IMG/VR virus record: IMGVR_UViG_3300027863_001452
Location: 1-25,642 of that record
Source: a virus
Lineage: Duplodnaviria > Caudoviricetes
DNA length: 25,642 bases
Direction: 5' to 3' (one strand)
Position 1 is the first letter of the stretch, and the number at the start of each line of letters is the position of its first letter. The position numbers and the translations under genes were made by a program. The notes below the pieces were generated by a model. That model did no database searches. It saw only the letters and a list, made by a program, of their open reading frames with translations, and had not been told where the DNA came from. Shown here piece by piece: positions 1 to 25,642 of the stretch.

Positions 1-1
1 T

Positions 2-199
2 GAAGAAAAGATTTTTGAAGAGATACTTAAGGTAGCAGAAAACTTAGGTTATTCGGTGGACGACATCATATTCCATGCAGATGAGGTGGGGCAAAAGATA
101 ACTTTAGAAAAACTGATAAACACTGCATTCAAGCTAGTGAACGATGAACTTTCATATGACCTTGAAGAGTTACTATTAGTTAAACCTATCCTCGCATAA
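2..199 (+). CDS. Hypothetical protein, C-terminal fragment (5'-truncated by window edge)
   Basis: Open frame EEKIFEEILKVAENLGYSVDD...LLLVKPILA ending TAA at 197-199, followed by a pyrimidine/T-rich terminator-like tract. Confidence 0.7.
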   Translation, partial: EEKIFEEILKVAENLGYSVDDIIFHADEVGQKITLEKLINTAFKLVNDELSYDLEELLLVKPILA

Positions 200-220
200 A
201 CTCTCCCTTTTCTTTTTTTA
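200..220 (+). terminator. Pyrimidine/oligo-T terminator-like tract
   Basis: ACTCTCCCTTTTCTTTTTTTA directly after the stop codon; similar tracts follow the stops at 526(-) and 1224(+). Confidence 0.55.
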
Positions 221-234
221 GAAATATTTAAAAA
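221..234 (+). promoter_or_regulatory. Archaeal BRE/TATA promoter of the tRNA
   Basis: GAAATA-TTTAAAAA about 25 nt upstream of tRNA position 1 (256). Confidence 0.6.
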
Positions 235-255
235 TGTAGGTAAAAGAATTTGTGT

Positions 256-330
256 GGGCGTGTAGCTCAGCATGGGGAGAGCAGTGGTCTTATAAGCCAC
301 AGGGCGGAGGTTCAAATCCTCCCATGCCCA
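256..330 (+). tRNA. tRNA-Ile, anticodon UAU (no intron, CCA not encoded)
   Basis: Full cloverleaf: acceptor GGGCGTG/CATGCCC plus discriminator A; D stem GCTC/GAGC; anticodon stem GTGGT/GCCAC with loop CT-TAT-AA (TAT at 291-293); T stem GGAGG/CCTCC with loop TTCAAAT. Confidence 0.92.
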
Positions 331-349
331 CTTCAAAAAACTTTTTTCT

Positions 350-487
350 CTAAATTTCAACTTCTTTTTCTGGGTCAGGGGTATAATAACGGCAGAACAC
401 ATGGTAACAGTCTTGGCCTTCGTAACCGTAAAGTTTGCATTTGTCTCCTTTAGGATAAGAGGAAAACTTGCAATATCTAAACTTCAT
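350..487 (-). CDS. Small Cys-rich protein (45 aa; not in ORF track)
   Basis: MKFRYCKFSSYPKGDKCKLYGYEGQDCYHVFCRYYTPDPEKEVEI*; GAGGTGA SD upstream; four Cys. Confidence 0.6.
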   Translation of the reverse strand: MKFRYCKFSSYPKGDKCKLYGYEGQDCYHVFCRYYTPDPEKEVEI

Positions 488-503
488 TTTCTCACATCAC
501 CTC

Positions 504-525
504 AAAAAAAAGAAAGGAGAGGAGT
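504..525 (-). terminator. Pyrimidine/oligo-T terminator-like tract after acrIII-1
   Basis: Minus strand TAA-ACTCCTCTCCTTTCTTTTTTTT. Confidence 0.55.
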
Positions 526-858
526 TTATAGGACTTCGCTTCTCACTATCCAGAATTCTAATTTAGATAGTTCTTCATCACTCAATATCTTTCCTTCTGG
601 AAGTCTTTGTTTGAGAAAGAAATGTATTCCAATGTCTCCCTTTTCGAAGTACACTGAAATTCTGTTCACAGGTATTGGTATTCCAAGTATTCGTGAAAGA
701 AGTTGTGCTGAACCTTCGTGGCCAACTGCTGAAACGAACTTGTTATTTGAAAGTATGTCTTTCGCTTCCTCAACAGATATTTTGTTCAATCTCACCTTTA
801 CTTCAGCAACCTTGTCGAAATTTACGGGTACGATTAAACTATTTAGGATGTATATCAT
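526..858 (-). CDS. acrIII-1: AcrIII-1 family anti-CRISPR viral ring nuclease (DUF1874; STIV B116/SIRV1 gp29-like)
   Basis: 110 aa; N-terminal YILNS, SAVGH motif with His47, NR (Arg66), RLPEG (Arg85, Glu88); same residues and numbering as the characterised SIRV1 gp29; GAGGTGA SD. Confidence 0.93.
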   Translation of the reverse strand: MIYILNSLIVPVNFDKVAEVKVRLNKISVEEAKDILSNNKFVSAVGHEGSAQLLSRILGIPIPVNRISVYFEKGDIGIHFFLKQRLPEGKILSDEELSKLEFWIVRSEVL

Positions 859-924
859 TTTTTACATCACCTCTGCATTAGTATAGCAAAGTCAGGTTTA
901 TAAACTTTTCAGTGGAAACAGAGG
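856..924 (-). promoter_or_regulatory. Conserved promoter/leader unit of acrIII-1
   Basis: Minus strand CCTCTGTTTCCACTG-AAAAG-TTTATAAA-N11-TATACTAATG-CAGAGGTGA...ATG; closely matching unit at 3621-3688. Confidence 0.8.
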
Positions 925-958
925 TTATAGGAAATTTGCGTCAAATAGAACATGTGAA

Positions 959-1023
959 GTGCAGTGGAAAAGTGGTGTTTATATAGTGGTTATGTGTATA
1001 GGATGGTAGGTGGTAGAAAAATG
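959..1023 (+). promoter_or_regulatory. Related promoter/leader unit of the 1021-1224 gene
   Basis: GCAGTGGAAAAGTGGTG-TTTATATA-N11-TATAGGATGGTAGGTGG...AAAAATG; same TATA-N11-TATA spacing and ATGGTAGGTG leader as 3621-3688. Confidence 0.65.
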
Positions 1024-1224
1024 AACTCAATAAATGTTCACGAAAAAGTAGTAAGAGAAGTGGAAGCAAGAGAGTTCGTATCCGCAGACTCAAAATTCGC
1101 AGTCCTAGTGTTGAAAGGAGAGAATCTCGAAATAGACTTCTATTTCAAGGATAGAGAAGAGTTACAGGAACTGATTTCGAAAATAGAAGAAGCATACAAG
1201 AATATAAAAGTGATTAAAAAGTAA
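1021..1224 (+). CDS. Hypothetical protein (67 aa)
   Basis: ATG at 1021 with GGTGG SD is more plausible than the ORF-track GTG at 964, which lies within the promoter; T-rich terminator follows. Confidence 0.75.
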   Translation: MNSINVHEKVVREVEAREFVSADSKFAVLVLKGENLEIDFYFKDREELQELISKIEEAYKNIKVIKK

Positions 1225-1301
1225 AACTCTCTCCTCTTTATTTTTTATTTTTTCTCTCTTTTTGAAAAAGTTTATAAATGTGTATGTTATGATTATTTGT
1301 T

Positions 1302-1538
1302 ATGGCAGAAGAAAGTGAATTGTTGAAAGAGTTGAAGGAGATAAAATCTGAAATAAAAAGACTGTCAGAAGATGTAGGGAAAATTACTTATATCTTAACC
1401 GAGAAGTGGAAGAGGGAAGAATATAAACGTCTTGGTGGCATGAGAAGGGATGTATCAGATTATTTAGATGAAGAAGAATATCATGAGTACATAAAATCTT
1501 ATATGCATGAGAAAGAAGATGATGAAGAGGAAGTCTAA
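1302..1538 (+). CDS. Hypothetical acidic/coiled-coil protein (78 aa)
   Basis: ORF with GAAAAAG-TTTATAAA promoter at ~1264-1278; acidic C-terminus. Confidence 0.75.
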   Translation: MAEESELLKELKEIKSEIKRLSEDVGKITYILTEKWKREEYKRLGGMRRDVSDYLDEEEYHEYIKSYMHEKEDDEEEV

Positions 1539-2290
1539 TATTTCTTTTCATACTGAAGTTTGTGTCGTGTTCTGAATCCGTAGAAGTTGTCGTAAACACG
1601 GTTAACTGGAATGATACCTTTTTCTTCCTGGGTACTCCATTTCAGCCACCATGAAAAGAATTTGACAAATTCTTCGCCACGAAAATTACTGATATCCATT
1701 TCGTGTATTCTTTCGGCATGCTCTAGTATGTCCAGAAGAGAAAATTTGAACTTTCTCGATATAACAATTTCTGTACCGCATTTGCAAACTATCTTTTTAA
1801 CGACCCCCAAATCAATTTCCTTTGTCCATAATGAGATAAAGTTCTGTAATGCCTGATAGTTTTCTTTTACCCATTTTCTCATTTCCTCTCTTCTTTTCTC
1901 AGAGACATGTTGATATTCCCTTTTCAATTGTTCATTCGCACTAGCAATTAGAAACTTGTTTACCAAATTTTCTAGAGTTGAATTGAGATTTTCAGCTACC
2001 ATCTGTGCATAAGTATTGTCTTCTGAAAAAGGATGTCTTTCTTTAAGAATCTGTTCTAGCTTACCAGCCGCTACAAGAGCCTTTTCAACGTCATCAGAAC
2101 ACTCTATTCCCTTTGAAGTGAAATGTTCAGCAAGAGATATTCTCCACTCAATTGTTCCAAGAAGATACTCAATAAGGTCGAGTGTTTGAGAGAAACCGGA
2201 TTTTTTCTTCTCTTCTCCGACCAGGTTATATAATTCCTTAGTACGACTGATAACATTATTTTGAATGTATTTTTCTAATTCTTCAGACAA
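1535..2290 (-). CDS. Hypothetical helical protein with possible CxC...HxxxxH Zn site
   Basis: 251 aa; TTG start with GAGGTGA SD; VCKCG...EHAERIH. Confidence 0.75.
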   Translation of the reverse strand: MSEELEKYIQNNVISRTKELYNLVGEEKKKSGFSQTLDLIEYLLGTIEWRISLAEHFTSKGIECSDDVEKALVAAGKLEQILKERHPFSEDNTYAQMVAENLNSTLENLVNKFLIASANEQLKREYQHVSEKRREEMRKWVKENYQALQNFISLWTKEIDLGVVKKIVCKCGTEIVISRKFKFSLLDILEHAERIHEMDISNFRGEEFVKFFSWWLKWSTQEEKGIIPVNRVYDNFYGFRTRHKLQYEKKY

Positions 2291-2302
2291 AATTTTCTCA
2301 CC

Positions 2303-3007
2303 TCATTCAAAATAACTTTTGATTGCAAAAAGACTATCGATTATATCCTGTTGTATTCCGTTCTTGTCAAAGTTTTCAGGTATTTGAGATATATCGATTT
2401 CAATCTTACCTTCTGAAGTAAGAGAGGCCTTTGCAACAAACTTTTCCCTGTCAAATCTGATGACAAGAGTAGTATTTTTGTAGAAGAAGTTGTAGATTTT
2501 TCTGGTCAAAATCTTGTAATCAACATTGTTTTCAACTTCCTCTTTTACCTTCCAAAGTTCATTCTGCAATTTTTCTTTCTTCTCTCTCAATTCCCTGAAC
2601 CTCTTTGCCCGATTAGAAATTGTGAGCACATTCTCCTTTCCTTTCACATTATCACTGACGACAATAGTTGGTTTTGTTGCAGAAACCTCGATGCTTGAGA
2701 AAATGAGAGTGTCTTCTGGAGAAGAATATTTTTCCCTGGAAAATGTAGTCTTTACATTAACACTAATTTTGTTTCCACAGACAGGGCAAACAATTAAGTC
2801 TGTCCTGTCAGGGATTGAAGTTTGAAAACAGCATGAGCAAACTATTTTTTCAGGATATTCAAAAATATCGAGTTCACCTGGAAACGAAAGTACAAATGAT
2901 TTTTTCTGTGCCTCCTCGTCAATTTCCTGTAATGCTCTCGAAAAACCTTTTATCGACTTGAGAGCATTAGCAAAACTTGTGAGTTCAAAAAATTCAATTT
3001 CTTCCAT
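2303..3007 (-). CDS. Hypothetical protein with Zn ribbon and coiled coil
   Basis: 234 aa; CSCC...CPVCG; GAGGTGAGG SD; co-oriented cluster. Confidence 0.75.
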   Translation of the reverse strand: MEEIEFFELTSFANALKSIKGFSRALQEIDEEAQKKSFVLSFPGELDIFEYPEKIVCSCCFQTSIPDRTDLIVCPVCGNKISVNVKTTFSREKYSSPEDTLIFSSIEVSATKPTIVVSDNVKGKENVLTISNRAKRFRELREKKEKLQNELWKVKEEVENNVDYKILTRKIYNFFYKNTTLVIRFDREKFVAKASLTSEGKIEIDISQIPENFDKNGIQQDIIDSLFAIKSYFE

Positions 3008-3020
3008 TTACTTCCTCACC

Positions 3021-3251
3021 TCAATTTCCTCCTAATCTTTTGGCCTCTGTAATCCAGTATTCGAAGGCACTCTTGGAAAAAATGTTGTTTGTGTCAGTGA
3101 CAAAGATTTTAACAACATTTCTTGTCCAGTCAACGAAAGCATTGAGAGGAAATGTTTGTCCTTTGAACTCATTTGTCTCCTTCAACCCCAAGAACAGTGT
3201 TATAAAGTTCTCTAACTTTTTGCAGTCAGGGAATTTGATTTCGGCTTCCAT
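3021..3251 (-). CDS. Hypothetical protein (76 aa)
   Basis: ORF with GAGG SD, tightly packed in a minus-strand operon. Confidence 0.7.
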   Translation of the reverse strand: MEAEIKFPDCKKLENFITLFLGLKETNEFKGQTFPLNAFVDWTRNVVKIFVTDTNNIFSKSAFEYWITEAKRLGGN

Positions 3252-3260
3252 TTTCTCCTC

Positions 3261-3623
3261 TCACTCTCCTAACAAGTGAAATCCTTCTCTTTTCAAATAT
3301 TTCTTCTGAAGTTCTGCTATCGCTATCCACCTTTCATTATCGATTTTCTGAATAAGATAACTCGATTTTATTCTCTTTCTTGCCCACTCGATTCTTTTGT
3401 TGAACTTTTCATCTAACTTCTCAAGTTCTTCGTGATACTCTCTCGGAAAACCTTGTTGAATATACTTTGTTGAACCGACACCTCTTATTGCCCACAGCCC
3501 TATATGTTTCCATTTAAAGTCTTCATCTTCTCTCTCACTTAAAGAAAACGGTGGAGAGGCCACCTTGAGTGAGTTCACTCCCTCACTCACGGAGATTTGG
3601 TTTTCTTTTTCTCTTATTTCCAT
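3261..3623 (-). CDS. Hypothetical protein (120 aa), first gene behind the conserved promoter unit
   Basis: ORF with AGGTGA SD and promoter at 3621-3688. Confidence 0.75.
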   Translation of the reverse strand: MEIREKENQISVSEGVNSLKVASPPFSLSEREDEDFKWKHIGLWAIRGVGSTKYIQQGFPREYHEELEKLDEKFNKRIEWARKRIKSSYLIQKIDNERWIAIAELQKKYLKREGFHLLGE

Positions 3624-3688
3624 TTTCTAAATCACCTACCATTAGTATAAGAAGACAACCTATATAAACCTTTCAGTGGAAACAAAGG
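3621..3688 (-). promoter_or_regulatory. Conserved promoter/leader unit (copy of the acrIII-1 promoter)
   Basis: Minus strand CCTTTGTTTCCACTG-AAAGG-TTTATATA-N11-TATACTAATG-GTAGGTGA...ATG. Confidence 0.8.
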
Positions 3689-4060
3689 TCAATAGAACCT
3701 TAACATTATCCAACCACCACTTCCACAGAAACCTTAAATAGGGAGCACCAGAACACACGTGCCAAGAAAACACTTCACAAAAACAAGACCACAACATAAA
3801 CTCCAAAGGAAACAATGGTAACATTTTCTGACACCACCACTTCCACTGAAGACTTAAATACCCCCCAACCACCATTTCCACTGCACCCACGAGGAAACAC
3901 TTAAATACAATCCTCCAATGGAAACAGTGGAAACAAAGGAGACAAAAAACGACACCACAATTTCCACTGCACAATACCATCTCTAGAACGTTTACTGTTT
4001 GTTTGGGTTTCTGTTCTTGTTTTGTCTTATGGTGGTTGTTTATATGTTCTATTTTTTTGT
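3660..4060. repeat. Non-coding repeat locus with ORB-like boxes and skew inversion; candidate replication origin or regulatory hub
   Basis: TTCAGTGGAAACAAAGG (3672), CTCCAAAGGAAACAATGG (3801), CTCCAATGGAAACAGTGGAAACAAAGG (3913); CCAC-preceded TTCCAC(A/T)G at 3721, 3841, 3876, 3962; A/C-rich to ~3985, then G/T-rich. Confidence 0.65.
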
Positions 4061-4163
4061 GTTCTTGTCAGTTTATCTTTCTTTTAACGTCTCCTTCTCT
4101 TCTCCTCTAACCGCCTCATATCCTTTGAACCTCATTTGTAAGTTTCGTTCGCCCACGTTTCTT

Positions 4164-4325
4164 CTAATAATATAGAAGGATGCTGTGGTAACTGTCACTG
4201 TTTCTAATCCGAGGAAACTTCCATGTGTATCCACATTTTACGCACATCACTTCATTTAATATTGTATCAAATAGTAGTTCACTGTTTCCACATCTAGGAC
4301 ATTTCAGAGACACATTTTTCTCCAT
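4164..4325 (-). CDS. Small TFIIB-type zinc-ribbon protein (53 aa; not in ORF track)
   Basis: MEKNVSLKCPRCGNSELLFDTILNEVMCVKCGYTWKF...; CxxC-x15-CxxC; ATG abuts the upstream stop; GGTGG SD. Confidence 0.7.
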   Translation of the reverse strand: MEKNVSLKCPRCGNSELLFDTILNEVMCVKCGYTWKFPRIRNSDSYHSILLYY

Positions 4326-4553
4326 TCATTTCCACCCTTCATCTTCTACTGTTACCACTATTTCATAGCCTCTTGCAAGTGTTTCAGCTACCATGTCACC
4401 TAACATTTTTTTGGAACAAGATAACAGTCCAATATAAATCAGCACCCTTCTAATATAATTTGTTGCCTTCATGATATCGTCAAATATTTTAATAAATTCT
4501 ATGTTGGTTGCACAAGGATACCTATAATATATTTTTATATTGTTAGTCTTCAT
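4326..4553 (-). CDS. Hypothetical protein (75 aa)
   Basis: Likely start MKTNNIK at 4553 (GGTGG SD, overlaps the upstream gene end); ORF track extends to 4601. Confidence 0.6.
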   Translation of the reverse strand: MKTNNIKIYYRYPCATNIEFIKIFDDIMKATNYIRRVLIYIGLLSCSKKMLGDMVAETLARGYEIVVTVEDEGWK

Positions 4554-4947
4554 CGTCAAACCACCATTCTGCACGACGGCATATAAGGTGACAGAGTTCA
4601 CTGAAGTCTATAAACTTTTCTCTGCTGACACCAAATCTTGTCAACCTTTCATCGCCAAGAGAATATTTTGTGTACACTATCTCATATTCTATTTCCTCGT
4701 TTTCCAGAGACCTTCTTATCTTTGTAACAATTGAACCGTCTTCTCTAATTTCCTCTTCCTTCTTCTCTTCTACTGGATACGCTTTCTTTAATTTTATGTA
4801 AAATATGCTGTCGTCTTTTGTTTCGAAAGGAAAGTCTTCGGGAAGTTCATTAAACTCGTTCCATTTGACAAGCTTATCGAAGAGGCTTTCGTCTTTCATG
4901 ATATGATAAACTTGGTCTTTTCTAACATAAATTTTATTGTCGACCAT
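4543..4947 (-). CDS. Hypothetical protein (134 aa)
   Basis: ORF with GGAGGT SD and TTTATAAA box at ~4986. Confidence 0.75.
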   Translation of the reverse strand: MVDNKIYVRKDQVYHIMKDESLFDKLVKWNEFNELPEDFPFETKDDSIFYIKLKKAYPVEEKKEEEIREDGSIVTKIRRSLENEEIEYEIVYTKYSLGDERLTRFGVSREKFIDFSELCHLICRRAEWWFDDED

Positions 4948-5010
4948 TTTATTTTACCTCCGACCGTATCAACAATTTGCCCCATTTATAAATTTTATTG
5001 CCAACTATTT

Positions 5011-5406
5011 TCATTTGCCTCCCAAAAGTGTCCTATATGACATGTGGACGAGGAGATTGTAGAGTGGGTTCACAAGATAATCTTCTGTCGGCAATCCTCT
5101 TTTCTTTAATTCGCCTCTTATACCATCTTTTAATGATGCTTCTATTTTTTCAAGATATTCTTCTGATATATTGTAAAATTTCAAGAGACTTTTCAGTTCT
5201 TCTCTGATTTTGGCATCGTCTGCGAAAGTGCACTCTAGAACATCGTAAACGGATATTTCGTTCAATTTAATTTGAAATTCGATTTGAGGCAAGGCTAACC
5301 TAATTTTCCATTCTCCCATAGCATTTGATAATAAGGTTTCATTTGTCATGTTCATAACGACACTCTCTATATTCTTTCCTCCTTCGGTGGAATGCCAACA
5401 TACCAT
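5011..5406 (-). CDS. Hypothetical protein
   Basis: ORF; true start probably ~5355 (MNMTNE), after the upstream gene's stop. Confidence 0.65.
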   Translation of the reverse strand: MVCWHSTEGGKNIESVVMNMTNETLLSNAMGEWKIRLALPQIEFQIKLNEISVYDVLECTFADDAKIREELKSLLKFYNISEEYLEKIEASLKDGIRGELKKRGLPTEDYLVNPLYNLLVHMSYRTLLGGK

Positions 5407-5783
5407 GATACTGTCAACATGTCATCTTCTGATAAAACCAGGTTAGATGTAATGTCTTTTTCATATAATTTTTTTCCATTCACATCCAACAATGCTACCA
5501 ATACATGATATCCTTTAGCCTTCATTGAGAAGAATAGTCTGTACCAGTAATCTGTTATCTTTTCCACGTCAAGTTCTATATAGTCTAATAAGATTTCGGT
5601 TTCATCGCCTACTGTTCTCGTTAATTTCACACGTACTGATGGCTTGAAACCTTTTCCTAACGCCTTCACTAACTCTATTTCTCTTTGAGCACTTTCTAGC
5701 CACCTGTTCAACTTCTCTTCTGGTGAAATGTCACATGTACAACCGTATGGTAGTTCCTTATAGCATGTTAGACATGAGACCAT
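5367..5783 (-). CDS. Hypothetical protein with N-terminal CxxC...CxC
   Basis: 138 aa; TTTATAAA box at ~5822. Confidence 0.7.
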   Translation of the reverse strand: MVSCLTCYKELPYGCTCDISPEEKLNRWLESAQREIELVKALGKGFKPSVRVKLTRTVGDETEILLDYIELDVEKITDYWYRLFFSMKAKGYHVLVALLDVNGKKLYEKDITSNLVLSEDDMLTVSWYVGIPPKEERI

Positions 5784-5840
5784 ACTATTTCACTTCCAAC
5801 CATATTATCTATTTGTTCTTATTTATAAATTTTGTTATTT

Positions 5841-8800
5841 CTACTTTCTCATTGACTTCAAAATTTTCAATACTTCTGAAAGAAATATGTTTCTCATTAA
5901 AAGGATTGCGAAAAAGTATTTGACTGCTGAAAAGATTTCTTCTACTCCAAACAATTCTTTTCTTATCATTTCAACCACCTTCTTTGTGCTATCAGATAAT
6001 CCTATTCTTTCAACTATCATGGAATAGAAGATGAAAATATATCTCTCGTTTAGAGAGAAGGTTTCATTGAACTTAAAGAATTTGGTTGGAAGGATTAGTT
6101 TAAAGTTTAGGCTAAAGACTATGCTTTTTGCGTCAGTTAACCGTTTGATGAAGACAAAGTTTATCCTCTTGTCAATTTTCACCTTTTCCATGAAAGAGGC
6201 TAAAATGGTTTTCTTGAAGGCGAATGACATATTCTGTTTTAAAGCGTCCATTGTGTACCTTCTGAAGTATGTTATCTTGTTCATTAACCCATTTGCTTTC
6301 ATGAAGTCGTTGACAATCTTTGCAATCCTCTTCTGTAAAGAGAATGCTATACTTATTCCTTCAACAAATGTTCTTGTCAGATAATGGTATGGGAATGTAA
6401 CATTTTCTTTTAGAGAAAAGATATCATATGCTTTTTCCGTGAACCTTGTAATCTTGTACTCTAAAGTTTTTATGTAATCAGACAGCCTTCTTTTAACCGT
6501 TTTCGAGACGGTGTCTGAAATCTTTAATCTCATAAACTGTATTGAGTTAAAGAACTTGCTTATTTTTTCATTTGACCATATCCTGTCCTGTACACTTTTT
6601 TTAAAGAATGAGATAGTGTTTAGAATGTGAGAGAATCTTATTGTCTCTTGAAAGAACAGTTTAGCTGACTTTAATGGTGTCAAGGTTTCTGATGTCTTGA
6701 ATCTATCGAAAACCTTTTTGGTGAAACCGAGTCTCTTAAAGGCTTCTGTGAAAGAGTAGGTTGCATAGGCTAAAGTCTTATAGTAAAAGGACATGTTTTC
6801 CCTCGCTTTAAGGTAATCGTACAGTTTCTGTGTCAAAACTCCAATTGTACTATATGTGAGACTGTAAACTGTTTTAATAGTTTCGAGAAAGGCTTTTTTA
6901 ATCTTTTTTCCGAAGTTTTCAACTGACTTTATATTTTCTGAAAAAAATCTCTTGTAAGATACTATTCTATTAAGTGTCTCGTTTAATTTTAATGTATCTG
7001 TGAAGGTTTTCACGATACCTTTCAGAAACCATAGACTTTCATTTTGTTTCAACATATTCATGAAAAATCTTTTATAGGATGCAATTCTATTGAATATTTC
7101 ATTGACTTTGAAGGTTTCTTTTAAAGTGGCAAGAACACCCTTTAATATCTTTAATGAGACCTGTACCTTTACCACATCAGATAAAATATTTCTAAAGGAT
7201 TTGGTGATACTCTCATACACTTTGACAATTTCAGTTCTCAGTGTAAGTGTTCTCTTTATGAATAAAATTTCAAGAGACTTAAAAGGTTCATAGAATATCT
7301 TTAACACGGCATTTTTTCTCTCTTCACCTAATTTGAGGAAATTAAGTCGCTTGAATATGAATACTTGCATGAAAACCTCTTTGAAGTTTAATATGGAAAC
7401 CGCTCTAAAATAGAAAATCTTCTTAGTCACTTCACTTGTCTTCCAAGCATCTTTGATGCTCTTTTTTAAGTAAACAAGTTTGTTGAGAACAACACTCTGT
7501 CTTATAGTATCTGAAAACAGACGTTTGAAACCATATATTATGTTAAGAGAGTAATTTATCTTCATCGCATCTGACAAAATTCTTCTCAGGGAAACAATTC
7601 TGTTAAAGACCTCGTTTTGTTTCAATGTATCCGTGAGAAGTTTCTTGTATAAGAAAATTTTATTAAGTATCTCATTCTGTCTGAAGTTATCTGATACGAA
7701 TTTCTTAAAGGACATAATTCTTTGAAGCGTTTCATTCTGTTTCAATCTATCAGAGAATGGTCTCATGTATGATACAATCTTTGTAATTGTTTCATTTTGC
7801 CCCATTATATCAGAAAGCGTTTTCTTATAAGAGACAATCTTATTATATGCTTCGTTTTGCTTGAACGTTTCAGAACAAAATCTTTTGTACCCCACTATTC
7901 CCTTGAAGGTTTCAGAAACTTTTGTTATCATGTAGAAGACTATTTTAGAAACCATGTTAGCCTTTTCTCTCACCTGTATCCTCTCTTGCATAACTTTTGA
8001 TAGAAGTTTTCTAAAATACTCTGTTGTCTTAAAAAATTCTTGGAGTGAAAGAATATAAAGTTTGTAGAGGGAGGTGGAGAATGTTTCAGAAGATTTTAAT
8101 GTTTCAATCTTTTTTAGAACAGTGTTCTTTCTCAATGTTTCCAACCCTTTTAGTCCATCAAAAACAAGTTTCTTGAACGAACCAATTTTTTGGAACACTT
8201 CATTTAATTTGAACACTTCTTTTAAGGAAATACCTTTGAGTATTTTCGGCCACATGCTTTCTATTGACTTAAAAAAATCGTACAGTTGAAGAGAGGTTAT
8301 TCTGTGAAGAAGGGGAGAGAATGTTTCTCTTATATTGAAAAAGTTTGAATACAGTGTATTAAACCTTTTCACGAAAGAAGGTTCACTTGTTTTAAAATAT
8401 TCGTTTATTTTAATCGGTGCATTTGTAAACGCCCACTCTTGACTTCTCGTCTGGTTTGAAGTTGCTAAAGTGTTATCGTCTATACGAAGGTAAGCGTATT
8501 GACCATTTTTCTTTGCTGTCACGTTCGCTACATAGTCTATTTCAAGGTAGTCTGTCTGGTCTACAACAGTGTATGCGGAAAAAGAGTAGTTTGCTCCAGT
8601 GTATGTTGTCCACGATGTGCCTAGGTTAGAGGATTTGCTGACTCCAGTAGCTATTGTAGTCCTAACTGTTCCATTAGATTGAAGTATCTTAATGTCTATT
8701 TCAGCATCAACTGTTCCACCACCTGTATAAGCTCGATATGTTGCATAGATTGTTGCAGAGAGAATCTGCTGTATACCGGTAAGAGGGTAAACGAATTTTC

Positions 8801-8993
8801 CCCAGACTACACGTGCAACGCTTCCAGTTGAGGCTGAAAGTGTTGTTCCACTAGCGTCTGCTGGAGTGTTAAGCTTTAGGAGGCGGTATGTTGTCCCACC
8901 TATTGTAGTCGTCTCTTGGTGACAGTATAGTATAGCATCTATTATTTTACCGTCTGTCGTGAGAAGTTTAAGGTTGCCTATTGGCTTATCCAT
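5841..8993 (-). CDS. Large putative virion protein: N-terminal Thr/Gly-rich beta domain plus ~850 aa of basic ~20-aa repeats
   Basis: 1050 aa; repeats such as KKTLSDIMGQNETITKIVSY / KKFVSDNFRQNEILNKIFLY; virion role is inferred. Confidence 0.7.
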   Translation of the reverse strand: MDKPIGNLKLLTTDGKIIDAILYCHQETTTIGGTTYRLLKLNTPADASGTTLSASTGSVARVVWGKFVYPLTGIQQILSATIYATYRAYTGGGTVDAEIDIKILQSNGTVRTTIATGVSKSSNLGTSWTTYTGANYSFSAYTVVDQTDYLEIDYVANVTAKKNGQYAYLRIDDNTLATSNQTRSQEWAFTNAPIKINEYFKTSEPSFVKRFNTLYSNFFNIRETFSPLLHRITSLQLYDFFKSIESMWPKILKGISLKEVFKLNEVFQKIGSFKKLVFDGLKGLETLRKNTVLKKIETLKSSETFSTSLYKLYILSLQEFFKTTEYFRKLLSKVMQERIQVREKANMVSKIVFYMITKVSETFKGIVGYKRFCSETFKQNEAYNKIVSYKKTLSDIMGQNETITKIVSYMRPFSDRLKQNETLQRIMSFKKFVSDNFRQNEILNKIFLYKKLLTDTLKQNEVFNRIVSLRRILSDAMKINYSLNIIYGFKRLFSDTIRQSVVLNKLVYLKKSIKDAWKTSEVTKKIFYFRAVSILNFKEVFMQVFIFKRLNFLKLGEERKNAVLKIFYEPFKSLEILFIKRTLTLRTEIVKVYESITKSFRNILSDVVKVQVSLKILKGVLATLKETFKVNEIFNRIASYKRFFMNMLKQNESLWFLKGIVKTFTDTLKLNETLNRIVSYKRFFSENIKSVENFGKKIKKAFLETIKTVYSLTYSTIGVLTQKLYDYLKARENMSFYYKTLAYATYSFTEAFKRLGFTKKVFDRFKTSETLTPLKSAKLFFQETIRFSHILNTISFFKKSVQDRIWSNEKISKFFNSIQFMRLKISDTVSKTVKRRLSDYIKTLEYKITRFTEKAYDIFSLKENVTFPYHYLTRTFVEGISIAFSLQKRIAKIVNDFMKANGLMNKITYFRRYTMDALKQNMSFAFKKTILASFMEKVKIDKRINFVFIKRLTDAKSIVFSLNFKLILPTKFFKFNETFSLNERYIFIFYSMIVERIGLSDSTKKVVEMIRKELFGVEEIFSAVKYFFAILLMRNIFLSEVLKILKSMRK
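7410..7886 (-). repeat. Degenerate 60-bp (20-aa) tandem repeat, ~8 clearest units
   Basis: Recurrent (S/T)(D/E)xxxQNE register at an exact 20-aa period. Confidence 0.8.
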
Positions 8994-9306
8994 ACTTGCT
9001 CACAAATTCCCAGTCAGCTAACTCAATATTTATAACCTCAGCATCTGAGCCTTCAATGTAAAATCTGTAACCGCATTTTGGATTTTGTTTCCTTAACGGT
9101 AACGTAGGATATACGATACATTCTTCATGTGTTTTCCCATGTTCTGGACAATATTCTTTCAGTTTATCATGGATACTGCATTTGCCGTCTGATGTTAGGT
9201 GACTGCATGAGTCTTCATTTATTTTACCGTTTACAAATCCACAGCAGAAACCACACTGTTTACATTCTCCAACTCGAACTATTTTTAATACTATCTGTTC
9301 TTCCAT
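8986..9306 (-). CDS. YkgJ-like CxxCxxCC cysteine-cluster (Fe-S/Zn) protein
   Basis: GECKQCGFCC...CSHL...GKCSIH...CIVYP pattern typical of the CxxCxxCC family. Confidence 0.75.
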   Translation of the reverse strand: MEEQIVLKIVRVGECKQCGFCCGFVNGKINEDSCSHLTSDGKCSIHDKLKEYCPEHGKTHEECIVYPTLPLRKQNPKCGYRFYIEGSDAEVINIELADWEFVSKYG

Positions 9307-9377
9307 AGGATATCACCAATGTTGTCAACATTTCTTTTTATATTCTAGAGGATAATTTAAACCTTTATCTTCTTGTT

Positions 9378-10505
9378 TCACCTGTTTTTTACGGGCAAAT
9401 GTATTCTCGGCCACTTTCCATCTAACATCATCTTGTACAGTTTATAGAATTCTCTTGCACCATTTCCCTTCTTGAACCTTTCAGCCCTTCTTCTCGCCTC
9501 CTCCGGTTTCAGTTCATTTACTCTCGAAAGTATTTCAGCGAATGCGTCAACACTGTTTGGGACAATGAACCCGCTTCTACCATGTTCTACTATCTCGCTC
9601 ATTGCACCATTGCATGTGGTGATAACAGGTGTCCCACATGCGAGGCTTTCGAGGACAACATAGCCGAAGGCTTCCACATAAGATACGGGGAAAATGAATG
9701 CTTTAGCCTTCTGGAGAAAATGTATTAAACTTGTCCTGTCTGGTGTTGGAACATATTCTATCCCATGCTTGTCCATTAGGGGCTTGACTTTTTCAAGAAA
9801 ATATCTTCTATGGTCTTGTGAGATAATGTCTCCACTCATCTTCAACTTTACTCCTGCCTTCACACACGCCTCTATTGCCGTTATAGGCCCTTTGACTTCA
9901 TTAAATCTTGAAACCCATATGACGTAATCTTCTTTGTCATAGCATGGTTGATAGAGGTCTAAGTCTATGTCAGGATATACTACAACAGGATTAACTATTG
10001 AAGTGTGACGGTTTTTTGACGTGAAAAAGGGATGTGGTATAGGTTCTTGAACATATGCTCCGAAAGAGCTTTCCATTGCCTTAGCATGTTTATATGATAT
10101 GGCTACAACATGATGTGGGTAGAAGAGATTGTTTTCGTCTACACTAATCAAGTGTGTTAGTGCCTTTTCTCCCATTCCAACCGTGTTTGCGAAAAAATGT
10201 GCACATTTAAAGTTTGAGCCATCGTGTATAATGTCTGATGAGAGAATGTTTTTCAAGTGCATGGCAATGTTTGCCAACTCTGTCTTTCTATCCAAAAAAC
10301 CCATTTCAGGATGAAGGCTTGAGATTTCTACAAGATTACCGTGTTCTGGTTTCCTCGACAGAGGTGAAGCATATAATGTGACATTGTGTCCCATCTTGTC
10401 AAGTTCGTCGACAACATTCCAATAAATTATTTCTCCACCGTAGGCAATAGGTGGCGTGGGATAAAGTCCCATGTATGAGAGAAAGGATATTTTTAGTGTC
10501 TCCAT
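9378..10505 (-). CDS. GT4 (GT-B fold) glycosyltransferase
   Basis: PPIAYGG N-terminal motif, SRFNEVKG, EAFGYVVLESLACGTPVI (ExFG...E) and EIVEHGRSGF. Confidence 0.92.
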   Translation of the reverse strand: METLKISFLSYMGLYPTPPIAYGGEIIYWNVVDELDKMGHNVTLYASPLSRKPEHGNLVEISSLHPEMGFLDRKTELANIAMHLKNILSSDIIHDGSNFKCAHFFANTVGMGEKALTHLISVDENNLFYPHHVVAISYKHAKAMESSFGAYVQEPIPHPFFTSKNRHTSIVNPVVVYPDIDLDLYQPCYDKEDYVIWVSRFNEVKGPITAIEACVKAGVKLKMSGDIISQDHRRYFLEKVKPLMDKHGIEYVPTPDRTSLIHFLQKAKAFIFPVSYVEAFGYVVLESLACGTPVITTCNGAMSEIVEHGRSGFIVPNSVDAFAEILSRVNELKPEEARRRAERFKKGNGAREFYKLYKMMLDGKWPRIHLPVKNR

Positions 10506-10514
10506 TCAACCACC

Positions 10515-10739
10515 CTATCCTATGAAAGTGTTTCCACTTTTCTTTTCAGCTTCTTCTTCTTTCAAATCTTTCTCCATCAGTTTATCGTTTACTTCTGCAA
10601 TGTATTCGAATGCACTCATGTATCCCGCTAACACAATCTTCATCTTCTTTAAAGCCCTTTTCACTAGAACCAGTTCATATAAGACGAACAATAGTGTTAG
10701 AATCTGGAAGATGAAAAGGTATGTTTCCAAATCTGTCAT
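10515..10739 (-). CDS. Small single-TM membrane protein
   Basis: Hydrophobic N-terminus YLFIFQILTLLFVLYELVLV; TATA box at ~10760. Confidence 0.7.
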   Translation of the reverse strand: MTDLETYLFIFQILTLLFVLYELVLVKRALKKMKIVLAGYMSAFEYIAEVNDKLMEKDLKEEEAEKKSGNTFIG

Positions 10740-10774
10740 AGTATTGGATGGACTAACACTTATTTAAAAACTTT

Positions 10775-11071
10775 TCAAACTGACGCAGTAAAGTTTTCAA
10801 GAAACTCTTTCCTTGTTCCATCCTCTTCCTTTGAGTTTGTCATTGACGCTTCAAGTTTTCTTATCTCTGAAAGAAGTTTTGCCTTTCTCTCCTTCAACCG
10901 CTCAAGCTCCTTTTCCTCGTCATCAACCTGCTTCTTCAGGTTCTCAAGTTTCGTCTGATACTCTTCTATGTCGGGAACAATCCAGTACAATTGTAGGACT
11001 TCAAAAAACTCTTTTATCTCTTCAACATTATTTAAAGTAAATGCGACACTTAACTTCATTTCACGGGGCAT
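10775..11071 (-). CDS. Hypothetical coiled-coil protein
   Basis: 98 aa with heptad-like E/K/L stretch. Confidence 0.7.
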   Translation of the reverse strand: MPREMKLSVAFTLNNVEEIKEFFEVLQLYWIVPDIEEYQTKLENLKKQVDDEEKELERLKERKAKLLSEIRKLEASMTNSKEEDGTRKEFLENFTASV

Positions 11072-11082
11072 TATTGGAACAC

Positions 11083-11223
11083 CTAAGGTGCGTTTAACGT
11101 GAACATACCCTTGTATGTTAGGTCAACTGTTTCAGAGTTTGTTACTCCTATAACACTCCAGCATAAGAGCCCCTTGCCTAGTTCAACATCCTCTTTTTCG
11201 TCTACAACGAGTTTTGTGGACAT
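11083..11223 (-). CDS. Possible small protein (46 aa; not in ORF track)
   Basis: MSTKLVVDEKEDVELGKGLLCWSVIGVTNSETVDLTYKGMFTLNAP*; AAAAAG-TTTAAATA promoter at ~11251-11263. Confidence 0.45.
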   Translation of the reverse strand: MSTKLVVDEKEDVELGKGLLCWSVIGVTNSETVDLTYKGMFTLNAP

Positions 11224-11307
11224 GATGTCATTTTAGGAATACAGTGCATTATTTAAACTTTTTGCTCATAGAAATGTTTATAAAAAGATGTTGTGTAAGC
11301 ATAATCT

Positions 11308-11733
11308 ATGGTCAAGATAGGAGAAGACAAGGACGTAATATTGTTTGTAAGAGAAAACCTATTAAATAATATAGTTGACAAGAACGGTAACCCGGTTAAC
11401 ATTAGGGCAACATTTCCTCTTTCCCTCGCTCAAGTTCCATGTGTTGTCCTCATATTAAGAGGTGTTCGTTCACGTTTTCTGACAGTTGGTGCTACAAGAC
11501 AGAGGTGGTATGCGACGTTTGAGATACAGGTTTGGGCAAGAGACTTGGAAGACCGTTACACTATATCGAAGTCTATAAGGGAGAGGATTTGGTCTATTGC
11601 GAAAGAAAATCTTGCCGACAACTATGTTTTCATGCAGACTACAAGGGACACAATCAATGATGAGGTAACACTTTCTGGTACACCAATCTATCGTGCGACA
11701 GAAGAGATAGAAGTCATATATGATAAGACATGA
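11308..11733 (+). CDS. Putative tail terminator / tail-completion protein
   Basis: 141 aa; FP...PCVVL, FEIQVWA and terminal beta strand pattern resemble SPP1 gp17/lambda gpU-like proteins; leaderless TTTATAAA promoter at ~11277. Confidence 0.6.
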   Translation: MVKIGEDKDVILFVRENLLNNIVDKNGNPVNIRATFPLSLAQVPCVVLILRGVRSRFLTVGATRQRWYATFEIQVWARDLEDRYTISKSIRERIWSIAKENLADNYVFMQTTRDTINDEVTLSGTPIYRATEEIEVIYDKT

Positions 11734-11744
11734 GGTGAGAAAGG

Positions 11745-12125
11745 TTGTGTGACATATATTTTCATCCTTGCCTCAAATGTGGAAAAAATGTTGAAATGCA
11801 TTTGGGAGATTTTGAAACACATGCTAACGAAATCGATGTCATCTGCCACGACTGTTTCCTGAAAATGTTGGGTTCTGGAACATATGTAGACCTTTACGAG
11901 AAAATGCCTGAAAAGAGTGTGTTATGGATTTATTTTCCAGACGGTTTAAGAGGAGACTGTAAATTTGCTCTCATCATTTCAAAGACAGAGAATGCTTGGA
12001 TAAACAGGATGATGAACCATCCTAACGACGAGTTTGCGACAATGATAATGGAAATGGACATAAGGTTCGAGAAAAAGAAAAGACATAAGAAAAGGGATGG
12101 AAGTCCCGAAACAGGACTTCCTTAA
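11745..12125 (+). CDS. Hypothetical zinc-binding protein
   Basis: CLKC...CHDC; TTG start with GAGGTGA SD. Confidence 0.7.
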   Translation: MCDIYFHPCLKCGKNVEMHLGDFETHANEIDVICHDCFLKMLGSGTYVDLYEKMPEKSVLWIYFPDGLRGDCKFALIISKTENAWINRMMNHPNDEFATMIMEMDIRFEKKKRHKKRDGSPETGLP

Positions 12126-12159
12126 GAAAAACTTTGAGACAGATTATCCTGCTCTACTG

Positions 12160-13083
12160 CTATGAACTCCTCAGCCCAATCATTTTCACGATACTTTCTG
12201 GATAGGTTATGACAGGCGCATACCTTGCTGTTACAATAACGTCTATACTGTCAAAGTTTGGCTGTGGCCATACTGCGACACTGATTGGTCTCTTCACTAC
12301 AAAGAAACCGAGTGGTGCATATGCTCCTGAAGCGTTTGCTCCTGCGGCGGCAAGAACATAGGCTCTTCCCGCTGGAACGTTTGGTGTAACAATCTGTTTT
12401 AATCCAAAGAGTGTTGGTGTTGGAGTTGGAACAGTACCAGAACCTTGAGTGTACACTGGAACGTTAGAGAACAGGTATGCGGCGAACTGTGGAAGTGCCA
12501 TCAAGTCTTGGTGCTGAAGTGGGTTCATGACAATGGTGTCTGGTTCAAGAGCGTACTGTTGAATTATTGCTTTAGCGTTTGTGATATCGTTGACACCTAT
12601 TGTCCCACTTCTTGTCGAACTTGTTCCGTCCATGAAAATGCTTGTTCCTGTGGCAGAGAATGTTGAAGTTGTAAGTGCGGCAGAGTTGAATGCGGCTTCA
12701 ACGTCCTGGTCTATGGTCATGACCAGACGTCTTGCGGCTCGCCTCAACTGGTCTTCTATAATATTCACAATCTGGTCTTCCAATAGTTCTCTTGTAATCC
12801 TTACGGCTGTACCAACCTTGTAAGGTGTTACGGTTACGACAGTGTATGGAGTGTAGTCTGAAACAATCTGTGCACCTTCCTCTGTTCTCCCGACTACTGC
12901 AACAGTTCTCTGTCCAGCCTGCTTTGGTATAGCGGCTGTGGCACCAACTCTGATGACCAACTCTTGCAAGAGTGGTTTCAGAGCAAGTGCTGGCATTGTA
13001 AGCTCAACAATCCTCTTTGACAGAGCAGGATAGAACATTGCACCGGTTGTATCCATCGTGAAAGTCTCTCTAACCATACTCAT
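12160..13083 (-). CDS. Major capsid protein (HK97 fold)
   Basis: 307 aa; EGAQI, KVGTAVRITRELLED, IVMNP, LFGLKQIVTPNVP patterns; follows the protease/scaffold and cement genes. Confidence 0.92.
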   Translation of the reverse strand: MSMVRETFTMDTTGAMFYPALSKRIVELTMPALALKPLLQELVIRVGATAAIPKQAGQRTVAVVGRTEEGAQIVSDYTPYTVVTVTPYKVGTAVRITRELLEDQIVNIIEDQLRRAARRLVMTIDQDVEAAFNSAALTTSTFSATGTSIFMDGTSSTRSGTIGVNDITNAKAIIQQYALEPDTIVMNPLQHQDLMALPQFAAYLFSNVPVYTQGSGTVPTPTPTLFGLKQIVTPNVPAGRAYVLAAAGANASGAYAPLGFFVVKRPISVAVWPQPNFDSIDVIVTARYAPVITYPESIVKMIGLRSS

Positions 13084-13089
13084 ATTTTA

Positions 13090-13485
13090 TCACCATAGGA
13101 GGACTTGGATTGTGTCTCCATCTTGTGATGCGGCACTTAAGGCTATACCTTTTATGACGAGACCGTTTGAGTATGCGTTTGCGACTGTTAATGTGGCAAC
13201 TTTACCGCTTGTGCTTGCACCAATGTATGAACCGGCACTTATTGCACCTGAAGCGACTGCATCGATTACACCTCTACATAGTACTGCGACAGGTTCTCCT
13301 GAAGCGGCGTTTGTTAAAGCGATTCCAAGAAGCTGGTCTGTTGCGGCATTTGTTGCCACAACTGTCCAAGCGGCTGAAAGTTTCACAGCATTTCCGATTG
13401 AGATTGTTCCACCGGCTTTAAAGTTCACGATAAAATTGTCTGAATGAAGTGGCTTGCCTTCGAACAAAGGTGGTATTGTGCTCAT
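13090..13485 (-). CDS. Capsid cement/decoration protein (DUF2190-like)
   Basis: Ala/Gly-rich; GIALTNAASGEPVAV...G, GAISAG, GIALSAASQDGDTIQVLL; lies between scaffold and MCP. Confidence 0.8.
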   Translation of the reverse strand: MSTIPPLFEGKPLHSDNFIVNFKAGGTISIGNAVKLSAAWTVVATNAATDQLLGIALTNAASGEPVAVLCRGVIDAVASGAISAGSYIGASTSGKVATLTVANAYSNGLVIKGIALSAASQDGDTIQVLLW

Positions 13486-13495
13486 ACTATCACCT

Positions 13496-14815
13496 TTATC
13501 CTAGAAGTCCCCTCTTCTCCAATTCTTTTGACGCCTTGTAGATTTCCTTGAACCATGCTGGTAGCTCTCCTTCGGCTTTTGTTTCCTCTTTTACTTCACC
13601 GACAATACCCTTTCCTGAGGCAGATGCTTCAGCAAGCTTCTTCTTCTTTGCTTCCTCTATCTTTTTCTTGACTTCCTCAAGCTTTTTCTTCAATTCCTCA
13701 ATCTTTTTCTTCTTCGCTTCCTCTTCCTCTTTCTTCTTTCTTTTTTCCTCGATTAGTTTCTTTAGTTCCTCTCTTCTTCTCTTGGCAATAAGTTTCGCCA
13801 TCAACTTTTTCTTTGCTTCAAGCTTCTTCTTCTTTGCCTCTTCCTCTTCTTCTTCCTCTTCTTCTTCCTCTGGTTCTTCTGGTTCTTCCTCTTCCTCTTC
13901 TTCTTCATCTTTCTTCTTCTTTACTTCCTCAGAAAGTTTCTTCACTTCCTCTGAAAGTGCCTTTAGAGCTTTGTCAAAGTATTCTTGAATATTCTTCTGT
14001 GAGTCGGCAATCATTTTCATAACGTCTTCGTATGATAGTGGCTTTGGCTCTTTTATTTCGGCTGAGGGAGTAGCAGTATCTTGTGCCTTAAAACTCATAC
14101 TACTCCCATGTTGGAGACTGTTTTCACTACCATTCCTCTCCTTGGAAATGGTAGTATCATATTGAACATGAGTGTTTTGAAGAGAAGATTGGTATTTAAA
14201 TCTTTCGGAAAGGGTGGCATCTAATCCCGCCTTAAAACCTACGGGCATAACAATAGCACTCTCGTATGCTGGGAGAGAGACTATACTAATTTCTATCGGC
14301 TGAGGATGCCTGATAACAAGTTCTGTTCCACCACATCTTGGACAAGGCTTGTCAATCTCAGTTATCTTCGCCTCCATTTCATTCTTGCTCTTTCCGAGAC
14401 AGTTTGCACAGTAAACGTCATCCGAGTAAACTTGGATACTACTGTATTTAATGTATCCTAGAATAAGTTTTTTGATGATGTCTTCATCAGCAATTTCTGC
14501 CTCGTAAAAGACCTTATTGTCTTCTCTCCAAGCGTTTGTTACAGTTCCAATAATATCTTCAACCCTATCAGAATGGTTTTTTCTCACCTGACAACCTTTC
14601 AACTTTTCTGCAACTTCATCTAAGTCTTCTACTGGAACTTTCCACTTGTTAGCGTTCATGCTGTCATCGACTGCAATACCTACTATCTCAAGTCTTGGAG
14701 GAAGCTTGCCTGTCCTATTAAATTCTTTCATTAGCTCACTATATTGTGTTCTCGAAACCTTTGGTGCTGACTTTGCAAAATATTTGACTTCCAATCCTCT
14801 CTTCAAAACACTCAT
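13496..14815 (-). CDS. Prohead protease fused to coiled-coil scaffolding protein
   Basis: NH...IIG, SSIQ, EISIVSLPAY motifs of HK97-type maturation proteases, with a CxxC...CxxC insert; C-terminal E/K coil. Confidence 0.85.
   Translation of the reverse strand: MSVLKRGLEVKYFAKSAPKVSRTQYSELMKEFNRTGKLPPRLEIVGIAVDDSMNANKWKVPVEDLDEVAEKLKGCQVRKNHSDRVEDIIGTVTNAWREDNKVFYEAEIADEDIIKKLILGYIKYSSIQVYSDDVYCANCLGKSKNEMEAKITEIDKPCPRCGGTELVIRHPQPIEISIVSLPAYESAIVMPVGFKAGLDATLSERFKYQSSLQNTHVQYDTTISKERNGSENSLQHGSSMSFKAQDTATPSAEIKEPKPLSYEDVMKMIADSQKNIQEYFDKALKALSEEVKKLSEEVKKKKDEEEEEEEEPEEPEEEEEEEEEEEAKKKKLEAKKKLMAKLIAKRRREELKKLIEEKRKKKEEEEAKKKKIEELKKKLEEVKKKIEEAKKKKLAEASASGKGIVGEVKEETKAEGELPAWFKEIYKASKELEKRGLLG
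13640..13935 (-). repeat. Low-complexity GAA/GAG/AAG tract (poly-Glu and E/K runs)
   Basis: EEEEEEEEPEEPEEEEEEEEEEEAKKKK...; almost pure pyrimidine on the + strand. Confidence 0.85.
14193..14207 (-). promoter_or_regulatory. Putative internal promoter for scaffold/cement/MCP
   Basis: CGAAAGA-TTTAAATA on the minus strand, ~95 nt upstream of in-frame Met at 14098. Confidence 0.5.
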
Positions 14816-14855
14816 ATGTTCTCTTTTAACCTGTTAGGGATATAAGTTTTGTCGT

Positions 14856-15221
14856 TTATAAAATCTCCTTTTCTTTAACATAATCCTCCCAATGGTCTAT
14901 AATATAGTTTTCGAAATGATATACTAGAGCATTTTTGTAGTCTTCCCACACGTCTTTAGCATGTTCTGACACAAGATGGATTGTCATTTCATCCAAGTCC
15001 TCTTTCACTTCCTCAAGACAAAGTCTACATTTTTGTTTCACCACACCCTCTTCCTCCTCTTGTTTAAAGTATTCTAGGATAGTGTCAGTGTCAAGTGAGA
15101 GTGCAAAGTCTGGGCTTTCAAGAAAATCTTTTAACACATCGGCATGTGTTTTAAGATGTTCAACCATAAGCTCTTCAGATGTAGTCTGCAAATTACATAG
15201 TCTGCAAATGTAGGTACTCAT
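14856..15221 (-). CDS. Acidic protein with two C2H2 zinc fingers
   Basis: CRLC...HLKTH and CRLC...HLVSEH. Confidence 0.8.
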   Translation of the reverse strand: MSTYICRLCNLQTTSEELMVEHLKTHADVLKDFLESPDFALSLDTDTILEYFKQEEEEGVVKQKCRLCLEEVKEDLDEMTIHLVSEHAKDVWEDYKNALVYHFENYIIDHWEDYVKEKEIL

Positions 15222-15304
15222 ACGAATTTATTTTCTCCATGAACTTATTTAAACATTTTCTCAAAAAAACGTTTATATATTCCCTTCCAACTTCATTTAA
15301 CATA

Positions 15305-16846
15305 ATGAGCCTTTTCCCATACGAGTCACTAAAAAAAGAGGTTGCAAAAGTAAGGAGGAAACTTGGTGAGATAGAAGAACTTGACCTGTCTGACCCAGTC
15401 ACTTTTATAGAAAAATATGTTAGGAATCCTAAAGACCCAACTAAACCATTTTCTTTCGAGAAAAGAGACTATCTTCTTCCATTGTATCGTGACATGAGCA
15501 AGAAGATTGTGATTGTCAAGTCAAGGCAGATGGAGATAACAGAGTTTGCTGTGAACATGCTAATCTACTGGAGTCTTAAGCGTCCTGGAGTGTACGTTTA
15601 CGCCCAACCTACTCTTCCAAAGGTCGCAAGATTCTCAAAAGATAGGTTGAGGAAACAGATTCAGAGAAGTCCGACCTTGAAAAAGTTTCTTGGAGAAACT
15701 GATGTGAAAAGGATAGAGTTCGGTGAAAGCGTCATCTACCTATATTCTACGTTCGGTGAAATGGATACCTTGAGAGGCATTCCAGCAGATGCGGTTATAT
15801 TGGATGAGGTTCAGGACATGGACATCAGTGCCCTTGCAGTGGCAGAAGAAATGCTTTCCCACTCTGATTTCAAGAGAATGTGGTTGATTGGGACACCGAA
15901 GGAGGCGGGTTCAAAGTTCGAGGAACTCTGGAACATGAGCGACAAAAAGGAATGGGATGCTGAAAAGAAAATGTGGATTCCAACGAACACTGACAGGGAA
16001 ACATATTATTCAGGATACCATATTACGCAGAAGATGGCGATAGGATTGTGGATGACGGAAGAAGAGATTGAGAGAAAAAGGAAAACTTATACGAAACAGA
16101 GGTTTGTGAACGAGGTTCTTGGAGAATTCTATTCTGGTATAGGAAGACCTGTATCGTTTGAGGACGTGTGGAGATGTTTCACTCCTCTCATCAAGAAGGG
16201 TGTGTTGGAGAAGGGGAGACAATATTATGCTGGAATAGACTGGGGTGTTGGAAGAAAAGCCTATACAGTGTTCGTTCTCATGACGCCAATGTTGAAAGAG
16301 TATCCTGACATCTACTACTATGATGTCGTTTACGTGAAAAGAATAGACTATCCTGAAATATCACAGCATGTGGAAGAATGCAAGAACCTTATCAAGAAAT
16401 TTAATCCTCTCGCAATAGGATGTGATATTGGCATGGGCTATGTCCAGAACCAGGAACTGTATAAGACTTTTGGAAGCATTATCGTTAACGTCCAATACTT
16501 GAACAGGCCTGACAAGACTTTTGAAGTTGAACCATCCATATTTGGCACTTTTGCTAAAGTTGATAGGACAACGTGGATAGACCTCTTCTATGACAAGATA
16601 ACCAAGGGACTGCTTAGAATATACGAGGACGAAGACGATGACATTAAAGAGTGGATTGTCAACAACATTCTTGCCGAATATCCTGAAGTTGAAGAATTGC
16701 CAAGCGGTAGAAGGATAAAGAAGTGGGTTCACGATAGTGAACAGACAGACGACCTTCTCCATGCACTCATATATTCTATGGTCGCATTCGAGACGAGGAA
16801 AGAGATTGTTGGACACGTGGACGAATACGTTGGCTTCGTTTCATGA
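15305..16846 (+). CDS. terL: Terminase large subunit
   Basis: KSRQMEITE Walker-A-like, VILDEVQD Walker B, IGTP motif III, GIDWG and DDLLHA RNase-H nuclease motifs; ATG 15305 lies ~25 nt after TTTATATA (ORF track starts at 15239). Confidence 0.92.
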   Translation: MSLFPYESLKKEVAKVRRKLGEIEELDLSDPVTFIEKYVRNPKDPTKPFSFEKRDYLLPLYRDMSKKIVIVKSRQMEITEFAVNMLIYWSLKRPGVYVYAQPTLPKVARFSKDRLRKQIQRSPTLKKFLGETDVKRIEFGESVIYLYSTFGEMDTLRGIPADAVILDEVQDMDISALAVAEEMLSHSDFKRMWLIGTPKEAGSKFEELWNMSDKKEWDAEKKMWIPTNTDRETYYSGYHITQKMAIGLWMTEEEIERKRKTYTKQRFVNEVLGEFYSGIGRPVSFEDVWRCFTPLIKKGVLEKGRQYYAGIDWGVGRKAYTVFVLMTPMLKEYPDIYYYDVVYVKRIDYPEISQHVEECKNLIKKFNPLAIGCDIGMGYVQNQELYKTFGSIIVNVQYLNRPDKTFEVEPSIFGTFAKVDRTTWIDLFYDKITKGLLRIYEDEDDDIKEWIVNNILAEYPEVEELPSGRRIKKWVHDSEQTDDLLHALIYSMVAFETRKEIVGHVDEYVGFVS

Positions 16847-18019
16847 TTGAGACTTTGTATTCTTCACTATCTCTCTAACGATTGCTGAAATATTGTAGGT
16901 TCTAGCCAACGCCGAACCTGCTTCACGAATGCCTCCACCATCTAATATGCTCTTGTCGCATTGGGAAAAGACTTTTCCAACATGGATTTTTCCATCGCTT
17001 CTTGCACTAACGTAGACTATATTTTTTTCGGGTATAATGTTTATGACAAACTGAGGCTTTCTTGTTTCACTCAATCTCAGGTTACAGATTGCACTTCCAA
17101 GATTCCATTTGTGTTTGATGATTGAAATCTGGAAAGTTTCATAGTCTAAAGTGAAAATGTTTCCTCTGTCAAGAACCTTTTTCCATTCAGTTCTCCAGGA
17201 AAGAAGTAGTTCAGCAATCTTCTGTACCGATGGAGGATATGATGGTAGAACGTTAACTATCTTCTTGTCCTCGCTCTTGTACAGTTTTCCAAGCTCACCT
17301 TCTATCTCACCATATAATGTTATGAAATCGTATCCCTTATGTTCTATGTCTCTTAAAAACTCCATTAGAAGAGGCGATGCTTCATCATAGATGATTCTTC
17401 TTGGCACGTGAAAAAATTGTACGATAGCATCTATTATACTCCATTTGAATGTCGCATTTGTTCCATAGTAGATTGTTCCAGCATATTCTGGATATTTTGA
17501 AAGAAGTTTTCCATATATTTCTCCACCAATCTTCTTGTCTGTTGAAACGTCTGCTACAAGTCCGAGGATGGTAAGTTTCTCCAAAAACTCTGAGACCTTC
17601 ATCCCATGAGATTGGATGTAAAGGTAGCAGTAGCCTGTTGTACAATTTTCTGTCGAACTAAAGTATTCGAGATAGCCTGTCTTCTTCAACTCCTCAAGAA
17701 ATGACAAGAATTTCATGTACTCTTTTTCTCCCAAGACTTCAAGTTCTGGAGGATGGTTGTCGAGAATAGTAACTGTAATCTTTTTGTCTATAAGAGGTTT
17801 AATTCTTTGGAGAACATCTATTCCGCTTCCAATGTCAAGGACATAGACTTGCGATGGCTGATATGATAGAATTTGTTCTACATCCTTTTCTGTTAAACCG
17901 AACTTGTCCCATGTTTGAAAGATAACCTTATGCCTTTCTCCTATACTTGATAGATAAGATGATATCATGTAGGCGGATATTACTCCGTCTGCGTCATCGT
18001 CTGAAAACACTATTTTCAT
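16841..18019 (-). CDS. DHH-DHHA1 family phosphoesterase (RecJ/GAN/Cdc45-like)
   Basis: DADG motif I, VLDIG motif II, LDNH motif III, GLVAD motif IV, SAR...GGG C-terminal motif. Confidence 0.8.
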   Translation of the reverse strand: MKIVFSDDDADGVISAYMISSYLSSIGERHKVIFQTWDKFGLTEKDVEQILSYQPSQVYVLDIGSGIDVLQRIKPLIDKKITVTILDNHPPELEVLGEKEYMKFLSFLEELKKTGYLEYFSSTENCTTGYCYLYIQSHGMKVSEFLEKLTILGLVADVSTDKKIGGEIYGKLLSKYPEYAGTIYYGTNATFKWSIIDAIVQFFHVPRRIIYDEASPLLMEFLRDIEHKGYDFITLYGEIEGELGKLYKSEDKKIVNVLPSYPPSVQKIAELLLSWRTEWKKVLDRGNIFTLDYETFQISIIKHKWNLGSAICNLRLSETRKPQFVINIIPEKNIVYVSARSDGKIHVGKVFSQCDKSILDGGGIREAGSALARTYNISAIVREIVKNTKSQS

Positions 18020-18052
18020 AGTCTATGGTAGCATGGCACTTATTTATAAATT

Positions 18053-18343
18053 TTATTTTATGATGTGGAAGACTTCTGTCGGGTAATCTAATTGTACTCC
18101 TCCTCTTTCGTCAAAGTCGAACAGGAACGAAATGTTTTCTAAAACCATGTTCTCTACCTTTATCTTCTCAATCTCCTTTTTCAGGTCATCCAAGGTATTA
18201 TATTTTGCAACCTTAACCTCTTTAATGAAATCGTAAACCTTCTCATACAGTTCTCTTACCTCATACGCTTCCAAGTTTTTTGGAGAATGGAAGGTAAGCT
18301 GTACAGTAAGCCATCCAAGATTATATGTTGCAGTAACCTTCAT
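18053..18343 (-). CDS. Hypothetical protein (96 aa)
   Basis: ORF tightly packed between co-oriented genes. Confidence 0.7.
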   Translation of the reverse strand: MKVTATYNLGWLTVQLTFHSPKNLEAYEVRELYEKVYDFIKEVKVAKYNTLDDLKKEIEKIKVENMVLENISFLFDFDERGGVQLDYPTEVFHIIK

Positions 18344-18344
18344 C

Positions 18345-18536
18345 CTACTTCACTTTTTTCACATAGTCTACTGCTGTCTTGGTAACATATCCTATGATGA
18401 AGAGGAGGATTTTGAGGAAGTCGTCTGGAGAAAGCTTGTTCAATCCCGTTAGGATGGCACAGGCTATGATGGCTATGATAAACAATAATGTTGTCTTATC
18501 CAGTAGGTCTGACAATGTTGGCATAAGATAGCTCAT
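18345..18536 (-). CDS. Small two-TM membrane protein (holin-like topology)
   Basis: Two hydrophobic helices and basic C-terminus KKVK. Confidence 0.65.
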   Translation of the reverse strand: MSYLMPTLSDLLDKTTLLFIIAIIACAILTGLNKLSPDDFLKILLFIIGYVTKTAVDYVKKVK

Positions 18537-18605
18537 ATTATACTATTTTATAAACTTTTCTCAAAACAGTAATCTTTAAAAAAGGGAAATGTAGAATATG
18601 GTGCG

Positions 18606-18824
18606 ATGAACGTAGACGAAAAGAAGTTGAAAGAGTTTCTGGAAAAACTTTTCTTAGAGAATGTTATAGATGTTGAGAAGGGAGTTCCGATAACAGCAGT
18701 AGAAAAGGAATATGACAAGGTTTTTCTTGAAGAATGTTTTTTGAGAAAATATATTTGTGTTGAAAGCGGTAAACTGTTTTTGAGCCAAAAGGGGGTGCAA
18801 TATATTCTTGCAATGTACAGTTGA
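18606..18824 (+). CDS. Small winged-helix-like protein
   Basis: C-terminal LRKYI...GKLFLSQKG resembles the wHTH wing (xLTxKG); TTTAAAAA promoter at ~18575. Confidence 0.55.
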   Translation: MNVDEKKLKEFLEKLFLENVIDVEKGVPITAVEKEYDKVFLEECFLRKYICVESGKLFLSQKGVQYILAMYS

Positions 18825-19050
18825 AGTTGACGAGAAAAAGCTTCTTGAGAAGGTTAAGATTTTCAAGAGCGGTGGAACATATGTTGGCATTATCCCATCG
18901 TTTAGCAAACCTGACGTGAACTACACTGTCGTATTCGACCTCGCCTCATCTCATATATCGTGTACTTGTCCTCATTTTGTTTACAGACAGAAGCCTTGCA
19001 AGCACATTGGACTGTTTATTAAAGCCATGAAAGAAAAGGGGTTCACGTGA
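18808..19050 (+). CDS. SWIM zinc-finger protein
   Basis: YTV...SCTCPHFVYRQKPCKHI (CxC-xn-CxH). Confidence 0.85.
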   Translation: MQCTVEVDEKKLLEKVKIFKSGGTYVGIIPSFSKPDVNYTVVFDLASSHISCTCPHFVYRQKPCKHIGLFIKAMKEKGFT

Positions 19051-22000
19051 AAAACTTTTCTATCTTCTCCGTCTTATCTTCTGACACGAAAATTCCAAGC
19101 CTCTTCAGTATCGGCATAATCTGGTTCTTTTCATAGTAGGTGTAGTCTATTTCACCTTTTTTGACGAAGTCAACTATTTTTGGAACACCTTTTCTGCAAA
19201 TAACATAGTGTATGACACCATATTTTTTAAAGTCTTCTGTGACAAGACCCTTTTCTATCGCATCACGTAATGCTTTCACATGCTGTGCGTTCACCTTATA
19301 TTCTTCAAGACCTTTTGAAACACTTTTGCTTAGGACAAGCATATCATCATATTTTCCACGTTTCATGTCATCTATAACTTTTCTCGCATACTCTTCAATC
19401 TCTTTTCTCGTCTTACCTTCTAAAAGCATTCTGATAACATCCTCTTGAACTTTTTTTGCAAGGTCACAGTTACCACACCATATTGGTTTTCCTTTGTATC
19501 TTACAAATATGATACCATTAGGAACTGTAACACAGAACACTTTTCCTCTATAATTTATTCTTTTAATATCTTTCTTTTCAACATAACCTTCATGAAATTT
19601 TCTTTCTCTAATCCTATATATTAAACGTTTTCCTTTATATCCCTTCTCTGTACACTCTCTTATTGTTCCCAAAGAACCACATTTTAATAACATTTCTTGT
19701 AAATCATCTGCCAAACGTTTAGAAGATGTACAGTATTCTTTAGAACCATGACTGATATAACCATCAAATTCTACAAAAGTATCTAAGAAACATCTTATCA
19801 TATTACTTTCCAATTCCTTTATATTTTGGTCAACAAATTTGTCCTTCGCATGCCCATATTTGCTTAACATTTTCGCTAAAGCAGACGAATATATTGTAAA
19901 TGTAGTTACTCCTTTTTTATCTGTTTTTTCTGTATATTTGAATGGCAATTTATTCAATATTTCTCTAACCAGTTGAATCTTATTTTTCTGTCCTATACGC
20001 ACTTTCCTTTTATCTGCCCACCCTTCTGCTAACCATAAAGCCATGAATCTCACCCAATCCTCGGTTTTGATTTTATACCCTACTACATCAAAATAATCTT
20101 TTTTCTTTCCTTGCCATTTCGCCGTCCTCAAAAATCTATAATATGATTTCACCAGATTTCTTGCTTCAATAAACTTATACTCTTTACTCTCGTTTTCTTT
20201 AACAAGCATTCTATGTTCTGGTGTTACACCAATTTCTATACTCTTATTTTCTATTTTAATAATCTCACCATCATAATCTTTTCGTATTATTTTGATTGGT
20301 TTCTGATATTCAAGAAAGCCATCTTTTCCTAATGTTGCAACAAAATCTTCTTCCGTTACATCTCTAAAGTTCTTCCAACCATTTATTGTTAATATCTCTG
20401 TACCATCTATAAAACACCAGTCGCCTCTCTCATGTTCTAATCCAACTATCTCCATCATGTTTTTTTCACCATTTTTTCCAACCGCTATTATTCCAGCATA
20501 CCTTTTCTTTACAGACGTTCCAGCACTTGAAAGGGGAAAGAGGATTTTACTCCAGTATCCTTCAAACTTCATTCTAATGTTGGAAACGTTAAACTGTTGC
20601 CTTATCGCCTCATTGATAAGGTTCTGTATAATATCCTTTTTCTCGAAAGGTGCTTGGATGAAGATAGAGTCAGTGTCACCGTAGATGACCTTGAAACCTA
20701 TGCTTTCAATAAACTTGATTGTGAAGAGAATTATTTCTCTACCTTTTTCCGCAACCTTTTCTCCAACCTCTGAAGAGTATACTCTACTGTATGGGCTACT
20801 GAAGAAACCGTACATGCTGTTGACGAGAAGCTTGTAGGCCATGTATTCTATCTCATCTTTTGCCTTCTCCTTCTGCTCCAAATATTCTTTCACTATCGGT
20901 ATAAAAACCTCTTTTCTATCCCAAGGTGCAAGTTCAAATCCTATGAGGATATTCGGGTAAAGTGAATTGTGTGTTAGGATGCCGTTTGCAAAATAGTATG
21001 GAAATTCCTCCCATTCTAACGTTATATCGTAAACGGGCCCATTATACTTATATGTTTCTATATTTTTGATTTTCTCGATGGAAACATAAGGGTTTCTGTT
21101 TCTATTACCCTTACATATTACATGCATACATAATCCGAATTTTGGATGTTTCCCCATTCTCTTTGAACCTAAAATCCTTTCACGAATAATGTTACGAAGT
21201 TTCTCGTTTTTAACTGAGGAGATAAATCCGATTTCAGTATAAAATTTCAGAAGAGAATAGAGACCTTTCAGTTCACAGTACCAATTTGAATATGTACGGT
21301 TACATTTGTTTTTATATGAATATTTATGGGAGTTGAAGGATATTCCAACATCATTCAAAAATTGAGAAATTATTTTGAGCTTTTCTTCATTAACCGTTGA
21401 CTGAATAAATTCAATTGTCTTACGTTTTATGTTAACTGTGCCGTCTCCTTCAAAAAATCCAGATAAGAATGAAAGTTTCTCTTCTAATGAGGGATTTTTT
21501 AAGAAGTCTTCTAACCTTCGGATGAAGTCGAGAACAATATTCTTTTTCGAGAATACTAAATCGACGCCTTTTGAATTTTTCTTTCTTTTCTCATAAATGT
21601 GGATAGATGGATATTCTGAAGTTAAAGTGGAGACAATAAAATCTCTTAATTCCTTCTCATCGCTTGAAATAGAGAAAGAGATACGATATTGGTGTGAAAC
21701 TCTTTTACAGTTTCTTGTTTTGTCAAAGTATGGAATATCTTTTCTTAGAAAACTTCCTTCGGCAAAAAATATTCCAAACAGTTTAGCCATTTTGTTTTCA
21801 TTATAAACAGGCGGGTTTCCTTGAAATACAATCAGTTTTTCTCCTTTCCTCAATTCTTCAGCCATTCTCTCTTTTATCTTGTTTCCGATGATGACGGGAA
21901 ACTTATGTTGTAAAGTAGCATCTATTGTTTTACCGCTTTCAAGCTCTATTTTTCTCAACAGTGAATTAATGTTGTAGATATGAATTTTTTTAACATGTTG

Positions 22001-23158
22001 CCAACCGTATGGTGTTAAAACCTCCTCTCCCTCTCTTAGAGAAGAGATTTGTGTTAACCCATGTCTTGTAATCACAAGAGTGTCTCCCCTGAGACAAGAG
22101 AAATCATATTGGAGAATGTTCTCATATATTCCTGATTTTGGCATGTGAATGTATGCACCCTTGTATTTTTCATGTGTTCGTTCCACATATGATGGACACA
22201 CGTAACCAAGTGCTCTAGCACGTTTCAAGATAATGTTGGTGTGAACAGGTGAAGGTGTTACAGTGTTCTTGTCCTCACGTTTGCCTAAAACGAGGTCTGG
22301 AAAAAGGTTTGACATTTGAGCCAAATGAATTGCGAGCTTGCTGAAATGAAATTTCATGTCAACTTTTTCTGTCATAAGAGTATCCCACACATTTCTTTCC
22401 CTTATCTCCTCCTCTTTCAAGTCCTTCATTCTCTTACCCTCATAAGGTTTGGTTTCATTAAATTCTTTTGCCACATAAGATAGACTGTACCTTGACCTGT
22501 TGACCGTATAACGGTAAAATTGCATTATGTCTAGGAATCTGATAGAATGTTCATCGACATTGACACCATTCTTTCTACACCTTTTAACAAAATACTCTTT
22601 GTCCCAGTCACTGTTCCAGCCAATTAGTAGGCGAACATGTTCTTCTTTTAGGTAGGAGAGGAAATTGGATAAAATGTCCTTCTCGTCTCCCTGAAACGTT
22701 TCTATCCCATCTCTTTTCACTGAAATCGCTATAATCGGTTCTGATGCCGTCTCCTGGTCTGGGAAACCGTTTGTGTCCAAAACCTCTATATCCCAATATG
22801 CTTTCACGTTCTCGTAAGATGGGCATTTGATGCTATTGTCTATCATCCACCGTTTCGTATACGGTATGTCTCCCTCGTACACTCTTCTACCGAACCTTTC
22901 AATATTGTCTCGAAAGTTTTTCACATGTGCTGGAAACATGAAAGAATATTTTTTCACGTTCTCGTTCGTGTCAAGTGTCTTGAGAGAAGTGTTTTCTACT
23001 CGTATTGGAAACTTTGATTCGACATCGTATGCTGATGGAACAAAACAGTATGGTTCAGGATATGCTTCAACCTCTTCCACATCGTTTTCAGTGTAAAGTT
23101 TCATGTACAGTTTCCCGTTCTTGACAACATAGTTGGCGGAACAGACACCTGCTGTCAT
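19043..23158 (-). CDS. polB: Family B DNA polymerase with two inteins (678-aa extein)
   Basis: ExoI WDIE, ExoII GWNSDWD, motif A YDFS|SLYP, motif B KLLVNSMYG, motif C YGDTDS, KKRY. Confidence 0.96.
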   Translation of the reverse strand: MTAGVCSANYVVKNGKLYMKLYTENDVEEVEAYPEPYCFVPSAYDVESKFPIRVENTSLKTLDTNENVKKYSFMFPAHVKNFRDNIERFGRRVYEGDIPYTKRWMIDNSIKCPSYENVKAYWDIEVLDTNGFPDQETASEPIIAISVKRDGIETFQGDEKDILSNFLSYLKEEHVRLLIGWNSDWDKEYFVKRCRKNGVNVDEHSIRFLDIMQFYRYTVNRSRYSLSYVAKEFNETKPYEGKRMKDLKEEEIRERNVWDTLMTEKVDMKFHFSKLAIHLAQMSNLFPDLVLGKREDKNTVTPSPVHTNIILKRARALGYVCPSYVERTHEKYKGAYIHMPKSGIYENILQYDFSCLRGDTLVITRHGLTQISSLREGEEVLTPYGWQHVKKIHIYNINSLLRKIELESGKTIDATLQHKFPVIIGNKIKERMAEELRKGEKLIVFQGNPPVYNENKMAKLFGIFFAEGSFLRKDIPYFDKTRNCKRVSHQYRISFSISSDEKELRDFIVSTLTSEYPSIHIYEKRKKNSKGVDLVFSKKNIVLDFIRRLEDFLKNPSLEEKLSFLSGFFEGDGTVNIKRKTIEFIQSTVNEEKLKIISQFLNDVGISFNSHKYSYKNKCNRTYSNWYCELKGLYSLLKFYTEIGFISSVKNEKLRNIIRERILGSKRMGKHPKFGLCMHVICKGNRNRNPYVSIEKIKNIETYKYNGPVYDITLEWEEFPYYFANGILTHNSLYPNILIGFELAPWDRKEVFIPIVKEYLEQKEKAKDEIEYMAYKLLVNSMYGFFSSPYSRVYSSEVGEKVAEKGREIILFTIKFIESIGFKVIYGDTDSIFIQAPFEKKDIIQNLINEAIRQQFNVSNIRMKFEGYWSKILFPLSSAGTSVKKRYAGIIAVGKNGEKNMMEIVGLEHERGDWCFIDGTEILTINGWKNFRDVTEEDFVATLGKDGFLEYQKPIKIIRKDYDGEIIKIENKSIEIGVTPEHRMLVKENESKEYKFIEARNLVKSYYRFLRTAKWQGKKKDYFDVVGYKIKTEDWVRFMALWLAEGWADKRKVRIGQKNKIQLVREILNKLPFKYTEKTDKKGVTTFTIYSSALAKMLSKYGHAKDKFVDQNIKELESNMIRCFLDTFVEFDGYISHGSKEYCTSSKRLADDLQEMLLKCGSLGTIRECTEKGYKGKRLIYRIRERKFHEGYVEKKDIKRINYRGKVFCVTVPNGIIFVRYKGKPIWCGNCDLAKKVQEDVIRMLLEGKTRKEIEEYARKVIDDMKRGKYDDMLVLSKSVSKGLEEYKVNAQHVKALRDAIEKGLVTEDFKKYGVIHYVICRKGVPKIVDFVKKGEIDYTYYEKNQIMPILKRLGIFVSEDKTEKIEKFFT
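19469..20416 (-). mobile_element. Intein 2 (316 aa) with LAGLIDADG-type domain, at RGDW|C in the thumb
   Basis: Starts CFIDGTEILT, block B VTPEHRM, ALWLAEG and DTFVEFDG, ends VFCVTV...WCGN followed by Cys. Confidence 0.9.
20966..22096 (-). mobile_element. Intein 1 (377 aa) with LAGLIDADG homing endonuclease, in Pol motif A
   Basis: Starts CLRGDTLV, block B ATLQHKF, LAGLIDADG blocks GIFFAEG and SGFFEGDG, ends VYDI...ANGILTHN followed by Ser. Confidence 0.93.
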
Positions 23159-23559
23159 TCGACAATCTCCTTTACAATTTCATAGAGGTCTGGATGGTTT
23201 TCTTTTAACGTGGAAAGTTTAGGAGGACGAAGGTTTATTCTCCTAGCCCTTAAAACATGATATTCTATCTGTTCATCGGCATCTGTTTCAGCCACCACCT
23301 TACACTGGTTAATATATTCTCTACAAACTTTCATAGCCTCCTCGTCAGACAGTTTCAGTATGTTCACGCAAAATGGTGCAATGATAAGCCAAAGTATCCT
23401 ATGTCTTCCATCAGAAACCGGATGAAGGAGTAGTCGGTAAACATAATCGTATTCGTCCAAAAAATTGGTGGGAGATGAAATACTTTCCTCATAAGATTTT
23501 GTCTTCATGAAATTTGTTGTAGAATATTTTTTTCTGATATCATCCCATGAGGAAAGCAT
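23155..23559 (-). CDS. PriX-like (primase X / PriL C-terminal-like) protein
   Basis: DGRHRILWLIIAPFCVNILKLSDEEA and LRPPKLSTLKENHPDLY resemble the Sulfolobus PriX pattern; stop overlaps the polB start. Confidence 0.7.
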   Translation of the reverse strand: MLSSWDDIRKKYSTTNFMKTKSYEESISSPTNFLDEYDYVYRLLLHPVSDGRHRILWLIIAPFCVNILKLSDEEAMKVCREYINQCKVVAETDADEQIEYHVLRARRINLRPPKLSTLKENHPDLYEIVKEIVE

Positions 23560-23560
23560 T

Positions 23561-24364
23561 TCACCTCTTAACCTCCTCCCTCAGTTCCCTCAATTTCTCA
23601 GGACTTATTTTTGAGAATCCGTTGCCGTCAATGAGAAGCTCATATCTTTTCTCCCAAGCAGGTAACGTTGGATATCTGACTACAAAGAGAACCCTATGTC
23701 CATGAAGTTTCTCCGCCCTCGATTCAATATAGAGAAGGTTTTTTGTGTAATGTCCAATTATTTTTCCACCCTTGTATAAGATGCTTTCTCTACTCTGAAA
23801 CGGTGCTGTCGGATTAAACGAGATATGGTTTGTTGTGAAAATGTAGACATCTGATGAGGAAAGGGCTAAAGCACTTGTCAAGCTTGAAAAGAGGATTTCT
23901 TCTGCACCGCTTCTTAATGGAAGATTCTGTCTCCCACCCTGCATAAGGGGGTCAGCGACAGTAGTAATAGAGTCGATGACAACATAGGAAATATTGTTCT
24001 TTTTCAATGTGCTAAGAAACTCTCCCTTTTCAATGTTCATTTCCTCTATCACGAACTCGTTTTTTCCACCGAGAATAATTTTTCCTTTCACTCCAAGAAA
24101 GTTTAAGAGTGTGTCGATGGTTGGAAAATATTTGAAGACAATAGAAGGTTTCACATTATATTTTCTTTCGAAAATGTCATGCCATAGTTCAATAAAGAAT
24201 GGGCTTGCCTCCTCTGTCGATATAAAAAGAATGTTTCCCTTGGTCTGAGAGCATACCATGTAACCTTGTTCTAGAGAATACAATGTTTTCCCCGTCTGCG
24301 GTAAACCCATTATACCGCTAATGATTCTGGGAGGATAGACTTCTTCTGTCAGTAGGAAGTTCAT
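23561..24364 (-). CDS. RadA/RecA-family ATPase (core domain only)
   Basis: Walker A GLPQTGKT, FISTEE, Walker B VVIDSIT, TNH, GGKIIGH; no N-terminal HhH domain. Confidence 0.85.
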   Translation of the reverse strand: MNFLLTEEVYPPRIISGIMGLPQTGKTLYSLEQGYMVCSQTKGNILFISTEEASPFFIELWHDIFERKYNVKPSIVFKYFPTIDTLLNFLGVKGKIILGGKNEFVIEEMNIEKGEFLSTLKKNNISYVVIDSITTVADPLMQGGRQNLPLRSGAEEILFSSLTSALALSSSDVYIFTTNHISFNPTAPFQSRESILYKGGKIIGHYTKNLLYIESRAEKLHGHRVLFVVRYPTLPAWEKRYELLIDGNGFSKISPEKLRELREEVKR

Positions 24365-24397
24365 ACCCTTACCTTCACCTCATCCATTTATAAACTT

Positions 24398-24664
24398 TTA
24401 GGGATACTTGCGAGGATTCCATCTCTTCCTCTGCATTTCATGAATGTCTTGAACCGTCAGCCTCTGCATCTGCTGAATATACTCTTCTTTTGAAGCAAGC
24501 TTTGGACTGAAAGAGTATGCACCACATACTGGACATTGGACAGCACCTAATGCTCTAACACCCCATCTGAAAATGAAACCGCACAGTTGGCATTTTACGA
24601 AAACATAATATTCCCAGGGTAGCCCATACACTTCATCTATTGCTCTACGGTTACGCATACTCAA
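24398..24664 (-). CDS. Zinc-ribbon protein
   Basis: CQLCG...CPVCG. Confidence 0.7.
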   Translation of the reverse strand: MSMRNRRAIDEVYGLPWEYYVFVKCQLCGFIFRWGVRALGAVQCPVCGAYSFSPKLASKEEYIQQMQRLTVQDIHEMQRKRWNPRKYP

Positions 24665-25031
24665 TTTTGCTCACCAACTCTTTAACCTCTTCAGGAGAGA
24701 GACTTAAAACCTTTTCCCTCGGCATATTGTATGCTTTCATAATCATGTACACTACTGCCTCCATATATTCTTTTCGTTCAACATATTCTGCCACCTTCAT
24801 CTGGTCAAAAGGCGTCAGTTTTCCCTTCAACATAACCTTCTTCTTCTTTTCTCTAAAACGTTCCAACATAATATTTGCTACCGTGACAGTGAATGTTCCG
24901 AGGACAAAATACAGTATACTTGTTCCAATGAAAATGCTTGAGAGTGCCAAGACTCCGGAGACGATAAGGAAAACCTTATTTTCTATTTTCAAGTAATTCA
25001 CCACCTTTCTTTGCACCGACCAAAAGCCCAT
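24651..25031 (-). CDS. Hypothetical membrane protein (start uncertain)
   Basis: Long hydrophobic segment (about two TMs) followed by a basic run and helical C-terminal domain. Confidence 0.65.
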   Translation of the reverse strand: MGFWSVQRKVVNYLKIENKVFLIVSGVLALSSIFIGTSILYFVLGTFTVTVANIMLERFREKKKKVMLKGKLTPFDQMKVAEYVERKEYMEAVVYMIMKAYNMPREKVLSLSPEEVKELVSKIEYA

Positions 25032-25287
25032 AATCTATTTCATCATACCATGAGAGGAGGAGGAAAATTAGCATACAAGGATGTAGAATGTAGTCGAGTG
25101 CATAGATTGGAAATACTATAACCTTTCCTTCTTTCGAAAGAACATGTTTCTCTGCCCACTTTCTCCTCTCATGTTCTGGTAAAGGTTTCTTGTAGTAAAT
25201 GTACATTAGAAGGTTCTCCAAAAGCCTTGAATCCTCTTCGTCCAAGCCATACATTTCCGTGAACACTTTTCTAACATCCATCATCAC
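24976..25287 (-). CDS. Hypothetical protein (103 aa)
   Basis: ORF with TTTTAAAA box at ~25306. Confidence 0.6.
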   Translation of the reverse strand: MMMDVRKVFTEMYGLDEEDSRLLENLLMYIYYKKPLPEHERRKWAEKHVLSKEGKVIVFPIYALDYILHPCMLIFLLLSWYDEIDYGLLVGAKKGGELLENRK

Positions 25288-25379
25288 AAGAATGTTAGAA
25301 CACTCTTTTAAAAACCTTTCTCAACAAAGTCAAGGGTAAAGGTTTAAATTGTCTTCTAGAATATAAAATTTGAAGATAG

Positions 25380-25642
25380 ATGGTAAACCCAAGCGTTGTT
25401 GGAACAAGCACCACAGGTGCAGTACCATATCCTCATCAGCGTAAAACTTTCTATGCTAATGGACGCTTCTGGGTCTTCTACTCTGATGGAAGGAACATGG
25501 TTTACAGGACAAGTACTGACGGTTCAACATGGAGTTCGGCTACAACTGTTAGAGCGGCAATCAATGGAAGCCTTTTTAGTGTATGGTTTGATGGAACATA
25601 CCTGCATTACGCTTACGCCTATAATTCAGCAATCTATTATAG
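25380..25642 (+). CDS. Asp-box (BNR) beta-propeller protein, N-terminal fragment; probable virion/adhesin protein
   Basis: MVNPSVVGTSTTG...FWVFYSDG...YRTSTDGSTWS (SxDGxTW)...; frame stays open to the window end; AAAGG-TTTAAAT promoter at ~25338. Confidence 0.75.
   Translation, partial: MVNPSVVGTSTTGAVPYPHQRKTFYANGRFWVFYSDGRNMVYRTSTDGSTWSSATTVRAAINGSLFSVWFDGTYLHYAYAYNSAIYY

Follow-up and report, generated by a model that had tools for sequence, protein, structure and literature searches.

A tRNA-Ile gene with the anticodon UAU in a tailed archaeal virus, a probable TiaS-independent reader of AUA

The window, by which we mean the whole stretch of 25,642 nucleotides that was analysed, includes a viral gene for a tRNA-Ile with the anticodon UAU. 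We propose, with a probability of roughly 0.62, that this virus-encoded tRNA with U34 is aminoacylated with isoleucine in the host cell and reads AUA without TiaS in lytic infection. That it is a working Ile decoder appears quite likely, while a back-up against tRNA depletion is a tentative choice for its main purpose, put somewhat below an even chance. Whether the host natively uses UAU or depends on TiaS is about evenly balanced. The features on which the argument rests are the following.

2..199, + strand: 3′ part of an upstream viral ORF, which runs on into record G713
123..162, no strand assigned: CRISPR protospacer, matched by a spacer with 3 mismatches and one 24-base repeat on both flanks
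220..234, + strand: BRE/TATA-like archaeal promoter AGAAATATTTAAAAA, a consensus match only, the first T of the box lying 29-31 bases before G1
256..330, + strand: tRNA-Ile(UAU) gene without intron and without encoded CCA (ARAGORN, Rfam and pair table)
291..293, + strand: anticodon TAT, read from the sequence, in the loop CTTATAA with the closing pair U31.G39
342..347, + strand: T6 run, by its sequence a likely archaeal terminator
350..487, − strand: 45-amino acid Cys-rich ORF that separates the tRNA from acrIII-1, preceded by GAGGTGA as a strong ribosome-binding motif; no Pfam match
526..858, − strand: AcrIII-1 / DUF1874 family protein, a predicted cA4 ring nuclease (PF08960, E 4e-28)
12160..13083, − strand: HK97-type major capsid protein (PF25209, PF05065, phrog_1650), which marks a tailed virus

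ARAGORN called a tRNA-Ile(tat) at 256-331, and the Rfam model RF00005 matched nucleotides 256-330 with 69.1 bits (cut-off 29, E 2e-13). This sequence folds as a cloverleaf (z −2.45, with 3 of 200 shuffles equally stable) in which every stem position is paired, two of the pairs, G5.U68 and U31.G39, being wobbles, and the tRNA invariants U8, A14, G18, G19, U33, the T-loop TTC and A58 are present. ARAGORN, Rfam, the fold and the pair table thus bear out the intact cloverleaf with TAT at 291-293 that a sequence-only reading of this DNA had described, and the three Ile-type elements named there, C4-G69, U12-A23 and A73, are all found in the pair table. They belong to a bacterial list of Ile determinants (PMC9976931 Table 1, where the archaeal entries for Ile are blank), of which A35, U36, A37 and A38 are present as well and C29-G41 is not, the viral gene having G29-C41; the same inversion occurs in most Iainarchaeota TAT genes. 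The features given for tRNA-Met (C34, and U4-A69 and A5-U68 in the bacterial list) are absent, the corresponding positions being U34, C4-G69 and G5.U68, and by sequence the gene is neither a tRNA-Met nor a pseudogene, two possibilities that had been raised beforehand. Nor does it encode the C34 of the agmatidine-type tRNA-Ile2(CAU), the substrate of TiaS, as a T stands at 291 in all contigs examined. Because U34 is encoded in the gene, the viral tRNA cannot be a TiaS substrate, and the TiaS-independence supposed in the sequence-only reading stands for an Ile-type tRNA of this kind. The TATA box attributed to the gene corresponds to the match at 220-234, one of 11 BRE/TATA-like consensus matches in the window when both strands are counted. 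The spacing between box and leaderless tRNA was dropped as a virus-specific trait, the tRNA genes of two Aenigmatarchaeota genomes, G438 and G453, having an equal TATA spacing of 29-31 bases.

The letter at 291 was checked in assembled contigs of four public runs, not in raw reads, a procedure by which rare variants would be lost. In run X1, which may be the source run (depth 103), the tRNA gene lies within one contig that shows no difference from it, and the same holds for run X2 (depth 167). No alternative letter is listed for the anticodon at 291-293 in the contigs of the four runs, neither the C nor the G that would have changed its reading, and a second assembly (L234) is identical to the window over positions 1-1000. 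A sequencing error at 291 was rejected on these grounds. Conservation of the tRNA in relatives is represented by one relative in one run (X4), which spans 251-363 and departs from the window in 10 letters and one gap; of the 8 differing letters listed, 0 lie in the anticodon. In this relative the T-stem pairs 306/322, 307/321 and 308/320 are altered on both sides in a compensatory manner and TAT is kept. Half of a tRNA-Ile(GAT) occurs as loose contig ends in runs X1, X2 and X4.

The kinship of the gene was examined in a comparison without the intron-bearing genes of Korarchaeia, other Thermoproteota, Micrarchaeota and Nanoarchaeota. Over 75 bases, TAT genes of the Iainarchaeota type are identical to the viral gene at 60 positions on average (best 64, n = 15; some of them were picked up with a pattern derived from the viral gene, 12 with a neutral one), Aenigmatarchaeota TAT genes at 55 (n = 3, most other genes having been dropped in parsing), TAT genes of the genome scan at 55 (n = 51) and Thermoplasmatota CAT genes at 50 (n = 8). 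Other virus-borne Ile-TAT genes reach 52 (range 48-56, n = 16 distinct genes of 63 loci), and the present gene further differs from them in being carried by an archaeal virus. In a 90-row tree for which the wobble base had been masked, the viral gene is nested within those of Iainarchaeota with support 92/88, a placement that is only a hint because the alignment has 74 columns and the bootstrap did not settle, the branch not being starred. Three related cellular genes (L230, L232 and L235) adjoin ileS, which supports the Ile reading of this tRNA family.

Base 31 was counted by eye, and kinship among the genes inflates the counts: it is U in 44/44 TAT genes of Iainarchaeota and 56/65 of Aenigmatarchaeota and G in 76/77 CAT genes of Thermoplasmatota, the viral gene having U. 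An archaeal Ile body bearing both U34 and U31, the combination typical of native DPANN genes, is found in the virus. Its U31.G39 pair likely marks a long-standing UAU gene, as judged from the sequences compared, and not a fresh C-to-T mutant of a CAU gene; an origin as a point mutant is disfavoured by the U31 shared with Iainarchaeota genes, together with the identity pattern. Across the genes inspected, U34 accompanies U31 or other weak 31-39 pairs (A.A and A.G in CPR genes) and C34 accompanies G31-C39. Many Iainarchaeota Ile-TAT genes carry C38.

Genes for tRNA-Ile(UAU) have been reported in Nanoarchaeum equitans and Ca. Korarchaeum cryptofilum (PMC8450103, PMC6000648), the latter gene carrying an intron (PMC6000648), and in ARMAN-2, -4 and -5, which are without TiaS (PMC3239211). 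The viral gene is like these archaeal ‘Ile3’ tRNAs in combining an archaeal Ile-type body with a gene-encoded U34, and unlike them in its setting, since theirs are chromosomal, often intron-bearing and found in TiaS-less cells whereas the viral gene is intron-free. Our first genome-wide pattern demanded A38 and no intron, so that intron-bearing genes such as that of Korarchaeum were invisible to it. It returned 74 Ile-TAT loci, 68 of them bacterial (mostly CPR and Ignavibacteria) and 6 archaeal by title, one of which clusters with genes of CPR, probably through misbinning; none of the 74 is identical to the viral tRNA. An Iainarchaeota pattern with these two demands matched in only 3/121 genomes, a count that was low because of them and was corrected by a 5′-half pattern open to either C or T in the wobble position.

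The 5′-half pattern was run on three phyla, each represented by a sample of incomplete MAGs: the Iainarchaeota, phylum of G006 (Ca. Iainarchaeum); the phylum of G009, named Aenigmatarchaeota from the labels on 8/8 core proteins of its member G438; and, as a control, the phylum of the Thermoplasmata genome G010. Iainarchaeota gave 44 matches in 43/121 genomes, 44/44 with TAT, and Aenigmatarchaeota 65 matches in 62/151 genomes, 65/65 with TAT. The TiaS model (PF08489), which matched in 4/4 named archaea used as positive controls, was found in 1/121 Iainarchaeota genomes (G068) and in 0/101 Aenigmatarchaeota genomes. The control Thermoplasmatota gave 78 matches in 77/121 genomes, 77 with CAT and 1 with TAT, this last being the centre genome G010, which had been chosen for its TAT; G010 combines TAT with U31 and has no TiaS match. 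UAU is the rule, and TiaS nearly absent, in the samples of Iainarchaeota and Aenigmatarchaeota. The sequence-only reading had treated UAU tRNAs as exceptions among archaea, a view that these counts and the published ARMAN cases (PMC3239211) do not support. Those cases apart, our literature search found no paper that treats DPANN, TiaS and UAU together.

Among the viral contigs of IMG/VR, two patterns found 26 and 63 Ile-TAT loci with 4 contigs in common, 85 contigs altogether, and a tRNA-Ile(UAU) gene has been reported in a prophage (PMC10688831). The present gene resembles these virus-borne tRNAs as an accessory AUA tRNA, carried alone or in clusters; tRNA-Ile matches in Bacillus and Enterococcus phages were likened to it by isotype, their anticodons not having been read. 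Ile-TAT is thus common in viruses, contrary to the statement in a review (PMC8007984) that phages are without such tRNA genes. Full-text searches of Creative Commons papers and bioRxiv turned up no archaeal virus with a tRNA-Ile(UAU). The viral gene joins two known kinds, the native archaeal UAU tRNAs and the virus-borne ones.

The window is part of a tailed archaeal virus, with an HK97 capsid protein, a terminase, a family B polymerase with inteins, a PriX-like primase subunit, a DHH nuclease and a glycosyltransferase, and the two best runs carrying it are labelled hot springs metagenome. Record G713 overlaps window positions 1-127 exactly and extends the virus 37.7 kb upstream with portal and tail-tube genes, so that about 63 kb of an incomplete genome are known. 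Three complete relatives (G001, G002 and G003) of 105-107 kb have core genes in common with it and capsid proteins at 64-66%; none of the three has an Ile tRNA, two being without any Rfam tRNA match and one having a single tRNA-Lys(CTT). The capsid of this virus family had no match in the GenBank phage collection. The window further contains two inteins in the polymerase gene (19043-23158, −), a stand-alone PriX-like protein (23155-23559, −; NF033412 above cut-off) and a 1050-amino acid protein that contains 20-residue repeats and matched no family (5841-8993, −), and the G713 part includes a radical SAM/SPASM protein, an AAA-vWA pair, an ERCC4 nuclease and a portal gene with an intein. A promoter block consisting of the motif CAGTGGAAA and a TATA box recurs at 863-1034 and 3602-3689 of the window and at 182-341, 3501-3641, 4159-4229 and 7187-7267 of L435, a locus of the same virus; standing before several small genes on both strands, it is likely a common early-gene control element.

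A second tRNA-like gene of the same virus lies at G713:C1:13404-13479 (−), equivalent to L434:1501-1576 (−), with an Rfam score of 42 bits and no ARAGORN call. Its loop is CCUGGAA (UGG, with C33 and A37), and it has an A10.C25 mismatch, an encoded CCA and its own TATA-like box; these features suggest that it may be an odd Pro-reading, degenerate or decoy tRNA.

The AcrIII-1 neighbour resembles the structures of AFV3-109, the SIRV1 gp29 type and STIV B116. It shares with SIRV1 gp29 (bioRxiv 10.1101/778746) the domain and the residues H47, R66 and R85, described there as the catalytic His47 and the cA4-binding R66 and R85; the three are invariant in 20/20 aligned sequences, and for the neighbour the activity is predicted. 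The AcrIII-1 of SIRV2 is reported to have no anti-CRISPR action in native infection (bioRxiv 2023.01.10.523387). The tRNA had been described as lying beside an anti-CRISPR gene, which holds in that 195 bases separate the two and fails as to direct adjacency, the 45-codon ORF standing between them; relatives of this stretch (350-487) are present in run X4. A fixed tRNA-AcrIII-1 module was rejected, since 0 of 35 other viral AcrIII-1 loci had an Ile-TAT gene in their fetched flanks. Together with the lack of an Ile tRNA in the three complete relatives, this argues for an accessory gene that is independent of acrIII-1. In 4 of the 35 loci (L401, L403, L404 and L408) a tRNA-Arg(TCT) lies at most 0.8 kb upstream of the AcrIII-1 gene.

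The virus is targeted by CRISPR. The spacer of run X1 is a 94-base contig (record 2) with loose ends at window positions 123 and 162 and the 24-base repeat on both sides, and two contigs of like size in run X2, matching 123-162 (record 10) and 20-61, are probably spacers too. The repeat belongs to a type I-A/III-B cassette that is common to bins of several phyla.

These data bear on two accounts of the host. In the first, a plausible one if somewhat short of even odds, the host is natively UAU-using, a thermophilic DPANN archaeon or a member of the Korarchaeia, and the virus carries a spare host-type tRNA by which nothing is bypassed. The nearest genes to the viral tRNA are chromosomal tRNAs of Iainarchaeota, and the Korarchaeum UAU gene is one that the intron-free genome-wide pattern would not see (PMC6000648). 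When window positions 1-1300 were compared with 215 Iainarchaeota genomes, 2 candidates being scored in each, the best of the matches listed were the tRNA itself (up to 86% over the gene), and no virus or spacer match was among them. The exact spacer-flanking repeat was found in 2/371 Aenigmatarchaeota genomes, with 143 matches within 2 mismatches in G438, including exact copies on two contigs, and 68 at 2 mismatches in G453; G438 has an intron-bearing Ile-TAT gene, a Cmr2 gene and no TiaS match. Against this account, no array with the repeat was present in the 215 Iainarchaeota genomes. The Ile-TAT genes of Aenigmatarchaeota, that of G438 included, are unlike the viral gene (group best 56/75), 0 of the 164 spacers of G438 and G453 convincingly matched the window, G713 or the relatives, and the capsid protein had no close relative in the 371 Aenigmatarchaeota genomes (weak matches in 3/371).

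In the second account, which carries a comparable weight, the host is a TiaS-using member of the Thermoproteota, from the Verstraetearchaeota/Methanomethylicia or the Bathyarchaeia, and the UAU tRNA is a foreign one brought in by the virus, as seems to be the case for many bacterial phages. It draws on the frequency of Ile-TAT genes in viral contigs, on AcrIII-1, which implies a host with type III CRISPR, and on the taxon labels of the repeat-carrying cassette, which also speak against a UAU-native host. At 90%, the Csa1 beside the G438 array shares a cluster with proteins that bear Verstraetearchaeota, Thermoplasmata and Aenigmatarchaeota labels, the next-nearest labels being Bathyarchaeia (81/78/72%), Desulfurococcaceae (81%), Thermofilaceae (80%), Parvarchaeota (78%) and Nezhaarchaeales (73%), and the ring-nuclease-like gene beside the array clusters with a Desulfurococcaceae label. 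By these labels the cassette of G438 is mobile or misbinned. Hot-spring archaea exchange repeats and cas cassettes, which weakens the second account as well. The clusters of the capsid and AcrIII-1 proteins contained no host names beyond one Thermoproteota label, that of the bin holding a homolog of AcrIII-1, which speaks for the second account. The genomes searched for the repeat were those of Iainarchaeota and Aenigmatarchaeota, and the use of TiaS by most Thermoproteota is taken, as a general statement, from PMC8450103, PMC6000648 and PMC3239211. The 24-base repeat had no match in the literature searched, in viral contigs or in the supplements of one paper, and terms for TiaS were absent from those of two papers on hot-spring archaea (supplements of PMC10848311, PMC9723716 and PMC6783470 were covered). 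As a whole, the tRNA points to DPANN and the CRISPR clue leans to Thermoproteota.

Codon use was counted with simple ORF calling. The sequence-only reading had called ATA common on the strength of the ORF at 1021-1224, where it makes up 4/6 Ile codons; this count is correct, but there is no enrichment over base composition, as ATA accounts for 275/631 Ile codons (43.6%) in 36 ORFs of the window vs 43.1% expected from A at four-fold sites. Because the share equals the compositional expectation, ATA enrichment was rejected and the codon argument is unsupported; the AUA demand of the virus is real, with no sign of enrichment. Codon compensation, with the tRNA carried to serve an AUA use far above that of the host, is therefore unlikely, even though the virus has 35 AUA per 1000 codons vs 11-22 in the three complete relatives without an Ile tRNA and ATA is only 5% of Ile codons in three Iainarchaeota loci: the share falls to 36% in four structural genes (7/22 in the capsid gene) and reaches 53% in G438, above that of the virus. 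In the three complete relatives it is 20-35%.

In archaeal viruses a lone tRNA gene frequently serves as an attachment site, and the second, odd tRNA-like gene shows that this virus retains non-standard tRNA bodies, yet it is very improbable that the gene is an integration target, a captured host gene marking the edge of a provirus, or the source of a decoy RNA outside translation, given the viral genes on both sides (including those 37.7 kb upstream), the compensatory T-stem changes in the X4 relative, the absence of an identical gene among the 74 genome loci, the lack of a second copy of any 12-mer of the tRNA gene anywhere in the window, and the absence of a tyrosine integrase in 5/5 records of the virus and its relatives, 3 of them complete. 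The provirus-border or attP tRNA was rejected in this way for the about 63 kb known of the virus, and with it the suspicion that the gene might be an identical host gene at a provirus boundary. With no integrase, no recurring 12-mer and no Ile tRNA in the three relatives, the tRNA-Ile(UAU) gene is an accessory gene within a probably lytic virus.

For the proposed reading of AUA without TiaS, we envisage that the tRNA was captured from a TiaS-less, UAU-using archaeon and did not arise by a C-to-T change in a CAU gene. Lying among small early-type genes, it would be transcribed by the host polymerase from a TATA box of its own; the host would then supply the CCA end, and its IleRS the isoleucine; and the charged tRNA would read AUA without TiaS, topping up or replacing the cell's single AUA reader once the pool runs short. 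Type III CRISPR RNases, which the neighbouring AcrIII-1 is predicted to damp, could be an example of what causes such a shortage. Two further genes of the same virus are a stand-alone LigD 3′-phosphoesterase at L435:6327-6710 (+; PF13298, E 3e-32) and a weak match to a HAD/NT5C-type phosphatase at L435:14819-15307 (−), which by homology are possible candidates for nucleic-acid end-healing enzymes. The early-type gene position, AcrIII-1, the spacer and these enzymes would fit a possible back-up against RNA damage.

The consequences of such decoding would depend on the host. U34 mutants of tRNA-Ile in Haloferax are poorer IleRS substrates and misread AUG (PMC3895270), and the tRNA-Ile2(UAU) of Mycoplasma mobile misreads AUG on E. 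coli ribosomes and not on its own (PMC3575796). The viral tRNA is like that of M. mobile in that AUA would be read by U34 without a C34-modifying enzyme, and unlike it in that the IleRS and ribosome of M. mobile are adapted to U34. Misreading of AUG by U34 tRNAs would mean a cost to the virus in a TiaS-type host, and such misreading, expected on unadapted ribosomes, counts against a TiaS-using member of the Thermoproteota as host. In a UAU-native host the viral tRNA would duplicate the cell's own; to work in a TiaS host it has to keep from reading AUG. A bolder version, which we consider rather unlikely, places the virus in a TiaS-using Thermoproteota host, where a UAU tRNA from an Iainarchaeota-like DPANN donor would provide a second, modification-free route to AUA on unadapted ribosomes, with U31.G39 as its AUG-avoidance device, and would form with AcrIII-1 and the RNA end-healing enzymes a kit that sustains translation under type III CRISPR attack.

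As an intron-free thermophilic tRNA, the viral tRNA-Ile(UAU) offers a clean natural case for how UAU avoids AUG in archaea, with U31.G39 as a candidate determinant of this avoidance. If the host is a TiaS user, the gene would represent the transfer of a decoding system from DPANN to a virus; otherwise it would be an ordinary spare tRNA. The side result, UAU without TiaS as the norm in two DPANN phyla, may outweigh the gene itself.

Follow-up and report, generated by a model that had tools for sequence, protein, structure and literature searches.

The DNA analysed here, called the window below, is the whole of a 25,642-bp contig from a virus of the head-tail archaeal type. It encodes an HK97-type capsid protein, a terminase, an intein-bearing PolB, PriX, a DHH protein and a KaiC/RecA-like ATPase, as well as a homologue of AcrIII-1/STIV B116 and a tRNA-Ile(TAT). 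The sequence is present in hot-spring sequencing runs, and no RNA dataset was found among the runs listed as containing it. Three complete genomes of 105-107 kb (G001-G003) are among the relatives whose capsid proteins are 64-66% identical, which makes it probable that the window covers about one quarter of its virus genome. No annotated phage matching the virus was found. A capsid profile matched 15 of 401 Bathyarchaeia genomes at E <= 1e-8 and 10 at E <= 1e-20, the stricter threshold giving none among 120 genomes of the Thermoprotei class and none among 62 of the Methanomethylicia class (class labels taken from the record titles of centre genomes). The host is probably a member of the Bathyarchaeia, an assignment that is likely rather than established because the proviral capsids of this group are only about 40% identical to that of the virus and three classes were compared. 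Matches in a CRISPR-spacer search were mostly to tRNA and low-complexity sequence and uninformative for the host, no exact match was found for the tRNA as an attachment site, and MCP searches of genome contigs as well as an alignment-based DHH search of 401 Thermoproteota genomes returned nothing.

The gene for the AcrIII-1/STIV B116 homologue (DUF1874) lies at 526-858 on the minus strand and is supported by matches in Pfam (PF08960, E 3.9e-28) and PDB (AFV3-109, E 4e-23). A leftward gene block runs from 3623 to 1535 and begins with ORF 3261-3623 (minus strand; ORF 3623 below), for which six other homologues were found; protein-based locus searches with this ORF found nothing. In its 5' part two hairpins, one of them terminator-like with a T run, occupy 3541-3592 on the minus strand and coincide with the most invariant residues of the homologues, making a DNA- or RNA-level constraint such as attenuation possible there. 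An ORF at 3660-3980 on the minus strand has no Pfam match and was treated as spurious, and a sigma-70 scan was set aside as not relevant to archaea.

Upstream of the leftward block lies a cluster of a 16-bp box with the consensus CAGTGGAAR-NNN-WGGT, present in eight copies within 3674-3969 and in two more upstream of acrIII-1. The earlier note on this DNA had described three units of about 120 bp, each made of a box resembling an archaeal origin recognition box (ORB) and a separate TTCCAC(A/T)G element. The boxes that it quoted are found exactly at 3672, 3801 and 3913, as are the TTCCAC(A/T)G elements at 3721, 3841, 3876 and 3962 with their spacings of 120 and 121. The division into units was nevertheless a mis-parse, as the plus-strand boxes are spaced by 130, 112 and 9 bp and a repeat search found only short blocks in common, up to 41 nt. 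Nor are there two motifs: read on the other strand, the TTCCAC(A/T)G element and the CCAC-rich run next to it are this same box, giving eight boxes, four on each strand, with plus-strand boxes starting at 3674, 3804, 3916 and 3925 and minus-strand boxes at 3728, 3848, 3883 and 3969. From left to right, with scores on the cellular ORB matrix described below, these are box 1 (3674-3689, plus, 16.3 bits), whose 5' end overlaps the BRE of the ORF 3623 promoter; box 2 (3713-3728, minus, under 6 bits), a CCAC run with TTCCACAG that abuts a TATA-like element at 3733-3740; box 3 (3804-3819, plus, 9.6 bits); box 4 (3833-3848, minus), the best of the window at 18.9 bits, which abuts a TATA-like element at 3853-3860; box 5 (3868-3883, minus, 10.1 bits), sharing 15 of its 16 core bases with an ORB from Bathyarchaeia (L239); the overlapping boxes 6 (3916-3931, plus, 15.4 bits) and 7 (3925-3940, plus, 12.5 bits); and box 8 (3954-3969, minus, 13.7 bits).

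TTCCACWG occurs 10 times in the window, six times within 3674-3969 and also at 910 and 962, against an expectation of 2.13 +/- 1.26; none of 100 shuffles reached 10. A chance origin of the boxes is excluded by these shuffles and by the simulation of matrix clusters given below. DNA-pattern searches for close relatives of the region gave one unrelated GC-rich match and, in another search, none; the 113 metagenome loci obtained from a DNA-pattern search had no blastn similarity to the box region. In run X4 a contig joins 3720 to 3876, skipping 155 bases, so some strains may have fewer boxes.

For comparison with cellular ORBs we collected at least 80 loci with a degenerate ORB pattern; 75 were archaeal by title and five bacterial-labelled ones were dropped. 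A cdc6 gene lay within the fetched flank in 29 of the 80 ORB loci listed. The cellular matrix was built from 36 secondary ORBs of the listed loci that the search pattern had not forced. It gave 17 window matches of at least 6 bits, the six best being boxes and seven of the eight cluster boxes reaching this score, whereas no 320-bp stretch of the 60 sequences simulated contained more than three matches. The ten window boxes resemble the cellular matrix column by column over about 17 positions, including Gs at the offset of the G-string, a similarity that none of 3000 column permutations reached (p = 0.0003). The ORB likeness proposed in the earlier note thus holds in its columns, but not in strength: no window box exceeds 18.9 bits, compared with a minimum of 21.7 and a median of 32.7 for cellular ORBs of the listed loci, which had been selected for G-strings. 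The deficit is due to the short G-string, already noted earlier and borne out here, as a four-G string is found in 0 of 10 window boxes, although it is seen in the relatives L396 and G002. The C before the core is kept in two of the ten boxes; in the dyad core all ten have the GGAA half and two the full TCC half. By their sequence the window boxes resemble mini-ORBs. Work on Pyrococcus found weak Cdc6 binding to a lone mini-ORB, and clusters are believed to aid specific binding (PMC1904270).

The boxes are closely associated with promoters. A box had been seen at 907-924 in front of acrIII-1 and is indeed present; overlooked were a second box at 962-977 and a 50-bp repeat, 78% identical, at 876-925 and 3640-3689. 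Read on the minus strand, both copies have the order box, BRE, TATA, and they precede acrIII-1 and ORF 3623, the start of the leftward block. In the predicted acrIII-1 promoter (876-925, minus) the box at 910-925 (15.7 bits) overlaps the BRE and the TATA lies at 897-904; in the predicted promoter of the leftward block (3640-3689, minus) box and BRE are followed by a TATA at 3661-3668. The second upstream box is on the plus strand, followed by TTTATATA at 978-985, and the pair (962-985) lies upstream of ORF 1021-1224. A contig of run X1, which may be the source sample, has the depth of the virus and carries a copy of 3637-3682, 24 other letters, a copy of 955-1012 and then base 1 of the window, which places a third promoter and box module just left of that base. 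The same BRE-TATA surroundings thus stand before several genes, with two copies inside the window and the third just outside. Three CTTAAATA TATA-like elements on the plus strand of the cluster, at 3733, 3853 and 3900 (3733-3907), have purine-rich upstream sequence and no annotated ORF following on that strand.

The window holds 25 BRE-TATA matches, and a box abuts four of them (904-, 3668-, 3733+ and 3853+), all in the intergenic regions of acrIII-1 and ORF 3623; at 3900+ the box is slightly further upstream and does not abut. An adjacent TATA-like element is found at six of the ten window boxes and is absent at four of the eight cluster boxes. Taking adjacency as within 14 nt upstream or 16 nt downstream, TATA-like elements adjoin 15 of 28 viral boxes as against 11 of 123 cellular ORBs of the listed loci (p = 5.5e-7), the boxes being hand-picked and the pattern chosen post hoc. 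At 904- and 3668- the BRE is the 5' end of the box itself, with a G at -6 and an A at -3, bases described for strong promoters (PMC11065993). The link between box and promoter is therefore stronger than first noted, consisting of whole modules of box, BRE and TATA and of a general pairing with TATA-like elements, and regulation of the acrIII-1 and ORF 3623 promoters by the box appears fairly likely on this evidence. The BRE sits in the 5' part of the box, so the simplest mode would be for Orc1 and TFB to compete; Orc1 might instead activate these promoters, by analogy with Orc1-2 (PMC6061795). The size, clustering and promoter strength of the acrIII-1 and ORF 3623 genes suggest that they are early genes. 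AcrIII-1 itself may not function as an anti-CRISPR in a natural setting (PMC11065993).

No host regulon with this arrangement of box and TATA was found: the pattern matched 73 times, in 58 of 201 Bathyarchaeia genomes, compared with about 38 times for a reversed control (a manual count), and of the 30 sites fetched 20 lay inside ORFs of at least 100 aa. One box of a Bathyarchaeia oriC (L354) abuts a TATA-like element. Two further Bathyarchaeia genomes (L366:1490-1560 and L369:1450-1520) share TTTAAA and, after it, an ORB-like dyad whose G-string is short; these elements lie upstream of a 482-aa gene whose N-terminus was labelled HTH-like by eye.

Boxes are present in four of five relatives (G001, G002, L394 and L396, not G003), always in one syntenic, largely gene-free gap; L395 was left out of this count as its sequence does not include the gap. 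The boxes of G001 (74,780-75,780) are interrupted by two ORFs, one of them LAGLIDADG-like, those of G002 (91,527-91,750) lie in the largest gap of that genome, and the gap of L396 holds a full ORB of 27.1 bits. G002 and L396 have in common an inward pair of boxes 45-47 bp apart around a TATA-like palindrome, resembling the 44-bp pairs of the window. The gap of G003 (10,178-11,260) gave no matrix match, with weaker TGGAA-type repeats visible by eye only, although this genome shares the replication genes and the skew minimum. In G001-G003 the genes flanking the window's cluster are without homologues, one weak zinc-ribbon match excepted; the window locus and the gap are therefore equated by motif alone. 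Each gap of the relatives contains 3-12 TATA-like elements; at L394:3652-4966, L396:4681-5460 and L155:14590-16240 there are 8-12, in both orientations. Gaps packed with TATA-like elements in this way suggest many short transcripts or a TBP array. In 11 stretches around related proviral capsid genes from six Bathyarchaeia genomes no box cluster was found.

The earlier note had proposed a cellular-style origin. On the side of this proposal stand the ORB-like boxes and part of the skew data. The global minimum of the detrended purine skew falls at 76,167 in G001, 91,517 in G002 and 11,022 in G003, within about 0.4 kb of the boxes in the first two and inside the gap in the third, and the window-wide keto-skew minimum at 3989 is at the edge of the cluster. 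At four-fold sites of the window the T:A ratio on the plus strand is 103:123 left of the cluster versus 942:782 right of it (p = 0.011). The minima also coincide with a switch in gene orientation at the start of a long co-oriented gene block, however, and the four-fold-site signals do not agree, T-A in G001 having the opposite sign to the window's once the gene blocks are oriented alike and that in G002 not being significant. Turning points of G-C lie close to the gap in G001 and, without significance, in the window, but far from it in G002 and G003. The skew evidence for an origin is mixed and confounded with gene orientation.

The geometry of the cluster departs from the cellular style. Inward pairs in the window are 44, 44 and 54 bp apart and outward pairs 76 and 33 bp, whereas neighbouring cellular ORBs of the listed loci form 27 outward pairs (69-628 bp) and seven inward ones, none closer than 81 bp. 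In Sulfolobus oriC1 two ORBs enclose an unwinding element (PMC12141716). In the window just one outward gap, 3729-3800, has a length in the cellular range. Its A+T content of 61% is lower than the window's average and its duplex weakness ranks at the 16th percentile, so that the outward pair 3728/3804 flanks comparatively stable DNA and does not reproduce the oriC1 arrangement. Easily melted DNA lies on either side of the cluster: a T/G-rich flank at 3975-4090 (69% A+T, 96th percentile of duplex weakness) is a candidate melting site, and the flank at 3590-3670 is at the 98th percentile of the window. No orc1/cdc6 gene adjoins the cluster in the window. Judged by the tests applied, the cluster would work like an ORB cluster yet falls outside the canonical oriC class, with short G-strings, no melting element between boxes, close inward pairs, mixed skew and, in the relatives, an MCM-like ATPase of the virus's own. 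A replication origin at the cluster has, in our estimate, slightly better than an even chance.

The absence of an orc1 gene from the window, remarked on before, was confirmed, and the search was carried into the complete relatives. Cdc6_C was found in none of five records, tblastn with host Cdc6 gave no match in G001-G003 or the window, the best E value of a winged-helix profile among 4627 six-frame segments was 0.54, and a full-length profile matched only other P-loop ATPases, judged by PHROG and Pfam labels. That no Orc1/Cdc6 is detectable in the window and three complete relatives supports reliance on a host initiator. Pfam MCM gave nothing above its cut-off, but G001-G003 have a core ORF of some 450 aa that can be aligned with host MCM through Walker A, Walker B and an ANP motif (hhalign probability 73.7, E 2.9e-5; 0.05 and 0.2 in two control alignments), and it has no Pfam or PDB sequence match. 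This candidate, a divergent MCM-clade AAA+ ATPase with 28 homologues found, lies at L152:4475-5830 (minus) beside an ORF at L152:3796-4485 (minus), with homologues in L159 and L166; the pair is missed by Pfam and PHROGs. The motifs of the neighbouring ORF look like those of an AEP primase, for which Pfam and PDB gave no support. Both ORFs lie outside the window fragment. The DHH protein of the window has a RecJ/GAN/Cdc45 fold (model pLDDT 63), and in each of the four genomes the RadA/KaiC-like ATPase, PriX and PolB are neighbours. It is likely, judging from these alignments, that the viruses bring their own helicase without a recognisable initiator; with an MCM-like ATPase encoded by the relatives, they need not depend on host helicase loading.

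Taken together, our best explanation, which we hold tentatively and at somewhat short of an even chance, is that the boxes are bound by host Orc1/Cdc6, which would license a non-canonical origin and block the promoters in which box and BRE overlap. Binding of the boxes by a host protein of the Orc1 type seems, taken by itself, rather probable. On entry TBP and TFB would transcribe the box-bearing promoters. Host Orc1 would then fill the boxes, cooperatively if single mini-ORBs bind as weakly as in Pyrococcus, and would compete with TFB at the box-BRE overlap, thus repressing the acrIII-1 and ORF 3623 promoters. The Orc1 array could promote melting at the flank 3590-3670 or 3975-4090; a helicase, either the viral MCM-like ATPase known from relatives or host MCM, would be loaded next, followed by a hand-over to viral PolB, PriX and RecJ/GAN-fold proteins. 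The explanation is limited by the fact that roughly three quarters of the viral genome lies beyond the window. One may speculate further that tailed Bathyarchaeia viruses of about 105 kb use host Orc1/Cdc6 as a two-in-one switch, in which degenerate ORB-BRE-TATA fusions shut anti-defence early promoters and license an origin for the viral MCM-like helicase; we regard this general form as unlikely, and if true it would tie the transition from early expression to replication to the cell-cycle state of the host.

Several other readings have to be weighed. The box could be the operator of a virus-specific family of early or anti-defence promoters, read by an ordinary viral or host transcription factor, its ORB likeness reflecting ancestry or convergence and the cluster being a multi-promoter control region with no origin. 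The 50-bp promoter common to acrIII-1 and ORF 3623 that recurs a third time outside the contig, a box-TATA coupling atypical of cellular ORBs and the 3-12 TATA-like elements in each relative's gap all fit this reading, and archaeal viruses do have virus-specific shared regulatory sequences, some of them repeats overlapping the BRE (PMC11065993). It accounts poorly for the column-wise match to cellular ORBs over some 17 positions, among them the Gs that stand where the G-string would be, for the full ORB of L396 and for the four of eight cluster boxes that have no adjacent TATA; eight boxes would also be more than one leftward promoter needs. We consider it unlikely, though it deserves to be kept in view. 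The geometry, non-cellular and with no melting element between boxes, is compatible with the possibility that host Orc1/Cdc6 binds the boxes only as a regulator or decoy, timing early transcription or being titrated from the host oriC, while replication proceeds by recombination or from transcripts of the TATA-like elements with the RadA-like ATPase, the RecJ-fold nuclease and PolB. The adjacency of the RadA/KaiC-like ATPase, PriX and PolB in all four genomes agrees with it, as do two precedents: Sulfolobus Orc1-2 is a promoter-binding regulator (PMC6061795), and an ORB cluster has been proposed to control an origin negatively in Haloarcula (PMC4010727). The skew minima at the boxes of G001 and G002 and at the cluster edge in the window, together with the easily melted flanks, speak for an origin instead, and we think a mere regulator or decoy improbable.

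An origin independent of host Orc1 is also conceivable, in which the boxes are iterons of an undetectably divergent viral initiator acting with the viral MCM-like ATPase. How far replication proteins of these viruses can diverge is shown by the MCM-clade ATPase beside its primase-like ORF, both missed by Pfam; the boxes depart from cellular ORBs in a consistent manner, and MCMs of Thermococcales viruses have been proposed to carry their own origin-binding domain (PMC12934983). Against such an initiator, the complete relatives show nothing resembling the winged helix of Cdc6, the gap of G003 is without matrix matches although that genome encodes the same ATPase, and the full cellular-type ORB of L396 would be easier to understand with a cellular reader, which leaves this reading quite improbable. 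It is hardly credible that the repeats form the stems of a structured non-coding RNA or arose by chance. The minus strand of 3660-4080 does fold at z = -2.78 and TATA-like elements point into the region, but plus-strand folds are not significant (z = -1.76; for 3762-4090 z = -1.31 in a dinucleotide-preserving test, a cruder shuffle giving -2.84), inverted boxes form stems by themselves and there is no Rfam match in the region.

Returning to host Orc1/Cdc6 as the reader of the boxes, the viral cluster can be set beside known systems. The cellular origins of the oriC1 type that we compared were Pyrococcus oriC, Sulfolobus oriC1 and oriC2 and the Bathyarchaeia oriC in L354 and L239. With these it shares the core and register, Gs where the G-string would lie, multiple copies in both orientations within DNA devoid of genes and, apparently, a position near skew turning points. 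It differs in its short G-string, its tight inward pairs, the abutment of boxes on TATA/BRE, the missing AT-rich unwinding element between outward boxes and adjacent orc1/cdc6, and its location in a viral genome. Like the viral promoters of PMC11065993 it presents virus-specific sequence around a strong BRE-TATA, repeated before small genes including an acr homologue; unlike them the element here is ORB-like and has eight copies in a non-coding cluster, and no Aca8-like regulator was identified. In that study acrIII-1 is rarely linked to such motifs (prevalence 0.13). A predicted Orc1-family protein on a promoter motif recalls the Orc1-2/DDRE regulon of Sulfolobus (PMC6061795). Orc1-2, however, is a non-initiator paralogue that binds 5'-ANTTTC-3' and activates host genes, while the box here is of the Orc1-1 type, on a virus, and overlaps the BRE.

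The earlier note knew of no case in which origin licensing and transcription are coupled through one initiator-like protein; this has to be qualified, since Orc1-family action at promoters is already known (PMC6061795), as are shared regulatory sequences at anti-defence promoters of archaeal viruses (PMC11065993). In the accessible parts of the literature, leaving aside the supplementary motif lists of PMC11065993, no viral ORB read by host Orc1 is described. AGV1 and Thermococcales viruses are reported to be without ORBs (10.1101/2021.04.21.440749; PMC12934983), the main text of PMC8651126 does not mention Orc1, Cdc6 or MCM, and use of host Orc1 has been raised as a possibility for Methanoperedens plasmids (PMC9674854). 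What is distinct here is the coupling of box and TATA/BRE, the place of a box in a predicted anti-CRISPR promoter and the candidate viral MCM-like helicase. The question on which these bear is how archaeal viruses without an initiator gene begin replication.

Further features of the genome were seen in passing. The viral tRNA-Ile (256-331; TAT anticodon by ARAGORN and Rfam) stands behind a BRE-TATA at 227; in most archaea AUA is read by a modified CAU tRNA. PolB (19043-23158) contains two inteins, at least one having a LAGLIDADG domain, whereas the PolB of the relatives is about 700 aa. A 1050-aa protein at 5841-8993 has a periodic repeat of about 20 aa (60-bp DNA period), and its N-terminal domain has matches of about 55% identity in one Bathyarchaeia genome (L335). 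G001 encodes homologues of ribosomal protein S2 (L154:2833-3540, minus), a SET-domain protein (L154:186-1322) and a GNAT protein (L153:2138-2587), and the S2 homologue is kept in G001-G003, adjoining the DHH gene. Finally, a 32-bp inverted repeat, 94% complementary, is found in the window at 9336-9367 and 25337-25368, its two copies 16 kb apart and both intergenic.
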